A DNA stretch of 64,000 bases, from sequence record PQ416618.1; one strand, 5' to 3'. The stretch comes from Escherichia phage vB_VIPECOMC06. How positions within the stretch are numbered: the stretch's first letter is position 1; each line of letters begins with the position of its first letter. The position numbers and the translations under genes are program-made. Positions 1 to 64,000 of the stretch are shown here, piece by piece. The notes under the pieces were generated by a model. That model ran no database searches. It had not been told where the DNA came from and saw nothing but the letters and a program-made list of their open reading frames with translations.

Positions 1-29
1 CGTCTTCTGCGATGTGCTAAGGAATCATT

Positions 30-302
30 ATGTCTAAAGAACAAACCGAACTGGCCGAAGCCGTAGAAAAAATCTATGCAGCTATTGAGGCTGCCAAAGA
101 AATTGCTGATAAACAAAACACAACATTCGACTTGTATCCAGCTTATGGTATGGGTGGAACCTATCATTCACCTGGACAACTTAAAGCCGATCTTGAACGT
201 TGTACAAAAAACGGCTATGCTGAATGGGCTGACGTTTACCAATACGACTACAACCTGAGCCTCGAAACCGGTGGTTGGATTGCATCTTCTCACACTTGCT
301 AA
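30..302 (+). CDS. hypothetical protein (90 aa)
   Basis: ORF with AAGGAA SD before ATG; C-terminal GWIASSHTC resembles the C-terminus of the next ORF. Confidence 0.45.
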   Translation: MSKEQTELAEAVEKIYAAIEAAKEIADKQNTTFDLYPAYGMGGTYHSPGQLKADLERCTKNGYAEWADVYQYDYNLSLETGGWIASSHTC

Positions 303-311
303 GGAAATCAT

Positions 312-509
312 ATGTCTCGTGAATTAGATTGTGCTGTACGTACGGCAGTAGCTGCTCTGGAAAACCTGTTCCAAATTGCAACAGAAGAACGCGAAGAAGT
401 TACATTATGGATTGAAGATAACGCAGGTCTGAATCTCCAGAATGCAATCTCGGTATCAAATAATAGTATTACTGTTCAAGGCTGGGTATCATCTAGTTAT
501 TCTTGCTAA
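312..509 (+). CDS. hypothetical protein (65 aa), paralog of preceding ORF
   Basis: Near-identical SD/start context (AAGGAAATCATATGTCT) and similar C-terminus QGWVSSSYSC. Confidence 0.45.
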   Translation: MSRELDCAVRTAVAALENLFQIATEEREEVTLWIEDNAGLNLQNAISVSNNSITVQGWVSSSYSC

Positions 510-513
510 AACA

Positions 514-552
514 GTTTACAACAAGATAGGGCTATGTTATAGTAGTCCTATC
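514..552 (+). promoter_or_regulatory. early promoter with flanking inverted repeat (PeSL-like)
   Basis: GTTTAC, TGTTATAGT; GATAGGGCTA / TAGTCCTATC arms around the -10. Confidence 0.55.
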
Positions 553-571
553 AAATTAAATGGAGTCCACA

Positions 572-811
572 ATGATTTATTACGAAAGTATCGGAACCAA
601 AGTGGTTGGTAAAACCATTACTCGTGAAAAGTTTGCAAAGATATTCGATATGCGTTATAAAAAATCTGAACACAAAGGCATCAGATTCGAAGATGCACAC
701 TGTACAATTTGCCCTTATAATGAAGACATAAATGGTACAATCGTTCCATTGGTAGAGGCTTCACATGACGACCTCTGGGATGAATATAATATCGCATGTC
801 GCGAAATTTAA
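572..811 (+). CDS. hypothetical protein (~80 aa)
   Basis: ORF downstream of early-promoter cassette; GGAG SD before ATG at 572 (track start 560 is upstream in-frame). Confidence 0.4.
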   Translation: MIYYESIGTKVVGKTITREKFAKIFDMRYKKSEHKGIRFEDAHCTICPYNEDINGTIVPLVEASHDDLWDEYNIACREI

Positions 812-839
812 GTTAATGAATTAATCCGAGGAAATTATT

Positions 840-1796
840 ATGATGTTAGTTATTGGTTCTCGTGCACTTCACTATCATGGACTTATTGATTCTAACGCTA
901 TCAAAAATAGTGACTGGGACTTTATTGCGGACCAAGGTTCTTGGAATACATTCAAAAATCAAATGATGGGTGTATATGTTCACCAAGATAACCCTGATGT
1001 CCAAGTTTTCAAATGCTTCCATAACGGACGCGAAACTCATTTTGAAGCATATATTGTTCCGGCAATCACTAATGTCCGTGAATTAGTCGGTGAACTCACT
1101 CCTGAAGATTTCACGTCTTCTTACGACCTTTTAAAATACGCCAAGAAAAATTTAACTAAAGACCGTTTGAACGGGTTTTACTGGGCAACTCCTGGGATGT
1201 GTCTTGCAATTAAGATGTCTCATCGTTTCAAGAAAAATAATCCATTCTTTTTAAAGACTATGAACCATATTCAGTATCTTCGTGGTAAAGGTGTTACACT
1301 GAACGATGAACTTACTGAAATTATGCTGAAACGCCAGAAAGAAACCTTGAACTATGCTCACCCAGTTCTTGACACTTCTAAAAGTGCGTTCTTTAAAGAT
1401 GACATCTATACATATGACCATGATACTATTCATGAAGCCATTGCACTAACAGACCGTCCAGCATATACATTTTATATGAAAGACGGTTCTGAAGTCATGA
1501 CCTCACGCGAGAAGTTTGAATCATTACCAGAAATGGTCAAATTGGCCGGTGTATACGAAGAATCATGTGTACTAGCATTAGAACGTTCTCAGATTCCTAA
1601 TGACTTTAAAATTAACCCTGAATCCAGTTTCATGATGGCATTGGAAAAAGTCTGTACAAGCATCACCTCCGGTTGGTTCCGTGAGTATGCCTGGGAAAAC
1701 TACAGCAAAGTAGTAAGTATGTACCAAAGCTTAGGACATGATGATTACGTCAAACGTTTCAAACAAAATTTCCATATGGTAAAACCTTTCAAATAA
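840..1796 (+). CDS. hypothetical protein (318 aa)
   Basis: Long ORF with GAGGAAA SD; no family recognised. Confidence 0.55.
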   Translation: MMLVIGSRALHYHGLIDSNAIKNSDWDFIADQGSWNTFKNQMMGVYVHQDNPDVQVFKCFHNGRETHFEAYIVPAITNVRELVGELTPEDFTSSYDLLKYAKKNLTKDRLNGFYWATPGMCLAIKMSHRFKKNNPFFLKTMNHIQYLRGKGVTLNDELTEIMLKRQKETLNYAHPVLDTSKSAFFKDDIYTYDHDTIHEAIALTDRPAYTFYMKDGSEVMTSREKFESLPEMVKLAGVYEESCVLALERSQIPNDFKINPESSFMMALEKVCTSITSGWFREYAWENYSKVVSMYQSLGHDDYVKRFKQNFHMVKPFK

Positions 1797-1808
1797 CTTC
1801 ACAAAACT

Positions 1809-1846
1809 GTTTACAACATGATAGGACTATGTTATAGTAGTCCTAT
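1809..1846 (+). promoter_or_regulatory. early promoter with flanking inverted repeat (PeSL-like)
   Basis: GTTTAC, TGTTATAGT; ATAGGACTA / TAGTCCTAT perfect arms. Confidence 0.55.
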
Positions 1847-1866
1847 TAAAACATGAGGAGAATATT

Positions 1867-2172
1867 ATGAAATTAGGCGAAACCAACCGAATTGGTCTTT
1901 TAACAATATTTGCATCACCTTTTTACGCAGCCCTTTCTGTTGCAGTATTACAAAAGGCTTACGATATGGATGGTGTTCCTGGTTTTGTATTCTTATCGCC
2001 GTTTTTGCTATTCGTTGGAGCATTGTTATTATATGCCACGACTAGTTTCGACCATAACGTCTGGGTCAATTATAAATGTAAATTGTCTGAAGAAGAACAC
2101 GCGGAAGCTCGTAAAAAAGCTATTGAATCTACTAATCTAGAAAATTTCATTAAAGAATGTCGAGGAAAATAA
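1867..2172 (+). CDS. predicted membrane protein (101 aa)
   Basis: Two hydrophobic helices (LLTIFASPFYAALSVAVL, FVFLSPFLLFVGALLLYA); SD GAGGAGA upstream. Confidence 0.5.
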   Translation: MKLGETNRIGLLTIFASPFYAALSVAVLQKAYDMDGVPGFVFLSPFLLFVGALLLYATTSFDHNVWVNYKCKLSEEEHAEARKKAIESTNLENFIKECRGK

Positions 2173-2243
2173 TATGAATAGTTGATGGCAATGAAGGTAT
2201 TTCATACTATTCAGTAGATTGGACATCCTGTCCATCCTACTTA

Positions 2244-2642
2244 GTGAAACATATTTGCCAAGAATTTAAAATCGACCAGCCAGCAGGTATTATCGTGAAC
2301 AGATACATTAATGGATATCAACCTATCGATGAAGTAATACGAACAACCCAAGCTGAGCTTGAAAAGTTTTTCAATAAGTGCCAATGGATAACAGGATGGA
2401 TTATATTTGTACCATCGGTATGGTTTTTTAGTACTAAAGTAAGTGCCTTTGCCGTACTAGATATTATCGCCATCTTATTAGCATCTATTATCATAAGTGT
2501 TGTTGGTGGCATCATTGGCGGCGGTACCGCCGCCATCATTATTAATCTTATTAAAAGTAGTTTACAAGAACGTAAAGACAAGATAAAAGCCAAGAATAAT
2601 GAAGTTGAACGTTTTATTACCGAATGCAGGAATTTGAGATGA
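2244..2642 (+). CDS. predicted membrane protein (132 aa)
   Basis: Hydrophobic core with Gly-rich helix VVGGIIGGGTAAIII; start may be downstream of the track start. Confidence 0.45.
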   Translation: MKHICQEFKIDQPAGIIVNRYINGYQPIDEVIRTTQAELEKFFNKCQWITGWIIFVPSVWFFSTKVSAFAVLDIIAILLASIIISVVGGIIGGGTAAIIINLIKSSLQERKDKIKAKNNEVERFITECRNLR

Positions 2643-3097
2643 TGAGTAAGAAAAATAAAGTGAAAGAACTATCAGCCGGTATTATTTTCCTTACCGAAGA
2701 TAAAGAATTATTCATGGGGCGTGTAACTGGTTCTCGTCCTAAAGGTTCTTTAGCTCATCGGTGGGATATTCCTAAAGGTCGTGTCGAGCCCGGCGAATCT
2801 CCTATTGAAGCCGCTATTCGTGAATGTGAAGAAGAAACTGGGTTTACACAATATGACCCTGCCTTCCTGAAAGACCTAGGTGAACATCGTTACTCAGACA
2901 ATAAGAATATTCATCTGTTCCTATATACCATCCCTGTAGAGCACGAGCAATTCAGAAACAGTGTTTGTAATTCCTATCATACGTTCCCAGACGGACGACA
3001 GATTCCTGAATTTGATGCATTCGCTTTAATTAAACCTTCTCAATGGGAATATGTAATGGGCAAATCATTATATAAGGTGCTCACTACCCTCCTATAA
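2639..3097 (+). CDS. nudE: Nudix hydrolase
   Basis: Nudix box GRVEPGESPIEAAIRECEEETGF; sits immediately upstream of lysozyme as in T4 (e.1); ATGA overlap with upstream ORF. Confidence 0.8.
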   Translation: MMSKKNKVKELSAGIIFLTEDKELFMGRVTGSRPKGSLAHRWDIPKGRVEPGESPIEAAIRECEEETGFTQYDPAFLKDLGEHRYSDNKNIHLFLYTIPVEHEQFRNSVCNSYHTFPDGRQIPEFDAFALIKPSQWEYVMGKSLYKVLTTLL

Positions 3098-3104
3098 GTA
3101 ATAA

Positions 3105-3130
3105 ATACCTCCTATAAACGTGGGAGGTAT
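3105..3130 (+). promoter_or_regulatory. SD-sequestering hairpin with internal late-promoter-like box upstream of e
   Basis: ATACCTCC / GGAGGTAT inverted repeat; loop TATAAACG; right arm contains the e Shine-Dalgarno. Confidence 0.6.
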
Positions 3131-3131
3131 T

Positions 3132-3620
3132 ATGAATATATTTGAAATGCTTCGTAATGACGAAGGTCTTAGACTGACTTTATACAAAGACACTGAAGGC
3201 TTTTGGACGATTGGCATAGGTCATTTAGTAACAAAGAACCCGTCTTTAGCTGTAGCTAAAGCCGAACTTGACAGAATGATCGGGCGTAAATGCAACGGTA
3301 CAATTACCCTTGATGAGGCTGAAAAGTTATTTAATGAAGACGTTGATAAAGCTGTTCGCGGAATCTTGGGTAATGCTAAACTTAAACCGGTGTATGATTC
3401 TTTAGATGCAGTTCGTCGATGTGCATTGGTCAATATGGTCTTCCAAATGGGTGTAGCAGGCGTCGCCGGTTTTACTAATTCTCTTCGTATGCTTCAACAG
3501 AAACGTTGGGACGAAGCGGCAGTAAATCTAGCCCAATCTAAATGGTATCGTCAGACACCTAATCGCGCGAAACGCGTAATCTCAACATTTAAAACAGGAA
3601 CTTGGAAAGCGTATATATGA
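3132..3620 (+). CDS. e: endolysin (T4-type lysozyme)
   Basis: N-terminus [28 protein letters not shown] is the T4 lysozyme signature; ATG at 3132 (track start 3120 is a GTG inside the regulatory hairpin). Confidence 0.95.
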
Positions 3621-3898
3621 AAACATATAGTGAATTTTTATCAGAATCTATTCTTAACGAAGCTACTGACACATTTGCAACTAAGCTAGGTGCAGCTTTG
3701 GTTGAAGCTGAAAGTTTATTAGCACGTATTTCTGAACTTGCTAGTAAGATAGATACTCGCAAATTTGAGCGCACCAGTGATATCGTTAAGCTTGAAGCCT
3801 TGTTGCGTATGTGCGATAAACCAGAAGAAATCGCTAAGAACGGCTCGCTGATGAAACAACGTCTTGAAAAATATATTTCAGGCGCTTCAGAAAAATAG
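3617..3898 (+). CDS. internal-protein-like protein with capsid-targeting N-terminus
   Basis: Starts [10 protein letters not shown], resembling the T4 IP capsid targeting sequence MKTYQEFIAE; ATGA coupling to e. Confidence 0.5.
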
Positions 3899-3899
3899 T

Positions 3900-3953
3900 G
3901 TTTACTTCCTCCAAGGACTTTGATACTATACATTCATCAACTACTTGGAGGAA
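3900..3953 (+). promoter_or_regulatory. early promoter cassette with SD-pairing inverted repeat (denV)
   Basis: GTTTAC -35, TGATACTAT extended -10; TTCCTCCAAG (3906-3915) is the exact reverse complement of CTTGGAGGAA (3944-3953). Confidence 0.55.
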
Positions 3954-3956
3954 ATT

Positions 3957-4370
3957 ATGACTCGTATCAATTTAACACTTGTTTCTGAACTGACCGACCA
4001 ACATCTTATGGCGGAGTATCGTGAATTACCACGCGTATTTGGTGCAGTCCGTAAACATGTTCAAAACGGTAAACGTGTAAAGGATTTTAAAATCTCTCCA
4101 ACATTTATCTTAGGCACAGGACACGTAACATTCTTTTACGACAAACTCGAATTTTTACGTTTACGTCAAATCGAGCTAATCGCTGAATGCTTGAAACGTG
4201 GTTTCAAAATCAAGGACACGACTGTCCAGGATATTTCCGACATCCCTGCAGAATTTCGTAATAATTATGTCCCGTCCGAAGCGTCCATTGCGATAAGTCA
4301 AGCACGCTTAGACGAAAAAATTGCCCAACGTCCTACTTGGTACAAATACTATGGTAAATCAATTTACTAA
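3957..4370 (+). CDS. denV: endonuclease V (pyrimidine dimer DNA glycosylase)
   Basis: [32 protein letters not shown] matches the T4 endo V family; ATG at 3957 after GGAGG SD. Confidence 0.9.
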
Positions 4371-4401
4371 GGAAAAAGGTTGCGATGGTAAAGCTTAAAT
4401 T

Positions 4402-4431
4402 GTTTACGCTTAAGTATTAATATGGTATAAT
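4402..4431 (+). promoter_or_regulatory. early promoter upstream of internal protein genes
   Basis: GTTTAC, 18-bp spacer, TGGTATAAT. Confidence 0.55.
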
Positions 4432-4461
4432 TACTCTATCAAAACAAACAAGGAAACAAAA

Positions 4462-4776
4462 ATGAAAACGTATAAAGAATTTATTGCAGAATCCGCCAAC
4501 CAACGCGTTGAAGGTGGTTATATTTGGATTGAACAAGTTGAGCCACCGAGCCGCACTTCTACAGGTAAATGGAAAATTACTGTTGATGGTCCTGGTGGTA
4601 AACGTAGGACTCTTAAAGAAATTAATGGGTACTATGAAGAAGCTCTTTCGGATGCAGGAACTTACATGATGCAAATCATGATTAAAAACCCTGAAAACCG
4701 TTTTGCAGCTAAAGTCTTCCGTCGCATCGGTAATAAACTTTATGACGCATACTCTAAAAACTTCCCTAAAGAATAA
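4462..4776 (+). CDS. internal protein (injected, capsid-targeted)
   Basis: N-terminus MKTYKEFIAE (T4 IP capsid-targeting sequence with prohead-protease site). Confidence 0.7.
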   Translation: MKTYKEFIAESANQRVEGGYIWIEQVEPPSRTSTGKWKITVDGPGGKRRTLKEINGYYEEALSDAGTYMMQIMIKNPENRFAAKVFRRIGNKLYDAYSKNFPKE

Positions 4777-4802
4777 CATGAATTAAAACAATAGGAACAA
4801 AA

Positions 4803-5381
4803 ATGAAAACATATAAAGAATTTATCGCCGAGGCCTTTGCAGGAAAAGCTCAAGGCATTAATAAGGACGAGTGGACTTATCGTGGTGGAAACGGCTTTGA
4901 CCCTAAAACTGCTCCACTTGAACGATATCTAGCCACAAAGGCTTCCGACTTTAAAGCTTTCGCTTGGGAAGGACTTCGCTGGCGTAACGATCTAAATATT
5001 GAAGTTGACGGACTTAAATTTGCTCATATTGAAGATGTTGTTGCTAGTAACTTAGACGCAGCTTTTGTTAAAGCCGACAGTGATCTTCGACGCTGGAATT
5101 TAAAACTGTTCTCTAAACAAAAAGGACCGAAGTTTGTGCCTAAAGCTGGTAAATGGGTCATTGATAATAAATTAGCTAAGGCTGTCAACTACGCTGGTCT
5201 TGAATTCGCCAAGCACAAATCATCATGGAAAGGTCTTGATGCAATGGCTTTCCGTAAAGAATTTGCTGATGTTATGGCTAAAGGCGGCTTTAAGGCAGAA
5301 ATAGATACCTCTAAAGGTACGTTTAAAGACGCTAATGTTCAGTACGCTTACGCCGTTGCTAATGCAGCCCGTGGTAATTAA
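4803..5381 (+). CDS. internal protein (IPIII-like, 192 aa)
   Basis: N-terminus MKTYKEFIAEA; size similar to T4 IPIII. Confidence 0.7.
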   Translation: MKTYKEFIAEAFAGKAQGINKDEWTYRGGNGFDPKTAPLERYLATKASDFKAFAWEGLRWRNDLNIEVDGLKFAHIEDVVASNLDAAFVKADSDLRRWNLKLFSKQKGPKFVPKAGKWVIDNKLAKAVNYAGLEFAKHKSSWKGLDAMAFRKEFADVMAKGGFKAEIDTSKGTFKDANVQYAYAVANAARGN

Positions 5382-5402
5382 GGCCTATACTTAGGCCTAT
5401 TT
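5381..5402 (+). terminator. stem-loop, putative terminator after IPIII-like gene
   Basis: AGGCCTA-TACT-TAGGCCT perfect 7-bp stem followed by ATTT. Confidence 0.4.
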
Positions 5403-5419
5403 ACATTTAAAGGACACAT

Positions 5420-5749
5420 ATGAAAACATATCAAGAGTTTATCACTGAAGTTACATTATCTGCGGAACAGAAAGCTGCTATCGAAGAAGGTAAAAATCCC
5501 AAAGTAACATATAAAGTAAATAGTAAAGGCGTTTTTGATGGCTTGGTTCAAGACCCTGAATTGAAAAAAGCTCTTTCTAAAACTAATGCGTACTTTGCTC
5601 CTAAATTTAACACAGCCGGTGTACTTATTGGATTGGATGTATTCAACTCTAAAGGTGTTCTATCTAGTGCCTTTGGTTATGCCGCTAACAAAATTACCAA
5701 AGCCGCATGGGAATCCAATACCAAACAAGCTCAAAAGCCTAGAGTATAA
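5420..5749 (+). CDS. internal protein (109 aa)
   Basis: N-terminus MKTYQEFITE. Confidence 0.7.
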   Translation: MKTYQEFITEVTLSAEQKAAIEEGKNPKVTYKVNSKGVFDGLVQDPELKKALSKTNAYFAPKFNTAGVLIGLDVFNSKGVLSSAFGYAANKITKAAWESNTKQAQKPRV

Positions 5750-5922
5750 TTCTTGCCTAATAAAGGGAAACGCAACCTCTCCTTATGAACGTCGAGTCCT
5801 CTGAGTGATGTACCTTTTCCAACCTGTAATAAGGTCGAGCCCAAGTGCGGTAATGGGTTTACATAGCGAGTCGAAGGACCTAACATGTGCCACGGAATGG
5901 CCCCAACCTTAAGAGAAACTAA

Positions 5923-6462
5923 ATGAGAACATTTTTAACTGGACCTTATCTATCCCTGATGAATGCTTTTACACACCATTCTGATGCTAGAGTAGAAGAA
6001 ATTTGTAAGAACGGTTATGCCCCACCATTTGAAGACGTACTCAAGCAGTACTGTACACTTCGTTTAGATGGTGGCAGACAATCTGGTAAATCAACTGCAG
6101 TAACTAATTTTGCTGTTAATTGGCTGTATGACGGTGGAACGATTATTGTTCTTTCTAATACTTCAGCTTATGCTAAAATTTCTGCTGGCAACATTGAAAA
6201 AGAATTTTCTCGTTATTCTAGCGACGATATTCGATTCCGTTTATTTACTGATTCTGTTCGTAGTTTTATTGGCAATGAAGGTTCTAAATTCCGTGGATTA
6301 ACGCTTTCTCGTATTCTGTATATAATTGATGAGCCTATTAAAGCTCCTGATATGGATAAGATTTACAATGTCCATATTAAAACAGTCCAACACTGTTGCA
6401 AAAGCAAATATTGCATCAGCGGTAATGCTCGTCCTCAATTTTTTGTGATTGGAATGCAATGA
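5923..6462 (+). CDS. P-loop-containing hypothetical protein (179 aa)
   Basis: Walker-A-like GGRQSGKST; no family recognised. Confidence 0.45.
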   Translation: MRTFLTGPYLSLMNAFTHHSDARVEEICKNGYAPPFEDVLKQYCTLRLDGGRQSGKSTAVTNFAVNWLYDGGTIIVLSNTSAYAKISAGNIEKEFSRYSSDDIRFRLFTDSVRSFIGNEGSKFRGLTLSRILYIIDEPIKAPDMDKIYNVHIKTVQHCCKSKYCISGNARPQFFVIGMQ

Positions 6463-6767
6463 TGACAACTATTGAAGTTTTTGAGTATTGTTATAACAGC
6501 CCAGTATGCAATAAAAGGGCTCTTGTAGAAAATTATGAGATTTATCATTTTAAACCTAAACGATATCGTTTGACTAAAGGTCCGTTCGCAGGGCAGCAGG
6601 TTCTTTGTACTGCTCCTAATGCACGGTTGATGACTAGTATTCCGCATTTCAAAATGGAATTTATTGATGGGCCGTTTAAGGGATTAATCACTCAAAGTTT
6701 AATGGCGTTTAATTCCGACCCATTTTTGATTAAAGAAAAATCTTGGATAAATTTATTTTCTAATTGA
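6459..6767 (+). CDS. hypothetical protein (102 aa)
   Basis: ATGA start/stop overlap with upstream gene. Confidence 0.4.
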   Translation: MMTTIEVFEYCYNSPVCNKRALVENYEIYHFKPKRYRLTKGPFAGQQVLCTAPNARLMTSIPHFKMEFIDGPFKGLITQSLMAFNSDPFLIKEKSWINLFSN

Positions 6768-6773
6768 GGTTAT

Positions 6774-7136
6774 ATGAAAGCATATCAAATTCTTGAAGGC
6801 ACGCATAAAGGTACTATTTATTTTGAAGACGGTATTCAAGCACGAATTATTGTCTCTAAAACTTTTAAAGAAGACGCTATTGTAGACCCGGAAATTTTCT
6901 ACGGTTTGAATGCTCGTGAAATTGAAATTGAACATCAACCTAAAGTTAAAATTGAAGGTGGTCAACACCTGAACGTTAACGTTCTGCGTCGCGAAACTCT
7001 GGAAGATGCAGTTAAGCATCCAGAAAAATATCCACAGCTGACCATCCGTGTATCTGGTTATGCAGTTCGCTTTAACTCTCTGACTCCAGAACAGCAGCGC
7101 GACGTTATCGCTCGTACCTTTACTGAGAGTCTATAA
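6774..7136 (+). CDS. autonomous glycyl-radical cofactor (GrcA/YfiD-like)
   Basis: C-terminal glycyl radical motif [25 protein letters not shown]; ~120 aa as in GrcA and T4 Y06I. Confidence 0.8.
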
Positions 7137-7360
7137 TGGCTAAATTGATTATAGAAGGGTCTGAAGATGTTTTAAAATGTTTTGCCGCCTGGTTTAGTTG
7201 CTCAGGCGAGCAATCATTCATTGAAGCATTTAGAACGGGTGATATTACTGGAAAATATCCGTCAACCGATATCACTGTACGCGGATATGGTATTAATGAG
7301 CCTATCCAATTGGTCGAATATGACCTTGCCACCGATGAGGAAATTCCTTATGTCGATTGA
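7136..7360 (+). CDS. hypothetical protein (74 aa)
   Basis: Start overlaps upstream stop (TAATG). Confidence 0.4.
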   Translation: MAKLIIEGSEDVLKCFAAWFSCSGEQSFIEAFRTGDITGKYPSTDITVRGYGINEPIQLVEYDLATDEEIPYVD

Positions 7361-7616
7361 AGACATCAAAGGCTACAAGCCGCATACCGATGATAAAATC
7401 AGTAAAGTGAACGCTATTAAAGATGCAGAAGTCCGTCTTGGATTGATGTTTGATGCTCTGATTGAAGAAGCATATATCTTGAAAGAAAATGAATCAGAGC
7501 AACAAACCAAAGAAGATATGGATGCAGTGCAGGCTCTTAAGTATGCTAAGCAACATCTAAAAGAAGCCAGCATGTGGGCATGTCGTGCAGTATTTCGACC
7601 TGAGGAAAAATACTAA
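7350..7616 (+). CDS. hypothetical protein (~88 aa)
   Basis: In-frame ATG at 7350 overlapping the upstream stop; the longer track ORF from 7182 would overlap the upstream gene. Confidence 0.35.
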   Translation: MSIEDIKGYKPHTDDKISKVNAIKDAEVRLGLMFDALIEEAYILKENESEQQTKEDMDAVQALKYAKQHLKEASMWACRAVFRPEEKY

Positions 7617-7831
7617 TGGCTTCTACTATTACTGGGTTATTGGACTTTCAAGAAAAGGTCAACAAAATTTGTAGTGAATACTTAAAGTATCTTGAAGAAG
7701 ACCTTGAAGATTGTAAGGAAGAAGGCGAAGAAGACTATGCTGACCAGCGTCGTCGCCAAATCGAAGAGATGAGGCATTTCGCCGATATGGTATCTAAAGA
7801 ATCTTGGGCTTTAACTCCATTTTATCAATAA
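7616..7831 (+). CDS. hypothetical acidic protein (71 aa)
   Basis: TAATG coupling; highly acidic. Confidence 0.4.
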   Translation: MASTITGLLDFQEKVNKICSEYLKYLEEDLEDCKEEGEEDYADQRRRQIEEMRHFADMVSKESWALTPFYQ

Positions 7832-7835
7832 AGTA

Positions 7836-7886
7836 GTTTACTTCTCCTCTAGATGTGTTACTATAGACCTGTCAACTAGAGGAGAA
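7836..7886 (+). promoter_or_regulatory. early promoter cassette with SD-pairing inverted repeat (regB)
   Basis: GTTTAC, TGTTACTAT; TCTCCTCTAG (7843-7852) complementary to CTAGAGGAGA (7877-7886). Confidence 0.55.
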
Positions 7887-7892
7887 ATCAAA

Positions 7893-8351
7893 ATGACTAT
7901 CAATTCTGACGTTTTTATCCGCCGTAATAAACTCCGTCGAATCTTTGAAACGGAGTTCCGCAAAATAAATGCCGGTATAAAAGATGCTGCAAAGTCTCTT
8001 GGAATACCAGGCTTTCATATCAAGTATTCTCAACATCTCTTAGATCGTGCTATCCAGAGAGAAATAGATGAGAACTACGTTTTTGAATTATTTCGTAAAG
8101 TAAAAAATCATGTTAAAGAAGTTGCAGAATTTTTATCAATGCCGGCACGTCCAGATGTTGATGAAGATTTTGTCGAAGGTGTTGAATATCGCCCAGGCCG
8201 TTTAGAAATAACTGACGGAAATCTTTGGTTAGGACTTACAGTTTGTCGCGAAAATCCAGCATTCAAAATGAAGACTCTTCAATGCAGAATGGCTATTATT
8301 AACAGTAAACGACTACCAGGAAAAGCTTCTAAAGCAGTGATTAAAATCTAG
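7893..8351 (+). CDS. regB: RegB-like sequence-specific endoribonuclease
   Basis: MTINSDVFIRRNKLRR...HLLDRAIQREIDE...EYRPGRLEITDGNLWLG resembles T4 RegB as recalled; size ~152 aa; correct locus between denV and tk. Confidence 0.7.
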   Translation: MTINSDVFIRRNKLRRIFETEFRKINAGIKDAAKSLGIPGFHIKYSQHLLDRAIQREIDENYVFELFRKVKNHVKEVAEFLSMPARPDVDEDFVEGVEYRPGRLEITDGNLWLGLTVCRENPAFKMKTLQCRMAIINSKRLPGKASKAVIKI

Positions 8352-8359
8352 AGGTAAAC

Positions 8360-8902
8360 ATGAGAAAAGCACTACTCGCTGGTCTATTTGCTCTTTCATT
8401 ATCAGCACATAGCTCCGAGCATACTTTTAGTAATGTCCAACTCGATAACTTGAATTATGCTTATCAGTTTGGGGAACAGTTTTCTAAGGACGGAAAATTT
8501 AAAACGCATGAAAATATGCATAAGAAAGGACTTGGATACATAATGGCCGCAATACTATGGCAGGAATCATCTGCCGGTATTAATCTTAAAGATAAGAAAG
8601 GTCACCATGCGTATGGAATGTTCCAAAATTATCTACCAACAATGAGGGCAAGAATTAACCAGCTTGGTTATAATATGACTGATGCCCAAATTAAGAAAAT
8701 GCTATCTAAGCGGTCTAATTCAGCCAGATGGGCTTATATCGAATTTTCTTATTGGTTAAATATACATAACGGGGATATAAGAAAAGCTATATCCTCATAT
8801 AATGCGGGATGGAAGACGAGTGCTGGAAGTAAATATGCTTCTGAAGTCCTAGAAAAGGCTAATTACCTTAAATCAAACAAACTACTGGAAATAAAAGAAT
8901 GA
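8360..8902 (+). CDS. secreted protein, possible lytic transglycosylase-like
   Basis: Signal peptide MRKALLAGLFALSLSAHS; QESS...GxxQ motif region; family assignment tentative. Confidence 0.45.
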   Translation: MRKALLAGLFALSLSAHSSEHTFSNVQLDNLNYAYQFGEQFSKDGKFKTHENMHKKGLGYIMAAILWQESSAGINLKDKKGHHAYGMFQNYLPTMRARINQLGYNMTDAQIKKMLSKRSNSARWAYIEFSYWLNIHNGDIRKAISSYNAGWKTSAGSKYASEVLEKANYLKSNKLLEIKE

Positions 8903-9246
8903 CCAAAATGTTGGCTTTAATAGTTGGCTTGGTTTCATTTAACGCTCTTGCTAATACTACATATACTGATGTAACGGAGTATACAAACAGAACAGCGTCT
9001 GATTATTGTGGTAAAAGTCAAGAGTGTAAAGTAGATTTTTCACAAAAATTGTTATATGCGTATAAAGACGGAGAAAAAGATGGGGCGTCTAGTAGGTTCA
9101 AGGCGTCTACCTTAATTAAAAGATACTATAAAAAATGGCAAATATTAGAATGCTCGGTGGCGGAACCTAAAGATAAGGCAGCATGCAATTCTATGGTGGA
9201 CCGTCTAGTTGACTCTTATACTAGAGGACTTGCAGCAAGTGATTAA
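8899..9246 (+). CDS. secreted protein (115 aa)
   Basis: Signal peptide MTKMLALIVGLVSFNALA; Cys-containing mature part. Confidence 0.45.
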   Translation: MTKMLALIVGLVSFNALANTTYTDVTEYTNRTASDYCGKSQECKVDFSQKLLYAYKDGEKDGASSRFKASTLIKRYYKKWQILECSVAEPKDKAACNSMVDRLVDSYTRGLAASD

Positions 9247-9706
9247 AAACTATATCAAGGGCGATATTGTCGCCCTGTTTTCTAAAGGTAATAATATTGC
9301 TCATGGGTGTAATTGTTTTCATACAATGGGCGCTGGTGTGGCAGGACAATTAGCAAAGGCTTATCCAAAAATTCTAGAAGCCGATAAACTTCAAACCGAA
9401 TTCGGAGACGAGTCTAAACTCGGGACTTATTCGGTTTATGAAAAATATTTTAAGACCCATAAAGCTTATTGCTTTAATCTTTATACACAGTTTGAGCCTG
9501 GACCTAATTTTGAGTACTATGCTTTAATGAATTGTATAATAGAATTAAATGAATTCGGAAAGAATAAGATAACAAAGCCTGTAATTTATATGCCAAGAAT
9601 TGGTGCAGGTATCGGTGGCGGAAACTGGGATGTCATCGAAGAGATTTTAGATACGTATTCCACTAAACTAGAAATTGTGATTGTTGATTGGGAACCATTA
9701 TTATGA
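9209..9706 (+). CDS. macro-domain protein (ADP-ribose binding/processing)
   Basis: Macro-domain-like core NNIAHGCNCFHTMGAGVAGQLAKAYP and C-terminal GAGIGGGNW; start uncertain (overlaps upstream ORF by 38 nt). Confidence 0.55.
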   Translation: MTLILEDLQQVIKNYIKGDIVALFSKGNNIAHGCNCFHTMGAGVAGQLAKAYPKILEADKLQTEFGDESKLGTYSVYEKYFKTHKAYCFNLYTQFEPGPNFEYYALMNCIIELNEFGKNKITKPVIYMPRIGAGIGGGNWDVIEEILDTYSTKLEIVIVDWEPLL

Positions 9707-9915
9707 ATATACATTATCCACATCCATATGACCCAAAGAATAAGGCAGTAATTATTCGTCAATGGGAACGCATTTGTCGTACCAAATGTCCAATTAATAG
9801 TCCACACGATGTAGATAAAGACTACATCGGAACATTCGTTGAATATACCTTTATTGATAAGAAAGGCCGTAAACAACATGTAGAAGAATACTGCTTAAAG
9901 GTGACATGGCTATGA
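9703..9915 (+). CDS. hypothetical protein (~70 aa)
   Basis: ATGA overlap with macro-domain gene stop. Confidence 0.4.
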   Translation: MNIHYPHPYDPKNKAVIIRQWERICRTKCPINSPHDVDKDYIGTFVEYTFIDKKGRKQHVEEYCLKVTWL

Positions 9916-10097
9916 GTTTAAGCAAAGAACAAAAAGACAAACTCTTTTCTCTTATCCATGAAGTTATGGATAAAAATAGTGAATTGGAAAAAGTTTGTAA
10001 TGAATGCGGTCCTTTTAGTGCAAACGAGTACGAAGAACTTTCTAAAGAATTCGATAATAAAGAGCAAGAACTCATTGATTATATAAATTCCTTATGA
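9906..10097 (+). CDS. hypothetical protein (~61-63 aa)
   Basis: Overlapping start region with upstream stop (ATG at 9906 or 9912). Confidence 0.4.
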   Translation: MAMSLSKEQKDKLFSLIHEVMDKNSELEKVCNECGPFSANEYEELSKEFDNKEQELIDYINSL

Positions 10098-10291
10098 TTA
10101 CTCGCAAACAAAAGAACGAAATATTATTTTTAGTTAGTGAAATTGTTAGTTTAGAAAAGGATTTGTCTTTTGAAATATCTTCTGAATACGGAGATGCCGA
10201 AACATATTACGAATTAGTAAAATCTATCGATAAAGCTGAAAATGATTTAGAAACATATTTAGAAAATTTAACTAAGGACTCTTATGGCTAG
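10094..10291 (+). CDS. hypothetical acidic protein (65 aa)
   Basis: ATGA coupling. Confidence 0.4.
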   Translation: MITRKQKNEILFLVSEIVSLEKDLSFEISSEYGDAETYYELVKSIDKAENDLETYLENLTKDSYG

Positions 10292-10865
10292 TTTAATTTT
10301 TACATATGCCGCTATGAACGCTGGTAAATCTGCTTCATTACTTACTGCCGCACATAACTATAAAGAACGTGGCATGGGTGTATTAGTTCTTAAACCGGCT
10401 ATTGATACTCGCGATTCAAAAGGTGAAATAGTCTCTCGTATTGGTATTCGTCAGGACGCCAATATAATTACAAAAGACATGGATATCTTTGAATTCTATA
10501 AATGGGCTGCAGCACAAAAGGATATTCATTGTGTATTTGTTGACGAAGCTCAGTTTTTAACTACTGAAAAGGTGTATCAACTTAGTCGTATTGTTGACGT
10601 ATACAATGTGCCGGTAATGGCATATGGACTACGAACAGATTTTAAAGGTAATTTATTTGAAGGTTCTCAAGCATTAATGGCTATTGCCGATAAACTTGTT
10701 GAACTTAAAGGTGTCTGTCATTGCGGTAAAAAGGCCACAATGGTAGCTAGAGTCACGGAAGATGGACTTCCAATTACAGACGGCAGTCAAATTGAAATTG
10801 GTGATACTGATAGATATGTGTCATTATGCCGGAAGCATTGGAATGATTTGACAGGGTTGTTATAA
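10284..10865 (+). CDS. tk: thymidine kinase
   Basis: P-loop AAMNAGKSASLL, FVDEAQF, C-terminal Zn-binding CHCGKKAT...LCRKH; 193 aa as in T4 Tk. Confidence 0.9.
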   Translation: MASLIFTYAAMNAGKSASLLTAAHNYKERGMGVLVLKPAIDTRDSKGEIVSRIGIRQDANIITKDMDIFEFYKWAAAQKDIHCVFVDEAQFLTTEKVYQLSRIVDVYNVPVMAYGLRTDFKGNLFEGSQALMAIADKLVELKGVCHCGKKATMVARVTEDGLPITDGSQIEIGDTDRYVSLCRKHWNDLTGLL

Positions 10866-10892
10866 ATACTAATATCTAACCAAGAGGTATAT

Positions 10893-11105
10893 ATGCAGCA
10901 ATTAAACGAAAGACAACTTCGTAATCTTACTGTAACCCAATTGGATGAAATCCGAAGAGAATTAGGACATTCTATTTCTCATTTAAACGAGGATATCCGT
11001 CAAACTGGTTCTAAAGCTGATTATACACGCAAGCGCAAGCTGGAAAAATACCTCACAGATGTTAAGGCCGTCCAAAGGCGAAAAATAAATACTGGCCAAA
11101 ATTAA
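10893..11105 (+). CDS. hypothetical protein (70 aa)
   Basis: SD AAGAGG before ATG. Confidence 0.4.
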
Positions 11106-11117
11106 CAGGAGGCCTAT

Positions 11118-11420
11118 ATGGCCTTAAGAGCGATAGCTGTCATGGCGATGCTGGGGTTTTTTGCAGCAACAACTCCTATCGTTGGTACTGCGTACACTGA
11201 CCCATATTTTGATAACTTTATGGAATCAGGGATTAAAAACGTATATACTTTGTTTGAAATTCAAAATGTCGAGAATTCTGAAAAATTCTATAAGTATATG
11301 GCAAAGCATTACAAAAATAGCCCCTGTGATGATGCATTTGAATGTCATGAACAAGGCATAAAAACTGCTAGACAATTTGCCGAGTTCATGAAAATAAAAT
11401 TAGAGCCTACATCTATCTAA
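11118..11420 (+). CDS. hypothetical protein with N-terminal hydrophobic segment (100 aa)
   Basis: SD AGGAGG; N-terminus MALRAIAVMAMLGFFAATTPIVGTA is signal-peptide-like. Confidence 0.4.
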   Translation: MALRAIAVMAMLGFFAATTPIVGTAYTDPYFDNFMESGIKNVYTLFEIQNVENSEKFYKYMAKHYKNSPCDDAFECHEQGIKTARQFAEFMKIKLEPTSI

Positions 11421-11426
11421 TTTACT

Positions 11427-11454
11427 AGCCCCTTCCTTACGGTTGGGGCTTTTT
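11427..11454 (+). terminator. putative rho-independent terminator
   Basis: AGCCCC...GGGGCT stem followed by TTTT. Confidence 0.5.
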
Positions 11455-11465
11455 GGCATTTAGCA

Positions 11466-11494
11466 GTTTACTTTTCCTCAGGTTGTGTTATAGT
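11466..11494 (+). promoter_or_regulatory. early promoter
   Basis: GTTTAC, 17-bp spacer, TGTTATAGT. Confidence 0.55.
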
Positions 11495-11521
11495 AGACCT
11501 TACTTACTAGAGGAGAACGTT

Positions 11522-11701
11522 ATGTCACGTAAAGAAAAAATTTCTAAGTTAATGTTTTTGATTGAAGAGTACGCTAATGCGGTGTCTGATTGGGAAAATG
11601 CTCATGGTTGCGAAGATGGAGACATCGACATTAACAGAGCTATGAAAAAGATGGCAGATGCCCACACTGAATTACAAATGTATGTTAACGAGATTATGTG
11701 A
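11522..11701 (+). CDS. hypothetical protein (~59 aa)
   Basis: ATG at 11522 after GAGGAGA SD; track start 11453 lies inside the promoter. Confidence 0.35.
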   Translation: MSRKEKISKLMFLIEEYANAVSDWENAHGCEDGDIDINRAMKKMADAHTELQMYVNEIM

Positions 11702-11708
11702 GGATATT

Positions 11709-11876
11709 ATGCTTTACGATTATACCGGAAAATCTGAAGACGGTGTATTTGAACTTTTACCTGAAAGCGCTGAAGATGATGATATGGTGGTGATATATTG
11801 TGTTGGTTGTCAATCAATGCATGATGAAATTTTTAAACGTGAACCAAGAAACTGTTGGCACAGGAGCATGAGATGA
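11709..11876 (+). CDS. hypothetical protein (~55 aa), member of tandem paralog pair
   Basis: Starts MLYDYTGKSEDGVFELLPE; similar to ORF at 11968. Confidence 0.4.
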   Translation: MLYDYTGKSEDGVFELLPESAEDDDMVVIYCVGCQSMHDEIFKREPRNCWHRSMR

Positions 11877-11967
11877 TTTATTATCTTGAACCTTGGGCTT
11901 GGTTAACAATGGCTGTAGGACCTGTTTTAATTGGTTTATTCTTTTCATGGTTAGCGAGGAAACTGTA

Positions 11968-12183
11968 ATGTTATATGACCCAAGCGGTTGTTCTGAAGAT
12001 GGTGTGATTGTTCTGGAGCCTGAGCATCCAGTTGGTGATGTATATCGCACCGTTGAAGTATGCGAATGTAATTTCGTTGAAGGTAATACTGGCGGAATTT
12101 CCATTGAGCAAGATGATGATGTTATTTACCTGGATGCAAGCCAAGTAGAAGCTCTTTATAACATTTTAAAACATAATCGGTAG
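11968..12183 (+). CDS. hypothetical protein (~71 aa), member of tandem paralog pair
   Basis: Starts MLYDPSGCSEDGVIVLEPE; SD GAGGAAA. Confidence 0.4.
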   Translation: MLYDPSGCSEDGVIVLEPEHPVGDVYRTVEVCECNFVEGNTGGISIEQDDDVIYLDASQVEALYNILKHNR

Positions 12184-12221
12184 TTTACGTCTTGGTAGGA
12201 CTATGATATAGTAATCCTACC
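12183..12221 (+). promoter_or_regulatory. early promoter with flanking inverted repeat (PeSL-like)
   Basis: GTTTAC, TGATATAGT; GGTAGGACTA / TAATCCTACC arms. Confidence 0.55.
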
Positions 12222-12528
12222 AAAACAAATGGAGAACAAAATGAAACTTTTGCTTATCGCTTATGTTGTAGTACAATACAATTATCCGATGTTTACTTAT
12301 AACATGGTAAACGGCATAGTGAATCTTATTGAAACGAGTATGGTAAAATGACCCGTGAACAAGCTAATAAATTGATGGACCTTATCCATGACTTACGTGA
12401 AGCCGATTCAGATTTGAATGATGTAGCTTATCACGCGGTAAATGATAACGGAGACTTTTATGAAAATCAGGTTGATGCTTGCCAGAATGCTTTGGTGAAT
12501 TTTGTTGAAACTTTAATTGGTGAATAAT

Positions 12529-13059
12529 ATGAAAACTGTAATTGAAACGACCGAACTGTTCGGTGATTTGACTATCGAAAAACGTGGTAATGTATACGTT
12601 CTGACTCAGGAAGATGATGGTATTACTATTTGTCCTATGGAACTAGACGAGATTTTGAAACTCAATCCGCCTGGTCATGCATCGGCAATTAATATTGGTG
12701 GAGACCTTCAGGCTCGTTTTTATCATGGGCTTTATAACGGTGCTAATATCGAAACTGAAGACAAATGCCTTTCTATCGATAACTGGAAAACATTCGTTGC
12801 TAAGGTGAAAGAATTCTTGGAATCCGAACCACCTGAAAAGGCTAAACTTAAATGGGGTATCAGTCGTGGTGCTTACATTATTAATCCAATAGCTCCAAAC
12901 TATACCACGACTTTGGCTGTCATGAATTCTTATGAAGATGGTGATGTAGTAACTATTCGCCAAAATGATGATTTACGTTCACATGTTACTACATTTACCA
13001 AAGACGAAGCTGTAGCTCTTAAAGCTTATCTCGATTCCATTATCCCAACTTTGAAATAA
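12529..13059 (+). CDS. hypothetical protein (~176 aa)
   Basis: ATG at 12529 (track start is a TTG). Confidence 0.5.
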   Translation: MKTVIETTELFGDLTIEKRGNVYVLTQEDDGITICPMELDEILKLNPPGHASAINIGGDLQARFYHGLYNGANIETEDKCLSIDNWKTFVAKVKEFLESEPPEKAKLKWGISRGAYIINPIAPNYTTTLAVMNSYEDGDVVTIRQNDDLRSHVTTFTKDEAVALKAYLDSIIPTLK

Positions 13060-13068
13060 GGAATTATT

Positions 13069-13542
13069 ATGATTATCAATGAAAACTCTTGGCACTTTAA
13101 AATTTATGCCGCGTTCAATAGTACATGGAATCGTCCGAAAACGTTGTGTGTTTATTTTTGGAAAACGTTAATCCCGGTATTGGCTGTTTCAATTATTGGA
13201 TTTGCTATTTTAGCCGCAGTCACAATTATTGGCCAGGAATTTTTAACTAGATTCTTTGTTTTTAGTAGTCTATGGACATTAGTTCCGGCCTCAATTGGCG
13301 TAGGCATTTTAATGGTAGCAGTCATGGCTTTTATTGCTGCCGGGGCGGTAATTGGTCCGTCTTGGTTGTTAGACAAATATAACGACAGAAAATATTATAA
13401 AGAAATTGAGCTCATTGCGCAAAACCAAGAACGAATTAAAAATGGACTTGAACCTATTGAACGTAAGAAATCATTAATAGGTGAATACCTTAAAGCTCGT
13501 AAAGAAAAAGTCTGTCCTACTCTTGAATATAAGGCTAAATGA
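13069..13542 (+). CDS. predicted membrane protein (157 aa)
   Basis: Three hydrophobic helices; C-terminal charged tail. Confidence 0.5.
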   Translation: MIINENSWHFKIYAAFNSTWNRPKTLCVYFWKTLIPVLAVSIIGFAILAAVTIIGQEFLTRFFVFSSLWTLVPASIGVGILMVAVMAFIAAGAVIGPSWLLDKYNDRKYYKEIELIAQNQERIKNGLEPIERKKSLIGEYLKARKEKVCPTLEYKAK

Positions 13543-14528
13543 TGAAAACAATTATGAAAGGCTACTTTGGTAGCCACCTTTATGGAACGTCTACTCCTGA
13601 ATCTGACGTCGATTTTAAAGAAATTTATGTCCCTCACGCTCGTGATATCTTGACCGGTAACGTTAAAGAACACATGAGCAAGAACACGAATAACACATCT
13701 TCTAAGAACACAAAAGACGACGTGGACCATGAGTTGTATAGTCTCAAATATTTCTTTAAACTAGCTGCAGACGGTGAAACCGTCGCATTAGATATGCTTC
13801 ACACTCCACAAAGTCTAGTAGTTAAATCTGATTTGCCTGATGTATGGAAGTATATTCAAGATAACAGGTCTCGTTTCTATACTACTAACATGAAATCTTA
13901 TTTAGGGTATGTCCGTAAGCAAGCTTCTAAATATGGTGTCAAGGGTTCTCGACTGGCTGTTCTTCGTCAAGCCCTTAAACGTTCTAATGAATGGGGACAA
14001 TACTTTGATAATGGTGCAGTAATTCGTTTATCACATATGAAGAATGTTCTGCCTATAGGTGAATTTGCTTCATGGGTTGAAACAGAAAACGAGAAAACAG
14101 GTAAGCAAACATTCTATAATCTGTTAGACCGTAAATTCCAAGACACATTAACCAATAAAGAGTTCAATGCCATCCTGGTTAAACTGGAAGAGAACTATGG
14201 TGAACGTGCTCGTAAGGCAGAAGCTAACGAAGGTATTGACTGGAAAGCATTGAGTCATGCATGTCGTGGTGGACTTCAATTATTGGAAATTTACAAAACC
14301 GGCGACCTGGTTTACCCACTTCAGGATGCTCCATTTATTCTCGATGTTAAGCTTGGTAAACATACTTTTAAAACTGTACAAGAATTCCTAGAAGATATCG
14401 TTGACCAAGTTGAACATGCGTCAGAACAAGCTGCCAAGAACGGTATGCAACAAAAAGTAGATATGAGTTTCTGGGATGACTTCCTTGAACAGGTCTATCT
14501 CGAAAATCATAATTCTTACTATAAATAA
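13539..14528 (+). CDS. predicted pol-beta-superfamily nucleotidyltransferase (329 aa)
   Basis: N-terminal GSHLYGTSTPESDVDF (GS...SDxD nucleotidyltransferase signature); ATGA coupling. Confidence 0.55.
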   Translation: MMKTIMKGYFGSHLYGTSTPESDVDFKEIYVPHARDILTGNVKEHMSKNTNNTSSKNTKDDVDHELYSLKYFFKLAADGETVALDMLHTPQSLVVKSDLPDVWKYIQDNRSRFYTTNMKSYLGYVRKQASKYGVKGSRLAVLRQALKRSNEWGQYFDNGAVIRLSHMKNVLPIGEFASWVETENEKTGKQTFYNLLDRKFQDTLTNKEFNAILVKLEENYGERARKAEANEGIDWKALSHACRGGLQLLEIYKTGDLVYPLQDAPFILDVKLGKHTFKTVQEFLEDIVDQVEHASEQAAKNGMQQKVDMSFWDDFLEQVYLENHNSYYK

Positions 14529-14559
14529 GTAGATAAATAACCATTAACTTGAGGTAAAT

Positions 14560-14823
14560 ATGAAAAAATTGGTAATTGGTTTATTCGCAGTAATGATGGC
14601 ATTCTCTGTTGGTGCTACCACGGGTGCAGCCGGCGGTAACCAGACTTCTGGGCCTTCTAATGGTTCGGTAAATGCATCACATTCTCAGGGTATTGAGAAC
14701 ATTAAATCAAGCTATATTAATAGCACGGCCGGACAAGCAACTGAAGCATGGTCAAAGGGACGAGTAGTTACTCGCTCCGTATTCTGTGATATGCCTAATT
14801 ATGTTGCTAAGTGCGATAAGTAA
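14560..14823 (+). CDS. small secreted protein (87 aa)
   Basis: Signal peptide MKKLVIGLFAVMMAFSVGA; followed by GGGACC-TTCG-GGTCCC stem-loop. Confidence 0.45.
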   Translation: MKKLVIGLFAVMMAFSVGATTGAAGGNQTSGPSNGSVNASHSQGIENIKSSYINSTAGQATEAWSKGRVVTRSVFCDMPNYVAKCDK

Positions 14824-14826
14824 ATG

Positions 14827-14843
14827 TGGGGACCTTCGGGTCC
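14827..14843 (+). terminator. stem-loop, putative terminator
   Basis: GGGGACC-TTCG-GGTCCC; weak T-tract (TTTAGGGGG). Confidence 0.4.
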
Positions 14844-14875
14844 CTTTAGGGGGTTAAAATATTTTTAAAAAAGTA

Positions 14876-14904
14876 GTGTACATGCTTTTAGGATATGTTA
14901 TTAT
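14876..14904 (+). promoter_or_regulatory. early promoter variant
   Basis: GTGTAC, 17-bp spacer, TGTTATTAT. Confidence 0.5.
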
Positions 14905-14942
14905 AGACCTATCGAAACGAAATGAGTAAATTGGAGAATAAA

Positions 14943-15923
14943 ATGTTCAACGTTCAAATCAAAAAAGGTATCTATCGTAATAACGAAATCTCTGGTTCTT
15001 ATGTTGCCACAAAGACATGGTTCCCGGCAAAGCTTAATCCTGAATGTTCCCACTTAGGTGATGGTAAAATTTTCGTTATGATTGATGGTTCTGAACGTGG
15101 AGTATGGGTCTTCAAATCAGACATCGTAATGGAAGGAGTTGAGACATCACCAGTTGCAGTTGTTGAAAGCACTGAAGATATGAAAACTCGTATCAACAAA
15201 CGCTTTAAAGTAATGAACATGATGACGAATGGCATTATCGATGGCAAAATTCGTTCACTCATTATTTCAGGTGCAGCTGGTATTGGTAAGACGTATTCTC
15301 TGGATAAAGCACTTAATAACGCTAATGATAATGGTTTCATCAAATACAAAAGCATTAATGGTAAAATCTCTGGTATTGGCCTTTACGAACAACTTTGGCT
15401 CAACCGTGATGCAGACAGCGTTCTCTTAATCGACGACGTTGACGTATTCTCAGATATGGACATCTTGAACCTTCTTAAAGCAGCATTAGATACTGGAGAT
15501 AAACGCAAAGTTTGCTGGAGCACTGCGTCATCTTATCTCGATGATAAGGGTATTGATAAAGAATTTGAGTTTGAAGGTACTATCGTTTTCATTACAAACG
15601 TTGATATCGATAAAGAGTTAGAACGCGGTTCGAAACTTGCTCCACACCTTCAAGCTTTAGTATCTCGTTCAGTGTATCTCGACCTTGGAGTACACTCTAA
15701 TGAAGAGATTATGGTTCGAGTTGAAGATGTAATATTATCTACTGACATGATGCAGAAACGTGGTCTGACAGATGCAGAAACGTATAAAGCATTGTCCTGG
15801 ATGAAGGCTAACGTATCTCGTCTTCGCAATGTATCATTACGTACGGCTCTTTACGTAGCAGATTTTATTTCAACTGATAAAGATGGTTGGGAGGAAATCT
15901 CTGAAGTTACTTTACTGAAATAA
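14943..15923 (+). CDS. AAA+/P-loop ATPase (~326 aa)
   Basis: Walker A SGAAGIGKT and Walker B VLLIDDVD; ATG at 14943 preceded by GGAG. Confidence 0.6.
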   Translation: MFNVQIKKGIYRNNEISGSYVATKTWFPAKLNPECSHLGDGKIFVMIDGSERGVWVFKSDIVMEGVETSPVAVVESTEDMKTRINKRFKVMNMMTNGIIDGKIRSLIISGAAGIGKTYSLDKALNNANDNGFIKYKSINGKISGIGLYEQLWLNRDADSVLLIDDVDVFSDMDILNLLKAALDTGDKRKVCWSTASSYLDDKGIDKEFEFEGTIVFITNVDIDKELERGSKLAPHLQALVSRSVYLDLGVHSNEEIMVRVEDVILSTDMMQKRGLTDAETYKALSWMKANVSRLRNVSLRTALYVADFISTDKDGWEEISEVTLLK

Positions 15924-15939
15924 GCTTATAGGAAGTTCT

Positions 15940-15985
15940 GAGGTAACAAAAGCCATAAAGATGAATAATCATATGGCTTACCTCA
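15940..15985 (+). other. long imperfect hairpin in intergenic region
   Basis: GAGGTAA..GCCATA / TATGGC..TTACCTC nested inverted repeats. Confidence 0.35.
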
Positions 15986-16061
15986 AAGAAGGACACCAGG
16001 AACCTACTGAGGGCATAGAAATATTTAAAAATAATGTTGTACAAATCAAAGAGGCTATGTT

Positions 16062-16349
16062 ATGGATTTTATGCAAAAAATTAAAGCCGCAGTAGAACTG
16101 TATGCTCATCGTATGGTTAGTTCTACAATGCAATATAGCGAGGAGGTTCGCCAGGACTCTTCCTTGAAAGGAAAAACTAAAGCCTTAATTACCTTAGATC
16201 GTTTGCAAAAGAATGCCCTAGAGTTGTTCCAGTACGACAAGGATGCATATAAGAAAGAACAGGAAGAGAAACTTAAATCTGAAAAATTACAGAAAATTCC
16301 GAAATCAGTTTGGTTCAGTGGAAAAAATACCGAAAAAAGTTTCTTTTAG
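16062..16349 (+). CDS. hypothetical protein (95 aa)
   Basis: ORF, Lys/Glu-rich. Confidence 0.4.
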   Translation: MDFMQKIKAAVELYAHRMVSSTMQYSEEVRQDSSLKGKTKALITLDRLQKNALELFQYDKDAYKKEQEEKLKSEKLQKIPKSVWFSGKNTEKSFF

Positions 16350-16351
16350 TT

Positions 16352-16386
16352 GTTTACAAGGTCTATGGTTATGTTATTATAGACCT
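16352..16386 (+). promoter_or_regulatory. early promoter with flanking inverted repeat (PeSL-like)
   Basis: GTTTAC, TGTTATTAT; AGGTCTAT / ATAGACCT arms. Confidence 0.55.
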
Positions 16387-16407
16387 ATCAACTACTGGAG
16401 GTAAAAC

Positions 16408-16935
16408 ATGAACGCTAAAGATATTTTCAACCTGGTAAATTATAACGACGGTAAATTTAAATCTGAAGCACAAAGCAAGTTCTTTAATGACGTTGCTTAT
16501 GGTAACGAGATTACCGTGGACGGAGGTCAGATTTTCAAATCTCGCTGGAATTGGATTGTTATCATCGATTCAGTTGGAATTGTGGAAGTCTACAAAAACA
16601 CTAACAAAAAACGTACATTATTCTGGTCTCGTGAAACTAACGAGCAGTACAAAAAGGATAAAGCATCTCGTTTATCTAAAGTAACCCAGGAAGATATCGA
16701 GTTTATCAAGAAAGATATCGAGATGTACGAAAATTTAATCGCTGAAGACCAGGCAGTACTCGATAAGTTTGATGAAATTAAAGCTTCTCGTGAAATCCCT
16801 GACTTCATGAAAGAAACAGTAAACGAACGATACGCTCTCACTTCAGAACGTATTGCAAACTATACAAAACAGAAAGCAGAACGTATTAGTACTCTTCGGA
16901 AATTTGAAGAACGTTTAAAGACGGTTCACGCATAA
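16408..16935 (+). CDS. hypothetical protein (175 aa)
   Basis: SD GGAGG; downstream of promoter cassette. Confidence 0.45.
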   Translation: MNAKDIFNLVNYNDGKFKSEAQSKFFNDVAYGNEITVDGGQIFKSRWNWIVIIDSVGIVEVYKNTNKKRTLFWSRETNEQYKKDKASRLSKVTQEDIEFIKKDIEMYENLIAEDQAVLDKFDEIKASREIPDFMKETVNERYALTSERIANYTKQKAERISTLRKFEERLKTVHA

Positions 16936-16997
16936 ACGCTTTACCCAAGGACGGGTTATAATGGTTCTGAGTTCCAATTAAATCTGAGGAAATAGTT

Positions 16998-17993
16998 ATG
17001 AGCATTACATCTGATGCGGTAAAACATGAAATTAACGGTTTATGTGCTTCACAGATTAAAGTGTGGTTTAAAGACCATAATGATCGCAGAGCACTTAATT
17101 ATGAGCAAATTGCTATCCAAGTTCATCAATTACTGACTAGTAAATTTGATTTTCATATGCCGTCTGAAATCTATACTAATCTACCGCGAGCGCTTATTAA
17201 AGCGTGTAAAGGTTATGGAAAATCAATGGCTGATGGAATCTTCAGCGCGCTGAATAAACTTAACGTTCTGTCGATGATTAACTCTAACAACATCCTGCGT
17301 AATCTAGGACGTACTGATTTGTTCGGTCGTGAACAGTGTAAAATGCCTTTGAAATGGATTGTTGCTCATCTTAACGAGAACCAAACACGTTTTATGGCTG
17401 TATCAGCACGCTTACAAATGGGCCTAGATCGTCAGATGAACTTTAAAACTCATCCACGTTATTCAGGTTCAACAGACTTTTATAAATGTGAGCTTCAAAA
17501 GGTTGCAGGTAAAACTGTCTTAGTAGTTCGTGTAACGTTTGAAGGACGACGTCAAGGATATTTTGACCTAATCGGCTCTGGTCTTAAACATTGTGGATTT
17601 ATTGACGAAGTTGATATCAAGCGAGACAGCATTGGATACCGTATTGGATATGTTTGTACTCTTAAAGAAGAGATTTCAGGACCAGTACCAGGACTAAAAG
17701 ACGTTAGATATAAAGACGAGCTCGTTGAAGAAATAAAAGAAGTTGAATATGATATCAACCAAGAAGATGCTCTTAAAGACCTTATTGATGAACTAAACCA
17801 AGACGTTATTCCGGTTCAGAAATTTGAATCAAAACATGCTGAGCAAATCAAATACTTTGAAGCTTTGATTAACGAACTTAATGTAACTATTCAACAGACT
17901 GACGATGAAATCTCGCGATTAGCAGGCTTAAACGGTAAAAATAAAACGGAACGAGCTAATCTTATTCAGGTAGTAAAACTTCTTAAGGAATGA
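16998..17993 (+). CDS. hypothetical protein with C-terminal coiled coil (331 aa)
   Basis: SD GAGGAAA; heptad-like C-terminus. Confidence 0.5.
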   Translation: MSITSDAVKHEINGLCASQIKVWFKDHNDRRALNYEQIAIQVHQLLTSKFDFHMPSEIYTNLPRALIKACKGYGKSMADGIFSALNKLNVLSMINSNNILRNLGRTDLFGREQCKMPLKWIVAHLNENQTRFMAVSARLQMGLDRQMNFKTHPRYSGSTDFYKCELQKVAGKTVLVVRVTFEGRRQGYFDLIGSGLKHCGFIDEVDIKRDSIGYRIGYVCTLKEEISGPVPGLKDVRYKDELVEEIKEVEYDINQEDALKDLIDELNQDVIPVQKFESKHAEQIKYFEALINELNVTIQQTDDEISRLAGLNGKNKTERANLIQVVKLLKE

Positions 17994-18022
17994 TGTACAA
18001 CCAAGGATGGTTGGAGTATAAT
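17994..18022 (+). promoter_or_regulatory. repeated promoter cassette CAACCAAGGATGGTTGGAGTATAAT (copy 1)
   Basis: TGTACA -35-like, palindrome CAACCA-AGGA-TGGTTG, -10 TATAAT. Confidence 0.55.
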
Positions 18023-18048
18023 AAATTTTTCAACATGAGGAATATAAA

Positions 18049-18981
18049 ATGGCTTTTATTACACGTAGAGAACTTATCAAAGAATTTACCTCGAACGCAT
18101 ATACTCCAGGACCTAATCCTATCCGTATGCCTGTAAAGACTCCTGAAGAGATTGAGGAAATCTGTTCATATTATGGGATTAATTCTCGTAAGTTTACTCA
18201 ATTTGAATGCGTTACTAACACACCCGTTAAAGAGTTCATTAAAAATGGTGAGTTCAGCCGTTTATTAGCCAAACAGAAACTTCGTAATTTTTGTATCGGC
18301 GGTGAAGGACAATATTTCGCTAAGCAGTTCAGGAATAACCTTAACAATCTGATGGCCATTGCTTCTCGTATTCGTCCTCAAGCAATTAACATGAAACATT
18401 TGAAATATACTTACGATAAGTTAGAAATCATGGTTATCAGTGAGAACGAGTTCACTCTTAAGTATAAACCTAAGAATGATAACGTTGCTCGTGTATTCCA
18501 CCAAGCGTTGGAAGTTTTAGGTGATAATATCCACCAGATTAAAGCAATTTATTCTCGTGAGCTTAATATTATCGACCCTATCAAGAATAAGGGCCATATC
18601 GCTATCCAGGCTCGTGTATCTATTGGTAAAAAGGTTCCTGCGCCATGGTGGCACAAAGACTCTGAATATTATAAAAATCTTAAAAAGGAAAATGCAACGT
18701 TTGAAGCGTCAATTATTGTCGCCCCGACTATCGGTAAGATTAACGCAGCTTCAGCACAACCTGTTATGTTTAACGGCACGTCTTCGACTAAACTGGAAAT
18801 CTCTAATGGTCTTCTTCCTGCCGAAGATTACTATTATAATCAAATCAAAGCCACTGTGGACCAACTGTCTGTTGAACTTGACAAAGCACAAGCTAAGCTT
18901 CGTGATGCTCAACAAGTAGTTACCAAGCTCCAGTTGCAGTACTCTAAACTTTTTAACGCAATGAATGCATTAAAATCATAA
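18049..18981 (+). CDS. hypothetical protein with C-terminal coiled coil (310 aa)
   Basis: Preceded by CAACCAAGGATGGTTGGAGTATAAT cassette; C-terminal LDKAQAKLRDAQQVVTKLQLQ. Confidence 0.5.
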   Translation: MAFITRRELIKEFTSNAYTPGPNPIRMPVKTPEEIEEICSYYGINSRKFTQFECVTNTPVKEFIKNGEFSRLLAKQKLRNFCIGGEGQYFAKQFRNNLNNLMAIASRIRPQAINMKHLKYTYDKLEIMVISENEFTLKYKPKNDNVARVFHQALEVLGDNIHQIKAIYSRELNIIDPIKNKGHIAIQARVSIGKKVPAPWWHKDSEYYKNLKKENATFEASIIVAPTIGKINAASAQPVMFNGTSSTKLEISNGLLPAEDYYYNQIKATVDQLSVELDKAQAKLRDAQQVVTKLQLQYSKLFNAMNALKS

Positions 18982-18985
18982 ATCA

Positions 18986-19015
18986 GTTTACAACCAAGGA
19001 TGGTTGGAGTATAAT
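18986..19015 (+). promoter_or_regulatory. repeated promoter cassette (copy 2)
   Basis: GTTTAC, CAACCAAGGATGGTTGG, TATAAT. Confidence 0.6.
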
Positions 19016-19043
19016 CTTTCTATCTTAACGAGAGGAAAATATT

Positions 19044-19994
19044 ATGACACGTTCACATTACATTGATTATTTTGCAGGTCTTATCGCTAACGTTCATGCC
19101 CAACGTGCTTCTGGTTCATTAGGATTTGATGTTCCACACCGAGTTGTAGTAAGTGGTATTCTTCGCGATTTTGGTACATACACAGGCCAAGAAAATCATA
19201 TCTGTAAAGATACTCAGAATGCGTATTCTCATTCATTAGGGACACTGCTTCAATGGTTCAAACGTTCTCGTTTATTATCTTCTACTGTAGCTCGCGATAA
19301 CATTAAAAACTTTATGAAGCCGAGCTTTATTAAATCTGTGACATCTAAAACCGATTTGGTTGAATTTACTATTATTAACGATGTTAAAAAGACTCATTTA
19401 GCTGATTGGTTATCTACCATTCCTGAAACTAAATTTGCTGATAAATTTGCTTGTGAATTCAATAACCAAGTGAATATGCTTTTTAAACATTCTCGTAAAT
19501 TATTCACAGGTGGCGATGATCGTACAAATAAAGTTCATGTTAAAGATTGGGTTACTGCAGTATTCAAACCGACCGGTAATGGTAACGCATCATTGTCAAT
19601 TGATATCCAGGTTCCGTATTACTACTCACGTAATCTCGGCACCATGAAAGCTGAAGAAATTAAGAAGCACAACAAAACCATTCGTTCGCTGTCTTATAAA
19701 CTTCGCATGATGTTAAGAATCATGGACGTGGTAGAAATGTATGATGAAACCGAAGATAACGGTTCAATGTTATTCAGTTCTCGTATTCAAATTAAGCTGA
19801 AGAACCCTAACGAGTATAAGCCTAAGCCTATTAAAGAGACTAAAGCAGAAAAAGCTGATAATTTAAGAGAAGAACGCGAATATCTCAAATCTCGTCTGAA
19901 AGAAGTCGAAGCCCAGATTGCAGAACAAACTAAATCATTAAAAGCTCTGAATGCAAAAGCTGATGGTTTACGAAATGCTATTGAGGTTTTATAA
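19044..19994 (+). CDS. hypothetical protein with C-terminal coiled coil (316 aa)
   Basis: Preceded by the same promoter cassette; C-terminal LKSRLKEVEAQIAEQTKSLKALNAKADGL. Confidence 0.5.
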   Translation: MTRSHYIDYFAGLIANVHAQRASGSLGFDVPHRVVVSGILRDFGTYTGQENHICKDTQNAYSHSLGTLLQWFKRSRLLSSTVARDNIKNFMKPSFIKSVTSKTDLVEFTIINDVKKTHLADWLSTIPETKFADKFACEFNNQVNMLFKHSRKLFTGGDDRTNKVHVKDWVTAVFKPTGNGNASLSIDIQVPYYYSRNLGTMKAEEIKKHNKTIRSLSYKLRMMLRIMDVVEMYDETEDNGSMLFSSRIQIKLKNPNEYKPKPIKETKAEKADNLREEREYLKSRLKEVEAQIAEQTKSLKALNAKADGLRNAIEVL

Positions 19995-20299
19995 TGAAAC
20001 TACGTCTTTTAGAGGATATTGATATGAGCACTAATCACGGCTTGGTTAAGTTTATTGACGATAGTTCAAAGATTGAATTTGTTCAGCGAGATAAAATCCA
20101 CGGTGAAGAAGAGTTCGTTCCTCCGGCATGGAACGAAATCATGAAAATGGTTGAACGACGTGAAAATGCTGCCAAATCGGCAGCAAAACATCCGTGCCCG
20201 GAATGTGGAACTATCCAAGTCCAACTGGTTAACTGGACCACTGATAACTTGAAATTGAAATGCCGTAAATGCTTCCACAAATTTGAGAGAACATTATAA
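19994..20299 (+). CDS. zinc-ribbon protein (101 aa)
   Basis: CPECG...CRKCFH four-Cys motif. Confidence 0.45.
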   Translation: MKLRLLEDIDMSTNHGLVKFIDDSSKIEFVQRDKIHGEEEFVPPAWNEIMKMVERRENAAKSAAKHPCPECGTIQVQLVNWTTDNLKLKCRKCFHKFERTL

Positions 20300-20712
20300 T
20301 GAGATATAGCCTTCGTTGTTTTATCGCAGCTTTAGTTTTTGCCATCATTCCATTCATTTGGAACAGCCAGAATACTTACATGGAAACTAAAGTAATTCCT
20401 GTGGAGGTAGTGGAATTAATCTCAGGCCAATCTACAGGAAAATATTCTAAATTGGAATTTATTGCAGTTTATAAAGATGAACAAGGTCGAGTTTTTGACA
20501 GGCATGTATCACCGTCGTTTTATACGCTTCTGAATAAAGGTGATACGATAGCTATAGAAATTCGTGAGATGGATATCAAACAAACTACTAAAGATAACTT
20601 GATTTGGTTCTTTGGTACAGTGTTGTTGGTTTCTATCTGTATCACAGGTTTTATTACATGTATTGTATTTGGCATTACATATTTAATCGATGAAAGGAAA
20701 AATAATGTTTAA
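20299..20712 (+). CDS. predicted membrane protein (137 aa)
   Basis: N- and C-terminal hydrophobic helices. Confidence 0.45.
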   Translation: MRYSLRCFIAALVFAIIPFIWNSQNTYMETKVIPVEVVELISGQSTGKYSKLEFIAVYKDEQGRVFDRHVSPSFYTLLNKGDTIAIEIREMDIKQTTKDNLIWFFGTVLLVSICITGFITCIVFGITYLIDERKNNV

Positions 20713-20968
20713 AGTGTATGGTTATGACTCTACTATTCATAAATGCATTTATTGCGATAATGTAAAACGATTGCTGACTGTTAAGAAACAGCCATTCGAA
20801 TTCATTAATGTTATGCCAGAAAAAGGTATTTTTGATGATGAGAAAATTGCTGAGCTTCTGGTTAAGCTTGGACGTGAATCACAAGTCGGATTGACTATGC
20901 CTCAAGTGTTTGCTCCTGATGGAACTTCGATCGGTGGCTTTGACCAACTACGAGAATATTTTAAATGA
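20705..20968 (+). CDS. nrdC: thioredoxin/glutaredoxin-like (T4 NrdC type)
   Basis: MFKVYGYDS..HKCIYCDN..FDQLREYFK; 87 aa; CxYC active site; ATG at 20705 after AGGAAA. Confidence 0.85.
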   Translation: MFKVYGYDSTIHKCIYCDNVKRLLTVKKQPFEFINVMPEKGIFDDEKIAELLVKLGRESQVGLTMPQVFAPDGTSIGGFDQLREYFK

Positions 20969-21321
20969 CATATTCATTAAATCTTAAAGATTTCCAAGAT
21001 GTATACGAAGTTTGTGCTAATGAACTTGGTCCTGATGCTCCAACTATTATTGAAGTTTTAAATGTGCTCCCTTCATCATTAGCTTACGAAGCCAAATCAT
21101 GGGGTTGGAACGACACTGTCGTTCGTGATGACCTTTACGTCCTGATGAACGATATGATGGTTAAAAAGGCAGAACAGGCTGCACCAATGGTTACCATTAC
21201 CGTTAAAGAATATAATCGCCTGCAAGCCATTGAAGAGCTTCTGTGGAACATTGAATGTGACCTGCCATCCGGACTAGAATCCTGGATTGATTATGAAGAG
21301 CTCAATAAACTCCGGGGTTAA
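20965..21321 (+). CDS. hypothetical protein (118 aa)
   Basis: ATGA coupling to nrdC. Confidence 0.45.
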   Translation: MTYSLNLKDFQDVYEVCANELGPDAPTIIEVLNVLPSSLAYEAKSWGWNDTVVRDDLYVLMNDMMVKKAEQAAPMVTITVKEYNRLQAIEELLWNIECDLPSGLESWIDYEELNKLRG

Positions 21322-21333
21322 ACCGTGGTATTC

Positions 21334-21357
21334 GGCTCGATGGGAGACAGTCGAGCC
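21334..21357 (+). terminator. stem-loop, putative terminator
   Basis: GGCTCGA-(10 nt)-TCGAGCC perfect 7-bp stem. Confidence 0.35.
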
Positions 21358-21370
21358 AGACGTCGAAACA

Positions 21371-21400
21371 GTTTACAACGACGAAGAAAAATGTTATGAT
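21371..21400 (+). promoter_or_regulatory. early promoter
   Basis: GTTTAC, TGTTATGAT. Confidence 0.5.
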
Positions 21401-21449
21401 GAGCCTTCAATAAATGAATTAATTGATATGGAAATGGGAAGAGATTATT

Positions 21450-21620
21450 ATGCAAGTTAAATTATTGTACCGTTTATTAAAAAATGGCAAGCATGATTGG
21501 TATTTGCTTATTAAAACCGATCCGAATTTTTTCTCTGGACAACCATTTACAGTTCGTCCTACTAAACGTCAGCTTCGCAAAGCTAAACGTTCTCATCATA
21601 ACTTTTATAGAGAATATTGA
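21450..21620 (+). CDS. small basic protein (~56 aa)
   Basis: ATG at 21450; C-terminus VRPTKRQLRKAKRSHHNFYREY; paralog of the ORF at 22046. Confidence 0.35.
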   Translation: MQVKLLYRLLKNGKHDWYLLIKTDPNFFSGQPFTVRPTKRQLRKAKRSHHNFYREY

Positions 21621-21621
21621 T

Positions 21622-22035
21622 ATGAATATTTCTGAAACTCGCGGTAAATGGTTCAAGATTGTTAAAGAAGACGAAGAACTCCAAGATAAGTTTCCTGAAT
21701 TAAAGAAAGATACGATCATCAAGGTAATTGGTACTACTACCGAAGATGGTTATGGCGACCATGGCATTATCGAAGTGATGTTGAACACAGGTGAGAAACT
21801 TTGCATCTATGACCGTGATACTTCTCTTTGGTGCTTCTGGGAATCCCATTCAATAGATGAACTCGAAGAAATTGACCAAGTAGTTTGTGATGGTGGACTT
21901 GGCGAATTCGAAGGTGAACGTATTTCTTATGCTTTAGCTAAATTAGCCGCCCAAGAAAATAATGACGGTTATGAAGGTAATCTGATGCAAGCCGCAGCGG
22001 AATACATTGAATATTTAGAAAGACGTTTAAGTTAA
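21622..22035 (+). CDS. hypothetical acidic protein (~137 aa)
   Basis: ATG at 21622 just after upstream stop. Confidence 0.45.
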   Translation: MNISETRGKWFKIVKEDEELQDKFPELKKDTIIKVIGTTTEDGYGDHGIIEVMLNTGEKLCIYDRDTSLWCFWESHSIDELEEIDQVVCDGGLGEFEGERISYALAKLAAQENNDGYEGNLMQAAAEYIEYLERRLS

Positions 22036-22045
22036 GGGCTTATTA

Positions 22046-22225
22046 TGAAAACTGCATTATTTTTTGGCGAAAGAACAAACGGTCAAAAATCTTGGAAATT
22101 TGTTATGATTGGTGCTCCAAACAATCCGAACATGAGGACTTCAATCATTTCTGTAACACGTCCTACTAAAAGAATGATTCGCCAATACAAACGTTTCCAT
22201 CGTGACTTTTATAACATTTATTAAA
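22046..22225 (+). CDS. small basic protein (59 aa)
   Basis: Below track cutoff; C-terminus VTRPTKRMIRQYKRFHRDFYNIY parallels the ORF at 21450. Confidence 0.3.
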
Positions 22226-22226
22226 T

Positions 22227-22257
22227 TATAAATACCCTTATCTAATATGGTAAGGGT
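22227..22257 (+). promoter_or_regulatory. late promoter plus SD-sequestering hairpin upstream of gene 49
   Basis: Exact TATAAATA at 22227-22234; ACCCTTA / TAAGGGT stem including the SD. Confidence 0.65.
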
Positions 22258-22262
22258 TTATT

Positions 22263-22736
22263 ATGTTATTATCAGGCGCAAAATATAAAGAAGAAAAACA
22301 AAAATTTTATGATGCACAGAATGGTAAGTGTCCTATTTGCCACCGTGAATTAGACCCTGATGTTCAAGGTAACCATCTTGACCACGACCACGAATTAAAC
22401 GGGCCAAAAGCAGGTAGAGTTCGTGGGTTACTCTGTAATCTGTGCAACGCAGCAGAAGGCCAAATGAAGCATAAGTTCAACCGTTCGGGTCTTAAAGGAC
22501 GTGATGTCGACTACCTCGAATGGCTTGAAGCTCTTCTTGCTTATTTGAAACAAGATTATTCTGATAATAATATCCATCCTAATTTTGTTCCAGACAAAAC
22601 TAAAGAGTTCTCAAGACTAGGTAAAGAGGAAATGATGGCCGAGATGCTTCAAAGAGGATTTGAATATAATGAATCTGATACTAAAACACAATTAATAGCT
22701 TCATTCAAAAAGCAGCTTAGAAAGAGTTTAAAATGA
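22263..22736 (+). CDS. 49: endonuclease VII (Holliday junction resolvase)
   Basis: MLLSGAKYKEEKQKFYDAQNGKCPIC..HLDHDHELNGPKAG..RGLLCNLCN; 157 aa as in T4 gp49. Confidence 0.9.
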   Translation: MLLSGAKYKEEKQKFYDAQNGKCPICHRELDPDVQGNHLDHDHELNGPKAGRVRGLLCNLCNAAEGQMKHKFNRSGLKGRDVDYLEWLEALLAYLKQDYSDNNIHPNFVPDKTKEFSRLGKEEMMAEMLQRGFEYNESDTKTQLIASFKKQLRKSLK

Positions 22737-24550
22737 AAATTGAAAAAGAAATTGAAGGATTAATTCATAAAACTAATAAAGATCTTTTGAACGAGAATGC
22801 TAATAAAGATTCTCGTGTTTTTCCAACTCAACGGGACCTTATGGCTGGTATTGTGTCTAAGCACATTGCCAAAAATATGGTCCCGTCTTTTATTATGAAA
22901 GCACATGAAAGCGGAATTATCCATTTCCATGATATTGATTATTCCCCTGCTCTTCCATTTACTAATTGTTGTTTAGTAGATTTAAAGGGAATGCTTGAAA
23001 ATGGGTTTAAGCTAGGTAATGCTCAAATTGAAACGCCTAAATCTATCGGTGTTGCTACTGCAATTATGGCACAAATTACCGCACAGGTTGCTTCCCATCA
23101 ATATGGCGGAACGACTTTTGCTAATGTAGATAAAGTACTTTCTCCTTATGTTAAACGCACCTATGCAAAACATATTGAGGATGCAGAAAAATGGCAAATC
23201 GCTGATGCGTTGAATTATGCCCAATCTAAAACAGAAAAAGACGTATACGATGCATTTCAAGCTTATGAGTATGAAGTAAATACTCTTTTTAGCTCAAACG
23301 GTCAAACGCCTTTTGTAACAATTACATTTGGTACTGGAACTGACTGGACTGAACGAATTATTCAGAAGGCAATTCTTAAAAACCGCATTAAAGGCCTTGG
23401 TCGTGATGGAATAACTCCTATTTTCCCTAAACTTGTTATGTTCGTTGAAGAGGGTGTCAATCTTTATAAAGACGACCCGAACTACGATATTAAGCAGCTT
23501 GCTCTAGAGTGTGCAAGCAAAAGAATGTATCCTGATATTATTTCAGTTAAGAACAATAAAGCTATCACCGGTTCATCTATTCCTGTTTCTCCAATGGGTT
23601 GTCGTAGTTTCTTGAGTGTATGGAAAGATTCGACAGGTAATGAAATTCTTGATGGGCGTAATAATCTTGGTGTTGTAACACTGAATCTTCCTCGTATTGC
23701 GTTAGATTCTTATATTGGAACACAGTTCAATGAACAAAAATTTACTGAATTGTTCAATGAGCGAATGGATCTGTGTTTTGAAGCATTGATGTGTAGAATT
23801 AGTTCCTTAAAAGGAGTTAAAGCTACTGTTGCTCCTATTCTTTACCAAGAAGGTGCATTTGGGGTCCGTCTTAAACCTGATGATGATATAATTGAGTTAT
23901 TTAAAAACGGTAGAAGTTCAGTGTCCTTAGGATACATTGGAATTCACGAATTGAATATTCTTGTCGGACGTGATATTGGACAGGAAATTTTGACTAAAAT
24001 GAATGCTCGTCTTAAGCAGTGGACTGAAAGAACCGGTTTTGCTTTTAGCTTGTATTCTACTCCTGCTGAAAACCTGTGCTATCGATTCTGTAAACTTGAT
24101 ACTGAGAAATATGGAAGGGTAAAAGATGTTACTGATAAAGGCTGGTACACTAATAGTTTCCACGTTTCGGTAGAAGAAAATATTACTCCGTTTGAAAAGA
24201 TTTCTCGCGAAGCCCCATATCATTTCATTGCGACTGGCGGACACATTTCTTATGTTGAACTTCCTGATATGAAAAATAACCTAAAAGGTCTTGAGGCTGT
24301 CTGGGATTATGCTGCGCAACATTTAGATTATTTTGGTGTTAATATGCCGGTAGATAAATGTTTTACGTGTGGAAGTACTCATGAAATGACTCCTACTGAA
24401 AACGGATTTGTTTGTTCTATTTGTGGAGAAACTGATCCTAAAAAGATGAACACAATAAGAAGAACTTGTGGTTATTTGGGAAATCCGAATGAACGCGGAT
24501 TTAATCTCGGCAAAAATAAAGAAATCATGCATAGGGTTAAACACCAATGA
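22733..24550 (+). CDS. nrdD: anaerobic ribonucleoside-triphosphate reductase (class III)
   Basis: 605 aa; C-terminal Zn ribbon CFTCGS..CSICG and glycyl radical motif RRTCGYLG; uninterrupted (no intron). Confidence 0.95.
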   Translation: MKIEKEIEGLIHKTNKDLLNENANKDSRVFPTQRDLMAGIVSKHIAKNMVPSFIMKAHESGIIHFHDIDYSPALPFTNCCLVDLKGMLENGFKLGNAQIETPKSIGVATAIMAQITAQVASHQYGGTTFANVDKVLSPYVKRTYAKHIEDAEKWQIADALNYAQSKTEKDVYDAFQAYEYEVNTLFSSNGQTPFVTITFGTGTDWTERIIQKAILKNRIKGLGRDGITPIFPKLVMFVEEGVNLYKDDPNYDIKQLALECASKRMYPDIISVKNNKAITGSSIPVSPMGCRSFLSVWKDSTGNEILDGRNNLGVVTLNLPRIALDSYIGTQFNEQKFTELFNERMDLCFEALMCRISSLKGVKATVAPILYQEGAFGVRLKPDDDIIELFKNGRSSVSLGYIGIHELNILVGRDIGQEILTKMNARLKQWTERTGFAFSLYSTPAENLCYRFCKLDTEKYGRVKDVTDKGWYTNSFHVSVEENITPFEKISREAPYHFIATGGHISYVELPDMKNNLKGLEAVWDYAAQHLDYFGVNMPVDKCFTCGSTHEMTPTENGFVCSICGETDPKKMNTIRRTCGYLGNPNERGFNLGKNKEIMHRVKHQ

Positions 24551-25017
24551 ATTATGATAGATTTTATCCTTGCGATTTTGTGAATGGCCCTGGTTGCAGG
24601 GTCGTTCTTTTCGTTACAGGTTGTTTGCATAAATGCGAAGGGTGTTATAATAAATCAACATGGAACGCTAGAAATGGTATTCCATTCACGGGTGAAACAC
24701 TAGAGCAATTAATTGAATGTTTGAATAATGATTATATAGAAGGATTAACTATAACTGGAGGAGACCCTCTCTATCCTGATAACCGAGATGATGTTCATTG
24801 CATTGCTCAAACAGTAAAAAATCTTTATCCCAATAAAAGCATTTGGTTGTGGACAGGGTACAAGTTTGAAGATATTAAACAACTAGAAATGCTTAAATAT
24901 GTTGATGTTATTATTGATGGGAAGTATGAGAAAAATCTTCCGACTAAAAAGCTGTGGCGAGGATCAGATAATCAGCGACTTTGGTCAAATACCGATGGGG
25001 TGTGGAAACATGATTAA
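24547..25017 (+). CDS. nrdG: anaerobic RNR activating enzyme (radical SAM)
   Basis: N-terminal Cys-rich radical-SAM-type region (FVTGCLHKCEGCYNK); ATGA coupled to nrdD. Confidence 0.9.
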   Translation: MNYDRFYPCDFVNGPGCRVVLFVTGCLHKCEGCYNKSTWNARNGIPFTGETLEQLIECLNNDYIEGLTITGGDPLYPDNRDDVHCIAQTVKNLYPNKSIWLWTGYKFEDIKQLEMLKYVDVIIDGKYEKNLPTKKLWRGSDNQRLWSNTDGVWKHD

Positions 25018-25131
25018 ATTGAATTATATTATGGATACTATAAATGATATGATTTTTCATTTTGGTCCAGAATTTTATTCACAATATAGTTTAGTGTTTA
25101 TCAATGCTTGGTTAATTAATTAAGGGTAAAT

Positions 25132-25347
25132 ATGTATAAATTTCGTAAAGGTTTAGCTGATTTTCTTACAACTGTAACGTTCTTTTTGTTTATGGCAGTT
25201 GGAGCTATTTTTCTTATTCCTTTTACTGTTGTATTTTTCTTGATTAGTTTAATTTCTCCGGAAAAGGGTTTATCCTCCAGCGAATTCAATGAACGTTTGG
25301 ACAAAATTACTAATAAACTGAATTCTGTTCTTGATAAAAAGGCTTAA
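25132..25347 (+). CDS. small membrane protein (71 aa)
   Basis: Hydrophobic helix FFLFMAVGAIFLIPFTVVFFLISLI. Confidence 0.4.
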   Translation: MYKFRKGLADFLTTVTFFLFMAVGAIFLIPFTVVFFLISLISPEKGLSSSEFNERLDKITNKLNSVLDKKA

Positions 25348-25349
25348 TT

Positions 25350-25667
25350 ATGATTAGTTTTGAGCAGTATGTGGTAGAGAGTTGGAAAGGTTTTGATATG
25401 TTCGGTAATGACTATTATTTTTATGAATGTAGTCTAAATCCTAGTTTTTGGGCTGGACGTGAACGAGATCTCGAAGAAATTAATGCTCGTGTCGAATTGT
25501 TAGGTGAACTGCCTACAGTTTATTTTACCTTTGATGAATCTGGATTTGTTATCCAGGTTTATTTTCCTGAAGAAAACTCTGGCGAGGATTCTGTTAATCC
25601 TCCTTATTGGGCTTACCAAGGAATTATTTCTCGTGGAACAAAACTCGAACTTAAAGAACAAGATTGA
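25350..25667 (+). CDS. hypothetical protein (105 aa)
   Basis: ORF directly after upstream stop. Confidence 0.4.
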   Translation: MISFEQYVVESWKGFDMFGNDYYFYECSLNPSFWAGRERDLEEINARVELLGELPTVYFTFDESGFVIQVYFPEENSGEDSVNPPYWAYQGIISRGTKLELKEQD

Positions 25668-25956
25668 AATCTATGGCATCCCTGAAGAAGTAGGACGTTG
25701 TCCCGGATGTTATACTGTTACAAAACTTTTAAAGGAGCTCAATGCTCCTTATACATTTTATAAAGTCCTCACTAATAATGGTAAGATTGAATATGACCGT
25801 CCTTTAATCGTATCTCTTGCTAAACGTGCAGGATTCACTTCACTTAATATTCGTTATCCTGTCATATTTTTAAATGATAAGAAACAAAAGAATATTGCAG
25901 AGTTTAAAAAGTCCTTGATTTCATTAGGATATGACTCTGATATCATAGAAGATTGA
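25633..25956 (+). CDS. nrdH: glutaredoxin-like protein (NrdH-like)
   Basis: KIEIYGIPEEVGRCPGCYTV (CxxC redox motif) in the T4 nrdH position; no in-frame ATG, so a GTG at 25633 is assumed; start uncertain. Confidence 0.45.
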   Translation: MEQNSNLKNKIEIYGIPEEVGRCPGCYTVTKLLKELNAPYTFYKVLTNNGKIEYDRPLIVSLAKRAGFTSLNIRYPVIFLNDKKQKNIAEFKKSLISLGYDSDIIED

Positions 25957-26064
25957 CCAGGTGCCGCCTGGTCTTCTTTATCTCATTTCTAATATAATCC
26001 ATTGGAATCTTCACTTCACTATCTCCTTGTGCCCCTCTCAAATCAAAAATATTTTCATAAAACA

Positions 26065-26093
26065 GTTTACATCCTCAATAGATGTGTTAAGAT
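26065..26093 (+). promoter_or_regulatory. early promoter
   Basis: GTTTAC, 17-bp spacer, TGTTAAGAT. Confidence 0.5.
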
Positions 26094-26121
26094 TAAACCA
26101 TCTACTATAGAGGAAAATAAA

Positions 26122-26370
26122 ATGATTAGTTTAGATTCAAAGAAAGTTGTTCTAACTCTTAATGTAAACAACGAACGTCTGATATTCATTACCATTTCCG
26201 ATTTGAACGTTGAAATTGCTAATGGCGTCCGTACTTATCAAACGTCTAAAACACAATGGGACTATATCCCAATGTTGACGCTTACTCAGCGTTTAGAATC
26301 AATCGGTCTTAAAGACCTTTCAGTAAGTGAAGTGAATTTTATCAAACGCATTGTATCAATCAACCTCTGA
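26122..26370 (+). CDS. hypothetical protein (~82 aa)
   Basis: ATG at 26122 after AGAGGAAA SD, downstream of promoter cassette. Confidence 0.4.
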   Translation: MISLDSKKVVLTLNVNNERLIFITISDLNVEIANGVRTYQTSKTQWDYIPMLTLTQRLESIGLKDLSVSEVNFIKRIVSINL

Positions 26371-26377
26371 GGTACTT

Positions 26378-26671
26378 ATGGGTAAAACGTATCGTCGTAA
26401 AGATTTGAAAGTTCGTGATTACGACTATTTTGGTAAACGTAAAGCTCCTGACGGTGTTAGCCACAAAGACATGGTTGAAAACATTTTCCGCTCAGATAAA
26501 TGGAAACGTATGAAAGGTGTTGATTCTGAAGTCAAGAACGAAATGAATCGACAACTTCGCAAAGAAGTTCGTAAGTTGAAAAAAGATGTTTACAGTAAAG
26601 AAGATTATGATTATAATACTTCTCATACTGAAGCCAAACGTAAAGCTAACGAATGTTATCGTTACAGTTGA
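26378..26671 (+). CDS. small basic protein (~97 aa)
   Basis: ATG at 26378 after GAGG SD; Lys/Arg-rich. Confidence 0.4.
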   Translation: MGKTYRRKDLKVRDYDYFGKRKAPDGVSHKDMVENIFRSDKWKRMKGVDSEVKNEMNRQLRKEVRKLKKDVYSKEDYDYNTSHTEAKRKANECYRYS

Positions 26672-26678
26672 GGAAATT

Positions 26679-26813
26679 ATGAATATCAAACGAATGCTTT
26701 TTAAGCAGGGATTATATACTTTAAATGCTAATCCAAAGGGTGATACAACTAAATGGTCTGTAAATGACTGGATTAAGTTCATCGACGAAAACGGGGCGTG
26801 GAACACAAAATGA
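26679..26813 (+). CDS. hypothetical small protein (~44 aa)
   Basis: ATG at 26679 after GAGGAAA SD; the longer track ORF from 26586 overlaps the upstream gene. Confidence 0.3.
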   Translation: MNIKRMLFKQGLYTLNANPKGDTTKWSVNDWIKFIDENGAWNTK

Positions 26814-27010
26814 ATCCTGAAAATATTGTGTCATGGCAACTTCGTGAAGAACGTGCCGAATTCTTTGCCAATATGAAACTCAACGGTGTTGAGGACGAAG
26901 ACTTTTTACGTTGGTTCTGGATTTACAAATACAAAGAATGCCAGCACGCTGTACTACTGACTTGTGCAGTTATGTATGAAGGCTGGAAAGGCGCTAAAAA
27001 GTTCGGTTAA
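26810..27010 (+). CDS. hypothetical protein (~66 aa)
   Basis: ATG at 26810 overlapping upstream stop (ATGA). Confidence 0.35.
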   Translation: MNPENIVSWQLREERAEFFANMKLNGVEDEDFLRWFWIYKYKECQHAVLLTCAVMYEGWKGAKKFG

Positions 27011-27023
27011 TAATATACAACGA

Positions 27024-27057
27024 TAGGAAGACATGTTATTATCTTCCTATCGTCTTA
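27024..27057 (+). other. perfect 12-bp inverted repeat (PeSL-like stem-loop)
   Basis: ACGATAGGAAGA-(10 nt)-TCTTCCTATCGT. Confidence 0.5.
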
Positions 27058-27073
27058 AAATGAGGAAAATATC

Positions 27074-27313
27074 ATGGAACAAGAATTAGACATTATTACA
27101 TCGAAAAAACGTCTTGAAGTCGTAGTGAATGGCTCAACTATTAAGTTTGTATACGACACTTTAACTGATGCTATTACTGTTAGTTGTGGTGGAAAGGCTT
27201 TTAGTCTAGATTCTACTGAAAACAAATACCCGTTCTATAAAGGTATCTTTGATATGGGTGTTGATATCAGTGTTCGTCAAGCAAACTATTTACATTATCT
27301 TATCACGGAATAA
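27074..27313 (+). CDS. hypothetical protein (79 aa)
   Basis: SD GAGGAAA; downstream of inverted-repeat cassette. Confidence 0.4.
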   Translation: MEQELDIITSKKRLEVVVNGSTIKFVYDTLTDAITVSCGGKAFSLDSTENKYPFYKGIFDMGVDISVRQANYLHYLITE

Positions 27314-27381
27314 TGCACAAACTCTTGAGAGCAGAGTATAATGCTCTCTCATTGGATAATAAAATAACCGAGGAAAATAAT

Positions 27382-27714
27382 ATGTCTACTAAAATCAAAA
27401 ACGTAGTTAATTCTTTCGCTTTCGATAAAGTTGTTGCTCTTCTGGAATCCGGCAATATTGTTACTCCTCAAGTCCTTGACGCGTGGGAATTCCGTCTTTA
27501 TGAAATCATGCAAAAACACGACCAGAAAATTGGACGTAATTCTATTCGCGAAATTCTAGTACAATATATTCTTTCTGAATTTGACGTTGCTGCATTTGGT
27601 GTTGAATCTAAAGCTTATCAGAAACATGAAATCTCTGAAAAAACTATCCGTCGTATGAAAAATCAACGTAAGAAAAAATTCGTTGACCTGAAAATTGTTA
27701 AGGCGGTAAAATGA
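27382..27714 (+). CDS. hypothetical protein (~110 aa)
   Basis: ATG at 27382 after GAGGAAA SD. Confidence 0.4.
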   Translation: MSTKIKNVVNSFAFDKVVALLESGNIVTPQVLDAWEFRLYEIMQKHDQKIGRNSIREILVQYILSEFDVAAFGVESKAYQKHEISEKTIRRMKNQRKKKFVDLKIVKAVK

Positions 27715-27938
27715 GCGTATTAACAGAAACTTTGATTAATGACCTGCGTCTAGCTGGTTACGAAGTTGGTACAAATAGCCTAGGTCTTTCTCAGATTGAA
27801 GGGCTTGGATTTATCCTAGAATATGAATTCAAACAATGGTGGCTATATGCTACGGCTGACGATGCGTTGAATATCGATTTCGTTGACCAATTTGATTCGT
27901 TGGATGATGCTCTTGAAGCAGCAAAGGAACTAGAATGA
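27711..27938 (+). CDS. hypothetical acidic protein (75 aa)
   Basis: ATGA coupling. Confidence 0.4.
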   Translation: MSVLTETLINDLRLAGYEVGTNSLGLSQIEGLGFILEYEFKQWWLYATADDALNIDFVDQFDSLDDALEAAKELE

Positions 27939-28204
27939 AATTAACTCGAATCAGTATAACTGAAGAAAAGCTGGGCGAATTTTATGTTGACGAATACATG
28001 AAAGTCACGTATTTTCCATTCGTTAAAGGTGTTGGTTTTTGGGAAACTCATGTATCTCAATTAAACGAAGGCGACTATAACGAAACTCATGAGAACTTTT
28101 TAGATTTTCTTTATAATGCCGGTCTTACTGAGCTTTATATCGATATCCATGAGTTCAAACGTTTAATGGAAAAAGTGTTTCAGGCTTATTGTTTGCTCCG
28201 ATAG
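27935..28204 (+). CDS. hypothetical protein (89 aa)
   Basis: ATGA coupling. Confidence 0.4.
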   Translation: MKLTRISITEEKLGEFYVDEYMKVTYFPFVKGVGFWETHVSQLNEGDYNETHENFLDFLYNAGLTELYIDIHEFKRLMEKVFQAYCLLR

Positions 28205-28211
28205 TATCTCG

Positions 28212-28250
28212 TGCTTTAAGATAGGTCTCTAAATATTATGATATAATAGA
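28212..28250 (+). promoter_or_regulatory. putative middle/early promoter with inverted repeat upstream of gene 55
   Basis: MotA-box-like TGCTTTA; ATAGGTCT / AGACCTAT arms flanking TATGATATAAT. Confidence 0.4.
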
Positions 28251-28276
28251 CCTATGAATTGAGCTAAGAGGTACTT

Positions 28277-28834
28277 ATGACTGAACAAAAACCTAAAAAT
28301 AACTATGTGAATAATAAAGAGCTTCTCGCCGCTATAATCGAGTGGAAAAAGGAGCTCTTAAATAATAAAGACCCAAACAAAATTATTCGTCAGAATGATA
28401 CCATCGGTTTAGCAATTATGCTTATCGCCGAAGGCCTGTCCAAACGTTTCAACTTTTCAGGATATACCCAGTCTTGGAAGCAGGAGATGATTGCAGATGG
28501 GATTGAAGCCTCTATTAAGGGACTTCATAATTTCGACGAAACTAAGTACAATAACCCACATGCATACATAACTCGAGCTTGTTTTAATGCTTTTGTCCAA
28601 CGTATCAAAAAAGAACGTAAGGAAGTTGCAAAGAAATATAGTTACTTCGTTCATAACGTCTACGACAGTCATGACGATGATATGGTAGCGTTGGTAGATG
28701 AAACGTTTATTCAAGACATCTACGATAAAATGACGCATTACGAAGAATCCGCTTATAAAGCTCCTGGGGCTGAAAAGAAGGAAGTTGTTAGCGATTCGCC
28801 TAGTTTGGATTTTTTATATGAGGATGACAATTGA
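28277..28834 (+). CDS. 55: late sigma factor gp55
   Basis: 185 aa as in T4 gp55; position between nrdD side and gene 47; sequence recalled as gp55-like. Confidence 0.8.
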
Positions 28835-29033
28835 CATCTCTAACTACTTAGAAGAACCTTTTGACGAAGCAATCCCTTATTTGGTAAAACTGTTGGGTCG
28901 TGAATTTAAAATTAATTTTGACATCGACCCTTTGAACCCACATGACGTGTCATTTTCGATAAATGGGACTCCGGTTGAGTATGAGTTCTGTATTGAAGAG
29001 GACGGACGTTTTTATTTTAATTTAATGAGATAA
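28824..29033 (+). CDS. hypothetical protein (~69 aa)
   Basis: ATG overlapping end of gene 55. Confidence 0.35.
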
Positions 29034-29034
29034 T

Positions 29035-29358
29035 ATGACTACCGAGATTATTGAAAATAAAGAAGCAGAAGATGCAGTAGCTAAAATGCTACAAGAAATC
29101 CAAAAGAAAAATGAAGCTGAAGCACGTAAAAAATCCGAAAAGATTCTTAAAAAGAATCGTTTTGAACTAAACCGTCTTTATGCTCATGCTCAAGAAGCAG
29201 CAATTCAAAACAACTTCGAAGCTTATGAATATGCTATTAAGAAATCTCGGGATATTCTACGACAACCATATAATGACAAGTTAATTAAAATCCAGTGGGT
29301 TACTACACGTCAGGCTATTGAGGACATCATTAATGGCGCTAGTTCAAACAAAGTTTAA
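29035..29358 (+). CDS. hypothetical protein (107 aa)
   Basis: Lys/Glu-rich helical ORF. Confidence 0.4.
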   Translation: MTTEIIENKEAEDAVAKMLQEIQKKNEAEARKKSEKILKKNRFELNRLYAHAQEAAIQNNFEAYEYAIKKSRDILRQPYNDKLIKIQWVTTRQAIEDIINGASSNKV

Positions 29359-29539
29359 ACGTCTGAAGTTGAACGCAGGGTTCACCCTTAAATTGGGAGG
29401 TCCTCTTTGTGTTAAAATCTCTGAAAAGGAATATCACGACGGTTCTATTACAGAAATTTGTCCGCCTATTGTAAAGGCAGACCCAAAACAACTCGTGTGG
29501 GTTGATTCATTTCAAGTTAAGAAATGGTGGAAACGATGA
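29333..29539 (+). CDS. hypothetical protein (~68 aa)
   Basis: ATG at 29333 overlapping upstream gene end. Confidence 0.35.
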   Translation: MALVQTKFKRLKLNAGFTLKLGGPLCVKISEKEYHDGSITEICPPIVKADPKQLVWVDSFQVKKWWKR

Positions 29540-29578
29540 GAGAAATCGATTTAGGTATTTTCTGAGAGGTGATTATGC

Positions 29579-29752
29579 ATGACGAACGACCTGACCTCTG
29601 AAAATTTCGATAAAATCCGTAAAGGCAAAGCAGAAAGAATGAGACGTTTTAAAGAGTCTTATGATAAAGCTAAAGCCGAAGGAACTATTACATACAAGCC
29701 CATTCGATTTAAAAGTTCAAATGAGCCTCTGTACGGTGTACTATGTGGATAG
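29579..29752 (+). CDS. hypothetical small protein (57 aa)
   Basis: Below track cutoff; followed directly by a strong terminator. Confidence 0.3.
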   Translation: MTNDLTSENFDKIRKGKAERMRRFKESYDKAKAEGTITYKPIRFKSSNEPLYGVLCG

Positions 29753-29775
29753 GAACTCTTCGGAGTTCCTTTTTT
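29752..29775 (+). terminator. rho-independent terminator
   Basis: GGAACTC-TTCG-GAGTTCC followed by TTTTTT. Confidence 0.8.
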
Positions 29776-29821
29776 GCTTTATAAACGGATGATAGAATGA
29801 ATTAACTAATGAGGAAATAAT

Positions 29822-30841
29822 ATGAAAATTTTAAATTTAGGTGATTGGCATTTAGGTGTTAAAGCTGATGATGAGTGGGTTCAATCCATTCAGTTGGATG
29901 GAATTAAGCAGGCGATAGAATATTCTAAGAAAAATGGAATTACTACATGGATTCAATACGGTGATATTTTTGATGTGCGAAAAGCAATCACGCATAAAAC
30001 TATGGAGTTCGCACGTGAAATAGTTCAAATGCTTGATGATGCTGGTATTACCCTACATACTGTTGTAGGAAACCATGATATGCACTTTAAAAATACTTTA
30101 ACTCCAAACGCTTCTACTGAGCTTTTAGCTAAATATCCTAATGTTAAAGTATATGATAAGCCTACTACAGTAGATTTTGACGGATGTTTGATTGATTTAA
30201 TTCCTTGGATGTGCGAAGAAAATACTGGTGAAATTCTTGAACATATCAAAACTTCATCTGCTTCTTTTTGTGTTGGGCACTGGGAACTGAATGGCTTTTA
30301 TTTCTATAAAGGAATGAAGTCTCATGGGCTTGAACCTGATTTCTTAAAGACCTATAAACAAGTCTGGTCCGGCCACTTCCACACAATCTCTGAAGCTGCT
30401 AACGTCAAATATATTGGGACACCATGGACACTTACTGCAGGTGATGAGAATGACCCGCGCGGATTCTGGGTATTTGACACTGATGTTGAACGTATGGAAT
30501 TTATTCCTAATGAAACAACATGGCATCGACGAATCACTTATCCGTTTAAAGGCAAAATCAATTATTCTGATTATACTAATCTAGCCGTACGTGTTATAGT
30601 ATCAGAAATTGATTCAGAGTTGACTAAGTTTGAATCTGAACTTGAAAAAGTAGTTCACTCTCTTCGTATGGTTTCTAAAGTTGATAACAGTGTTGAATCT
30701 GATGATGACCAGGAAATCGAGATTAAATCACTTCAAGATATCATTAAAGAATATATTGACGCGATTCCAGATATCTCAGACGAAGACAGAGAAGCGCTGG
30801 TCAAATATTCTAACGAACTTTATATTGAGGCAACACAATGA
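29822..30841 (+). CDS. 47: recombination endonuclease subunit gp47 (Mre11/SbcD-like)
   Basis: Phosphoesterase motifs GDWHLG, GDIFD, GNHD, GHWE; 339 aa. Confidence 0.9.
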   Translation: MKILNLGDWHLGVKADDEWVQSIQLDGIKQAIEYSKKNGITTWIQYGDIFDVRKAITHKTMEFAREIVQMLDDAGITLHTVVGNHDMHFKNTLTPNASTELLAKYPNVKVYDKPTTVDFDGCLIDLIPWMCEENTGEILEHIKTSSASFCVGHWELNGFYFYKGMKSHGLEPDFLKTYKQVWSGHFHTISEAANVKYIGTPWTLTAGDENDPRGFWVFDTDVERMEFIPNETTWHRRITYPFKGKINYSDYTNLAVRVIVSEIDSELTKFESELEKVVHSLRMVSKVDNSVESDDDQEIEIKSLQDIIKEYIDAIPDISDEDREALVKYSNELYIEATQ

Positions 30842-31095
30842 CTTTAGATGAATTTAACAATGCTGGGCTTGGGCTTGAAGTTGAAATGGACGTTAAAGAT
30901 GATGACGGATTCGAGAACACTATCAAGTATTGGATTGAGCCATTACGCGTTGAAGGCAATGAAGTTAAAGCAGTTCATGTCTGCACCGACTGGGCTATTG
31001 AATTTAGCTTTAATATAATGGACAACGATACTCCTGGCTCTATTCTTAAAATGGCTGAAGCATGTATTGAGGACGCGTATAATGACGAAGACTGA
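30838..31095 (+). CDS. hypothetical acidic protein (85 aa)
   Basis: ATGA coupling to gene 47. Confidence 0.4.
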   Translation: MTLDEFNNAGLGLEVEMDVKDDDGFENTIKYWIEPLRVEGNEVKAVHVCTDWAIEFSFNIMDNDTPGSILKMAEACIEDAYNDED

Positions 31096-31321
31096 TTATG
31101 AAATCCATCGTCATGAATTTAGTATTGGCGACGGTTATATTGGTGTCGTTGAATGGACTGAGAATTACGAGGAATCAACTCCTCGTTTCTTTGGAACCAT
31201 GTATGTTACCTGTGAGTACGCACCAGGTGTTGTCATGTATGCAGAACTAGATGAATATTTTGCTGATAGAGATGACATGTTAAAATATGTAGAGGACTTC
31301 ATTCGAAGAGAATACATATGA
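31082..31321 (+). CDS. hypothetical protein (~79 aa)
   Basis: ATG at 31082; start uncertain. Confidence 0.4.
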   Translation: MTKTDYEIHRHEFSIGDGYIGVVEWTENYEESTPRFFGTMYVTCEYAPGVVMYAELDEYFADRDDMLKYVEDFIRREYI

Positions 31322-33006
31322 AATCATTTAAATTAAATCGTGTTCGTTATCAAAACATCATGTCGGTAGGTGGGAATCCTATTGACATCCAATTAGATAA
31401 AGTCCAAAAGACATTAATCACTGGTAAAAATGGTGGTGGTAAATCTACGATGTTAGAAGCCATTACTTTCGGACTTTTCGGTAAACCATTTCGTGATGTT
31501 AAGAAAGGGCAAATCATTAATAGCACGAACAAGAAAGAGCTCTTAGTTGAGCTTTGGATGGAATTTGATGGTAAAAAATACTTCATTAAACGTGGCCAAA
31601 AGCCCAATATTTTCGAAATCTCCGTTGACGGTGTTCGTCTCGATGAATCTGCCAGCAGTCGTGACTTCCAAGAAGAATTTGAACGTAGCATCGGAATGTC
31701 ATACGCGTCTTTTAAACAAATCGTTGTGCTTGGGACGGCAGGGTATACCCCTTTCATGGCTCTTAGCACCCCTGCTCGCAGAAAACTTGTCGAAGACCTT
31801 TTAGAAGTCGGCACACTCGCTGAAATGGATAAAATCAATAAGTCTCAAGTTCGAGAACTTAATTCCCAAGGACAAGTTCTCGATGCCAAGAAAGATGGTA
31901 TTATCCAACAAATTAAGATTTATAACGAGAATATCGAACGTCAAAAGAAATTATCTGGTGATAATGTAGCGCGTCTACAGAATATGTATGACGACCTAGC
32001 CAAAGAAGCTCGTTCATTAAAAGCAGAAATCGAAGAAGCTAACGAGCGTCTACTTAATATCGTTCTTGACGAAGACCCTACTGAGGCATTCAACAAGATA
32101 GGACAAGAAGCATTCTTGATTAAATCTAAAATTGACTCATATAATAAAGTTATTAAGATGTATCATGATGGTGGTACATGTCCTACTTGTGCATCACAGT
32201 TGCACCAGGGTGATCCTATTGTCTCTAAGATTACCGATAAGCTTCATGAATGTAATCACTCATTCGAGCAACTTACCTGTCACAGAGATAATCTGAGTGT
32301 CCTAGTGGACGAATATAGAGCTAATGTTAAGACTAAACAGGACCTTGCATCTGATATTCGTACTAAGAAACAAGCAATGATTGCCACTATTGATAAAGCT
32401 AAGAAAGTTAAAGCTGCAATAGAACAAGCCTCAGCGGAATTTATCGACCATGCTGATGAGATAGCTTTGCTTCAAAAAGAACTTGATAAAATCATTAAAA
32501 CAAAATCGGATATCGTTCTTGAAAAATACCATCGTGGTATTATCACAGATATGTTAAAAGATTCCGGTATTAAAGGTGCTATCATTAAAAAATATGTGCC
32601 TCTGTTCAACAAGCAGATTAACTATTATCTTAAAATCATGGAAGCTGATTATGTGTTTTCTATTGACGAAGAATTCAATGAATCTATAAAATCACGTGGT
32701 CGTGAAGATTTTAGTTATGCTTCATTTAGTCAAGGTGAAAAGGCACGTATCGATATCGCATTGTTGTTTACATGGCGAGATATTGCTGAAAAGGTCTCTG
32801 GTGTTAAAATCAACACTCTGATTCTTGATGAGGTTTTTGATGGTGCTGTCGATTCTGAGGCTGTTAAGGCTATAGATACCATTCTTGGAAGTTTACAAAA
32901 TACTAATGTGTTCATTATCTCTCATCGAGACCATGACCCTCAACGTTATGGACAACATCTTCAAATGAGCAAAGTTGGACGATTTACGGTAATGACTGTT
33001 TCATAA
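31318..33006 (+). CDS. 46: recombination endonuclease subunit gp46 (Rad50/SbcC-like)
   Basis: Walker A GKNGGGKST, central coiled coil with Zn-hook-like CPTC, C-terminal signature/Walker B LILDEVFDG; 562 aa. Confidence 0.9.
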   Translation: MKSFKLNRVRYQNIMSVGGNPIDIQLDKVQKTLITGKNGGGKSTMLEAITFGLFGKPFRDVKKGQIINSTNKKELLVELWMEFDGKKYFIKRGQKPNIFEISVDGVRLDESASSRDFQEEFERSIGMSYASFKQIVVLGTAGYTPFMALSTPARRKLVEDLLEVGTLAEMDKINKSQVRELNSQGQVLDAKKDGIIQQIKIYNENIERQKKLSGDNVARLQNMYDDLAKEARSLKAEIEEANERLLNIVLDEDPTEAFNKIGQEAFLIKSKIDSYNKVIKMYHDGGTCPTCASQLHQGDPIVSKITDKLHECNHSFEQLTCHRDNLSVLVDEYRANVKTKQDLASDIRTKKQAMIATIDKAKKVKAAIEQASAEFIDHADEIALLQKELDKIIKTKSDIVLEKYHRGIITDMLKDSGIKGAIIKKYVPLFNKQINYYLKIMEADYVFSIDEEFNESIKSRGREDFSYASFSQGEKARIDIALLFTWRDIAEKVSGVKINTLILDEVFDGAVDSEAVKAIDTILGSLQNTNVFIISHRDHDPQRYGQHLQMSKVGRFTVMTVS

Positions 33007-33046
33007 ACGCTTTAACACGATGTGGTTATAATGACCACATCAAATT
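33007..33046 (+). promoter_or_regulatory. putative middle promoter with hairpin after gene 46
   Basis: CGCTTTA box, TATAAT 13 bp downstream, inside ATGTGGT-TATAATG-ACCACAT hairpin. Confidence 0.4.
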
Positions 33047-33060
33047 AAATGGAGAACAAC

Positions 33061-33249
33061 ATGGAGTATTCAACCGGACAACATCTTCTCGTTGTCCCTG
33101 AAATTAAAAAATATGTTTTGACCAATACGTTTTCAGGTGAAGAACATATTGTTACTGAACAAATGCTCAAATCTGCTTTTAAAGATGAGTATAATAAAAT
33201 AATGTCTAATCGCAATTCCGCATGGACAGTTACCGACTTCTACGAATAA
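33061..33249 (+). CDS. hypothetical protein (~62 aa)
   Basis: ATG at 33061 after GGAG; downstream of hairpin/promoter. Confidence 0.35.
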   Translation: MEYSTGQHLLVVPEIKKYVLTNTFSGEEHIVTEQMLKSAFKDEYNKIMSNRNSAWTVTDFYE

Positions 33250-33261
33250 GAGAGAAATAAT

Positions 33262-33678
33262 ATGTTTACTACTGCTAAAGGTTTCACTGCTGCTGATCTG
33301 AAAGTTACTTCTATCCGTACTGACGCTAACCCACATAACCATAATCGTGTTCGTAAAGCATGGGTCCTGCATTGTGATGACGCAAGTGCTAAAAAACTCC
33401 AATCTTTGCCACAAGAAACTCGTTTTATGATTTATGGTTTTATTGATAACGATGTATCTGATATGTGGATTCATCTGATGCGTAAGCACTATAAAGATTC
33501 TATTGAAGCCGGCGGAAAAATCGTTCTTGATAAAGATGGTTCTGAGCGTCTGGAAGATTTCTACTGTGTTGATGCCGACGAACAACTAATTGCAGCTGGC
33601 GAAATTGTTGCTTCTAAAATTCCAGAATATATTGAATCATTGCCTGAAGCTATTAAAAAGCAGATGGTTGCTGCATAA
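33262..33678 (+). CDS. rpbA: RNA polymerase-binding protein RpbA-like
   Basis: Position between gene 46 and gene 45 as in T4; ~138 aa; assignment is positional. Confidence 0.5.
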   Translation: MFTTAKGFTAADLKVTSIRTDANPHNHNRVRKAWVLHCDDASAKKLQSLPQETRFMIYGFIDNDVSDMWIHLMRKHYKDSIEAGGKIVLDKDGSERLEDFYCVDADEQLIAAGEIVASKIPEYIESLPEAIKKQMVAA

Positions 33679-33720
33679 TAAATTTGTTATAAACTTTGAA
33701 TTGTCTTGAAAGGAAATAAA

Positions 33721-34407
33721 ATGAAACTGTCTAAAGATACTATCGCTATTCTGAAAAACTTTGCCTCTATTAACTCTGGTATTCTGCTGAGTCAAGGTAA
33801 ATTTATTATGACTCGTGCAGTTAATGGCACCACTTATGCGGAAGCAAATATCTCTGATGAAATTGATTTTGACGTAGCACTTTATGATTTGAATAGCTTC
33901 TTAAGCATTTTGAGTCTAGTGTCTGATGACGCCGAAATTTCAATGCACACCGATGGCAATATTAAAATTGCAGATACACGTTCCACGGTTTATTGGCCTG
34001 CCGCTGACAAGAGCACCATTGTTTTTCCTAATAAGCCAATTCAATTCCCAGTGGCTTCTGTGATTACTGAAATTAAAGCTGAAGACCTTCAACAATTGCT
34101 TCGAGTTTCACGTGGTCTTCAGATTGATACAATTGCTATTACAAATAAAGATGGTAAAATTGTTATCAATGGCTATAATAAAGTTGAAGATTCTGGACTA
34201 ACTCGTCCTAAGTATTCTTTGACTCTTACCGATTATGATGGTTCTAACAATTTTAACTTCGTAATCAATATGGCTAATATGAAAATCCAGCCAGGTAACT
34301 ATAAAGTAATGTTGTGGGGAGCTGGTGATAAAGTTGCAGCCAAGTTTGAAAGCTCTCAAGTAAGTTATGTTATTGCGATGGAAGCCGATTCTACTCACGA
34401 CTTCTAA
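33721..34407 (+). CDS. 45: sliding clamp gp45
   Basis: MKLSKDTIAILKNFASINSGI...EADSTHDF; 228 aa as T4 gp45; ATG at 33721 (track start is a TTG). Confidence 0.9.
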   Translation: MKLSKDTIAILKNFASINSGILLSQGKFIMTRAVNGTTYAEANISDEIDFDVALYDLNSFLSILSLVSDDAEISMHTDGNIKIADTRSTVYWPAADKSTIVFPNKPIQFPVASVITEIKAEDLQQLLRVSRGLQIDTIAITNKDGKIVINGYNKVEDSGLTRPKYSLTLTDYDGSNNFNFVINMANMKIQPGNYKVMLWGAGDKVAAKFESSQVSYVIAMEADSTHDF

Positions 34408-34482
34408 GTCAAAGCTTTACGTTTATTGTGATACGATTATGGAGGAGAAATCCTCCAGTTTAATGATAATGAGGAAAATTAC

Positions 34483-35445
34483 ATGATTACTATCAATTCC
34501 AAAGAACACATTCTAGAACAGAAATATCGTCCTTCTTCCATTGACGAATGTATTCTGCCTGCGTATGACCATGAAACATTCAAGTCTTTAGTATCTAAAG
34601 GAAAACTTCCTCATATTATTTTGCACTCTCCTTCTCCTGGTACAGGTAAAACAACCGTAGCAAAAGCATTATGTAATGATATCAATGCCGAAATGATGTT
34701 CGTCAACGGTTCTGATTGTAAGATTGATTTTGTGCGGGGTCCGTTAACCGCATTCGCTCGTTCAGTCTCAATGGAAGGCAAGCCTAAAGTTATTGTTATT
34801 GATGAATTTGACCGTAGTGGCCTCGCCGAATCACAACGTCACCTTCGTACGTTTATGGAAGAATTCTCTAGTAACTGTTCTATTATTATTACTGCTAACA
34901 ACATCGATGGAATTATTGAACCATTACGTAGTCGTTGTCGAGTTATCGAATTCGGACGTCCAACCGAAGAAGATAAAATCTCGATGATGAAGAAAATGAT
35001 TCATCGTATGGTTGAAATCTGTAAGAACGAAAATATCGAAATCGCTGATATGAAAGTTGTTGCAGCTCTGGTTAAAAAGAACTTCCCGGACTTTCGTCGC
35101 ACAATCGGTCAATTAGACCAGTACTCGTCTAAAGGTGTTCTTGATGCGGGTATTTTGTCTATCGTAACTAATGACCGTGGCACAGTCTCTGATGTTATCG
35201 AAGCAATGAAGAACAAAGATATCAAACAGCTTCGTGCATTAGCTCCAAAATATGCCGCAGATTATTCATGGTTCATCGATAAATTAGTTTCAGAATGTTA
35301 TGACCAAGTTGCACCTGGTAAAAGTATTATTTCGCTTTATGAAATTGCAGGCGAAAACAATAAGTTTCATGGATTAGCAAGTAATATTGAATTACATGTT
35401 ATGTATATGCTTCTTCAACTGACCTGCGAACTGACTTGGAAATAA
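34483..35445 (+). CDS. 44: clamp loader large subunit gp44 (AAA+)
   Basis: Walker [11 protein letters not shown], Walker [12 protein letters not shown] motif LRSRC; 320 aa. Confidence 0.9.
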
Positions 35446-35446
35446 T

Positions 35447-36010
35447 ATGAACTTATTTGATGATGACGTCCAGCTTAACGAGCACCAAATTGCATGGAAG
35501 TCTAATGACGCTGATGCGATTCAAAAATGTGCTGATATGTTTAAAGAAAAACCTGAGAATGAATTCTTTAAAATCATTAATGCTATTAATGAAAAGAAAT
35601 CTATGTCAATTGCTCAGGTCGACTACTCAAAATTTATGGTTGAGAACTCATTATCCCAGTTCCCAGAATGTATGCCAGCTGTTTACATGATGAACTTAGT
35701 CGGTTCTGAATTAAGTGATGAAGCGCACTTCAACTATATGATGGCGGCAATTCCGCGTGGTCGTCGATTCTCTAAATGGGCTAAACTAGTCGAAGACACT
35801 TCAGAGTTACTAGTTATCAAACTGTTGATGAAACATTACACAATCAACATGAATGATGCTACAGAGTATAAGCGGCTCCTTGAAAAAAATAACAAGTTGC
35901 CAATAGTCCTTAAAGAACTGAAGGCCATGGTCACTGATGAGTTTCTCAAAGAAGTTACAAAAAATGTGAAAGAACAAAAACAATTTAAAAAATTAGCATT
36001 GGAATGGTAA
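35447..36010 (+). CDS. 62: clamp loader small subunit gp62
   Basis: 187 aa immediately after gene 44, as in T4. Confidence 0.85.
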
Positions 36011-36012
36011 AA

Positions 36013-36381
36013 ATGATTGAAATTAAATTGAAGAACCCTGAAGATTTTCTGAAAGTCAAAGAGACTTTGACCCGTATGGGCATCGCTAATAACAAGGATA
36101 AAGTCCTTTACCAGTCTTGTCATATCCTCCAAAAGCAAGGTAAGTACTATATCGTCCACTTTAAAGAAATGCTGCGTATGGACGGACGTCAGGTTGATAT
36201 TGATGGTGAAGACTATCAGCGACGTGATTCGATTGCTCAGTTGCTTGAAGAATGGGGATTGATTGTTATTGAAGACTCTGCTCGTGAAGATCTGTTTGGC
36301 CTGACTAATAACTTCCGTGTTATCTCTTTTAAACAGAAAGATGACTGGACTTTGAAAGCAAAATATACAATTGGTAATTAA
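36013..36381 (+). CDS. regA: translational repressor RegA
   Basis: MIEIKLKNPEDFLKVKETLTRMGIANNKDKVLYQSCHILQK; 122 aa; ATG at 36013. Confidence 0.85.
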   Translation: MIEIKLKNPEDFLKVKETLTRMGIANNKDKVLYQSCHILQKQGKYYIVHFKEMLRMDGRQVDIDGEDYQRRDSIAQLLEEWGLIVIEDSAREDLFGLTNNFRVISFKQKDDWTLKAKYTIGN

Positions 36382-36385
36382 AGCA

Positions 36386-36415
36386 ATGGGACTTCGGTCC
36401 CATTTGGAGTATAAT
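36386..36415 (+). promoter_or_regulatory. stem-loop plus -10 element between regA and gene 43
   Basis: ATGGGAC-TTCG-GTCCCAT hairpin followed by GAGTATAAT. Confidence 0.5.
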
Positions 36416-36462
36416 AAGTTCATCAACAAACAAAAGACAATAACTCGTCTAAAGGAAATTAA

Positions 36463-39174
36463 ATGAAAGAATTTTACTTAACGGTTGAACAGATTGGTGA
36501 TTCAATTTTTGAACGTTACATCGATTCTAATGGCCGTGAACGTACTCGTGAAGTAGAATATAAACCATCACTGTTTGCTCATTGTCCAGAAAGTCAGGCT
36601 ACGAAATATTTCGATATCTACGGTAAGCCGTGTACTCGTAAGTTGTTCGCCAATATGCGTGATGCCTCCCAATGGATTAAACGCATGGAAGATATCGGAC
36701 TTGAAGCACTTGGCATGGACGATTTCAAATTGGCGTATTTGTCTGACACTTATAACTATGAAATCAAATACGACCATACAAAAATTCGTGTGGCTAACTT
36801 CGACATCGAAGTAACATCTCCAGATGGGTTCCCTGAGCCGGCACAAGCAAAACATCCTATTGATGCTATCACCCATTATGACTCAATTGACGACAGGTTC
36901 TACGTATTTGATCTATTGAATTCTCCATATGGTAATGTAGAAGAATGGTCTATCGAAATTGCGGCTAAGCTTCAAGAACAAGGTGGTGATGAAGTTCCAT
37001 CTGAAATTATCGATAAAATCATTTATATGCCGTTCGATAACGAAAAAGAATTGTTGATGGAATATCTCAACTTCTGGCAACAGAAAACTCCTGTCATTTT
37101 GACTGGATGGAACGTTGAGTCATTTGATATTCCATATGTGTATAACCGAATCAAGAATATTTTTGGCGAATCTACTGCGAAACGTTTATCACCACATCGT
37201 AAAACTCGTGTTAAAGTTATCGAAAACATGTATGGTTCTCGTGAAATCATTACATTGTTCGGTATCTCTGTTCTTGATTACATTGACCTTTACAAAAAAT
37301 TCTCTTTTACCAATCAACCGTCATATTCCCTGGATTACATTTCAGAATTTGAATTGAACGTTGGTAAACTGAAATATGACGGCCCTATTTCTAAGCTTCG
37401 TGAAAGCAATCACCAACGATATATTTCTTATAACATTATCGACGTGTATCGTGTATTGCAAATTGATGCTAAGCGTCAGTTCATCAACTTGAGTTTGGAC
37501 ATGGGTTATTATGCTAAAATTCAGATTCAATCTGTGTTTAGCCCAATTAAAACATGGGATGCTATTATTTTTAATAGCCTTAAAGAGCAGAACAAGGTGA
37601 TTCCACAAGGTCGTTCTCATCCGGTTCAACCTTATCCTGGCGCTTTTGTTAAGGAACCTATTCCAAATCGATACAAATATGTAATGAGTTTCGACCTTAC
37701 ATCTCTGTATCCAAGTATTATTCGCCAAGTGAATATTAGCCCAGAAACAATAGCAGGAACGTTTAAAGTAGCTCCATTGCATGATTATATTAACGCTGTT
37801 GCTGAACGTCCTTCTGATGTGTACAGTTGTTCTCCTAACGGCATGATGTATTATAAAGACCGTGACGGTGTTGTTCCAACTGAAATCACTAAGGTCTTTA
37901 ATCAACGTAAAGAACATAAAGGTTACATGCTTGCAGCTCAACGTAATGGTGAAATAATTAAAGAGGCATTGCATAATCCTAATCTTTCTGTTGACGAACC
38001 ATTAGATGTTGATTATCGTTTCGACTTCAGTGATGAGATTAAAGAAAAGATTAAAAAGTTGTCTGCTAAATCTCTTAATGAAATGTTGTTTAGAGCTCAA
38101 CGTACTGAAGTTGCAGGTATGACTGCCCAAATTAACCGTAAATTGCTCATCAACTCGCTTTATGGTGCGCTTGGCAACGTTTGGTTCCGTTATTACGATT
38201 TGCGTAATGCTACTGCAATCACAACATTTGGTCAAATGGCTTTACAGTGGATTGAACGTAAAGTTAATGAATATCTGAATGAAGTTTGTGGCACAGAAGG
38301 TGAAGCTTTCGTTCTTTATGGTGATACAGACTCTATTTACGTATCTGCCGATAAAATTATCGATAAGGTTGGTGAATCTAAATTCCGTGATACCAACCAT
38401 TGGGTAGACTTCTTAGATAAGTTTGCACGTGAACGTATGGAACCAGCTATTGATAGAGGTTTCCGTGAAATGTGTGAATACATGAACAATAAACAACACT
38501 TAATGTTCATGGACCGAGAAGCTATCGCTGGGCCTCCACTCGGTTCTAAAGGTATTGGCGGATTCTGGACCGGTAAGAAACGTTATGCATTAAACGTGTG
38601 GGATATGGAAGGTACTCGTTACGCTGAGCCTAAACTCAAAATCATGGGTCTAGAGACTCAGAAATCTTCGACTCCTAAAGCAGTACAGAAAGCTCTTAAA
38701 GAATGTATTCGTCGTATGCTTCAAGAAGGTGAAGAATCATTACAAGAATATTTTAAAGAGTTTGAAAAAGAATTCCGTCAATTGAATTATATTAGCATCG
38801 CGTCGGTATCTTCTGCGAATAACATTGCTAAATATGATGTAGGTGGATTCCCTGGTCCCAAATGCCCGTTCCATATTCGTGGAATTCTGACGTATAACCG
38901 GGCTATCAAAGGTAATATCGATGCACCGCAAGTTGTAGAAGGTGAAAAAGTATATGTTCTGCCTTTACGTGAAGGAAACCCATTCGGTGATAAATGTATC
39001 GCATGGCCTTCCGGTACTGAAATCACAGATTTAATTAAAGACGACGTACTTCATTGGATGGACTACACTGTTCTCCTTGAGAAGACATTTATTAAACCAC
39101 TTGAAGGATTCACATCAGCAGCGAAACTCGAGTATGAGAAGAAAGCATCTCTGTTCGATATGTTCGATTTTTGA
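36463..39174 (+). CDS. 43: DNA polymerase (family B) gp43
   Basis: 903 aa; exo motifs FDIEV and YNIIDV, polymerase motifs DLTSLYPSII, KLLINSLYG, YGDTDS; length and N-terminus typical of the RB69-type enzyme. Confidence 0.97.
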   Translation: MKEFYLTVEQIGDSIFERYIDSNGRERTREVEYKPSLFAHCPESQATKYFDIYGKPCTRKLFANMRDASQWIKRMEDIGLEALGMDDFKLAYLSDTYNYEIKYDHTKIRVANFDIEVTSPDGFPEPAQAKHPIDAITHYDSIDDRFYVFDLLNSPYGNVEEWSIEIAAKLQEQGGDEVPSEIIDKIIYMPFDNEKELLMEYLNFWQQKTPVILTGWNVESFDIPYVYNRIKNIFGESTAKRLSPHRKTRVKVIENMYGSREIITLFGISVLDYIDLYKKFSFTNQPSYSLDYISEFELNVGKLKYDGPISKLRESNHQRYISYNIIDVYRVLQIDAKRQFINLSLDMGYYAKIQIQSVFSPIKTWDAIIFNSLKEQNKVIPQGRSHPVQPYPGAFVKEPIPNRYKYVMSFDLTSLYPSIIRQVNISPETIAGTFKVAPLHDYINAVAERPSDVYSCSPNGMMYYKDRDGVVPTEITKVFNQRKEHKGYMLAAQRNGEIIKEALHNPNLSVDEPLDVDYRFDFSDEIKEKIKKLSAKSLNEMLFRAQRTEVAGMTAQINRKLLINSLYGALGNVWFRYYDLRNATAITTFGQMALQWIERKVNEYLNEVCGTEGEAFVLYGDTDSIYVSADKIIDKVGESKFRDTNHWVDFLDKFARERMEPAIDRGFREMCEYMNNKQHLMFMDREAIAGPPLGSKGIGGFWTGKKRYALNVWDMEGTRYAEPKLKIMGLETQKSSTPKAVQKALKECIRRMLQEGEESLQEYFKEFEKEFRQLNYISIASVSSANNIAKYDVGGFPGPKCPFHIRGILTYNRAIKGNIDAPQVVEGEKVYVLPLREGNPFGDKCIAWPSGTEITDLIKDDVLHWMDYTVLLEKTFIKPLEGFTSAAKLEYEKKASLFDMFDF

Positions 39175-39214
39175 TATAATGTCATGGACGGTAAACTAAT
39201 TAAATGAGAGAAAT

Positions 39215-39850
39215 ATGAAAACTACTCCTATTACTATCGCTATTGACGCAATCATAAAACAAGCTTCTTCTTTGGCCGCTATGGCCAAAGTAATTAGTCA
39301 AAACCCTGCTCGTTATAATGCTATTCTAGAAACTCTTCGACGCCCAGGACTTAGTAATTATGAAAGCCGAGTAATTATTACAGGTGTTGGTAAGAATGCT
39401 AATATTGCAACTAAAGCTTCTGAGACATTTGCTTCACTCGGTATCCCGAGTATGTACTTGAACACAGGGCATTATTCTCATGGTGATGCAGGATTCATTG
39501 CGCCTAATGATGTGTTGATTCATATTAGTCGTTCTGGTAAAACTGAAGAAATGATAGGTGTGGCTAAGCATCTTAAAATGATTCGTCCGAACGTCAAACA
39601 GATTCTGTTGCATTGTAACCCTGACATTCCACAAGAATACGAAGCTCTTTTTGATTATACGTTCTGTACAGGCATCGCAGTAGAGGTTGATGAGAATTCT
39701 CTGGCTCCGACCATGTCCACTACATTGTTGTTAGCGCTTATCGATACGTTTGCTATCAACCTTTCGTCTGAACGTGGATTTACCTCTAATGACTTCCTTA
39801 AGTTCCACCCTGGCGGTGCACTAGGTGCCATGTTACGAGGCGAACAATGA
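39215..39850 (+). CDS. SIS-domain sugar-phosphate isomerase (KdsD/GutQ-like arabinose-5-phosphate isomerase, no CBS domains)
   Basis: SIS core VIITGVGKNANIATKASETFASLGIPSMYLNTGHYSHGDAGFIAPNDVLIHISRSGKTEEM parallels the KdsD N-terminal domain. Confidence 0.7.
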   Translation: MKTTPITIAIDAIIKQASSLAAMAKVISQNPARYNAILETLRRPGLSNYESRVIITGVGKNANIATKASETFASLGIPSMYLNTGHYSHGDAGFIAPNDVLIHISRSGKTEEMIGVAKHLKMIRPNVKQILLHCNPDIPQEYEALFDYTFCTGIAVEVDENSLAPTMSTTLLLALIDTFAINLSSERGFTSNDFLKFHPGGALGAMLRGEQ

Positions 39851-39990
39851 AAGCAATAACAATAGGACTTTTACTATTGATGCTTGTCATGACTATCTAC
39901 TGGAGCTTAACGGCTCCAGTATTGATTCCAACACTTGTAATCGGATGGATTATGATTGGACTACAAGCAAAGTATGAATGCTTTAACTAG
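39847..39990 (+). CDS. small hydrophobic peptide (47 aa)
   Basis: ATGA-coupled to the SIS gene; two hydrophobic segments; not in ORF track (<60 aa). Confidence 0.35.
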   Translation: MKAITIGLLLLMLVMTIYWSLTAPVLIPTLVIGWIMIGLQAKYECFN

Positions 39991-40003
39991 AATAGTGTAC
40001 AAT
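39979..40003 (+). promoter_or_regulatory. putative MotA-dependent middle promoter for the nucleotidyltransferase/kinase gene
   Basis: MotA-box TGCTTTA (39979-39985) with TACAAT 12 bp downstream. Confidence 0.4.
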
Positions 40004-40031
40004 ACACCTACTTACCAATGAGGACCACAAC

Positions 40032-41717
40032 ATGAAAAAAGCTGTTATTCTTGGTGCTGGATTGGCAACTCGTTTGTATCCAATAACGCATCATATTCCT
40101 AAGGTGCTTGTTAACTATAAACAAGACACTATTCTGAGCAATTTGTATACAATTTATTCTGACCTTGGCGCAGATGAAATTATTGTAGTAGTTCATTCAA
40201 AATTTGCTGAAACTGTTCGAGCTTATTGTGAGCAAGAAGGGTTCAATGTGACTATTCGTACAGTTGATGAAGCGTATGGTTCTGCTTATGCTCTTGCTAA
40301 ATTACACAAAGATTTAGACGGCCATAATGTAATTGTTAACTGGTGTGATATTATTCCTGATTTCGGTTCATGGTCTTGGAATGTTAACGCAATCTATGTT
40401 AAGGGTGACGAATGTCGATATAATTTCGACGGTGAAAATATCACTAACGTAGGTTCAACAGGTGGTAATGTTGTAGGAATTTATCAGTTCAAAGACTGGG
40501 AATTCTATATGGGTTCTACTGATGAGGAAATTCATGAATACTGCAAAGGACGTGATTTCGTAGAATTCCTTTACGGCAGCGCATTCAATAAATCAGAGCT
40601 TATGAATCTAATTGATTTAGGTGATATGCCTAAACTTGAAAAAGCTCATGAAGTTCGTGAACTTAATCGTAGTTTTAATGCAGTTGAAATTGGTGAAGAA
40701 ACTGTAACTAAATTCGCATTAACCGAACAGGGCCGAGCTCTTCAGAAAGATGAGATTTCATGGTATCTTAAAGTGAAATCAGATTCAGTTCCTCAGTTAG
40801 TTTCTGTTAATGAAAATAACTTTGAAATGGAACGCATTAAAGGTAAGCCGGCATTTGAATATATTAAATCCAAATCAAGTCTTGCTCGTCCACAAATTGT
40901 TGATGCAATTTTAGACGCACTGAAATTCAGCACAGACACTTATTTTGTAAGTCCTGAAACTGTTCGTCGTGATTTCACTAAAGAATTCTATACGAAAGTT
41001 ATTGATCGTTGTGAAAGTATTCAACCATTGATTGATTCATTTGGTAAAATCACACATGTAAACTACACTAAGATTGGGCGTCTGAAGCCAATGTTGAAAC
41101 AAGCTTTAGAACACCTTATTCGTTATCATAACCGTTCTCAGGGACAGTACTCTGTTATTCATGGTGACCCGAACTTCAGTAATACTATGATTACTGATAA
41201 CGGTGAAGTCAAGTTTATCGACCCTCGTGGATATTTTGGCGAAACCAAGATTTACGGGCCAAAATTGTATGATGAAGCTAAAGTGCTTTATGCTGTTTCA
41301 GGTTATGATGAATTCAACGCTAATCCGACCTGGGGGCAGTTTACTATTGATGAAACAACTTGTAATGTGACTATTAACATCAATCCATTAGTTTACAAAT
41401 ATGGAAAGATGAGTTCGTTTAACGAGTATCATCATTTGGCAGTGGCAATTATCTGGATTGCATTAGGTGGTTATTTCAAGAATAATCCACTTAAAGCGGT
41501 AGCCGCATATTATAAAGGTATGGAACTTCTGACTAAGCAATTACGTAACATGGGCCGTGTACTTCAGGACGGCTCTATTAGTTATGACGTAGCAGAACCT
41601 GTAACGGCTACTCTGATTACAAAAAATCCTGGTAAATGGGTACTAACTGATAAAGAAACTGGTGTTTCCTATCGTCCAATCGGTGGCGATATCACTCATC
41701 AATGGGAACGAATCTAA
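40032..41717 (+). CDS. bifunctional sugar-1-phosphate nucleotidyltransferase / anomeric sugar kinase (561 aa)
   Basis: N-terminal RmlA/MurU-type motif AVILGAGLATRLYP; C-terminal APH/choline-kinase-type catalytic loop VIHGDPNFSN and FIDPRGYFG. Confidence 0.7.
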   Translation: MKKAVILGAGLATRLYPITHHIPKVLVNYKQDTILSNLYTIYSDLGADEIIVVVHSKFAETVRAYCEQEGFNVTIRTVDEAYGSAYALAKLHKDLDGHNVIVNWCDIIPDFGSWSWNVNAIYVKGDECRYNFDGENITNVGSTGGNVVGIYQFKDWEFYMGSTDEEIHEYCKGRDFVEFLYGSAFNKSELMNLIDLGDMPKLEKAHEVRELNRSFNAVEIGEETVTKFALTEQGRALQKDEISWYLKVKSDSVPQLVSVNENNFEMERIKGKPAFEYIKSKSSLARPQIVDAILDALKFSTDTYFVSPETVRRDFTKEFYTKVIDRCESIQPLIDSFGKITHVNYTKIGRLKPMLKQALEHLIRYHNRSQGQYSVIHGDPNFSNTMITDNGEVKFIDPRGYFGETKIYGPKLYDEAKVLYAVSGYDEFNANPTWGQFTIDETTCNVTININPLVYKYGKMSSFNEYHHLAVAIIWIALGGYFKNNPLKAVAAYYKGMELLTKQLRNMGRVLQDGSISYDVAEPVTATLITKNPGKWVLTDKETGVSYRPIGGDITHQWERI

Positions 41718-42103
41718 TGCACCGTGTAAAAAACATGCTTAATCTTTGTTTTGATGTCGATGATTGTATAACAGAGTGGAATAACAATCGTGATTACGTG
41801 AACTTCAAACCAGACGTCGAAATGGTATCTGCCATTAATGCTCTGTATGATGCAGGGCATACCATAACGCTTTACACTGCTCGCGGTATGAAGTCAGTCG
41901 GTCCTGGTCGTATAGCAATCGACATTCTCCCAAGTCTGATTCAGAACTTGGCAAACATTGGCTTGAAGTACCATAATTTGCTAACACATAAACCAGTATA
42001 TGATTGGATTATCGACGACAAAGCTATGCGTCCTGACGAATTCAAAGCTCTTATGAATAAAGGCGAATTCGAAACATTTAAATCATATAAACCGAATCTA
42101 TAA
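41717..42103 (+). CDS. HAD-superfamily phosphatase (KdsC-like)
   Basis: HAD motif I FDVDDCITE, motif II TLYTARG, motif III K (THKPVYD), motif IV IIDDKA; start uncertain (41717 or 41735). Confidence 0.65.
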   Translation: MHRVKNMLNLCFDVDDCITEWNNNRDYVNFKPDVEMVSAINALYDAGHTITLYTARGMKSVGPGRIAIDILPSLIQNLANIGLKYHNLLTHKPVYDWIIDDKAMRPDEFKALMNKGEFETFKSYKPNL

Positions 42104-42157
42104 TAATTTAAGTAAGACCTGCAAAAACCATCGCAACAATTAACGCGAGATGCAAAA

Positions 42158-43318
42158 ATGAATACCTTTAAAATCGGAACGAATTTTGATTTAGCTCTTC
42201 TTGATAAAATCGTAGAGCTCAATAAAACTTATCCTAATAGCTTGATAAACGAAGTATACGGCTCTACAAGAGAAATGGCTTTTGTAGCAGCCAGACCTGA
42301 TTTTAGGCTTCCTGACGTTGACAAAAAGATGTTAGAAGATTACGTTAAACGTTGTAACGAATTAGGTATTTGCTTTAACTATACACTCAACACGATAAAT
42401 CCTGGTTCAAAAAGAGAACTAGTTGAGTGGAAGAAGAAAGCTATTCAGGATTATGTTCAGTATCTTTGGTCAATAGGCGTATGGCGTATTACTATCGCTA
42501 ACCCTGTTGTTATGGAAATTGTTCGTGAAGTCAATAAAGACATTGAGATTGAAGTTTCAACAATTCTACATGTCGATGCTGTAACTCAAATCAAATACTT
42601 GCATGACCAGTATAATATCAAAAAGGTCTGCTGTGGAATTCATAAGAACCGTTCAGTTTCTTTCCTGAAGCGTGCAGCAGAGTTTTGCAATAAGAACAAT
42701 ATAATATTTGAAGTTCTTGTAAATGAGTTCTGTTCTAATGCTGGTAAAGGGTATACAACACATTGTAGTTATCGTGACTCTTGCTATATTTTCCATAGCA
42801 CCGATGTTACAGTAGATGATGCCAAATCCTTAAATGGATATCCAATGCAACACTGCATTAAAGCTCGTGATACAGACCCATTTAACTGGTTGAGAACTCG
42901 TTTTGTTCGTCCTCAAGATTTGAAACTTTATAATGATATTGGTATCACTCAATTTAAAGTTTCTGGACGTACAGGTAGCACCGACTACATTTTGAAAGTT
43001 CTTGAAGCTTATGCTTCTGAAAAGTTTGAAGGTAATTTGTTAGAACTGTGGAAGCCTTTAGAGACTATTTTCACTCTTGAAAACGAAACTGAGTTTTCAC
43101 ATACGGTAAATATTGAAACCTCTTTGTTAGATGGCTTTTTAGAAAAAAGGTGGTTCAAACATCCAGATTTCGATTGTGCTAATGAAATCTGTGGGACGAC
43201 GTGTACATATTGTGAAAGATATTATAAACGTCAGTTATCTAAAAACGGGTTATCAGAAAATTCTATATCTATTATTGATATAACTAACTCTGATGACGCT
43301 TTGAGGTACCCAGAATGA
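42158..43318 (+). CDS. Cys-rich enzyme of unknown function (386 aa)
   Basis: Cys cluster EFCSNAGKGYTTHCSYRDSC and C-terminal CANEICGTTCTYC; weak resemblance to the TIM-barrel peptidase-U32 (RlhA/UbiU) pattern; part of the sugar-nucleotide cassette. Confidence 0.55.
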   Translation: MNTFKIGTNFDLALLDKIVELNKTYPNSLINEVYGSTREMAFVAARPDFRLPDVDKKMLEDYVKRCNELGICFNYTLNTINPGSKRELVEWKKKAIQDYVQYLWSIGVWRITIANPVVMEIVREVNKDIEIEVSTILHVDAVTQIKYLHDQYNIKKVCCGIHKNRSVSFLKRAAEFCNKNNIIFEVLVNEFCSNAGKGYTTHCSYRDSCYIFHSTDVTVDDAKSLNGYPMQHCIKARDTDPFNWLRTRFVRPQDLKLYNDIGITQFKVSGRTGSTDYILKVLEAYASEKFEGNLLELWKPLETIFTLENETEFSHTVNIETSLLDGFLEKRWFKHPDFDCANEICGTTCTYCERYYKRQLSKNGLSENSISIIDITNSDDALRYPE

Positions 43319-43458
43319 TTTCTAGAAAAACTTTTAACCACCAACTTAATGAAGAGATTTTGACTATTAAAATTAACAGCAACGAACAAATTCTTAAACA
43401 GGCCCATAAGGGCCTGTTTGAAACTAAAGCGGCTAAAGTGATTAAAGAACCTAACTAG
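43315..43458 (+). CDS. hypothetical small ORF (47 aa)
   Basis: ATGA-coupled to upstream gene; contains CAGGCCC-ATAA-GGGCCTG hairpin; may be noncoding. Confidence 0.2.
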   Translation: MISRKTFNHQLNEEILTIKINSNEQILKQAHKGLFETKAAKVIKEPN

Positions 43459-43591
43459 AATACTACGCTGATGCATTTCTTCATAGTGTTCTTGGAAGTA
43501 TCGATGCCGAAGCTTTACGTTATATCAACATCGCTAAGAAATTCAAATAAGCTTTATGAATTGAGTATATAATAACTGTATTGAGGTAAAC

Positions 43592-44308
43592 ATGGGAAAA
43601 CATAACACAATGAAATATATTAAAGCCGCAGATTTTCAATCCGCATTTAAAGCAGTCAATCGTGAAATTTTAGAAAACCCGGAATTCGTAACTGATTCTC
43701 GTATTGGACGTTGTAATGAAATTGGGTCTATGACAGTAGTTGTTGACACTCCATCTTCATTCAAAATGACCGATCCACGTATTAACCGCATCTCTTATGA
43801 ATATGCTGAAGATTTCTGGAAGTTTATGATTTCTGGTGGTACTGATGCAGAAGAAGCATTTAAGGCATATCCTAACGTTGCTAAATTTATTTCTAAACCT
43901 AAATCAGACGCTTTGCCTGCAAACTTCAACACTTTCTATGGTCCACGAATTGCGGCCCAGTTACCAGCTCTTTTAAAAGAACTTAAAGAGAAACCTAACT
44001 CCCGAAGAGTTGTGTTCCAAATTCTTGAAAGTTCAGATCAGGCTTTGCTTGATTCAGACGAAACACTTGAATATCCATGTACTGACTCAGTGACTTATTA
44101 TATTCGTGATGGTAAGCTTTATACCCACTGTCATATGCGTTCACAGAACTGTGCTGTTGTTATGCAGTTGGATTTTTATCTCCAAGGAAAATTACTTCAT
44201 TATATCGCTAAAGAATGTGGTGTAGAAGTTGGTGATTATACTCATACCATGGTAAGTGCCCATGTGTTTGAACGTGATTTTGATTATGTTAAAGGATTCC
44301 TTGACTAA
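43592..44308 (+). CDS. 42: thymidylate-synthase-fold pyrimidine hydroxymethylase (dCMP hydroxymethylase-like)
   Basis: TS-family pattern NSRR, catalytic Cys in YPCTDSVTYYIRDGK, MRSQN; position of gene 42 between 43 and uvsX; N-terminal half differs from T4 gp42 as recalled. Confidence 0.6.
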   Translation: MGKHNTMKYIKAADFQSAFKAVNREILENPEFVTDSRIGRCNEIGSMTVVVDTPSSFKMTDPRINRISYEYAEDFWKFMISGGTDAEEAFKAYPNVAKFISKPKSDALPANFNTFYGPRIAAQLPALLKELKEKPNSRRVVFQILESSDQALLDSDETLEYPCTDSVTYYIRDGKLYTHCHMRSQNCAVVMQLDFYLQGKLLHYIAKECGVEVGDYTHTMVSAHVFERDFDYVKGFLD

Positions 44309-45207
44309 TGGCTATTTTCCGCGTACCTATCTTGAGTATGCGGTCTTATGAAACTGGACAGTATGCTATCCTTAAGGATGGCAACTTCCAACTTCATTTG
44401 CACCGTGCTAATCCAGGTGATGTGATTACATATCCACGTAATGCATCTGATATTAAAGAATGCGAACGTCTTTTCCCAGAATTTAAGTTTGTTCCATTAT
44501 GGTATAAAGATAACGCGTATAACACTCGTAAATATTTCTGGTCTGAAAATGAATTTGTGGTTGATTCATTAATTGATTATTATGATTGTGATTTTCTAAT
44601 CACAGATATCACTGGATATGACGGCGCTTTTGATGTGGAATTCAATTTCAATATCACTGCAGACCCTAATAAACCACGTTTTTATATTGACGAATTCTTA
44701 AAAACCGACATGTTGTCTGTTAATCGTTCACTTCAAACTACTGTGTTGAATGAACGTCAAAAAGAAGTGCTGGTTAACGCAGGTGCAGATGGTAATAAGA
44801 TTATCGTAACCCAGAAAGTTATACGTCCTTCCATCATGCAGCGTCTTGTAGGTGATTTGGCTCCTATTCATCTAGATGGTATTTTTCATCCATTTCGAAT
44901 TAGTGACCCATGCTATCGTTTTGAACAAGTGGTTGAATGCGCAATTCAATTAGGCCAACCGCTTTATATAACCGATCCAAATAATAGCTTCGACAGAAAT
45001 AAGTATCCTGAAGAAGCGCTGATTCGAATTTTTAATCCAACTAAAACTGAGTACTATCAAATTCTTAAAGGACGTCCGAAGATTCAATATTTCGAAAATC
45101 CTGAAGAAGTATTCCATCCAGGTCTTGGTGAGTTCATCTACTTTAATGCTTTAATTTCTTCGCCGTATAATATACCTAAATATGAAGATGTCGTAATCGA
45201 GGAATAA
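44308..45207 (+). CDS. hypothetical protein in the beta-gt slot (299 aa); candidate DNA sugar transferase
   Basis: TAATG-coupled to gene 42; occupies the locus where T4 has beta-glucosyltransferase; no motif recognised. Confidence 0.5.
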   Translation: MAIFRVPILSMRSYETGQYAILKDGNFQLHLHRANPGDVITYPRNASDIKECERLFPEFKFVPLWYKDNAYNTRKYFWSENEFVVDSLIDYYDCDFLITDITGYDGAFDVEFNFNITADPNKPRFYIDEFLKTDMLSVNRSLQTTVLNERQKEVLVNAGADGNKIIVTQKVIRPSIMQRLVGDLAPIHLDGIFHPFRISDPCYRFEQVVECAIQLGQPLYITDPNNSFDRNKYPEEALIRIFNPTKTEYYQILKGRPKIQYFENPEEVFHPGLGEFIYFNALISSPYNIPKYEDVVIEE

Positions 45208-45208
45208 A

Positions 45209-45757
45209 ATGGCTAAAATTATTTTAGTAGATGGCCCGGATAATGCCGGTAAAACAACTTTCATTAATGACATAATGGAAATTAGTGAAAGATATGTAAA
45301 GATTGATTTCCCTAAACGAACAGTTGATGGACGTTTCGATGTTAAGTCTCGAAATGAAGTTGGCTGTTTCGAAACGATGTTGAATTATTTAGACCCTACT
45401 AAGATTTATCTGTTAGACCGTGGATATATTAGTAACTGGGTTTATGGACGTATTCGACAAGATGCGGACTCGGTTCTTGACGTTTATGAACAGGATTATG
45501 TTCGTCTTTGCCAAAACCATGATGTGTTCACAATTATTTTAACACGTAACGAAATGACTGAAAGTTTTGAAGACGACCTTATTACTTTGTCTTCATTCGG
45601 TTTTAATACAGTCATTTCATATTTTGAAGAGTTTGCAATTCATAACAAAATTCAAACGTATCAATTACTTAATCATGATGGTGCTAACAAAGTTATAGGA
45701 TTTAATGCAAGCGAACGTAATAATTTGATTACAGAAATTATCAAATGGGCTCGTTAA
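45209..45757 (+). CDS. P-loop nucleoside/nucleotide kinase-like protein (182 aa)
   Basis: Walker A ILVDGPDNAGKTT, LLDRGY; resembles dNK/TMK-type kinases, not T4 gp1. Confidence 0.55.
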   Translation: MAKIILVDGPDNAGKTTFINDIMEISERYVKIDFPKRTVDGRFDVKSRNEVGCFETMLNYLDPTKIYLLDRGYISNWVYGRIRQDADSVLDVYEQDYVRLCQNHDVFTIILTRNEMTESFEDDLITLSSFGFNTVISYFEEFAIHNKIQTYQLLNHDGANKVIGFNASERNNLITEIIKWAR

Positions 45758-45856
45758 GAGCCTGTTTAAAGTTTTAAATGCTGTATAACCGTTAGTATAT
45801 AATCGTCTTATCTTTTAAACATGAGTAAAATATAATGATGCCTATGGAAAAATACA

Positions 45857-47029
45857 ATGTCTGATTTAAAATCTCGTCTGATTAAAGCTTCTACTTCTAA
45901 AATGACTGCAGACTTGACTAAGTCTAAGCTGTTTAATAATCGTGATGAAGTCCCTACTCGTATTCCGATGTTGAATATTGCATTAGGTGGTGCACTGAAT
46001 GCCGGGTTGCAATCAGGCTTAACTATTTTTGCTGCTCCTTCTAAACACTTTAAAACGTTGTTTGGACTGACCATGGTTGCAGCGTATATGAAGAAATATA
46101 AAGATGCAATTTGTTTGTTCTATGATTCAGAATTTGGTGCTTCAGAATCTTATTTTCGTTCAATGGGTGTTGATTTAGACCGTGTAGTTCATACCCCGAT
46201 TCAATCTGTCGAACAACTTAAAGTTGATATGACTAATCAGCTTGACGCGATTGAACGCGGTGATAAAGTTATTATCTTTATCGATTCAATCGGTAATACT
46301 GCATCTAAGAAAGAAACCGAAGATGCGTTGAACGAGAAAGTTGTAGGTGATATGTCTCGTGCTAAGGCACTTAAATCTCTGTTCCGCATTGTGACTCCTT
46401 ATCTGACTATTAAAGATATTCCATGTGTTGCAATCAACCACACAGCAATGGAAATCGGCGGACTATATCCTAAAGAGATTATGGGTGGTGGTACAGGTAT
46501 TCTTTACTCTGCTAACACTGTGTTCTTTATCTCTAAACGTCAGGTTAAAGAAGGTACAGAATTGACTGGTTATGACTTCACACTGAAAGCAGAAAAATCT
46601 CGTACAGTTAAAGAGAAATCTACTTTCCCGATCACGGTTAATTTTGATGGCGGTATTGACCCATTCAGTGGCTTGTTAGAAATGGCAACTGAAATTGGTT
46701 TTGTAGTTAAGCCTAAAGCTGGTTGGTATGCTCGCGAATTCCTTGACGAAGAAACAGGCGAAATGATTCGTGAAGAAAAATCATGGCGTGCTAAAGCTAC
46801 TGATTGTGTAGAATTCTGGGGGCCGTTGTTTAAACATAAGCCTTTCCGTGACGCAATTGAAACTAAATATAAACTAGGTGCTATCTCTTCTATTAAAGAA
46901 GTTGATGATGCTGTTAACGACCTTATTAATTGCAAAGCAACAACTAAAGTTCCGGTTAAAACTTCTGATGCTCCGTCTGCAGCAGATATAGAAAACGACC
47001 TTGACGAAATGGAAGATTTCGATGAATAA
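45857..47029 (+). CDS. uvsX: RecA-like recombinase UvsX
   Basis: Walker A region FAAPSKHFKT, 390 aa, acidic C-terminus DLDEMEDFDE; order uvsX-40-41. Confidence 0.95.
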   Translation: MSDLKSRLIKASTSKMTADLTKSKLFNNRDEVPTRIPMLNIALGGALNAGLQSGLTIFAAPSKHFKTLFGLTMVAAYMKKYKDAICLFYDSEFGASESYFRSMGVDLDRVVHTPIQSVEQLKVDMTNQLDAIERGDKVIIFIDSIGNTASKKETEDALNEKVVGDMSRAKALKSLFRIVTPYLTIKDIPCVAINHTAMEIGGLYPKEIMGGGTGILYSANTVFFISKRQVKEGTELTGYDFTLKAEKSRTVKEKSTFPITVNFDGGIDPFSGLLEMATEIGFVVKPKAGWYAREFLDEETGEMIREEKSWRAKATDCVEFWGPLFKHKPFRDAIETKYKLGAISSIKEVDDAVNDLINCKATTKVPVKTSDAPSAADIENDLDEMEDFDE

Positions 47030-47363
47030 TCTCGATGATTTAAATCTAGAAATCGTTGATGAATCCCCTTCTTCGGAAGGGGAAGACATTCGCAAAGAAC
47101 GAGTGTTTAATGAATCTCTTAAAATTATCCGTTCAGCAATGGAAAATGTCATTCAAGAGATTCTGATTACACTTGAAGATGGTTCTCATCATATAGTCTA
47201 TATTACAAAACTAGACTGGGTTGATGGTAAAATCGTAATGGACTTTGCAGTTCTTGACCAGGACAGAAAAGCAGAACTTGCACCACATGTTGAAAAATGT
47301 GTTACAATGCAAGTACAACAAGCTTTTAATGAACGGGCCAAGAAAAAATTTAAATTCTTTTAA
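47022..47363 (+). CDS. 40: gp40-like protein (head vertex assembly accessory)
   Basis: Small ORF between uvsX and gene 41 as in T4; ATG at 47022 overlapping uvsX end. Confidence 0.55.
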   Translation: MNNLDDLNLEIVDESPSSEGEDIRKERVFNESLKIIRSAMENVIQEILITLEDGSHHIVYITKLDWVDGKIVMDFAVLDQDRKAELAPHVEKCVTMQVQQAFNERAKKKFKFF

Positions 47364-47372
47364 GGAGTTATC

Positions 47373-48815
47373 GTGGTAGAAATTATTTTGTCTCATCTAG
47401 TATATGACCAGGCTTATTTTTCTAAGGTCTGGCCTTATATGGATTCTGAGTATTTTGAGCGTGGACCGGCAAAAAACGTCTTTAAAATTATAAAGAGCCA
47501 CGTTAACGAATATAATGCAATGCCGTCTATCAATGCATTAAAGGTGGCTTTAGATAACAGTTCTTTAACTGAAGCCGAATATAAAGGAACTTCAGACCTA
47601 ATTGAAAAATTGGCTGATACTCCTGAAGACCATGAATGGTTGGTTAAAGAAACTGAGAAATATGTCCAGCAAAAAGCGATGTATAATGCTACATCCAAAA
47701 TCATTGAGATTCAGTCTAATGCTGAACTACCTCCAGAACAACGTAACAAGAAAATGCCTGATGTAGGAGCTATTCCTGATATTATGCGTCAAGCACTTTC
47801 AATTTCGTTTGATAGTTATGTTGGACATGACTGGATGGAAGACTACGAAGCACGCTGGCTTTCTTATCTGAACAAAGCACGTAAGGTCCCGTTCAAATTA
47901 AACATTCTGAATAAAATCACTAAAGGTGGTGCTGAAACCGGTACACTGAATGTTTTAATGGCTGGTGTTAACGTTGGTAAATCTTTAGGCCTTTGTTCAC
48001 TTGCTGCAGATTATCTTCAAACAGGTCATAACGTTCTTTATATTTCCATGGAAATGGCTGAAGAAGTTTGTGCTAAGCGTATAGATGCAAACATGCTTGA
48101 CGTATCGCTCGATGATATCGATGATGGTAACGTATCTTATGCTGAATATAAAGCTAAGATGGAAAAATGGCGTTCAAAAACAACATTAGGACGTTTAGTA
48201 GTTAAACAGTATCCTACTGGCGGAGCTAATGCTAATACATTCCGTGCATTGCTTAATGAATTGAAACTCAAGAAGAACTTTGTGCCGTCTGTAATCATGG
48301 TTGATTACTTAGGTATTTGTGGGTCTTGTCGTATCAGAGTTTACACTGAAAATAGCTACACATTAGTTAAAGCTATCGCAGAAGAACTTCGGGCATTAGC
48401 AGTAGAATCTGAAACAGTTCTATGGACTGCAGCTCAAGTAGGACGTGCAGCATGGGATGCTTCGGATATGAACATGAGTGATATTGCAGAATCAGCAGGT
48501 TTACCAGCAACGGCAGATTTCATGTTGGCTGTAATTGAAACCGAAGAACTTGCACAAGCTGAACAACAACTTATCAAGCAAATCAAATCACGATATGGCG
48601 ATAAGAATAAGTGGAATAAATTCCTGATGGGTGTACGTAAAGGCAACCAGAAATGGGTTGAGATTGAGCAAGAAGGCATGAACACACCTAACACAGTAAA
48701 TGAAAACGCAGGTGCTCAGATGCGTCAGGCAGAGGTGAATCGTACGGAACGCGTAGGTAAAGCCAAAGCAACACGTGCTGACCTAGATAGCTTAGCCAAT
48801 GAGTTAAAATTTTAA
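47373..48815 (+). CDS. 41: replicative DNA helicase gp41 (DnaB-like)
   Basis: MVEIILSHL...Walker A GVNVGKSLG; 480 aa; GTG start after AAGGAG SD. Confidence 0.95.
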   Translation: MVEIILSHLVYDQAYFSKVWPYMDSEYFERGPAKNVFKIIKSHVNEYNAMPSINALKVALDNSSLTEAEYKGTSDLIEKLADTPEDHEWLVKETEKYVQQKAMYNATSKIIEIQSNAELPPEQRNKKMPDVGAIPDIMRQALSISFDSYVGHDWMEDYEARWLSYLNKARKVPFKLNILNKITKGGAETGTLNVLMAGVNVGKSLGLCSLAADYLQTGHNVLYISMEMAEEVCAKRIDANMLDVSLDDIDDGNVSYAEYKAKMEKWRSKTTLGRLVVKQYPTGGANANTFRALLNELKLKKNFVPSVIMVDYLGICGSCRIRVYTENSYTLVKAIAEELRALAVESETVLWTAAQVGRAAWDASDMNMSDIAESAGLPATADFMLAVIETEELAQAEQQLIKQIKSRYGDKNKWNKFLMGVRKGNQKWVEIEQEGMNTPNTVNENAGAQMRQAEVNRTERVGKAKATRADLDSLANELKF

Positions 48816-48821
48816 TAAAAA

Positions 48822-48840
48822 GGAGACTTCGGTCTCCTTT
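48822..48840 (+). terminator. rho-independent terminator after gene 41
   Basis: GGAGAC-TTCG-GTCTCC followed by TTT. Confidence 0.65.
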
Positions 48841-48844
48841 CGGG

Positions 48845-48875
48845 GTTTACATCTTCCTCTAGGCATGATATGATA
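48845..48875 (+). promoter_or_regulatory. early promoter
   Basis: GTTTAC, TGATATGAT. Confidence 0.5.
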
Positions 48876-48903
48876 TACTTACACTAACCAAGAGGAGAAC
48901 AAA

Positions 48904-49221
48904 ATGGAAACCATCGATTGTAAAGCAGAATTTAAGATTTTTTATCACGGTTCAAGCAGTTCAGCTAACATCGAAAACATGCTTTGTCCTCCTGAGGAAA
49001 CAGGAGTTCTGTCTGAAACTGGACGTAAGAAAAACTTGGATCGTGTATTCTTTACTGAAGATATCGGTTTAGCAAAGATTTATGCAGGACGAGCAGCACG
49101 CTCTTATGGAGGTGAACCACGTCTCTATCGAGTAATTTCTCCGGTAGACGTAGTTCAAATGAATAATACTAAAGGTGCTACAGTTTATCACGCTGAATGG
49201 GCATTTTGCGAGGAAATATGA
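48904..49221 (+). CDS. hypothetical protein (105 aa)
   Basis: SD AGAGGAGAA downstream of promoter cassette. Confidence 0.4.
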   Translation: METIDCKAEFKIFYHGSSSSANIENMLCPPEETGVLSETGRKKNLDRVFFTEDIGLAKIYAGRAARSYGGEPRLYRVISPVDVVQMNNTKGATVYHAEWAFCEEI

Positions 49222-49406
49222 ACAAATTAACTAAAGTTACTTTTATCGGTTGGTTTAAAAGCGGCGAGATGTTCACTAAAGATATCATGTTATCAGGTGA
49301 TCGCGAAGAAATCGAGTGGGTTGCGGTACAACTCGCTGAAGTGAACAGTGCACTTGTTAAAGCATTTGTCGATGATAAGAAAGTTTTTGAAGCAGATTTT
49401 CGATAA
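49218..49406 (+). CDS. dmd: Dmd-like antitoxin (inhibitor of host RnlA/LsoA toxins)
   Basis: VTFIGWFKSGEMFTKDI...WVAVQLAEVNSALVKAFVDDKKVFEADFR matches the T4 Dmd pattern as recalled; ~62 aa; next to gene 41. Confidence 0.6.
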   Translation: MNKLTKVTFIGWFKSGEMFTKDIMLSGDREEIEWVAVQLAEVNSALVKAFVDDKKVFEADFR

Positions 49407-49419
49407 TTTTAAAATAACT

Positions 49420-49449
49420 GTTTACAAGCATCGCATACTGTGTTACTAT
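49420..49449 (+). promoter_or_regulatory. early promoter
   Basis: GTTTAC, 18-bp spacer, TGTTACTAT. Confidence 0.55.
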
Positions 49450-49477
49450 CTTTCTATCAACTACAGAGGAAATTGAA

Positions 49478-49846
49478 ATGAAAAAATTAATCGCTTTAGC
49501 AATGGTATTTGGATTAACCGGATGTGGTGCCCATGGCTTTATCCCTAATAACGTCGGCCAATTGATTTACAATCCGAATGTTAAACAGTATGACCAACCT
49601 AAAGTTGAAGTGGAAGACCCGGTTACTGTAGGTAATCGAATGATTCAAGCTGATGCCCATGCTCAACGTTATCGTGACTCTGATACTGTAGCATTGTCAA
49701 AAGAACAACGCGTTAAAGAACATTGTCTACAGGCTACTGAAATCGCATTCATTCGCTATGTTGAAACAACTGGTAAAGAGCCTACCCAGAAACAAATCGC
49801 AAATAACTACGTCCAGTGTATTGAACGTTTAAACAAATTTAACTAA
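49478..49846 (+). CDS. predicted lipoprotein (122 aa)
   Basis: Signal peptide with lipobox LTGC (MKKLIALAMVFGLTGC). Confidence 0.5.
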   Translation: MKKLIALAMVFGLTGCGAHGFIPNNVGQLIYNPNVKQYDQPKVEVEDPVTVGNRMIQADAHAQRYRDSDTVALSKEQRVKEHCLQATEIAFIRYVETTGKEPTQKQIANNYVQCIERLNKFN

Positions 49847-49907
49847 TTGGTTTATACCAAAGTTAAAATAAGATATTATAAACATAACAAATCAAGAGGA
49901 AATTAAC

Positions 49908-50156
49908 ATGGAATTATTCGTAGCTAGTTCAGTAGCTGTTTTAATCGCAGGTATTGGTTCAATCATCATTTACATGTTGCCTTGGGTAATCGCACTTATT
50001 CGTGGCACAAAAAGCACAACAGCAATCTTTTTTGTATCTTTACTCTTTAACTGGACGATGATTGGTTGGATTGGAACTTTAATTTGGTCTATCGTTGCCG
50101 AAAAGAAATCTGCTCAGCAGCCTCAACAAGTAATTATTATTCGCGAAAAAGAATAA
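49908..50156 (+). CDS. small inner-membrane protein (82 aa)
   Basis: Two hydrophobic helices; size and topology reminiscent of superinfection-immunity-type proteins. Confidence 0.45.
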   Translation: MELFVASSVAVLIAGIGSIIIYMLPWVIALIRGTKSTTAIFFVSLLFNWTMIGWIGTLIWSIVAEKKSAQQPQQVIIIREKE

Positions 50157-50160
50157 ACTT

Positions 50161-50198
50161 GTTTACATTATAGATGGACTATAGTATAGTAGTCCTAT
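50161..50198 (+). promoter_or_regulatory. early promoter with flanking inverted repeat (PeSL-like)
   Basis: GTTTAC; GGACTAT / TAGTCC arms around TATAGT. Confidence 0.5.
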
Positions 50199-50219
50199 CA
50201 AATCAACTAAGGAGTTAAA

Positions 50220-50513
50220 ATGAAAAAGTTATCATTGGCAGCAATCTTACTTGCAGTATCATGTGCACCGGCTCCAGTTACGGCAGGTTATGATAAAGAC
50301 CTCTGTGAGTGGTCAATGACTGCAAATCAAGAAGATGTTGAACAACAAATCTTCTCTGATATCATGAACATCACTAAACGAGACCGTCCTAATATGGTTA
50401 ATAAAGTTGTTGAACAACTTAAGTCTGGCGGTATCATGCAGTACAATTATGTTTTGTATTGTGACCCTAATTTCGATAACAAAGATATCGTAACCGAAAT
50501 CACAGGTGAATAA
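50220..50513 (+). CDS. sp: spackle-like periplasmic protein (97 aa)
   Basis: Signal peptide MKKLSLAAILLAVSCAPAPVTAG; mature part GYDKDLCEWSMT...YNYVLYCD; size and locus (41-61 interval) as T4 sp. Confidence 0.45.
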   Translation: MKKLSLAAILLAVSCAPAPVTAGYDKDLCEWSMTANQEDVEQQIFSDIMNITKRDRPNMVNKVVEQLKSGGIMQYNYVLYCDPNFDNKDIVTEITGE

Positions 50514-50514
50514 T

Positions 50515-51165
50515 ATGATTTATTATATGCACAAAAATGCGCCATTTAAATATGGTAAATTTCCTAATGCACAATGTTATAATATAACGCCGAACGAAAA
50601 TAATAACGGATATCATATTGGTGTAATTTTTGTAATTGTTAAAGATAACGAAATCGTTGCCTGGGCAGATTTTAAAGGTACAACGTATGATGTTAATCCA
50701 GTGCCTTTCACATATTACAATATAATGGATTTGGCATATGATTATAATTGGTTTAATCACGACGCGTTGGCTCATATTGAAGGTGTAGGATTTGACATCT
50801 CTTATTCTAGCTATTCATTATGTCCTATGAGCCGAGCTCACGGTAAAGATGCATCATATCTTTCATTTCGGAAACGTGTAAACTTCAAACGTAGTACAGA
50901 GTATGTCGGTGGACTCTTTGTTAAAGATAATAAAATAACCCGTATTAGTTATCCTTTAAGTGTAGGTCAAAAAGATGTTGATGTTGATTTAGACTTAACC
51001 GAAAATAACATTAATCATATTGCTTCTGTATATTTTGATATCGATGAAAAAATTGTAGTGTGTGGATACGAATTACCACCTGAAGAAAAGGCCGAAACAA
51101 TTGAAGTCGAATTAGAAATTTCTGTTGATGACCAAATATTTAATGCATTTATGAATCGAGGTTAA
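50515..51165 (+). CDS. hypothetical protein (~216 aa)
   Basis: ATG at 50515 (track start is a GTG overlapping the upstream stop). Confidence 0.45.
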   Translation: MIYYMHKNAPFKYGKFPNAQCYNITPNENNNGYHIGVIFVIVKDNEIVAWADFKGTTYDVNPVPFTYYNIMDLAYDYNWFNHDALAHIEGVGFDISYSSYSLCPMSRAHGKDASYLSFRKRVNFKRSTEYVGGLFVKDNKITRISYPLSVGQKDVDVDLDLTENNINHIASVYFDIDEKIVVCGYELPPEEKAETIEVELEISVDDQIFNAFMNRG

Positions 51166-51166
51166 A

Positions 51167-51364
51167 ATGACTACTGCAATTTGCACTGGTTCTAAAATTA
51201 GTGTTTTTACAAGTTTTGAAGATTATGAAGTTGTTTCAAAACACCAATACCATATTAGCGTAAAAGCTAATGATGGTGTAATTTGGAATATTCCACAGTA
51301 TGAAGGCACCACATATGAAGTCACAGATATAAATGGTGACAAAGCAATCTTTGTAATTGATTAA
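51167..51364 (+). CDS. hypothetical protein (65 aa)
   Basis: SD GAGG before ATG. Confidence 0.4.
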   Translation: MTTAICTGSKISVFTSFEDYEVVSKHQYHISVKANDGVIWNIPQYEGTTYEVTDINGDKAIFVID

Positions 51365-51383
51365 ATATACTCAGGAGGTACCT

Positions 51384-51851
51384 ATGGGTATTATTAACAC
51401 TGCAATAGATTCTGTTTATGCATATAAGTTTATTCGACTAATGCAAAAACCTTTTATCGAATGGAAAGCATACGAAGCCAAAATCATCGATGAACGTGGA
51501 AGCGTTCTTAAACGTCCTTCTACTCCCGAAGAGAAAGCGGCGTATACACCTTTTCATGCTTCAGTTCGTTCAATGAAGCGAATGATGAGCACTGTTCCGG
51601 GTCTTAATGGAATGGCCTCAATGATGTCTGCCTGGAGTGCTGTAGCATCCCGCTATAACATTACAGAAGAACAACAGAAAGAAATATTTAAAGAACTCCC
51701 TTTATTTGAGGATATGGTTGCTGGTGATTCAGGTGGCAGCCCCCAAGCTATTGCATCAGGAACAACTACAGGTGCAGTCGTAAATAAAGGTCCAGAACAA
51801 ATTCCTTCCAAGAAAAGAAAGCGAATTAAAGTAAATATTAATAAGTTGTGA
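51384..51851 (+). CDS. hypothetical protein (~155 aa)
   Basis: ATG at 51384 after AGGAGG SD; basic C-terminus KKRKRIK. Confidence 0.45.
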   Translation: MGIINTAIDSVYAYKFIRLMQKPFIEWKAYEAKIIDERGSVLKRPSTPEEKAAYTPFHASVRSMKRMMSTVPGLNGMASMMSAWSAVASRYNITEEQQKEIFKELPLFEDMVAGDSGGSPQAIASGTTTGAVVNKGPEQIPSKKRKRIKVNINKL

Positions 51852-51890
51852 TATGATGGCCTTATTAATTTAAGGCCTCTGGAGAATACT

Positions 51891-52913
51891 ATGGCTGAAT
51901 GGATAGATAATGAATTTGCTTATCGTGCGTTTTCTCACCTACCTCGTTTTAGACAAATCAATAATTCAAGCACATTTAAATTAACATTTCGATGTCCAGT
52001 TTGTGGCGACTCCCAGACAGATGCAATGAAAGCTCGCGGATGGTATTATGGCGGTACTCCTGGTAATGTACATTGCTATAATTGTCAATACCACAATACA
52101 ATTTCCGGATACTTAAAAGAGTATGATGAAGAGCTTTATCGCGAATATCTAATGGAAGTTCGTAAAGAAAAAGCTAGAATGGAACCAAAGATTGAAAAGG
52201 TTCCTGAACATAAACCAGAGCCGGAGAAAAAGACTATAAATTCTTTGCCGTCTTGTTCTCGTCTGGACAAGCTGCCTGAAGAGCATCCTATTGTGAAATA
52301 TGTTAAGTCTCGATGCATTCCTAAAGAATCATGGAACAGATTATGGTTCACATTAGAATGGCCTAAATTGGTCAACAAGATTCAACCCGGCACATATAAG
52401 AAAGAGATTCCTGAACCGCGTTTGGTTATTCCTATTTTTAATAAAGACGGGAAGGCTGAGTCATTCCAAGGACGTGCACTTCGTAAAGATGCTCCTCAGA
52501 AATATATCACTATTAAAGCGTTTGAGTCTGCAACAAAAATTTATGGTGTTGAACGTGTTAAGGAAGGAGACGTCTGGGTAATGGAAGGCCCTATTGATAG
52601 TTTATTCATACCCAATGCAATAGCTATTACAGGCGGCTCGATAGATTTAGATGTGGTACCATTTAAAGAACGTCGGGTATGGGTAATGGATAATGAACCT
52701 AGGCATCCGGATACTATAGCTCGCATGAAGCGATTAGTTGATGCAGGCGAACGTGTCATGTTCTGGGACCGAGCTCCGTGGAGATCAAAGGATGTGAATG
52801 ATATGGTGATGAAAGAAAATGCAACACCACAAGAAATTTTAGAATATATGAAACAGAATATTTCAAGTGGGTTGCATGCTAAAATGAGATTATCTCGTTA
52901 TTCGAAGATTTAA
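51891..52913 (+). CDS. 61: DNA primase gp61
   Basis: Zn ribbon CPVCGDS...CYNC followed by TOPRIM-like region (VMEGPIDS); 340 aa. Confidence 0.9.
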   Translation: MAEWIDNEFAYRAFSHLPRFRQINNSSTFKLTFRCPVCGDSQTDAMKARGWYYGGTPGNVHCYNCQYHNTISGYLKEYDEELYREYLMEVRKEKARMEPKIEKVPEHKPEPEKKTINSLPSCSRLDKLPEEHPIVKYVKSRCIPKESWNRLWFTLEWPKLVNKIQPGTYKKEIPEPRLVIPIFNKDGKAESFQGRALRKDAPQKYITIKAFESATKIYGVERVKEGDVWVMEGPIDSLFIPNAIAITGGSIDLDVVPFKERRVWVMDNEPRHPDTIARMKRLVDAGERVMFWDRAPWRSKDVNDMVMKENATPQEILEYMKQNISSGLHAKMRLSRYSKI

Positions 52914-53107
52914 ACAAGCCCTATAATAGCAAAGGCCAAATCAACTACAGTATCCAATGGAACAGAAGGAACTATAATACCATGGGCAACTAACAATGGT
53001 GCAATCCCGAAGTTCCACGAAATAATGCCACCTACAACTATTGCAGCGATAGCAGTTTTCTTTTTATTGCCTTTAATAGCGTTGATTAACGATGGAAGTT
53101 TAAACAT
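52910..53107 (-). CDS. small hydrophobic membrane protein (65 aa)
   Basis: Only convincing minus-strand gene: strong SD (AAGGAG, 5-nt spacer) before ATG on the minus strand; lies in the 61-56 intergenic gap. Confidence 0.5.
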   Translation of the reverse strand: MFKLPSLINAIKGNKKKTAIAAIVVGGIISWNFGIAPLLVAHGIIVPSVPLDTVVDLAFAIIGLV

Positions 53108-53196
53108 AATATCTCCTTAGTTACCTTATTATTTATTACGCTTTATAAAATTAATGTTAGAATTAACTCTCTTATACTGAATTGAAAGGAAAAATA

Positions 53197-53718
53197 ATGG
53201 CGCACTTTAACGAATGTTCACAACTTATTTCTGGTGTTGATAAAGCAGAAGAAGCTTATTTTAATGCTCTGATTCACGAAGATAAAGACCCACTGCAGGT
53301 AATGCTTGATATGCAGAAATCTTTACAAGTTCGTCTGGCAAATGACAAGCCTGAACATAACAAACATCCTGATGAATTGGCCACTGCTGGTGATGTTGTT
53401 GATTGGCTGCGTAATCAGAAAGATTATATTGATGATGAATTCCGTGAACTGTTGACTTCACTTGGCGGTATGAGCAATGGTGAAAAAGCCGCTAGCTCTG
53501 TATGGAAACCGTGGAAGGCACAACATGCTGAATATCGAAATCGTCGTATCGATGAACTGTCTCCTGAAGACCAGCTTGAAATTAAATTCGAGATGATTGA
53601 TATCCTCCACTTTGTCCTGAACATGTTCCAAGGTCTGGGTCTTTCTGCTGAAGAAATCTTTAAACTGTATTACTTGAAAAACCAACACAACTTTGAACGT
53701 CAGGATAATGGTTACTAA
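53197..53718 (+). CDS. 56: dCTP pyrophosphatase (dCTPase) gp56
   Basis: MAHFNECSQLISGVDKAEE...EIFKLYYLKNQHNFERQDNGY matches the T4 gp56 pattern; ATG at 53197. Confidence 0.85.
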   Translation: MAHFNECSQLISGVDKAEEAYFNALIHEDKDPLQVMLDMQKSLQVRLANDKPEHNKHPDELATAGDVVDWLRNQKDYIDDEFRELLTSLGGMSNGEKAASSVWKPWKAQHAEYRNRRIDELSPEDQLEIKFEMIDILHFVLNMFQGLGLSAEEIFKLYYLKNQHNFERQDNGY

Positions 53719-53724
53719 TTAAGT

Positions 53725-53732
53725 TATAAATA
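53725..53732 (+). promoter_or_regulatory. late promoter (soc)
   Basis: Exact T4 late consensus TATAAATA about 30 nt upstream of soc ATG. Confidence 0.65.
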
Positions 53733-53763
53733 CACCTGTAATTAAACAACAAAGGAGTTAATT

Positions 53764-54000
53764 ATGGGTGGTTATGTAAACATCAAAACCTTTACGCATC
53801 CTGCCGGTGAAGGCAAAGAAGTTAAAGGTATGGAAGTTTCTGTACCGTTTGAGATTTATTCAAACGAACATCGGATTGCAGATTCTCATTACCAAATCTT
53901 TCCGTCAGAAAAGGCAGCATATTCTACTGTAGTTTCTGATGCAGCTGATTGGAAAACTAAGAATGCTGCAATGTTTACCCCTACACCGGTAAGCGGTTAA
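53764..54000 (+). CDS. soc: small outer capsid protein Soc
   Basis: GYVNIKTF...HYQIFPSEKAAYSTV; 78 aa; preceded by exact late-promoter box TATAAATA and followed by a strong terminator. Confidence 0.75.
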   Translation: MGGYVNIKTFTHPAGEGKEVKGMEVSVPFEIYSNEHRIADSHYQIFPSEKAAYSTVVSDAADWKTKNAAMFTPTPVSG

Positions 54001-54008
54001 TAATTTAA

Positions 54009-54042
54009 GGAATCCTTCGGGATTCCTTTTTTTTTTTTTTGT
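54009..54042 (+). terminator. strong rho-independent terminator after soc
   Basis: GGAATCC-TTCG-GGATTCC followed by a 16-nt T-tract. Confidence 0.9.
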
Positions 54043-54049
54043 TTCTACA

Positions 54050-54078
54050 GTTTACAACCACTAAAAACTGTGTTAAGA
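54050..54078 (+). promoter_or_regulatory. early promoter
   Basis: GTTTAC, TGTTAAGAT. Confidence 0.5.
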
Positions 54079-54108
54079 TAATTCTTACTTACTCAAGAGG
54101 AGAACAAT

Positions 54109-54336
54109 ATGTTAAATCGTTGGATTAAACCTAATAACACATTAGGTGCTTTGATTGCTCAAGAAGTTTCGTTGAAATACGGTCTTGGATATTACGATGA
54201 TGTAGTCGTACACTCATTCATGATGGATGGTGAAGACGTCAAATTTAATGCCGAAATCCGTTGGGATGATGGTGGTGTTCGTTTTGTTCGAGGAACAATT
54301 AATGCTTACGATGCTGAAGAAGTTGTTTGCTGTTAA
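54109..54336 (+). CDS. hypothetical protein (75 aa)
   Basis: SD GAGGAGAA downstream of promoter. Confidence 0.45.
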   Translation: MLNRWIKPNNTLGALIAQEVSLKYGLGYYDDVVVHSFMMDGEDVKFNAEIRWDDGGVRFVRGTINAYDAEEVVCC

Positions 54337-54349
54337 ACCAGGCGAAGGT

Positions 54350-54550
54350 ATGATGCCTATTCCCGATGCACACGAAAAAAGTTGGGAATATATCGGTGAC
54401 GGAATGGTGGAAGAAGTTGTTCGTCCAAAAACAAAACAGGTTAATGTTTCAAGCTCTTCAAGTTATAATCATTCATACGTATCGTCTTGGCCCGGTGATT
54501 CTGGGTCAAGTTATTCTGATTGTGGTTCAAGCTCAGGGAGCTGCGAATGA
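54350..54550 (+). CDS. hypothetical Ser-rich protein (~66 aa)
   Basis: ATG at 54350; Ser-rich C-terminus. Confidence 0.35.
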   Translation: MMPIPDAHEKSWEYIGDGMVEEVVRPKTKQVNVSSSSSYNHSYVSSWPGDSGSSYSDCGSSSGSCE

Positions 54551-54726
54551 ACAGAGTGATAAGATGGTTTAAAAGCTGGGACGATGGTGTCGGTCCGGAA
54601 GATTGGCTGGATGTTCTTGAAGAGAATATGGCTAAAGAATTCCAGAAACACGAAGAGAAGCTCATCGAAGATGAAGGCGAACGTATTGTAAAACTTTATA
54701 TGGGTGAACCATTGAGGAAATTATAA
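54547..54726 (+). CDS. hypothetical protein (~59 aa)
   Basis: ATGA coupling. Confidence 0.35.
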   Translation: MNRVIRWFKSWDDGVGPEDWLDVLEENMAKEFQKHEEKLIEDEGERIVKLYMGEPLRKL

Positions 54727-55190
54727 TGGATGCTATGTTATTTAAAATGTATTTGCTTGAAGCCAAGTCGTTTAAACATATACCAGTAGAAGATAAGACT
54801 CCACTAGAAATAGCTATTCTCATTAACAAAAGTCTAAATAATCCGCAATATATCGTAGAAGAATTCTGTAAATTGCAGATTCCTAAAGGTTACAAAATTC
54901 GTGTAGAGCGAGTTGGAGCTATTACTCATTCTAAAAATTCTCCGTTTAGTCTTGAAGAAGGCATAAAGGACTTAGGTTATGAATCTACGGAAAATGCCGT
55001 TTATGTTAATCCTGAAAAGCGTTTAGATTTGTTTGAAAAGCGAGACCATAAGTATTTTGCTAAAAAATACTTTATTACATCATTAGCAGATTTAACCCAT
55101 TTGCAACGAGCTATTTGGAAATTTTTTAAGACAAAAGGTGTATCGCTAGAAACATTCTCTGAACCTGCTAGTTTTTATCTCGGTGAATAA
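54726..55190 (+). CDS. hypothetical protein (154 aa)
   Basis: TAATG coupling. Confidence 0.45.
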   Translation: MDAMLFKMYLLEAKSFKHIPVEDKTPLEIAILINKSLNNPQYIVEEFCKLQIPKGYKIRVERVGAITHSKNSPFSLEEGIKDLGYESTENAVYVNPEKRLDLFEKRDHKYFAKKYFITSLADLTHLQRAIWKFFKTKGVSLETFSEPASFYLGE

Positions 55191-55191
55191 T

Positions 55192-55371
55192 ATGGACTTG
55201 ATGAGTATGTTTGATGAGCCTGAAGTTGAGGCTCCTAAAGTGCATCGTAGTGAACTTGTTGATGAACTAGATAGTATTATACAACGTCACGGCTTTAGTT
55301 TACCTGTTGAAGCCCTGAAAGACCTTGCCTCTTATTATGATGACCCTCCACCATGGAGTCCTTGGAAATGA
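55192..55371 (+). CDS. hypothetical acidic protein (~59 aa)
   Basis: ATG at 55192. Confidence 0.35.
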   Translation: MDLMSMFDEPEVEAPKVHRSELVDELDSIIQRHGFSLPVEALKDLASYYDDPPPWSPWK

Positions 55372-55532
55372 AAGAGAAATTTAAAGAGAAATTCTTACTA
55401 GAAATCAAGGAAAAAGACTTTGAGACATGGTATCGAATGGTGAAAGGGTTGACATTGCTTTTTAAAGCATCGTTATTCATGTTAGAACAACCTGGACCTG
55501 ATGGACCTTTAGTAGGAAAGCTTAAAAAGTAG
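55368..55532 (+). CDS. hypothetical small protein (54 aa)
   Basis: ATGA coupling; below track cutoff. Confidence 0.3.
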   Translation: MKEKFKEKFLLEIKEKDFETWYRMVKGLTLLFKASLFMLEQPGPDGPLVGKLKK

Positions 55533-55560
55533 TTTACATTCCCTCCTCTCGTGTTATGAT
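55532..55560 (+). promoter_or_regulatory. early promoter
   Basis: GTTTAC, 17-bp spacer, TGTTATGAT. Confidence 0.5.
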
Positions 55561-55660
55561 AGGCTTATCTTTAAATGGAGGTCTATCATGACATGTCAAT
55601 CTGAACTTCAAGAACGCGAATACCTAACAAAATCATTCATTTAAAAATATTGAATTTTTA

Positions 55661-55690
55661 GTGTACAATCTCTTCCGATGATGATACTAT
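55661..55690 (+). promoter_or_regulatory. early promoter variant upstream of the ART gene
   Basis: GTGTAC, TGATACTAT. Confidence 0.45.
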
Positions 55691-55718
55691 ACCTTTATCA
55701 ACCATAGGAGAAACCTAA

Positions 55719-56327
55719 ATGTTTATGCCGTATAATGAATGTGAAATTGAAGAAATGGTTCGTCGTGCTCAATGCCCGGACTATCAGGATGAACTTCAGT
55801 ACAAAATAGATGAGCAATTCAGTGACATTGAACAAAGTGTACTGTGGCAATGTATGGAAAACAAGCCAGACAGCATCCAACAAGATTTAAGTGCAATTGT
55901 TCGTAGAAATTGGTCTTCTTCTGTTCCTGAGACAATGTATCGTGGAATCTCTAAGAAAACTATGGCCACACTCGATGATAAAGGCATTGGTAGTATTATT
56001 AAATTTGACAGAGTAATGAGCTTCAGCCCAGTGTTCAGTGTAGCACGTAACTTCGCTTCATATAATTTTTATGGAACATTTAATATGTTCTGCATCAAAG
56101 ATGCACCATTTGCTTTCAACTTCCGTGAACATATGCTTAACATGATTCTGGCTGCACCATCTTGCGAGTTCAATGGAGCTTTCCCTGAAGCTACAAGACG
56201 GTCTAATGCTAGACTTATATCTGACGAATGTGAATTTATGCTCCCTATAGGGACTACACTGCGTGTAGATTCTATTATTCAAGATGGACGTTATACAATC
56301 TGGAATCTGTCTATTGTAGGTTACTGA
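55719..56327 (+). CDS. ADP-ribosyltransferase (T4 ModA/ModB-like)
   Basis: ART triad-like elements: Arg in YRGIS, S-x-S in FSPVFSV, ExE in SDECEFM; ~200 aa; locus between soc and dda as T4 mod genes. Confidence 0.55.
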   Translation: MFMPYNECEIEEMVRRAQCPDYQDELQYKIDEQFSDIEQSVLWQCMENKPDSIQQDLSAIVRRNWSSSVPETMYRGISKKTMATLDDKGIGSIIKFDRVMSFSPVFSVARNFASYNFYGTFNMFCIKDAPFAFNFREHMLNMILAAPSCEFNGAFPEATRRSNARLISDECEFMLPIGTTLRVDSIIQDGRYTIWNLSIVGY

Positions 56328-56401
56328 CTGGATTGGAATAACCAGATGGAACTCAGAACCATTATAACACATAAAAAATTAAAGCATTTTACGAAAAAAG
56401 A

Positions 56402-56430
56402 GTGTACACTACCTGAGGGCATGATATTAT
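56402..56430 (+). promoter_or_regulatory. early promoter variant
   Basis: GTGTAC, 17-bp spacer, TGATATTAT. Confidence 0.45.
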
Positions 56431-56479
56431 AAGCTTATCAGCTAAACGACCTAACGTCCGTAAGACAGAGGAAAATATT

Positions 56480-57226
56480 ATGTTATCAAATAATAAAATT
56501 AACAAAATCAATCGTCGTCTTGACCACACCAGAGCTTCTGCGAAGAGACGCTCTAAGGATTTTAACTTAGACTTTAATTACCTTAAAAACATTCTTGATC
56601 AAAAGGTCTGCGCTTACTCAGGTGAATCTTTCAATAACTCTGTTGAAGGTGAGAAATTATCCTTAGAACGTTTTAATAATGATATAGGCTACATTAAAGG
56701 TAATGTTATCCCAGTTAAGAAAAAATATAACACGGCTCGTTCTGATTTAACATTAGAAGAGCTTATTGAGAAACGTGATGCCATTGCAAGACGTATCGCT
56801 AATCCTTCTGCCCGTAAAGTAGAGAAACTTAACCTCGACGAGAAGAAATGGGCCCAAATTAAAAAGGTTTATGGTACTATTTTAAAAATCCGAGCAAAAC
56901 GTGAAAATCGTGTTAAGCATATGGCGAACATGATGAAAAATCAACCTTTATCTAACGAATCTAAACTTAGAATTGTTGCTTTGAAAGCACGCATTAATGG
57001 CTCACATCAAGCAGAAGGCCATGAACTTACTAAACTCAACGTTCTTCTTAAAGGCTCTGACTGGAAAACTAAAACTAAATTAACTGACGCTGAATCGCTT
57101 TTCGATACATATGATAAAGTTATCCAAGGTCTGCAACGTTTTGAAAAGATCGGTTTCATTGGTAAATTAAAATTGAAACGTGGCTTACCACTTAGCGCAT
57201 CATTATTCCAACTGATTAAAGGTTAA
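56480..57226 (+). CDS. hypothetical basic protein (248 aa), possibly Srd-like
   Basis: Position corresponds to T4 srd (upstream of dda.1/dda); assignment is positional only. Confidence 0.4.
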   Translation: MLSNNKINKINRRLDHTRASAKRRSKDFNLDFNYLKNILDQKVCAYSGESFNNSVEGEKLSLERFNNDIGYIKGNVIPVKKKYNTARSDLTLEELIEKRDAIARRIANPSARKVEKLNLDEKKWAQIKKVYGTILKIRAKRENRVKHMANMMKNQPLSNESKLRIVALKARINGSHQAEGHELTKLNVLLKGSDWKTKTKLTDAESLFDTYDKVIQGLQRFEKIGFIGKLKLKRGLPLSASLFQLIKG

Positions 57227-57228
57227 TT

Positions 57229-57540
57229 ATGGTTTATGTATATGCAATAGTTTATCGAGATATGGAAGGATTTACTGTCCCGGTTCCACTTGATGAGCAT
57301 CGTCCTGCAGTATTTTTTAGAAAGGATATTGCAGATAAAGTTTTCGATACTTTGAAAACACAGTATAAAACAGATTTAAAAATGGGAGTTCTAAGAATGG
57401 TCGAAACTCCGCGTAAGTTCTGGTTTAATAAGCTTGAAATGAAACACGTTAAACTGGATGCGGAGACGCAAAAATTGTATCAACGAATCCTGGACACAGG
57501 CCGTATTGTTAGTATTCCAATTGCAGGGACTTTACGATGA
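57229..57540 (+). CDS. hypothetical protein (103 aa)
   Basis: Immediately upstream of dda, ATGA-coupled. Confidence 0.45.
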   Translation: MVYVYAIVYRDMEGFTVPVPLDEHRPAVFFRKDIADKVFDTLKTQYKTDLKMGVLRMVETPRKFWFNKLEMKHVKLDAETQKLYQRILDTGRIVSIPIAGTLR

Positions 57541-58850
57541 CATTTGATGATTTGACTGAAGGCCAGAAAAACGCCTTCAACGTTGTTATGAACGCTATTA
57601 AAGAAAAGAAACATCACGTAACTATTAATGGGCCTGCTGGTACAGGTAAAACAACCCTTACTAGATTCATCGTTGAAGCCCTTATTTCTTCTGGAGAATC
57701 AGGTATTATTTTAGCAGCCCCTACACATGCCGCTAAAAAGGTTCTAAGCAAACTTGCTGGACAAGAAGCATCGACTATTCATAGCATTCTTAAAATCAAC
57801 CCAACTACATACGAAGAAAACGTATTGTTTGAACAGAAAAAGGTTCCCGACTTAGCCTTGTGCCGTGTACTGTTATTTGATGAAGCATCAATGTGCGACC
57901 GTTCTCTGTTTAAAATAATGTTAGCTAGTATCCCTAAATGGTGTACAGTAATTGGAATCGGCGACCGATGCCAGATTCGTCCAGTAGACCCAGGCGAATC
58001 AACTGCGTATCTAAGTCCTTTCTTCACTCACAAAGACTTCGTGCAATGCAACCTTACAGAAGTTAAACGTAGCAATGCGCCAATTATTGATGTTGCGACT
58101 GATATTCGTAATGGCAAATGGATTTATGATAAAGTAGTTGATGGACATGGTGTTCATGGATATACAGACCTTAAATCGTATATGATGAACTATTTTAATG
58201 TCGTTAAAACTCCTGAAGACCTTTTCGAAAATCGAATGATGGCATTCACAAATAAGTCGGTGGACAAGTTAAATTCAATTATTCGCCGAAAACTTCTTGA
58301 AACAGAAAAACCATTTATTAAAGACGAAGTCATTGTTCTACAAGAGCCATTTACTAAGACATATAAGCTAGATGGTAAAAATATGACCGAAATGCTTTTC
58401 AATAACGGTCAATTCGTTCGTATTCGAGATGCTGTAGAAACGTCTACATTCGTTAAAGCACGTGGTGTTTCGGGCGAATATATGATACGATACTGGAATC
58501 TTACAGTAGAAACATATGGGGATGATGAAGAATACATCCGTGAAGATATAAAGGTTATTTCTTCTGAAGAAGAGCTTTATAAATTCAATTTGTTTTTGGC
58601 TAAGACAGCAGAAACATACAAATTCTGGAATAAAGGTGGTAAAGCTCCATGGAGCGAATTCTGGGATGCTAAACGTATGTTCACTAAGGTGAAGGCACTA
58701 CCAGTATCAACCTTCCATAAGGCTCAGGGTATGTCTGTTGACACGGCCTTTGTTTATACACCGTGTATCCATTATGCCGATTCAGAATTAGCTAAACAGT
58801 TATTGTATGTCGGCACAACTCGTGGCCGGTTTGACGTCCATTTTATTTGA
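57537..58850 (+). CDS. dda: SF1 DNA helicase Dda
   Basis: Walker A GPAGTGKTT, Walker B LFDEASM, C-terminal YVGTTRG; 437 aa. Confidence 0.9.
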   Translation: MTFDDLTEGQKNAFNVVMNAIKEKKHHVTINGPAGTGKTTLTRFIVEALISSGESGIILAAPTHAAKKVLSKLAGQEASTIHSILKINPTTYEENVLFEQKKVPDLALCRVLLFDEASMCDRSLFKIMLASIPKWCTVIGIGDRCQIRPVDPGESTAYLSPFFTHKDFVQCNLTEVKRSNAPIIDVATDIRNGKWIYDKVVDGHGVHGYTDLKSYMMNYFNVVKTPEDLFENRMMAFTNKSVDKLNSIIRRKLLETEKPFIKDEVIVLQEPFTKTYKLDGKNMTEMLFNNGQFVRIRDAVETSTFVKARGVSGEYMIRYWNLTVETYGDDEEYIREDIKVISSEEELYKFNLFLAKTAETYKFWNKGGKAPWSEFWDAKRMFTKVKALPVSTFHKAQGMSVDTAFVYTPCIHYADSELAKQLLYVGTTRGRFDVHFI

Positions 58851-58859
58851 GAGAAAATT

Positions 58860-59537
58860 ATGAGCACTGATGTTATTATAGATTTTGAAACATTCGGCAA
58901 TACATCAAAAGCGGCTGTTATTGACCTTGCGGTTATTGCATATAATTCCGGCCCTGAAGTTGTTGAATCATTTGAAGAACTTGTTCAACGAGGTAAGCGA
59001 ATTAAATTTAATTTAGCTTCTCAGAAAGGGAAGCGAGTTTTCGCTAAATCCACTATGAAATGGTGGAAAGAACAATCGGCTGAAGCACGTAAAAACTTGG
59101 CTCCGTCTGAAGACGATGTCACTACGCTTGAAGGCATTAAAATCTTTTTAGATTATTGTCGAGCTAATAAAGTTGACCAATGGAAATCACAGATGTGGTG
59201 CCGTGGTATGAGCTTTGACTTCCCGATCTTGGTCGATTTGATTCGTGACCTCTATCGTGATGAAGGTGTTCTTGAACCAGATATTGATACTGATAAATTA
59301 GAACCGGTTAAATTCTGGGCTCAACGTGATATTCGTACGGCAATCGAAGCTTACTCGTTGACACGAGGATTAAGTATGTGTCCATTACCGATGGGTACGC
59401 TAAAAGGATTCATTGCCCATGATAGTATTCATGATTGTGCTAAAGATATTTTGATGTTAAAATATGCTCAGCGTTATGCGCTTGGCCTTGAAGATGTCCC
59501 TGAGAATCCTGACCCGTTAAGTGTAAAACAGCGATAA
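58860..59537 (+). CDS. dexA: exonuclease A (DEDD-type)
   Basis: N-terminal IIDFETFG exonuclease motif; 225 aa; adjacent to dda as in T4. Confidence 0.85.
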   Translation: MSTDVIIDFETFGNTSKAAVIDLAVIAYNSGPEVVESFEELVQRGKRIKFNLASQKGKRVFAKSTMKWWKEQSAEARKNLAPSEDDVTTLEGIKIFLDYCRANKVDQWKSQMWCRGMSFDFPILVDLIRDLYRDEGVLEPDIDTDKLEPVKFWAQRDIRTAIEAYSLTRGLSMCPLPMGTLKGFIAHDSIHDCAKDILMLKYAQRYALGLEDVPENPDPLSVKQR

Positions 59538-59542
59538 AACCA

Positions 59543-59572
59543 GTTTACAACCAAGGATGGTTGGAGTATAAT
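59543..59572 (+). promoter_or_regulatory. repeated promoter cassette (copy 3)
   Basis: GTTTAC, CAACCAAGGATGGTTGG, TATAAT; same sequence as at 18986. Confidence 0.6.
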
Positions 59573-59601
59573 GAATTCAATTAAACAAAGAGAGAGAAAT
59601 T

Positions 59602-60057
59602 ATGATTACTATTGGTGAAATTAAGTATGTATCGCCTGTATCTCGTTCTAAAGCTGCAGGACGATTGGTTGAAGTGGTGGGACTTCGCACAAATGGCATG
59701 GGACGCATTAAAGAAGTTAAAGTTCGAATCATTCATAACTCCGGGCAAAAAGATGTTCAGTTCGCTTATGTAAGTCCTAAATTCTTGGAAACTCCTGCGA
59801 GCGCTCATTCTGCTTCTACCGAACCTAATGTACAGTTCAAATGGGCCCTTTGCAAAGGCGTTGAATTTATAACCGATAAAGAATTTGATTACATCGACGA
59901 ATACGGTTATCCAAGCAAAACTGATACTATGTGTGGCTTCATTAGTGACCAATGGGTTGAAGATGGTGAAAAGCTATACAATATCGTATTCTTAGGTGAC
60001 TTCCGAGTTGTTAAAGAATCTGAAATCACTCGCTATGTGTCTCCTCGTAAAGCTTAA
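59602..60057 (+). CDS. hypothetical protein (151 aa), tandem paralog A
   Basis: Shares FKWxLC..GFISDxWVEDGxKLYNIVF with the next ORF. Confidence 0.5.
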   Translation: MITIGEIKYVSPVSRSKAAGRLVEVVGLRTNGMGRIKEVKVRIIHNSGQKDVQFAYVSPKFLETPASAHSASTEPNVQFKWALCKGVEFITDKEFDYIDEYGYPSKTDTMCGFISDQWVEDGEKLYNIVFLGDFRVVKESEITRYVSPRKA

Positions 60058-60066
60058 GGAATTATT

Positions 60067-60486
60067 ATGAATATTGTAAATCTCTCTACAGGTGATTACG
60101 TATATGTATCTGTTGCTTCTCACTCTAAAGTTGCCGGGAAGTTGGTTGAAGTTCTTTCTGTGAGTGATCCGGTTTTTGGACGTAACCAAGTTAAAGTTCG
60201 TGATGCTAATGGTAATATTGGTTACGTTAAAAGCCAATTCATTGAACCAGAAGAAAAAGCGTTCAAATGGGGACTATGCAGATCAGTTTCTGTTGAAAAA
60301 GACCATGAATTCACTATTGCTGCGGCAACTGATGGAACACCGTGGAAAACTAAGCAAATCGCCGGATTTATTAGCGACCGTTGGGTAGAAGATGGTGTTA
60401 AGCTTTATAACATCGTTTTCGCTGGACAGTTCATGGTAGTTCCTGAATTCCAAATTAAAAAATATAGCCCAGCTGCTTTCGCATAA
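60067..60486 (+). CDS. hypothetical protein (139 aa), tandem paralog B
   Basis: Paralog of the ORF at 59602. Confidence 0.5.
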   Translation: MNIVNLSTGDYVYVSVASHSKVAGKLVEVLSVSDPVFGRNQVKVRDANGNIGYVKSQFIEPEEKAFKWGLCRSVSVEKDHEFTIAAATDGTPWKTKQIAGFISDRWVEDGVKLYNIVFAGQFMVVPEFQIKKYSPAAFA

Positions 60487-60490
60487 AGTT

Positions 60491-60541
60491 GTTTACTTCT
60501 CCTCCGGTTTTGATATTATAACCATATCAACCAGAGGAGAA
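60491..60541 (+). promoter_or_regulatory. early promoter cassette with SD-pairing inverted repeat
   Basis: GTTTAC, TGATATTAT; TTCTCCTCCGGTT vs AACCAGAGGAGAA (12/13 complementary). Confidence 0.5.
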
Positions 60542-60545
60542 TAAT

Positions 60546-61070
60546 ATGTTAGTTTACCGCGTAGAACGTAGTTTTTGTACTCAACGTGAATCATTACCAG
60601 GAATTGCTATCGAAGATGGTAAAGCCGTCAGAATTTGGGAAACCTCTTGGAATAAAGAACCTCGCTCGCCATACGGTTGGTCGGGCACCGACAACTCTGA
60701 AGAAACATGGGAGTTCCTTGATAAGCATGGAATAATCTCAGGTAACTTCTACCATCACGGCGACAACTATAATGTCCCTAATCGTCCTACAGTAAATGAA
60801 GACAAACTCCTTGAACAAAATATCTTAAGATACCATAGAATTGAGCACACATTTGAATTGAGTGAAGATTGGGCTCAAGGGTTCTATTTTGGATTTGAAA
60901 GTGTTGACGCGGTTTATGCATGGTTTGATGACCAGATGGATGTTGAACTCTTGAAAGCTAAAGGATACTACATCGCGATCTATGAAGCACCTGATTTCAT
61001 CCTCGGAAGTTGTCAATTAATGTTTAGACGTTCATTGGCAGAACAAGTTGATTTTATTTTGCTAAAATGA
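60546..61070 (+). CDS. hypothetical protein (174 aa)
   Basis: SD GAGGAGAA. Confidence 0.45.
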   Translation: MLVYRVERSFCTQRESLPGIAIEDGKAVRIWETSWNKEPRSPYGWSGTDNSEETWEFLDKHGIISGNFYHHGDNYNVPNRPTVNEDKLLEQNILRYHRIEHTFELSEDWAQGFYFGFESVDAVYAWFDDQMDVELLKAKGYYIAIYEAPDFILGSCQLMFRRSLAEQVDFILLK

Positions 61071-61103
61071 TGTACAACAACTACGGTCTATGATACTATA
61101 GAC
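61071..61103 (+). promoter_or_regulatory. early promoter variant with flanking inverted repeat
   Basis: TGTACA, TGATACTAT; GGTCTAT / ATAGACC arms. Confidence 0.45.
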
Positions 61104-61127
61104 CTATCAAAACAAGAGGAGAATATT

Positions 61128-61355
61128 ATGAAACGTCAAATCATTAAAAACGTGACTACTGATTCAAACATCGATGAGTTTGAAGATGTTCTGTTTAATC
61201 CTGATTTAGTTGTTGTACAGAAAAACTGGACCGAATTTTTATGCTACACTGAAGTGGTTTACGTTTATGAAAAACTCGGTGATGAAATGCCTATCTATGG
61301 TATCTTCCGTGAAATCACTGAAAACGGTACAACTTATTGGAAGGAAACTTACTAA
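61128..61355 (+). CDS. hypothetical protein (75 aa)
   Basis: SD AGAGGAGAA. Confidence 0.4.
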
Positions 61356-61765
61356 TGGCTAATAAATTCCGCGTTAACTCATGGTACCAATTTATAGATA
61401 AACGTGCCCAAGAAGAGTTTATTAAAGACCACACTGATAACGGGATTTATGCACGACGTCTTGGCATGGAACCATTTAAAGTATTAGATGTTGACCATCT
61501 TGGTCGTCCTACTAAAATTGTGACATCTACTGGCACGGTTGGATACGCAACAGGCGGTGATATTCTTGATGAAAACTTTATCTGGCTCTCTACTAGTGAA
61601 GCAGAGTTTTTTGACGAAGTGGGAAATCCATATCAAGCGTCTGAAGAGCAAGATTCTGGTGAACTTGACGAATTGACTGAATTTCCTGTGATGACGATTA
61701 CTATCGAAAATAACGACCAGGCATGGTCTTTGTATCAAATGTTGAAAGCACATTTTAAGGAATAA
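61355..61765 (+). CDS. hypothetical acidic protein (~136 aa)
   Basis: ATG at 61355 overlapping upstream stop (TAATG). Confidence 0.45.
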
Positions 61766-61767
61766 TA

Positions 61768-61947
61768 ATGCCGTTATACGACTATAAATGTCAATCTGAA
61801 GATTGTGGTCATGAATATGAAAAAATTAAAAGGATCTCTGAACGAGAAAACGATGTTTGCCCTGAATGTCATCGTCTGTCTACTCGTCGGGTTTCTGCTC
61901 CTAAACATGTAAATGGTGGTTTTTACGACTTACTTAAGAAGGGTTAA
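61768..61947 (+). CDS. FmdB-type zinc-ribbon protein (59 aa)
   Basis: MPLYDYKCQSEDCGHEYE...CPECH; below track cutoff. Confidence 0.4.
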   Translation: MPLYDYKCQSEDCGHEYEKIKRISERENDVCPECHRLSTRRVSAPKHVNGGFYDLLKKG

Positions 61948-61949
61948 TT

Positions 61950-62375
61950 ATGGCTTTTAAAGGTTTTGAAGTTGGTAAGAAATATCGTATTATCAAAGGA
62001 CAGGAAGATAATTTCTTGAGAATGCTTAATACGACTGGTAAACGTCTTAATACTAATCTGCATACTACTTTATTGTCCAAAGATTTTATTGTAGAAGAGA
62101 TGATTGGTTACGGCGTTTCGATTATTGCTGTAGAAGCCGTAGGCGATTATGGCCGAACTATTCATAGTATGCAAGGTGATATTCTGCTTTATGGTGCAGA
62201 ATTTAAATTCTTTGAAGAAGTTCCGGAACCAGATACAGCTGTCGATTTCAAAAAAGGCTCTGTAGAATTTGTTGATGGTTCGGTGATCGTATCAGGTGAT
62301 GTGGTCATTACAGTTAAAAGTGAACAAGGGCGTTTGGCTGCAATTGATGCACTTCAGAAAATTAAATTTAAATAA
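61950..62375 (+). CDS. hypothetical protein (141 aa)
   Basis: Followed by GGGC-TTCG-GCCC-TTTTT terminator. Confidence 0.45.
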   Translation: MAFKGFEVGKKYRIIKGQEDNFLRMLNTTGKRLNTNLHTTLLSKDFIVEEMIGYGVSIIAVEAVGDYGRTIHSMQGDILLYGAEFKFFEEVPEPDTAVDFKKGSVEFVDGSVIVSGDVVITVKSEQGRLAAIDALQKIKFK

Positions 62376-62392
62376 GGGCTTCGGCCCTTTTT
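62376..62392 (+). terminator. rho-independent terminator upstream of gene 39
   Basis: GGGC-TTCG-GCCC followed by TTTTT. Confidence 0.75.
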
Positions 62393-62438
62393 GCTTTAGA
62401 TTTCGGATGATAGAATACCTTCATAACGAGGAGACAAC

Positions 62439-64000
62439 ATGATTAAAAATGAAATTAAGGTATTGTCAGATGTAGAACATATTAAGAAACGCAGTGGCAT
62501 GTATATTGGTTCTTCGGCCAAAGAAGCCCACGAGCGTTTTTTGTTTGGTAAATATCAACAAGTTGAATATGTTCCTGGTCTGGTTAAATTAATCGATGAG
62601 ATTATTGACAACTCGGTTGATGAAGCTATTCGTACATCATTTAAGTTTGCAAATAAAATCGATGTGCAAATTAAAAATAATCAAGTTTCGGTGGAAGATA
62701 ACGGACGTGGTATTCCTCAAGGTTTAGTTACTGACCAAACAGGTGAACAAATTCCTGGGCCTGTAGCAGCCTGGACTATTCCAAAGGCTGGCGGCAACTT
62801 TGGCGATGACTCTGAACGCAAGACTGGTGGTATGAACGGCGTCGGGAGTAGTTTAACTAATATCTTCTCTACGTTGTTTACAGGCATCACGTCAGATGGC
62901 GAAAATGAAATCACCGTTAACTGTTCAAACGGAATGGAAAACAAATCATGGTCTTCTAAGAAATCTAAAGGTAAAGGCACTAAAGTAATCTTCACTCCTG
63001 ATTTCTCTTCATTTGAAGAACATAATTTATCTCAAATTTATTTAGATATTACTTTAGACCGACTTCAAACGTTGGCAGTCGTTTATCCTGATATCAAGTT
63101 CACATTTAATGGTAAAAAGGTTGATGGTAATTTTAAACGATTTGCTAAACAATTTGGCGAAGATAACATCATTCAAGAAAATGATAAAGTCTCTATAGCA
63201 TTCACAACATCACCAGACGGCTTCCGTCATTTAACTTATGTGAATAACATCCATACTAAAAATGGCGGTCATCATGTTGAATGTGTAATGGATGATATCT
63301 GCGAACATCTTTTGCCGGGTATTAAAAAGAAATATAAGGGTATTGAAGTCACTAAAGCTCGTGTTAAAGAATGCCTCACAATGTTGATGTTTATTAGAGA
63401 CATGAGCAACATGCGTTTTGATTCTCAGACTAAAGAACGTTTAACGTCAACGTATGGTGATATTCGTAATCATATCCAATTAGATGCTAAGAAAATTGCT
63501 CAGGCACTTCTTAAAAACGAAGCCTTGATTATGCCTATTGTTGAAGCAGCATTAGCTCGTAAATTGGCAGCAGAAAAGGCTGCAGAAACTAAAGCAGCTA
63601 AAAAGGCAACTAAAGCTAAGGTTCATAAGCATATTAAAGCTAACCAATGCGGTAAAGATGCAGATACGACATTGTTCTTAACAGAAGGTGATTCAGCAAT
63701 TGGTTATCTCATTGATGTTCGTGACCGTGAACTACACGGCGGATTCCCATTACGTGGTAAGGTGATGAATAGCTGGGGTATGTCATATGCTGATATGATG
63801 AAGAACAAAGAGCTCTTTGATATCTGTGCTATCACAGGTCTTATTCTTGGTGAAAAGGCAGAGAATACAAACTATCGTAATATTGCAATTATGACCGATG
63901 CCGATCATGACGGTCTTGGAAGTATTTATCCGGCTTTGCTTGCTTTCTTTAGTAATTGGCCTGAATTGTTTGAACAAGGACGTATTCGCTTTGTTAAAAC
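62439..64000 (+). CDS. 39: DNA topoisomerase II large subunit gp39 (GyrB-like), 5' partial
   Basis: GHKL ATPase motifs EIIDNSVDE, DNGRGIP, GGMNGVGSS; TOPRIM region TEGDSA; runs off the window end. Confidence 0.9.
   Translation, partial: MIKNEIKVLSDVEHIKKRSGMYIGSSAKEAHERFLFGKYQQVEYVPGLVKLIDEIIDNSVDEAIRTSFKFANKIDVQIKNNQVSVEDNGRGIPQGLVTDQTGEQIPGPVAAWTIPKAGGNFGDDSERKTGGMNGVGSSLTNIFSTLFTGITSDGENEITVNCSNGMENKSWSSKKSKGKGTKVIFTPDFSSFEEHNLSQIYLDITLDRLQTLAVVYPDIKFTFNGKKVDGNFKRFAKQFGEDNIIQENDKVSIAFTTSPDGFRHLTYVNNIHTKNGGHHVECVMDDICEHLLPGIKKKYKGIEVTKARVKECLTMLMFIRDMSNMRFDSQTKERLTSTYGDIRNHIQLDAKKIAQALLKNEALIMPIVEAALARKLAAEKAAETKAAKKATKAKVHKHIKANQCGKDADTTLFLTEGDSAIGYLIDVRDRELHGGFPLRGKVMNSWGMSYADMMKNKELFDICAITGLILGEKAENTNYRNIAIMTDADHDGLGSIYPALLAFFSNWPELFEQGRIRFVK

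What the first reader, a model, noticed from the sequence alone, without database searches (positions are those of the whole stretch)
45209..45757. Extra P-loop nucleoside/nucleotide kinase between the beta-gt slot and uvsX
The Walker A ILVDGPDNAGKTT and overall size resemble deoxynucleoside or thymidylate kinases, and it is distinct from the core dNMP kinase gp1. It may phosphorylate a modified nucleotide or sugar intermediate, or regenerate NTP for sugar activation.
Basis: inference. Interest (0 to 1): 0.55.

Follow-up and report, generated by a model that had tools for sequence, protein, structure and literature searches.

The report
Thymidylate-kinase-like kinase in 5-hydroxycytosine cluster
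This is a real, conserved small phage enzyme with a thymidylate-kinase fold that sits in the gene cluster RB69-type phages use to make sugar-decorated 5-hydroxycytosine DNA; the literature already lists it as a predicted nucleotide kinase, but no paper I could read shows its substrate.

Summary
The ORF is real: 45209..45757 +, 182 aa, P-loop GPDNAGKTT. The window is an RB69-like Mosigvirus, and the protein is 98.4% identical to RB69 gp45 (NP_861735.1, PHROG 761, RefSeq name 'thymidylate kinase').

It lies directly after the 5-hydroxy-dCMP synthase and the first arabinosyltransferase. This TS/GT/kinase association recurs in distant viral contigs. A remote analogue occupies the same place in a hexose-using Rhizobium phage. 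That ties the kinase to the base, not the sugar.

Most likely it phosphorylates the modified dCMP (5hodCMP, or less likely an arabinosylated form) to the diphosphate. This is not shown. RB69's gp1-type kinase already does this step in vitro, and phage MP1 keeps the kinase without the pathway.

The gene and its prediction were published in 2021 and 2026. The primary HY126 paper could not be read.

Verdict: observation confirmed, interpretation partly right, already known, moderate-to-low interest.

The parts
45209..45757 (+). Kinase ORF, 182 aa plus stop; orthologue of RB69 gp45 / NP_861735.1; PHROG 761
45233..45259 (+). Walker A / P-loop, residues 9-17 (GPDNAGKTT)
   Evidence: G9, G14 and K15 are invariant and D11 is conserved in >=90% of 42 family members down to 21% identity. 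hhalign aligns this stretch to E. coli Tmk GLEGAGKTT.
45308..45319 (+). FPKR motif, residues 34-37
   Evidence: F34, P35 and K36 are invariant among close relatives, and K36 is conserved in >=90% family-wide. The profile-to-PDB matches to thymidylate kinases run from the P-loop through this motif. A role in binding the acceptor phosphate is inferred by analogy with the TMPK 'FPER/REP' region.
45416..45445 (+). DRGYISNWVY, residues 70-79: counterpart of the TMPK DR(Y/H) motif
   Evidence: D70 and R71 are invariant family-wide; S75, N76 and Y79 are conserved in >=90%. hhalign aligns the stretch to the Tmk 'DRHDLSTQAY' segment.
45545..45583 (+). Presumed lid segment, residues 113-125 (RNEMTESFEDDLI), with near-invariant R113 and the family-specific D122-D123 pair
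   Evidence: R113, D122 and D123 are conserved in >=90%. This is the least confident part of the model (block pLDDT 64), as expected for a mobile lid. The lid assignment is inferred.
45199..45203 (+). GAGGA ribosome-binding site inside the 3' end of the upstream gene
   Evidence: Read directly from the sequence. It lies 5 nt before the ATG, and the upstream stop codon ends 1 nt before the ATG.
44308..45207 (+). Upstream neighbour: predicted first arabinosyltransferase (orthologue of RB69 gp46:47)
   Evidence: PHROG 3891 E 1e-155. RB69 gp46 and gp47 match it as one ORF. The function is predicted, not shown, in PMC13326640. This gene is immediately upstream of the kinase in most T4-like loci, though not in L002, L004 and L023, and in distant contigs L027-L029.
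43592..44308 (+). 5-hydroxy-dCMP synthase (flavin-dependent thymidylate-synthase homologue; orthologue of RB69 gp48)
   Evidence: Pfam Thymidylat_synt E 2e-15. 99% identical to RB69 gp48, whose activity is shown in PMC13326640. Near-identical to PDB 9iqc/9ir2/9iqu (E 1e-161).
39215..43318 (+). Rest of the module: SIS isomerase (39215-39850), bifunctional sugar kinase/nucleotidyltransferase (40032-41717), HAD phosphatase (41702-42103), U32-family protein (42158-43318)
   Evidence: Pfam SIS, NTP_transferase plus kinase-like domain. TIGR01689-like HAD. Peptidase_U32. All are co-linear with the kinase in about 20 T4-like loci.

Best explanation
The ORF encodes an active, phage-specific nucleoside-monophosphate kinase with a thymidylate-kinase fold. 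It is the kinase component of the 5-hydroxycytosine DNA-hypermodification module.

Proposed mechanism (inferred):
1. The adjacent flavin-dependent thymidylate-synthase homologue converts dCMP to 5-hydroxy-dCMP.
2. This kinase binds ATP at the P-loop (K15, T16) and binds the modified dCMP through the TMPK-type contacts: the P-loop Asp11 to the 3'-OH, and Arg71 of the DR motif plus the FPK(R) segment to the 5'-phosphate.
3. It transfers the gamma-phosphate to give 5-hydroxy-dCDP.
4. Host NDP kinase makes the triphosphate, and the phage polymerase incorporates it.
5. The sugars are then added.

In T4-like phages this step overlaps with the gp1-type dNMP kinase. The gene probably travels as part of an ancestral synthase / glycosyltransferase / kinase cassette.

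Shown here: gene reality, fold, conserved catalytic motifs, purifying selection and gene association. Inferred: kinase activity and the identity of the acceptor.
For: Fold and motifs:
- The family profile aligns to E. coli Tmk from the P-loop to the DR motif (probability 92.7%, E 4e-7).
- G9, G14, K15, D70 and R71 are invariant, and D11, K36, S75, N76, Y79, R113, D122, D123 and N133 are conserved in >=90% of 42 members down to 21% identity.
- dN/dS is 0.07-0.20.

Association with the base-making enzyme:
- In 20 of the 21 T4-like loci with enough flank, the kinase lies in the pol43-uvsX module together with the TS homologue and GT1. The gene order varies, so the linkage is not just frozen synteny.
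- In distant metagenomic contigs the immediate neighbours are again TS and/or GT1: L028 TS-GT1-KIN, L027 and L029 GT1-KIN, L030 and L005 TS-KIN.
- The kinase occurs in 343 phage records, against 342 records with a TS homologue >=60% identical to the 5hoC type.

Independence from the sugar:
- Rhizobium phage RL38J1 attaches galactose/glucose to 5hoC. It has a remote TMPK-like kinase (hhalign probability 79%) directly beside its GT and 5hodCMP synthase (PMC13326640 Table 1).
- The window's sugar kinase is a separate gene.

Need for a phage kinase: expressing the synthase alone in E. coli gave only trace 5hodC in DNA, and adding a phage dNMP kinase raised it (PMC13326640, section 24). Host kinases therefore handle 5hodCMP poorly.
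Against: - No assay of this protein exists in any paper I could read.
- RB69 gp159 (gp1-type dNMPK) converts 5hodCMP to 5hodCDP in vitro and supports 5hodC incorporation in vivo (PMC13326640). A second kinase for the same step therefore looks redundant in T4-like phages.
- Morganella phage MP1 keeps an intact kinase with every family motif, and no faster divergence, but has no 5hoC synthase, GT1 or arabinose genes in the 150 kb examined. The kinase can persist without the pathway.
- The nucleobase-binding helix is shorter than in TMPK and could not be aligned confidently, so base specificity cannot be read from the sequence.
- The kinase is the fastest-evolving member of the module (39% identity to Dhakavirus, against 79% for TS).
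It may assign a different role.
Confidence: 0.5

Rival explanations
1. Generic thymidylate/dNMP kinase, as the RefSeq name 'thymidylate kinase' implies. On this view it is an auxiliary nucleotide-metabolism gene that boosts dTDP (or general dNDP) supply, has no specific link to modified cytosine, and sits in a hypervariable slot only by chance.
For: - Thymidylate kinases are the best structural matches, and the only significant sequence-profile link is to Tmk.
- Phage MP1 retains an intact copy without the 5hoC genes.
Against: - The protein fails both curated TMPK models: no PF02223 match, and TIGR00041 scores 16.2 bits against a cutoff of 83.25.
- The base-binding helix differs from TMPK.
- Its distribution tracks the 5hoC-type synthase almost one to one. 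It was not found next to hmC-type or unmodified T4-like modules, apart from MP1.
- gp1-type kinases already supply dTDP in these phages.
Confidence: 0.15
2. Kinase for a glycosylated mononucleotide. On this view the first arabinosyltransferase acts on 5hodCMP before replication. This kinase accepts the bulky arabinosyl-5hodCMP, which the gp1-type kinase cannot, and converts it to the diphosphate for incorporation.
For: [quoted passage not shown] It also reports that no GT arabinosylated 5hoC-containing DNA in vitro (section 26).
- TS, GT1 and the kinase are translationally coupled in that order in the window, and the same trio recurs in L028.
- This reading would explain why 5hoC phages carry a second kinase while hmC phages do not.
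Against: - Gene order is not conserved: the kinase precedes TS in Dhakavirus, in Klebsiella phage CP-p-KP-21072 and in L023.
- Unglycosylated 5hodC is readily incorporated into DNA in vivo, and later arabinosyl transfers occur on DNA (PMC13326640).
- In the fusion-bearing contigs L030 and L005 the kinase follows TS directly, with no GT between them.
- All known phage DNA glycosylations are post-replicative (general knowledge).
Confidence: 0.12
3. DNA-level role. On this view the protein phosphorylates a base or sugar hydroxyl within DNA, as the 5-hmU DNA kinases of thymidine-hypermodifying phages do, or it acts as an ATP-dependent partner of DNA-acting enzymes.
For: - Eight distant family members are fused to an MBD4-type HhH-GPD DNA glycosylase domain (E 3e-19 to MBD4 structures, with the catalytic-loop Asp conserved).
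- 5-HMUDK P-loop kinases also characteristically pair with, or are fused to, HhH glycosylase-like proteins (PMC8989533).
Against: - The validated 5-HMUDK, M6 gp54, is in a different PHROG (800) and aligns with this family only over the 24-residue P-loop.
- The family keeps the TMPK-type P-loop Asp and DR-motif Arg. In TMPKs these hold a free nucleotide's 3'-OH and 5'-phosphate (general knowledge of TMPK structures).
- No phosphorylated base was reported in RB69 or DLP3 DNA by LC-MS/NMR (PMC13326640).
- A phosphate on the 5-OH would block the glycosyl acceptor rather than activate it.
Confidence: 0.07
4. Sugar-pathway or NTP-regeneration kinase. On this view it phosphorylates arabinose or an arabinose phosphate, or regenerates UTP for UDP-arabinose synthesis.
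For: The gene lies in the same block as the UDP-arabinose genes.
Against: - The cluster already has a dedicated sugar-kinase domain in the bifunctional 561-aa protein. The HY126 orthologue of that protein is reported to carry the arabinose-5-P kinase and uridylyltransferase activities (as cited in PMC13326640, section 27).
- A kinase in the same position accompanies the synthase in hexose-using RL38J1.
- The fold and motifs are those of a nucleotide kinase, not a sugar kinase.
- GTs release UDP, which host Ndk recharges (general knowledge).
Confidence: 0.04

Closest known systems
RB69 gp45 (RB69p045, NP_861735.1) and its orthologues; PHROG 761
   Same: 98.4% identical over the full length, in the same position between the arabinosyltransferase gene and uvsX. 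PHROG 761 matches at E 5e-45. For practical purposes this is the same protein.
Thymidylate kinase (TMPK; Pfam PF02223, TIGR00041; e.g. E. coli Tmk, vaccinia A48R 2v54)
   Different: - It fails both curated family thresholds, with 8-19% identity to solved TMPKs.
- The helix carrying the thymine-stacking Phe and the O4-binding Arg in TMPK is about 10 residues shorter and not confidently alignable.
- The lid is acidic (FEDD) with a single conserved Arg, rather than Arg-rich.
- The family is restricted to phages with a 5hoC module.
T4 gp1-type deoxynucleoside monophosphate kinase (PDB 1dek; RB69 gp159)
   Same: Both are phage-encoded P-loop NMP kinases. gp1-type enzymes phosphorylate the modified dCMP (hmdCMP in T4; 5hodCMP in RB69, PMC13326640), which is the role proposed here.
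5-hydroxymethyluracil DNA kinase (5-HMUDK; M6 gp54, ViI gp67/gp243)
   Same: Both are small P-loop kinases in phage base-hypermodification clusters next to a thymidylate-synthase homologue. Both families have members paired with or fused to HhH glycosylase-type domains (PMC8989533).
   Different: It belongs to a different family (phrog_800). Only the 24-residue P-loop aligns. 5-HMUDK acts on DNA to create a leaving group, and the chemistry of 5hoC glycosylation needs none.
RL38J1 gp214 (QGZ13894.1), the TMPK-like kinase of the Pootjesviridae 5hoC-hexose cluster
   Different: It has its own PHROG (37904). hhalign probability is only 79%. Its P-loop is GLDRTGKDT (with Arg, class-I-like), and it has 'PR' in place of 'DR'. 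It is an analogue or a very remote homologue, not an orthologue.

Membership tests
Thymidylate kinase (PF02223 / TIGR00041) | Scores above the curated family thresholds | tested here: not met
   There is no PF02223 match at E<=1; only AAA_14 and MMR_HSR1 match, at P-loop level. TIGR00041 scores 16.2 bits against a cutoff of 83.25, over residues 3-28 only. As a control, E. coli Tmk scores 205 bits on PF02223.
Thymidylate kinase (PF02223 / TIGR00041) | TMPK three-dimensional fold | tested here: met
Thymidylate kinase (PF02223 / TIGR00041) | P-loop GxxGxGK[ST] with an acidic residue that contacts the dNMP 3'-OH, and a DR(Y/H) motif whose Arg binds the acceptor phosphate | tested here: met
   G9-P-D11-N-A-G14-K15-T16 and D70-R71 are invariant or near-invariant. 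hhalign aligns them to Tmk GLEGAGKT and DRH. The functional roles are inferred from published TMPK structures.
Thymidylate kinase (PF02223 / TIGR00041) | Thymine pocket (stacking Phe plus O4-binding Arg on the following helix) and an Arg-bearing lid or P-loop | tested here: inconclusive
   hhalign places an 8-residue-plus gap exactly over the Tmk 'LMFYAARV' segment. F54 could be the stacking Phe, but the Arg four residues later would then be L58. The P-loop has Asn12, not Arg, and the lid has only R113.
Thymidylate kinase (PF02223 / TIGR00041) | ATP:dTMP phosphotransferase activity | not testable with these tools
   This needs an enzyme assay.
RB69 gp45 family (PHROG 761), the kinase of the 5hoC hypermodification cluster | Full-length sequence match to the family | tested here: met
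   PHROG 761 E 5e-45 over residues 1-180. 98.4% identity to RB69 gp45. The A2 family HMM scores 219 bits.
RB69 gp45 family (PHROG 761), the kinase of the 5hoC hypermodification cluster | Located in the pol43-uvsX module together with the 5hodCMP synthase, GT1 and the UDP-arabinose genes | tested here: met
   The window order is SIS, AfhE-like, HAD, U32, TS, GT1, kinase, uvsX. The same gene set is present in RB69 and about 20 other T4-like loci. The TS is 99% identical to the experimentally validated RB69 gp48 and near-identical to PDB 9iqc.
T4 gp1-type dNMP kinase | Sequence or close structural similarity to gp1 (1dek) | tested here: not met
[quoted passage not shown] | Homology to validated 5-HMUDKs beyond the Walker A | tested here: not met
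   hhalign of the family against M6 gp54 aligns only 24 residues, the P-loop. M6 gp54 is in phrog_800, with only a P-loop-level touch on phrog_761.
[quoted passage not shown] | Phosphorylation of a base hydroxyl within DNA | not testable with these tools
   This needs an assay on 5hoC-containing DNA. Published LC-MS/NMR of RB69 DNA reports no phosphorylated base (PMC13326640).

The most novel reading that the evidence does not exclude
The first sugar is added before replication. On this reading the adjacent glycosyltransferase arabinosylates 5-hydroxy-dCMP, and this kinase is the specialised enzyme that carries the bulky arabinosyl-nucleotide to the diphosphate. The phage polymerase would then incorporate an already glycosylated dCTP. 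It would be the first pre-replicative DNA glycosylation pathway. It would also explain why 5hoC phages need a second dNMP kinase and why no GT arabinosylated 5hoC-DNA in vitro.
Probability: 0.1. Interest if true: 0.8.

Novelty: already known. Interest (0 to 1): 0.3.

Why it matters
The 5-hydroxycytosine/arabinose DNA modification was worked out only in 2025-2026. It protects a large group of therapeutic-candidate T4-like phages from restriction and CRISPR. In the papers I could read, this kinase is the one conserved cluster gene with a clear enzymatic fold but no assigned step. It also appears redundant with the gp1-type kinase.

Identifying its substrate would settle an explicitly open point: whether the first sugar goes onto the nucleotide or onto DNA. 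It would also complete the minimal gene set needed to transplant the pathway.

As a genome-scan finding it is ordinary. It is a correctly spotted gene that has already been annotated and discussed.

Tried and rejected
- Single-sequence search of PDB sequences found only P-loop-level noise, such as RecA and thioredoxin.
- I tried to read He et al. 2026 (Nat Chem Biol, HY126 Afh pathway) and Mahler et al. 2025 (Cell Host Microbe) by DOI and by PubMed id. Neither is held. Searches for Afh gene names found nothing relevant. Whether this protein has an Afh letter or a published assay therefore remains unknown to me.
- PDB entries for the HY126-type TS exist (9iqc, 9ir2, 9iqu) but are named only 'Thymidylate synthase'. 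There is no PDB entry for the kinase or GT1.
- The search for related loci with the broad alignment A2 failed because no stretch was conserved enough. The narrower A1 returned mostly T4-like loci.
- Consensus promoter and terminator scans around the gene gave counts no higher than in shuffled sequence.
- The 5-HMUDK hypothesis was considered because of the glycosylase fusions. It was rejected as a family assignment after direct comparison with M6 gp54.
- The base-pocket residues could not be mapped. hhalign gaps the relevant helix, and the model coordinates cannot be exported for superposition.
- I did not check the last 13 kb of MP1 (150-163 kb) or the whole RL38J1 genome for a gp1-type kinase.

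Full report
**1. Observation**

The quoted Walker A string is residues 5-17. The ATG follows the stop codon of the upstream 299-aa gene by one nucleotide, and a GAGGA ribosome-binding site lies at 45199-45203. The gene is therefore the last cistron of a tightly coupled block that ends 99 nt before uvsX (45857..47029).

It is not a chance ORF:
- tblastn finds a full-length copy in 343 phage records.
- PHROG 761 matches at E 5e-45.
- dN/dS against orthologues is 0.07-0.20 where synonymous sites are not saturated.

**2. Identity of the window and the gene**

The region 41500-47100 is 97-98% identical to many Mosigvirus (RB69-like) genomes, including HY126. The protein is 98.4% identical to RB69 gp45 (RB69p045, NP_861735.1), which RefSeq calls 'thymidylate kinase'.

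The surrounding genes are the RB69 gp45-gp55 block:
- SIS isomerase, 39215-39850
- a 561-aa nucleotidyltransferase plus kinase-like protein, 40032-41717
- a HAD phosphatase, 41702-42103
- a U32-family protein, 42158-43318
- a thymidylate-synthase (TS) homologue, 43592-44308
- a 299-aa glycosyltransferase (GT1), 44308-45207
- the kinase

**3. What the literature says**

Lee et al., NAR 2026 (PMC13326640), show that RB69 DNA carries arabinosylated 5-hydroxycytosine, not arabinosyl-hmC as thought in 2018 (PMC6024577). They also show that gp48, the TS homologue, is a flavin-dependent 5-hydroxy-dCMP synthase.

[quoted passage not shown] They also report that no glycosyltransferase (GT) arabinosylated 5hoC-DNA in vitro.

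A 2021 comparative paper had already flagged RB69p045 as a thymidylate-kinase homologue presumably involved in the modification (PMC8056088).

The two most relevant primary papers, He et al. 2026 on HY126 and Mahler et al. 2025, are not in the library. I cannot exclude that they report an assay.

**4. Fold and catalytic motifs**

An AlphaFold2 model built on 20 homologues is confident (pLDDT 88, pTM 0.84). Only the segment around residues 113-128, the presumed lid, is weak.

At the sequence level the family is far from TMPK:
- There is no PF02223 match.
- TIGR00041 scores 16 bits against a cutoff of 83.
- The family profile touches PDB TMPKs only at E 0.003-0.1, over residues 1-42.

hhalign of a 42-member alignment against E. 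coli Tmk gives probability 92.7% (E 4e-7). The alignment runs from the P-loop to D70-R71, which pairs with the Tmk DRH motif, but it has a large gap over the thymine-binding helix.

Across members down to 21% identity:
- Invariant: G9, G14, K15, D70, R71.
- Conserved in >=90%: D11, K36, S75, N76, Y79, R113, D122, D123, N133.

This is the pattern of an active NMP kinase that holds a deoxynucleotide 3'-OH (P-loop Asp) and 5'-phosphate (DR Arg), as TMPKs do. The assignment of those roles is inferred from published TMPK structures. The nucleobase pocket is different, and the lid has a family-specific acidic 'DD' pair.

**5. Family size and gene association**

An exhaustive HMMER scan of 1.84 billion cluster representatives found only 309 proteins at E<=1e-3 and 45 at E<=1e-10. 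The family is small and phage-restricted.

I fetched about 30 loci and searched them locally with the window's cluster proteins.
- In 20 of the 21 T4-like loci with enough flank, the kinase sits in the pol43-uvsX module with the TS homologue, GT1, the HAD phosphatase and the bifunctional sugar enzyme.
- Its position differs between lineages. It comes after GT1 in Mosigvirus, Acinetobacter and other phages. It lies between the HAD phosphatase and TS (or U32) in Dhakavirus IME281, Klebsiella phage CP-p-KP-21072 and L023. The linkage has therefore survived rearrangement.
- In distant metagenomic contigs the immediate neighbours are again TS and/or GT1: L028 has TS-GT1-kinase, L027 and L029 have GT1-kinase, and L030 and L005 have TS-kinase.
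- Record counts in the phage database agree: 343 records carry the kinase, and 342 carry a TS homologue >=60% identical to the 5hoC type. This is suggestive, not a strict overlap test.

In RL38J1, which attaches galactose and glucose rather than arabinose to 5hoC, a TMPK-like kinase again lies next to the GT and the synthase. That kinase is only remotely related to this family (hhalign probability 79%; own PHROG 37904). It is best seen as an analogue filling the same slot.

Together these results tie the kinase to the base-making step, not to sugar activation. The window encodes sugar activation separately.

**6. Two observations that complicate the picture**

(a) Eight distant family members of 314-357 aa are fusions of the kinase with a C-terminal domain. 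That domain is a clear homologue of the MBD4 mismatch DNA glycosylase (profile against PDB: MBD4 E 3e-19, Mig 7e-9, EndoIII 5e-7). The G-x-G-K-Y-x-x-D-S loop and its Asp are invariant. In L005 the fusion lies between a TS homologue and an FMN reductase, a SIS gene and an AfhE-like gene; in L030 it overlaps a TS homologue.

P-loop kinases that phosphorylate 5-hmU within DNA also pair with HhH glycosylase-like proteins (PMC8989533), so I tested that relationship. The validated 5-HMUDK, M6 gp54, is in a different PHROG and aligns with this family only over the 24-residue P-loop. The fusion therefore links the kinase to 5hoC-DNA biology, perhaps removal of 5-hydroxyuracil arising from deamination. 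It does not make the kinase a 5-HMUDK.

(b) Morganella phage MP1 has an intact kinase between pol43 and uvsX. In the 150 kb examined it has no 5hoC-type TS, GT1, HAD, SIS, U32 or bifunctional gene. Its sister phage Rgz1 has the full cluster. The MP1 protein keeps every family motif and is no further from the window protein (53.8% identity) than the Rgz1 one (54.5%). The kinase can therefore persist without the pathway, which supports either a broader dNMP-kinase activity or a recent loss of the pathway.

**7. Most likely mechanism**

I commit to the following. The protein is a dedicated ATP:dNMP phosphotransferase of the 5hoC module. It takes the product of the neighbouring synthase, 5-hydroxy-dCMP, to the diphosphate. 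This overlaps with gp1-type dNMPK in T4-like phages, and the gene is inherited as part of a synthase / GT / kinase cassette. Confidence is about 0.5.

- Shown: the gene, the fold, the conserved motifs, the selection and the association.
- Inferred: catalysis and the acceptor.

Rival explanations:
- a generic thymidylate/dNMP kinase (0.15)
- a kinase for an arabinosylated mononucleotide, if GT1 acts before replication (0.12)
- a DNA-level role (0.07)
- a sugar or NTP-regeneration role (0.04)

**8. Comparison with known families**

It works like a thymidylate kinase and has that fold, but it fails the curated membership thresholds and differs in the base pocket and lid. I file it as a member of the RB69 gp45 / PHROG 761 family, a TMPK-like clade, and not as a bona fide TMPK. 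It is not a gp1-type dNMP kinase and not a 5-HMUDK.

**9. Novelty and verdict**

The gene, its TMPK-like fold and its presumed participation in the modification pathway are already published (2021, 2026). The finding is a correct re-discovery with a partly outdated chemical frame: hmC instead of 5hoC.

The points this analysis adds, as far as the papers I could read show, are the cassette-level association across distant viruses, the MBD4-glycosylase fusions, the orphan copy in MP1 and the exclusion of 5-HMUDK membership. Interest is moderate to low (0.3). The open and testable point is what this seemingly redundant kinase phosphorylates.

Noticed in passing
L005:8001-9074; L030:1446-2390; L006:127-1092 (proteins P0059, P0060, P0065, P0067, P0069, P0074, P0076, P0116): Distant members of the kinase family are fused to a C-terminal MBD4-type HhH-GPD DNA glycosylase domain (E 3e-19 to MBD4 structures; the GxGKYxxDS loop with its Asp is invariant). 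In L005 and L030 the fusion gene directly follows a thymidylate-synthase homologue. L005 also has an FMN reductase, a SIS gene and an AfhE-like gene. One possible role is removal of 5-hydroxyuracil formed by deamination of 5hoC. No free-standing homologue was found in the window or in the T4-like loci.
   Followed up: partly
L032:20500-21030 (Morganella phage MP1, NC_031020 / KX078569): MP1 keeps an intact orthologue of the kinase between pol43 and uvsX. In 0-150 kb it has no 5hoC-type TS, GT1, HAD, SIS, U32 or bifunctional sugar gene. Its sister Gualtarvirus Rgz1 has the whole cluster. MP1-Rgz1 identities are kinase 60.7%, uvsX 91.3% and gp41 79.1%, which suggests module exchange rather than decay. 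The last 13 kb of MP1 was not checked.
   Followed up: partly
window 42158-43318 (+); L031:2667-3827 and L031:4023-4400: The cluster contains a peptidase-U32-family protein (Pfam E 6e-11; weak UbiU similarity). The 2026 paper labels it only 'sugar or heterocycle reductase'. From general knowledge, the U32 enzymes RlhA (rRNA 5-hydroxycytidine), TrhP and UbiU/V are O2-independent, prephenate-dependent hydroxylases. In Morganella phage Rgz1 a genuine type-II chorismate mutase, which makes prephenate (CM_2, E 6e-12), lies between the U32 gene and the TS homologue. This suggests the U32 protein could provide an anaerobic route to 5-hydroxycytosine alongside the O2/flavin-dependent synthase. U32 is absent from the Dhakavirus and Acinetobacter loci.
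   Followed up: partly
L001:5099-5999 and L001:816-2502 (RB69 reference) versus window 44308-45207 and 40032-41717: Two genes are split in the RB69 reference record: gp46/gp47 and gp52/gp53. In the window each is a single intact ORF (299 aa and 561 aa). This agrees with the published statement that the RB69 splits are sequencing errors (PMC13326640).
   Followed up: yes
L031:5105-6013; L035:11686-12249: Some public annotations in these clusters are misleading. The GT1 orthologue of Morganella phage Rgz1 is annotated 'putative RNA polymerase binding protein'. The validated 5-hmU DNA kinase M6 gp54 is annotated 'terminase small subunit' in RefSeq, a label that PHROG 800 also carries.
   Followed up: no
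window 43315-43458 (+) and L001:4101-4340: A small ORF between the U32 gene and the TS homologue (47 aa as called in the window; RB69 gp49 is annotated as 79 aa) has no Pfam match. A small ORF recurs at this position in several clusters. Its function is unknown.
   Followed up: no

What the first reader, a model, noticed from the sequence alone, without database searches (positions are those of the whole stretch)
48904..50513. Anti-toxin and envelope-protein cluster downstream of helicase 41
A Dmd-like antitoxin (49218..49406) is followed by a lipobox lipoprotein (LTGC), an 82-aa two-helix membrane protein and a spackle-like periplasmic protein. Together these look like a host-interaction and superinfection-exclusion module; the lipoprotein and membrane protein have no assigned T4 counterpart.
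Basis: partly seen in the sequence, partly recalled or inferred. Interest (0 to 1): 0.45.

Follow-up and report, generated by a model that had tools for sequence, protein, structure and literature searches.

The report
Known T-even phage early accessory genes
This stretch is the already annotated block of early genes between the helicase and primase genes of an RB69-like T-even phage (Dmd antitoxin, Imm.1, Imm, Spackle, AdfA); only a small unstudied ADP-ribosyltransferase-like gene at its start is of fresh interest.

Summary
The ORFs are real and sit at the stated coordinates. The window is a Mosigvirus (RB69/JS09-like), about 98% identical to more than 150 deposited genomes. Dmd (49218-49406) is 57% identical to T4 Dmd and Spackle (50220-50513) is 66% identical to T4 Sp; both pass their Pfam thresholds.

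The claim that the lipoprotein and the 82-aa membrane protein lack a T4 counterpart is wrong.
- The 82-aa protein is Imm, 65% identical to T4 Imm (PF14373).
- The lipoprotein is Imm.1, 32% identical to T4 Imm.1 (E 1e-18, DUF5481).
- In T4 this gene pair lies between genes 42 and 43. In Mosigviruses it lies between dmd and sp, and RB69's RefSeq record already names both genes.

The tract continues into AdfA (61.2), the anti-DarT factor. Each unit has its own T4-early-type promoter. The tract is a variant of the published T4 "anti-TA island" that also carries superinfection exclusion. It lacks tifA (61.4) and RB69 ORF041c.

The finding did not describe the first ORF (48904-49221, 105 aa, homolog of RB69 ORF040c). 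It is absent from T4 and highly conserved across Straboviridae. It is predicted with good confidence to have a minimal Arr/Tpt1-like ADP-ribosyltransferase fold. The same domain recurs in phage and plasmid polyvalent proteins. Its function is untested.

Verdict: ordinary and already known, apart from this one lead.

The parts
48819..48840 (+). Hairpin (GGAGAC-UUCG-GUCUCC core) just after the gene 41 stop codon; a likely transcript-end or stabilising hairpin
   Evidence: Fold of 48812-48850: 9-bp stem, -12.8 kcal/mol, z -2.86 against shuffles. The terminator scan did not call it because the T run is short.
48846..48874 (+). T4-early-type sigma-70 promoter (TTTACA, 17 nt, TATGAT, TG-extended) for ORF105-dmd
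   Evidence: Promoter scan, 10 of 12 matches. It aligns in register with the three promoters below.
48904..49221 (+). ORF105 (RB69 ORF040c homolog): 105-aa stand-alone minimal ART-fold protein of Arr/Tpt1 type; function untested
49218..49406 (+). dmd (61.5): antitoxin against the RnlA/LsoA RNase toxins; its start overlaps the ORF105 stop (ATGA)
   Evidence: PF17587 at 8.2e-21; phrog_2102; 57% identity to T4 Dmd, E 3e-23; 56 of 62 residues identical to RB69 Dmd.
49421..49449 (+). Early-type promoter (TTTACA, 17 nt, TACTAT, TG-extended) for imm.1
49478..49846 (+). imm.1: 122-aa predicted lipoprotein (lipobox LTGC, Cys16; further Cys83 and Cys114); function unknown
   Evidence: PF17578 DUF5481, 37.3 bits. 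32% identity to T4 Imm.1, E 1e-18. 121 of 122 residues identical to RB69 Imm.1. It occurs only in the records that have the matching Imm type.
49851..49879 (+). Early-type promoter (TTTATA, 17 nt, TATTAT) for imm
49908..50156 (+). imm: 82-aa inner-membrane superinfection immunity protein with two hydrophobic segments
   Evidence: PF14373, 57.2 bits; phrog_1039; 65% identity to T4 Imm, E 3e-37; hydropathy.
50162..50190 (+). Early-type promoter (TTTACA, 17 nt, TATAGT) for sp-adfA
50220..50513 (+). sp (61.3): Spackle, periplasmic inhibitor of the gp5 tail lysozyme
   Evidence: PF25676 at 1.1e-42. 66% identity to T4 Sp, E 2e-50. Cys29, Cys81, Ser32-Ala35, Gln37 and Asn76, named in PMC7677548, are all conserved in the alignment.
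   Evidence: PF23813 at 4.8e-121. 67% identity to T4 61.2. His at RB69 position 164.

Best explanation
This is the early accessory-gene tract that T-even phages keep between replicative helicase gene 41 and primase gene 61, in its Mosigvirus (RB69-type) arrangement. The order is [P] ORF105-dmd, [P] imm.1, [P] imm, [P] sp-adfA, transcribed rightward from four T4-early-type sigma-70 promoters soon after infection. How each product works is inferred from the characterised T4 and RB69 orthologues, not shown here. Dmd binds and blocks the host RNase toxins RnlA and LsoA, which are freed when their labile antitoxins decay after host shut-off. Imm sits in the inner membrane and stops the DNA of later-arriving T-even phages from crossing it. 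Spackle is exported to the periplasm and binds the lysozyme domain of the incoming phage's gp5 tail spike, so the tail cannot pass the cell wall. AdfA binds the DarT ADP-ribosyltransferase toxin. Imm.1 is an exported lipoprotein of unknown role that always travels with imm; my guess is that it assists or complements exclusion at the envelope. ORF105 is a minimal stand-alone ADP-ribosyltransferase-fold protein. I think it most likely uses NAD+ to modify a host target or a defence molecule early in infection, as T4 Alt/ModA/ModB, AcrF11 and the ART domains of polyvalent proteins do. The module is therefore counter-defence plus superinfection exclusion, and it is already annotated in RB69 and its relatives.
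For: Identity of the phage and the tract: 97.6-98% DNA identity to the best-matching Mosigvirus records. RB69 RefSeq lists 41 - ORF041c - ORF040c - dmd - 61.4 - imm.1 - imm - sp - 61.2 - ... - 61, and the window proteins match RB69 at 104/105, 56/62, 121/122, 81/82, 96/97 and 207/212 residues. T4 orthology: and tblastn against the whole T4 genome. Pfam hits above threshold. Promoters. Published functions: Dmd, TifA and AdfA as an 'anti-TA island' (PMC9391042); Spackle-gp5 complex and Imm (PMC7677548); AdfA-DarT1 interaction and R164H (PMC11825919). The Spackle contact and disulfide residues are conserved. imm.1 and imm co-occur: Imm.1 is in 154 Mosigvirus-type and 502 T4-type records, and the corresponding Imm identity bands hold 153 and 502 records. 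ORF105 ART fold. Link to Arr and to polyvalent proteins. Invariant residues R41, N44, F49, T51, D53, Y60, R63 and E103 (121 of 121 cluster representatives) and H15 (118 of 121).
Against: No function was tested here; every mechanism rests on homology. Dmd is only 57% identical to T4 Dmd, and antitoxin-toxin specificity can shift at that distance. Imm.1 has no known function and its model is poor (pLDDT 58.6). ORF105 itself does not reach any Pfam, NCBIfam or PDB sequence threshold. It has Phe where Arr has Tyr49. The acidic position that may match Arr Asp84 is Asn in this allele. It could therefore be a binder rather than an enzyme.
Confidence: 0.9

Rival explanations
1. The lipoprotein and the 82-aa membrane protein are new envelope proteins without T4 counterparts.
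For: In T4 the 41-61 tract holds no such genes, so a reader comparing by position alone would find none.
Against: They are 32% (E 1e-18) and 65% (E 3e-37) identical to T4 Imm.1 and Imm. They pass the DUF5481 and Imm_superinfect thresholds. tblastn places both in the T4 genome. RB69 RefSeq already names them imm.1 and imm.
Confidence: 0.02
2. ORF105 and Dmd form a toxin-antitoxin-like pair: an ART toxin with Dmd as its cognate neutraliser.
For: The two genes overlap by ATGA and share one promoter. Many ART toxins (DarT, ParT, RES) are paired with a small neutraliser, and these appear among the fold matches. ORF105-dmd adjacency is also found in Dhakavirus JS98.
Against: T4 has Dmd but no ORF105. 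In Slopekvirus Matisse, Acinetobacter phage 133 and Aeromonas phage 25 the ORF105 homolog is followed by unrelated genes (phrog_7619, 11598 and 7668; no BLASTP match to Dmd). Dmd has an established target in RnlA/LsoA (PMC9391042).
Confidence: 0.05
3. ORF105 is a true Arr enzyme that ADP-ribosylates rifamycins and so protects the host RNA polymerase on which the phage depends.
Against: The protein is 105 aa against 143 aa for Arr. The Arr-ms profile matches only its first two thirds in relatives and does not match the window protein at all. Arr Tyr49 is replaced by an invariant Phe. The invariant basic loop G-R-K-K-N-L has no Arr equivalent (Arr has GRIM-N). The domain's commonest other context is polyvalent proteins, which are thought to act on host macromolecules (PMC5512222).
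Confidence: 0.1
4. ORF105 is a non-catalytic ART-fold protein that binds NAD+, an ADP-ribose-derived signal or a host protein, and so acts as a sponge or decoy.
For: It is very small, and many small phage anti-defence proteins act as sponges (general knowledge). The position that may correspond to the Arr catalytic Asp varies (D/E in 101 of 121 representatives, N, S or A in the rest), and this allele has Asn.
Against: H15 is present in 118 of 121 representatives and E103 is invariant, and 60-100% identity is kept across phages of Escherichia, Klebsiella, Acinetobacter, Aeromonas and Vibrio. That pattern is typical of an active site. The same domain is embedded among other enzymes in polyvalent proteins.
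Confidence: 0.2

Closest known systems
RB69 gene 41 to gene 61 tract (NC_004928: ORF041c, ORF040c, dmd, 61.4, imm.1, imm, sp, 61.2, ORF033c, ORF032c, 61.1)
   Same: Same genes in the same order and strand. Proteins are 98-99% identical, except Dmd at 90%.
   Different: The window lacks ORF041c and 61.4 (tifA). AdfA has His164 where RB69 has Arg164. ORF032c and 61.1 are read as one 155-aa ORF.
T4 'anti-TA island' dmd - tifA(61.4) - sp - adfA(61.2) - 61.1 (Srikant et al. 2022, PMC9391042)
   Same: Same position between genes 41 and 61. It shares dmd, sp, adfA and the 61.1 C-terminal part (57-67% identity). It is driven by an early promoter.
   Different: T4 has no ORF105 and keeps imm.1-imm between genes 42 and 43. 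The window has no tifA.
T4 imm.1-imm gene pair (superinfection immunity)
   Same: The two genes are adjacent in the same order. Imm is 65% identical. Imm.1 is 32% identical with a conserved lipobox and the YNPNVK...AQ.YR.SD core.
   Different: The genomic location differs: in the window the T4 slot is filled by four sugar-nucleotide-type ORFs. The window Imm.1 lacks the first Cys pair of the T4 protein.
Arr rifampin ADP-ribosyltransferase (PF12120; PDB 2hw2, 9iaf), the smallest known ART
   Same: Same minimal ART fold. The His of the beta-1 YHG[ST] motif aligns with Arr His19 through relatives that pass the Arr-ms threshold.
   Different: ORF105 is 38 residues shorter and has no direct sequence match. 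It has Phe in place of Tyr49 and a distinct invariant GRKKNL loop. Its substrate is unknown.
AcrF11, Tpt1/KptA and the ART domains of phage and plasmid polyvalent proteins (Iyer et al. 2017, PMC5512222)
   Different: ORF105 is a stand-alone early gene rather than a domain of an injected giant protein. It lacks the N-terminal RNA-binding lobe of Tpt1. It has no sequence similarity to AcrF11.

Membership tests
Dmd (PF17587, T4 gene 61.5) | Profile match above the curated threshold over the full ~60-aa length | tested here: met
   74.5 bits against a cut-off of 27, covering residues 3-62 of 62. 57% identity to T4 Dmd, E 3e-23.
Dmd (PF17587, T4 gene 61.5) | Early gene located just downstream of helicase gene 41 | tested here: met
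Dmd (PF17587, T4 gene 61.5) | Neutralises the RnlA/LsoA toxins | not testable with these tools
   Needs co-expression or phage plating assays.
Spackle (PF25676, T4 gene 61.3) | Profile match above the threshold over the full 97 aa | tested here: met
   145 bits against a cut-off of 27. 66% identity to T4 Sp, E 2e-50.
Spackle (PF25676, T4 gene 61.3) | Export signal, Cys29-Cys81 disulfide pair, and gp5-contact residues Ser32-Ala35, Gln37 and Asn76 | tested here: met
   All are conserved in the alignment. The residues are named in PMC7677548. The hydrophobic N-terminus is shown.
Spackle (PF25676, T4 gene 61.3) | Binds and inhibits the gp5 lysozyme domain | not testable with these tools
   Gene 5 is not in the window; a biochemical assay is needed.
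Imm (PF14373, T4 imm) | Profile match above the threshold; ~83 aa with two hydrophobic segments | tested here: met
   57.2 bits against a cut-off of 27.9. 65% identity over the full length. Hydropathy.
Imm (PF14373, T4 imm) | Blocks DNA entry of superinfecting phage | not testable with these tools
   Needs superinfection assays.
Imm.1 (PF17578 / DUF5481) | Profile match above the threshold; lipobox; gene immediately upstream of imm | tested here: met
   37.3 bits against a cut-off of 27. LTGC here against LAGC in T4. Adjacency.
T4 anti-TA island (dmd, tifA, adfA) | Presence of all three anti-toxin genes | tested here: not met
   dmd and adfA are present. tifA is absent: the only tblastn match is 15 aa at 21546-21590, and the DNA alignment shows a clean absence relative to pEK20.
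Arr-ms rifampin ADP-ribosyltransferase (PF12120), for ORF105 | Profile match above the curated threshold (25 bits) | tested here: not met
   The window protein gives no hit even at E up to 10. Only 5 of 79 family members match, best E 0.026. More distant relatives in polyvalent proteins do pass, at 26.9-29.4 bits.
Arr-ms rifampin ADP-ribosyltransferase (PF12120), for ORF105 | Arr-like fold | tested here: met
Arr-ms rifampin ADP-ribosyltransferase (PF12120), for ORF105 | Active-site residues His19, Tyr49 and Asp84 (as I recall them from Baysarowich et al. 2008; not re-read here) | tested here: inconclusive
   Through the P0149-Arr alignment, His19 corresponds to H15 (118 of 121 representatives) and Tyr49 to an invariant Phe49. 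The Asp84 equivalent lies beyond the aligned stretch. Nearby position 88 is D/E in 101 of 121 representatives but Asn here, while E103 is invariant.
ART superfamily (H-Y-[EDQ] clade), for ORF105 | Split beta-sheet ART fold with a beta-1 His and a C-terminal acidic residue | tested here: met
ART superfamily (H-Y-[EDQ] clade), for ORF105 | NAD+-dependent transfer of ADP-ribose | not testable with these tools
   Needs an enzyme assay.

The most novel reading that the evidence does not exclude
ORF105 (48904-49221; RB69 ORF040c family) may be an active, exceptionally small stand-alone ADP-ribosyltransferase that Straboviridae express immediately after infection, from the same promoter as dmd in Mosigvirus and Dhakavirus. 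It would modify a host defence or takeover target and would be a fourth, unstudied T-even ART beside Alt, ModA and ModB. It is related to the Arr-like domains carried by polyvalent proteins. Separately, Imm.1 may be a third, lipoprotein component of T-even superinfection exclusion.
Probability: 0.4. Interest if true: 0.5.

Novelty: already known. Interest (0 to 1): 0.2.

Why it matters
As a cluster it changes nothing. The genes, their order and the functions of Dmd, Imm, Sp and AdfA are already in the RB69 annotation and the literature.

It is a useful worked example of how T-even phages shuffle counter-defence and exclusion genes within one early tract. Examples are the moved imm.1-imm pair, the presence or absence of tifA and ORF041c, and the AdfA His164/Arg164 alleles. 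Such differences probably help set host range.

The one lead worth an experiment is the 105-aa ART-fold protein. It is found in 609 phage records, is more than 60% identical across phages of five or more host genera, is absent from T4 (which probably explains why it was never studied), and shares a domain with polyvalent proteins. If it is an active enzyme, its target would add a new ADP-ribosylation step to early T-even infection.

Tried and rejected
1. Direct sequence searches with ORF105 found nothing: PDB by phmmer and by profile, Pfam at E up to 10 and NCBIfam. The link to Arr needed structure prediction and intermediate relatives.
I replaced it with the real PDB alignment.
3. The afdb50 fold library was unavailable.
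4. Word-indexed searches for Imm.1 returned only 3 relatives each. The resulting 5-sequence alignment gave a poor model (pLDDT 58.6), so I ran no fold search on it.
5. The idea that ORF105 and Dmd are a toxin-antitoxin pair was rejected: the downstream partners in other genera are unrelated and T4 has Dmd alone.
6. The idea that the large proteins holding the ORF105-like domain are polymorphic toxins was rejected in favour of polyvalent proteins, because they carry ART-PolyVal, NUDIX, GNAT, Toprim and portal domains and show no Rhs or secretion domains.
7. The literature searches for a study of this ART family in T4-like phages found none. A 2026 bioRxiv preprint on Mosigvirus AV110 early proteins mentions ADP-ribosyl but could not be opened.
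8. A search for tifA elsewhere in the window found only a 15-aa chance-level match.
Full report
**What is there**

The stretch 48.8-51.2 kb carries a tight, same-strand run of short ORFs between helicase gene 41 (47373-48815) and primase gene 61 (51891-52913). They are:
- ORF105, 48904-49221
- a 62-aa ORF, 49218-49406
- a 122-aa ORF, 49478-49846
- an 82-aa ORF, 49908-50156
- a 97-aa ORF, 50220-50513
- a 216-aa ORF, 50515-51165

Every ORF has a Shine-Dalgarno sequence. The first two overlap by ATGA, and the last two are 1 nt apart.

The DNA of 48800-50600 is 97.6-98% identical over its full length to the 30 best listed phage records. Those whose taxonomy I looked up (348Ecol098PP, pEK20, RB69) are genus Mosigvirus. 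In all, 154 records cover at least 80% of it.

**Identities**

Pfam, with all matches above curated thresholds, gives:
- Dmd for the 62-aa protein (74.5 bits)
- DUF5481 for the 122-aa protein (37.3 bits)
- Imm_superinfect for the 82-aa protein (57.2 bits)
- T4_Spackle for the 97-aa protein (145 bits)
- AdfA for the 216-aa protein (402 bits)

PHROGs agrees. Pairwise comparison with the T4 proteins taken from NC_000866 gives:

| Protein | Identity to T4 | E-value |
|---|---|---|
| Dmd | 57% | 3e-23 |
| Sp | 66% | 2e-50 |
| Imm | 65% | 3e-37 |
| Imm.1 | 32% | 1e-18 |

tblastn against a complete T4 genome finds each of them once.

The RB69 RefSeq record already labels the whole series 41 - ORF041c - ORF040c - dmd - 61.4 - imm.1 - imm - sp - 61.2 - ORF033c - ORF032c - 61.1 - 61. 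The window proteins match RB69 at 104/105, 56/62, 121/122, 81/82, 96/97 and 207/212 residues.

**Arrangement compared with T4**

In T4 the 41-61 tract reads dmd - 61.4 - sp - 61.2 - 61.1, and imm.1-imm lies between genes 42 and 43. In the window that T4 slot (39215-43318) holds four other ORFs: a SIS domain protein, a nucleotidyl transferase, a 133-aa ORF and a peptidase-U32-like protein. The imm.1-imm pair sits between dmd and sp in the same internal order.

Imm.1 is detectable only in Mosigvirus-type records (154) and T4-type records (502). These counts match the two corresponding identity bands of Imm, 153 and 502. The two genes therefore travel as a pair.

Imm homologs in other T4-like genera lie near gene 42 or at a similar map position. 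Dhakavirus JS98 has 41 - ORF105 homolog - dmd - 61.4 - sp with no imm there. This suggests that the Mosigvirus position is the derived one, but that is an inference.

**Regulation**

Four sigma-70-type sites stand 30-33 nt upstream of the starts of ORF105, imm.1, imm and sp. Each has the T4-early -35 motif GTTTAC/T-A and a TAnnnT -10 element. The four upstream regions align in register. A 9-bp UUCG hairpin (-12.8 kcal/mol, z -2.9) follows the gene 41 stop codon. The T4 dmd-tifA operon is reported to be driven by an early promoter (PMC9391042). Early expression of the window genes is therefore inferred, not shown.

**How the known parts work (from the literature on the orthologues)**

- Dmd inhibits the RnlA toxin (the paper's cited reference also covers LsoA), TifA (61.4) inhibits ToxN, and AdfA (61.2) counters DarT. 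Srikant et al. called this T4 region an anti-TA island (PMC9391042).
- Spackle is a periplasmic 75-aa helical protein with a Cys29-Cys81 disulfide. It binds the gp5 tail lysozyme and, together with Imm, gives superinfection exclusion (PMC7677548).
- The window Spackle keeps Cys29, Cys81, Ser32-Met33-Thr34-Ala35, Gln37 and Asn76.
- AdfA binds DarT1. An R164H change turns the inactive RB69 allele into an active one (PMC11825919). The window allele has His164.

**Differences from RB69**

The window lacks tifA and RB69 ORF041c. Relatives such as pEK20 carry both; its 70-aa ORF is 57% identical to T4 TifA. The size classes (1801, about 2231 and about 2437 bases) fit an insertion or deletion of about 430 bases and another of about 206 bases within the genus. 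These sizes match ORF041c and tifA, although I compared the DNA directly only for pEK20. RB69 ORF032c and 61.1 are one 155-aa ORF here.

**Imm.1**

It has a lipobox (LTGC; LAGC in T4), a conserved YNPNVK...PK..VE...D..AQ.YR.SD core and two C-terminal cysteines. One 46%-identical variant has no lipobox cysteine. The AF2 model is poor (pLDDT 58.6). Only a C-terminal helical hairpin, about residues 75-120, is confident. Its function remains unknown. The obligate pairing with imm is the only clue.

**ORF105**

This is the only part with some freshness. It is the homolog of RB69 ORF040c.

Distribution and conservation:
- It is present in 609 phage records, covering Escherichia, Klebsiella, Acinetobacter, Aeromonas, Vibrio and other hosts, mostly at 60-100% identity.
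- It is absent from T4: the best tblastn E-value is 2.2 and the best family-HMM E-value is 0.56.
- Among 121 cluster representatives, R41, N44, F49, T51, D53, Y60, R63, G69, G70, G91 and E103 are invariant, and H15 is present in 118.

Sequence searches against Pfam, NCBIfam and PDB give nothing.

Structure:
- An AF2 model built from 79 sequences is confident (pLDDT 87.3, pTM 0.79).
- Foldseek ranks Arr first.
- A 94-aa phage protein named as a rifampin ART matches in BFVD at E 1.4e-8.

Wider family:
- A profile search of 1.84 billion representatives finds 229 relatives. About 47 of the best 150 are longer than 250 aa, and the longest is 3924 aa.
- In ten of these, the matching stretch often passes the Pfam Arr-ms threshold (26.9-29.4 bits). 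Its neighbours are ART-PolyVal, NUDIX, GNAT, Toprim, a lambda-type portal and a 2H/Acb1-like domain.
- That is the signature of the polyvalent proteins of phages and conjugative elements (PMC5512222).
- One such domain hits PDB Arr at E 5e-4. The alignment places Arr His19 on ORF105 H15 and Arr Tyr49 on the invariant F49.

Genomic context:
- The gene's place varies. It lies in the 41-61 tract in Mosigvirus, Dhakavirus and Acinetobacter phage 133, and near hoc/inh in Slopekvirus Matisse and Aeromonas phage 25.
- Its downstream neighbours are unrelated to each other.
- It is therefore an independent module, not a partner of Dmd.

I conclude that it is a minimal Arr/Tpt1-like ART-fold protein and most likely an early host-modifying or counter-defence enzyme. 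Activity and target are untested. I do not file it as a member of Pfam Arr-ms, because that test was not met.

I found no paper on it in the library. One possibly relevant 2026 preprint could not be opened.

**Verdict**

The cluster is the known RB69-type early tract that combines anti-toxin genes (dmd, adfA) with superinfection exclusion (imm, sp), plus two uncharacterised genes (imm.1, ORF105).

- Novelty: already known.
- Interest: low (0.2), and it rests only on the unstudied mini-ART and on Imm.1.

Noticed in passing
window 39215-43318 (+), between gene 43 (36463-39174) and gene 42 (43592-44308): Four ORFs fill the slot where T4 keeps imm.1-imm: a SIS-domain protein, a 561-aa nucleotidyl transferase, a 133-aa ORF and a peptidase-U32-like protein. 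They correspond to RB69ORF055c, 053c and 050c. From memory, not tested here, they are probably a sugar-nucleotide pathway for the RB69-type DNA modification.
   Followed up: partly
window 50515-51165 (AdfA), residue 164 in RB69 numbering (start at 50527): AdfA has His164 where RB69 has Arg164. R164H is the published escape change that lets RB69 AdfA bind and neutralise DarT1. This phage is therefore predicted to carry the active allele.
   Followed up: yes
window 49407-49477 and 48816-48903: tifA (61.4, the ToxN inhibitor) and RB69 ORF041c (125 aa, phrog_10668) are absent here but present in RB69 and pEK20. The three match lengths among close relatives fit two insertion/deletion sites of about 430 and about 206 bases within the genus.
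   Followed up: partly
window 51384-51851 (+): A single 155-aa ORF equals RB69 ORF032c plus gp61.1 read through; RB69 has them split. Only the last ~50 residues match T4 61.1 (54 aa). Function unknown.
   Followed up: partly
window 51167-51364 (+): A 65-aa ORF (phrog_3249, homolog of RB69 ORF033c) lies between adfA and the 61.1-like gene. It has no Pfam match and no T4 homolog by tblastn.
   Followed up: no
proteins P0134-P0215 found with the ORF105 profile: The ORF105-type Arr-like domain occurs in giant multidomain proteins of up to 3924 aa, sometimes directly after an ART-PolyVal domain (P0138, P0170). These proteins therefore carry two different ART domains in tandem.
   Followed up: partly
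window 52910-53107 (-): A 65-aa hydrophobic ORF lies on the opposite strand just after primase gene 61. It is annotated as hypothetical in relatives (RB69ORF029w) and has no Pfam match.
   Followed up: no
window 49218-49406 (Dmd) compared with RB69: Dmd is noticeably more diverged from RB69 (56 of 62 residues) than its neighbours (98-99%). It is also one residue shorter, next to the site where tifA is missing.
   Followed up: no

What the first reader, a model, noticed from the sequence alone, without database searches (positions are those of the whole stretch)
52910..53107. Lone minus-strand gene for a 65-aa hydrophobic protein between primase and dCTPase
This is the only convincing reverse-strand gene in 64 kb. 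It has a near-ideal SD (AAGGAG, 5-nt spacer) and an AT-rich late-promoter-like ATAAATAA upstream on the minus strand. It encodes a two-helix membrane protein in the interval where T4 carries dam; possible roles include lysis or superinfection exclusion.
Basis: seen in the sequence. Interest (0 to 1): 0.55.

Follow-up and report, generated by a model that had tools for sequence, protein, structure and literature searches.

The report
Overlooked late membrane-protein gene of T-even phages
The lone reverse-strand ORF is a real, conserved gene for a 65-residue membrane protein, apparently switched on only late in infection; it is already catalogued as a "hypothetical protein" in hundreds of T4-like phages, missing from the reference T4 annotation, and of unknown function.

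Summary
Window 52910..53107(-) is an intact 65-aa ORF with an AAGGAG Shine-Dalgarno 5 nt from the ATG. AATAAATA, the commonest variant of the T4 late promoter TATAAATA, lies 22 nt upstream. It is the only opposite-strand gene in about 66 kb of early genes.

The window is a Mosigvirus (RB69-like). The ORF is the ortholog of RB69ORF029w and belongs to PHROG 2024 (unknown function). Homologs sit at the same place, just 3' of primase gene 61 on the opposite strand, in at least seven Tevenvirinae genera.

T4 itself has a 66-aa homolog at 17738..17938 between dam and 61. The reference records AF158101 and NC_000866 do not annotate it.

- **Coding:** codon-level substitution patterns show purifying selection.
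- **Promoter:** the NATAAATA box is conserved across lineages and is perfect in two of them.
- **Protein:** the product looks like an N-in, single-pass inner-membrane protein with an invariant Trp-Asn in the helix.
- **Family:** it has no similarity to any characterised family. It diverges fast, has subtypes, and occurs as tandem paralogs in some phages.

Function is untested. My best guess is a late envelope or lysis-timing modulator, at about 0.3. The gene is known as a database entry, so interest is modest.

The parts
52910..53107 (-). CDS for a 65-aa small membrane protein (MFKLPSLINAIKGNKKKTAIAAIVVGGIISWNFGIAPLLVAHGIIVPSVPLDTVVDLAFAIIGLV). It is the ortholog of RB69ORF029w and a member of PHROG 2024.
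   Evidence: ORF. phrog_2024 hit at E 1.9e-27, full length. Purifying selection. Syntenic homologs in 7 genera.
53113..53118 (-). Shine-Dalgarno AAGGAG, 5 nt upstream of the ATG.
   Evidence: Read from the sequence. A GGAGG-type SD is present in every ortholog.
53130..53137 (-). Late-promoter box AATAAATA, the T4 TATAAATA consensus with A at -13.
   Evidence: NATAAATA lies 16-22 nt before the ATG in all lineages but one, and is a perfect TATAAATA in Dhakavirus and Kanagawavirus. A(-13) occurs at 9 of 50 listed T4 late promoters (PMC2988020). Promoter activity was not tested.
53108..53124 (-). Predicted 17-nt 5' UTR, with the transcription start near 53124.
   Evidence: Inferred from T4 late-promoter geometry, where the box spans -13 to -6 (PMC1524935). 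Not measured.
52910..52913 (.). TTAA stop/stop overlap with the convergent primase gene 61 (51891..52913, +).
   Evidence: The same 4-nt overlap occurs in T4, Dhakavirus, Kanagawavirus and TH41. No intrinsic terminator lies downstream, so the late transcript should run antisense into gene 61 (inferred).
53139..53163 (+). Context: divergent MotA-type middle promoter for dCTPase gene 56. It has a CGCTTTA MotA-box-like element at 53139..53145, a 12-nt spacer, and TAGAAT at 53158..53163. It sits back-to-back with the late box.
   Evidence: Read from the sequence. Nolan 2006 predicted the equivalent RB69 middle promoter Pm:16038 in the ORF029w/56 intergenic region. Inferred.
53197..53718 (+). Context: gene 56 (dCTPase), divergent neighbour.
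   Evidence: phrog_173 hit at E 1.6e-45.

Best explanation
It is a genuine accessory gene of T-even phages (subfamily Tevenvirinae) that is expressed only late in infection. It encodes a small inner-membrane protein.

Shown:
- An intact, selectively constrained 65-aa ORF with a strong SD.
- A conserved NATAAATA box upstream.
- Conserved position and opposite orientation just 3' of primase gene 61.
- Membership of PHROG 2024.
- A homolog in T4 that the reference annotation lacks.

Inferred:
- Early and middle T-even transcription all runs on the other strand. The gene can therefore only be transcribed from its own late promoter, by gp55-RNA polymerase with gp33 and the gp45 clamp on replicating DNA. 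The start is near 53124.
- The transcript has no terminator and continues antisense into gene 61.
- The Lys-rich amphipathic N-terminus (net +5) stays in the cytoplasm.
- Residues about 19-41 span the inner membrane.
- The acidic, hydrophobic roughly 20-residue tail lies at the periplasmic face.

The invariant Trp31-Asn32, Pro37, Gly43 and Pro47 in and just after the helix suggest that it works by helix-helix association, either with itself or with a larger membrane partner.

Committed functional guess (about 0.3): it tunes the late envelope programme, that is lysis timing or lysis inhibition, by binding holin T or RI or by perturbing the membrane.

The confidence given here applies to the core claim: a real, late, membrane, accessory gene.
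For: Gene is real:
- Window vs RB69: pN 0.007 against pS 0.143. Mosigvirus vs T4: pN 0.33 with pS about 0.75, which is saturated.
- Variable sites by codon position are 16/3/34.
- 692 phage records carry a tblastn match, and 685 of them cover at least 80% of the query.
- All syntenic ORFs hit phrog_2024 at E 1e-15 to 1e-31.

Late expression:
- The box AATAAATA lies 22 nt before the ATG. NATAAATA is conserved in Mosig-, Tequatro-, Gapriver-, Dhaka- and Kanagawavirus, in the K65 group and in ESCO47, while the flanking sequence diverges.
- In this window the motif is depleted and otherwise marks e, rI.1, rI, gene 49, soc and one secreted ORF.
- From the literature: all early and middle T4 transcripts share one polarity, and A(-13) is the commonest promoter variant (PMC2988020; PMC1524935).

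Membrane protein:
- AF2 gives pLDDT 79.6 with helices at 3-11, 15-41 and 51-62.
- Across the family there is one hydrophobic core. The N-flank carries +2 to +7 net charge and the C-flank 0 to -2.
- TMHMM gave 21-41 with no signal peptide for RB69ORF029w.

Accessory and fast-evolving:
- There are four subtypes with only 20-30% identity, while primase stays above 60% identical.
- Tandem paralogs occur in TH41 and ESCO47, and CJ20 carries a remnant.
- The gene is absent at the 61/56 junction of Krisch-, Slopek-, Tulane- and Lazarusvirus.
Against: - No transcript, protein or phenotype data were found.
- T4's own box is GATAAATA and SEA1's is imperfect (TATTAAATA), so promoter strength is uncertain.
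- Nolan 2006 did not list a late promoter at this site in RB69.
- Topology is predicted only. In the Mosigvirus sequence the C-terminal 19 residues are as hydrophobic as the first segment, so a hairpin cannot be excluded.
- Nothing ties the protein specifically to lysis. It shows no similarity to any holin, antiholin or spanin family and is not adjacent to lysis genes.
Confidence: 0.8

Rival explanations
1. It is a late-acting membrane factor in conflict with other phages or with host defence. It might exclude or resist superinfecting phage late in the cycle, or block a membrane-targeting abortive-infection effector.
For: - Fast divergence into subtypes, tandem paralogs and lineage-specific loss are typical of arms-race genes.
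- The neighbourhood is rich in such genes: sp, imm, dmd and the 61.2/AdfA homolog.
Against: - The known T4 exclusion genes imm and sp are early genes, and a late-only gene acts too late for primary exclusion (background knowledge of T4).
- There is no hit to PF14373 (Imm).
- The PADLOC library was not searched and no anti-defence family was tested.
- Its divergence rate equals that of the antiholin RI (54% Mosigvirus vs T4 for both), so fast evolution does not discriminate between the two readings.
Confidence: 0.25
2. It is itself a holin or pinholin that forms lesions in the inner membrane. One homolog (OE5505) carries the name 'Holin' in UniProt.
For: - It is small, late and membrane-embedded, with polar residues in the helix (Asn32, plus Asp in subtype B).
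- The UniProt name appears.
Against: - No holin Pfam, NCBIfam or PHROG family matches.
- The basic region is N-terminal, and the C-terminus is hydrophobic and acidic rather than the charged cytoplasmic tail typical of holins.
- Family-wide there is only one clear transmembrane segment.
- T-even phages already have holin T.
- The 'Holin' label is unsupported by any evidence that I could find.
Confidence: 0.08
3. It is a membrane-bound helper of late morphogenesis, for example prohead initiation at the inner membrane.
For: Late expression together with the structural genes, and membrane location.
Against: - It is restricted to Tevenvirinae and is variable in copy number and sequence, whereas morphogenesis genes are core and conserved.
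- The frameshifted copy in T4_ev240, if real, suggests it is dispensable.
Confidence: 0.07
4. The hydrophobic segment is a cleavable signal peptide, and the product is a roughly 22-residue periplasmic peptide.
For: There is a basic n-region and a conserved small-x-small motif (A-x-G, as in VAHG, AASQG and AATKG) after the hydrophobic core.
Against: - The hydrophobic core is about 23 residues, too long for a Sec signal.
- It holds the invariant Trp-Asn, which argues for a functional helix.
- SignalP was negative for RB69ORF029w.
Confidence: 0.04
5. It is not a protein gene. The interval is only the 3' UTR of gene 61 or a source of antisense RNA, and the ORF is fortuitous.
For: No terminator follows the ORF, so a late transcript would be antisense to gene 61.
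Against: - The codon-position bias and low dN/dS are in this frame.
- The ORF is kept open over saturated synonymous divergence.
- SD and start codon are conserved.
- The plus-strand RNA folds worse than shuffled sequence (z +2.16), and there is no Rfam match.
Confidence: 0.03

Closest known systems
RB69ORF029w / PHROG 2024 / pVOG VOG1982 (uncharacterised T-even phage protein family)
   Same: Orthologous. The sequence is nearly identical, with the same position between genes 61 and 56, the same opposite orientation and the same length.
   Different: Nothing distinguishes the window's gene from this family. The family itself has no assigned function.
T4 RI antiholin (rI)
   Same: - It is a small envelope protein of T-even phages with a hydrophobic N-proximal segment.
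- In this window it also has an AATAAATA box about 26 nt before its ATG, embedded in an early region.
- Mosigvirus-to-T4 divergence is the same, at 54%.
   Different: - There is no sequence similarity.
- By background knowledge, RI has a SAR domain followed by a roughly 75-residue periplasmic domain that binds holin T. This protein has only about 20 residues beyond the helix.
- rI is on the early-gene strand.
T4 Imm (PF14373, superinfection immunity)
   Same: It is a small inner-membrane protein of T-even phages. A true Imm lies 3 kb away at 49908..50156.
   Different: - The ORF has no PF14373 hit.
- By background knowledge, Imm has two transmembrane helices and is an early gene on the other strand.
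Class II holins / pinholins (e.g. phage 21 S68)
   Same: About 65-70 residues, membrane-embedded and made late.
   Different: - There is no family match.
- The charge distribution is reversed, with a basic N-terminus and a non-charged C-terminus.
- A second transmembrane helix is not conserved.
- It is not next to an endolysin.
T4 dam
   Same: It lies between genes 61 and 56 in T4.
   Different: It is unrelated. In T4, dam sits between this ORF's homolog and gene 56, so both are present. This window and many Tequatroviruses simply lack dam.

Membership tests
PHROG 2024 (uncharacterised T-even small protein) | Full-length match to the family profile | tested here: met
   E 1.9e-27 over 1-65 of 65 positions. 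Orthologs from T4, Dhaka-, Kanagawa-, Gelderlandvirus and K65 also match.
PHROG 2024 (uncharacterised T-even small protein) | Conserved locus: opposite strand, immediately 3' of primase gene 61 | tested here: met
T4-type late gene | TATAAATA-type box about 20-30 nt upstream of the start codon, with no -35 element | tested here: met
   AATAAATA lies 22 nt before the ATG and is conserved across genera. The A(-13) variant is common (PMC2988020).
T4-type late gene | gp55/gp33/gp45-dependent transcription after DNA replication starts | not testable with these tools
   Needs RNA data. It is indirectly implied, because early and middle transcription use only the other strand.
Holins (any class) | Match to a holin sequence family | tested here: not met
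   No Pfam, NCBIfam or PHROG holin hit. Foldseek against BFVD finds only its own homologs.
Holins (any class) | Transmembrane segment(s) followed by a highly charged, usually basic, cytoplasmic C-terminal tail | tested here: not met
   The basic cluster is N-terminal (net +5). The C-terminal flank has net charge 0 to -2 and ends in hydrophobic residues.
Holins (any class) | Lethal, triggerable hole formation that releases or activates endolysin | not testable with these tools
   Needs expression experiments.
Imm superinfection immunity (PF14373) | Match to PF14373 | tested here: not met
   No hit for the ORF, whereas the real Imm at 49908..50156 scores E 1.5e-15.
Spanins | Long periplasmic domain (i-spanin) or lipobox Cys (o-spanin) | tested here: not met
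   Only about 20 residues follow the helix, and the window protein has no Cys.
Structured RNA or terminator element | Stable or conserved RNA fold, or an Rfam match | tested here: not met
   z-score +2.16, no Rfam hit, no terminator-like site.

The most novel reading that the evidence does not exclude
T-even phages, T4 included, carry an overlooked late locus of one or two paralogous small membrane proteins. This locus would be a so-far-unknown component of the late envelope programme: a regulator of holin T timing or lysis inhibition, or a late membrane-level exclusion or anti-defence factor. It would have gone unnoticed because the reference T4 annotation has no gene between dam and 61.
Probability: 0.3. 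Interest if true: 0.6.

Novelty: already known. Interest (0 to 1): 0.35.

Why it matters
For this window, the finding resolves to an already catalogued hypothetical gene, so it is not a discovery in itself.

Its value is as a pointer. A well-conserved, strongly translated, late-only membrane protein lies in the middle of the T-even early region. It has never been studied, and it is absent from the canonical T4 records (AF158101 and NC_000866) that most T4 omics and genetic screens use as their gene list. Such screens will therefore have missed it.

If it modulates lysis timing or late-stage conflict with other phages or host defences, it would add a player to one of the best-studied phage systems. 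It is also easy to test in T4.

Tried and rejected
**Distant homologs**
- An exhaustive HMMER profile search of 1.84 billion representatives, with a Mosigvirus plus Tequatrovirus profile, gave only 6 hits, all T-even. That profile was too narrow to reach subtypes B-D.
- A later word-indexed search with a broader profile gave 120 clusters, all about 56-74 aa and all from T-even-like phage contigs.

**Characterised families**
- Pfam, NCBIfam and PDB sequence searches gave nothing significant. The best hits were noise such as YwcE, Ldr toxin and an acetylcholine-receptor transmembrane helix.
- Foldseek of the AF2 model against viral structures found only its own homologs. I did not run further fold searches, because a short helical model gives non-specific matches.

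**Regulatory and RNA readings**
- The sigma-70 promoter and terminator scan found nothing relevant on the minus strand.
- The RNA-element reading was rejected.

**Literature**
- Searches for RB69ORF029w, PHROG 2024, T4 Ribo-seq or unannotated ORFs, and T4 small late membrane proteins found no study of this gene.
- The T4 genome review (PMC150520) is not held in the library.

**Other**
- Co-occurrence with rI was looked at, but it only reproduces phylogeny and was not used as evidence.
- A paralog elsewhere in the window was sought with a family HMM and not found.

Full report
**What is there**

Window 52910..53107(-) is an ATG-initiated ORF of 65 codons.
- On the minus strand it is preceded by AAGGAG (53113..53118), 5 nt from the ATG.
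- AATAAATA (53130..53137) lies 22 nt from the ATG.
- Its stop overlaps the stop of the convergent primase gene (51891..52913, +) by four bases (TTAA).
- The dCTPase gene starts divergently at 53197.
- The flanking genes are confirmed as primase (phrog_47, E 1e-101) and dCTPase (phrog_173, E 2e-45).

**Origin of the window**

The region is about 98% identical to RB69-like Mosigvirus phages such as NHEP10, F2 and HX01.

In the close relative SQ17, about 130 CDS are annotated over the equivalent 66 kb. Only the homolog of this ORF is on the opposite strand. My own ORF scan agrees. The other two minus-strand ORFs that my ATG-only test left largely uncovered, 2318..2539 and 55295..55480, lie under plus-strand ORFs that start with GTG.

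**It is a real gene**

The protein matches PHROG 2024 (unknown function) over its full length at E 1.9e-27.

tblastn finds it in 692 phage records, always beside the primase gene. It was annotated as RB69ORF029w in the RB69 genome and as 'hypothetical protein' almost everywhere else.

Pairwise Nei-Gojobori estimates show purifying selection in this frame:

| Pair | pN | pS |
|---|---|---|
| window vs RB69 | 0.007 | 0.143 |
| T4 vs HMD-9 | 0.033 | 0.173 |
| Mosigvirus vs T4 | 0.33 | about 0.75 (saturated) |

Variable sites by codon position are 16/3/34 within Mosigvirus and 6/1/9 within Tequatrovirus.

The plus-strand RNA of the interval folds worse than shuffled controls (z +2.16). It has no Rfam match and no terminator. 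The '3' UTR only' reading is therefore rejected.

**Distribution and the T4 point**

An opposite-strand ORF of 63-74 aa lies directly 3' of gene 61 in these lineages:
- Mosigvirus
- Tequatrovirus
- Gaprivervirus
- Dhakavirus
- Gelderlandvirus
- Kanagawavirus
- a Klebsiella phage group (K65)

All of these hit PHROG 2024. tblastn also finds it next to primase in the Enterobacter phages Entb_45 and vB_EclM_CIP9, Klebsiella phage vB_KM5a1-KLB31 and Edwardsiella phage PEi20.

At the same junction it is absent in Slopekvirus, Krischvirus, Tulanevirus and Lazarusvirus, where gene 61 abuts the next plus-strand gene. Those genera were checked only at this locus and by tblastn.

T4 itself has a 66-aa homolog with 54% identity and a GGAGG SD, at record positions 17738..17938. 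It lies in the 309-bp gap between dam and gene 61.
- Neither NC_000866 nor AF158101.6 annotates anything there.
- The exact T4 protein has no NCBI or UniProt accession in the 15-billion-protein collection.
- Pyrodigal calls it in a newer T4 assembly.

T4 therefore has both dam and this gene. Many Tequatroviruses lack dam and have the same 61 / ORF / 56 arrangement as this window.

**Expression**

The upstream box is conserved while the surrounding sequence diverges:

| Box | Lineages |
|---|---|
| AATAAATA | Mosigvirus; teqskov and HMD-9 |
| GATAAATA | T4 |
| CATAAATA | Gaprivervirus, K65, ESCO47 |
| TATAAATA (perfect) | Dhakavirus, Kanagawavirus |
| TATTAAATA (imperfect) | Gelderlandvirus SEA1 |

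In every case the box lies 16-22 nt before the ATG.

In this 64-kb window WATAAATA is under-represented, with 8 sites against 19.1 +/- 3.9 in shuffles. Seven of the eight sites lie 22-32 nt upstream of an SD+ATG:
- e lysozyme
- rI.1
- rI
- an 87-aa ORF with a signal-peptide-like N-terminus
- gene 49
- soc
- this ORF

The motif is therefore a specific marker here.

Geiduschek and Kassavetis (PMC2988020) state three relevant points:
- The T4 consensus is perfect at 32 of 50 listed sites.
- A replaces T at -13 at nine sites.

Nolan et al. (PMC1524935) note that T(-13) is poorly conserved in T4 relatives.

It follows that a gene on this strand can only be a late gene (inference). Nolan et al. did not list a late promoter at this site. 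They did predict a middle promoter (Pm:16038) for gene 56 in the same intergenic region. In the window this corresponds to CGCTTTA, a 12-nt spacer and TAGAAT at 53139..53163, back-to-back with the late box.

**The protein**

AlphaFold2 (12-sequence alignment, pLDDT 79.6) gives helices at 3-11, 15-41 and 51-62. Family-wide there is one strongly hydrophobic core. The N-flank carries net charge +2 to +7 and the C-flank 0 to -2, which suggests an N-in orientation. TMHMM in Nolan's supplement gave one helix at 21-41 with no signal peptide for RB69ORF029w.

Only M1, W31, N32, P37, G43, P47 and G63 are invariant across subtypes. A buried Trp-Asn, plus an Asp in subtype B, points to helix-helix association.

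In the Mosigvirus sequence alone, the last 19 residues are as hydrophobic as the first segment.

**Evolutionary behaviour**

The family splits into four subtypes that share only 20-30% identity, while primase stays at 60-75%.
- TH41 (Gaprivervirus) has subtype A followed by subtype B.
- Its relative CJ20 has A plus a 118-nt remnant.
- ESCO47 has B followed by A with an ATG/stop overlap, under one CATAAATA box.

This is accessory-gene behaviour. The Mosigvirus-to-T4 divergence (54%) equals that of the antiholin RI.

**Function**

No characterised family matches by sequence or fold. The single 'Holin' label in UniProt (OE5505) has no visible support. The protein also fails the usual holin charge pattern.

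I commit to the following: a late, N-in, single-pass inner-membrane accessory protein that acts through transmembrane-helix association.

| Proposed role | Probability |
|---|---|
| modulation of the late envelope or lysis-timing programme | about 0.3 |
| late exclusion or anti-defence role | about 0.25 |
| a true holin | about 0.08 |
| a morphogenesis helper | about 0.07 |

These roles are guesses from anatomy, timing and evolutionary pattern. None was tested.

**Verdict**

The gene is already in the databases as a hypothetical protein (RB69ORF029w, PHROG 2024). Its absence from the canonical T4 annotation, its conserved late promoter and its complete lack of study make it a reasonable small experimental target. 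It is not a major surprise.

Noticed in passing
window 14520..14527 (+) and the ORF starting about 14560: A perfect TATAAATA box lies 32 nt upstream of an 87-aa ORF with a signal-peptide-like N-terminus (MKKLVIGLFAVMMAFSVGATTGAAGG...). It looks like another small late-promoter-driven envelope or secreted protein inside the early region.
   Followed up: no
window, whole 64 kb: WATAAATA is depleted (8 sites against 19.1 +/- 3.9 expected). Seven of the eight sites precede real genes: e, rI.1, rI, the 87-aa ORF, gene 49, this ORF and soc. Only 6815..6822(-) has no ORF behind it.
   Followed up: partly
window 49908..50156 (+): An Imm superinfection-immunity homolog (PF14373, E 1.5e-15) lies between dmd and sp here. 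From memory, imm in T4 lies near genes 42/43, so this would be a relocated exclusion gene next to spackle.
   Followed up: no
L006 (phage TH41) 2501..2907; L022 (ESCO47) 2501..2894; L005 (CJ20) 2699..2816: Tandem paralogs of the family occur in the order A then B in TH41 and B then A in ESCO47, where the start and stop overlap. CJ20 keeps only a 118-nt remnant of the second copy.
   Followed up: partly
L023 (T4_ev240, LR597657.1) about 300..320: A one-base deletion in the A6 run of the Lys-rich codons frameshifts the ORF in this evolved T4 line. It could be a real loss-of-function mutation or a homopolymer sequencing error.
   Followed up: partly
L001 (HX01 RefSeq) 2830..2907, 4052..4129, 4136..4249: The RefSeq annotation of HX01 carries very short opposite-strand CDS (78-114 nt) that other annotations of near-identical phages lack. 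They are probably spurious calls.
   Followed up: no
window 50506..51165 (+): The 61.2 homolog upstream of primase belongs to the AdfA family (PF23813), according to the gene table of the ESCO47 locus. This Pfam assignment was not re-checked on the window sequence.
   Followed up: no
window 53139..53163 (+): A MotA-box-like CGCTTTA, a 12-nt spacer and TAGAAT look like the middle promoter of gene 56, placed back-to-back with the late box of the ORF. The equivalent RB69 site was predicted by Nolan 2006 as Pm:16038.
   Followed up: partly
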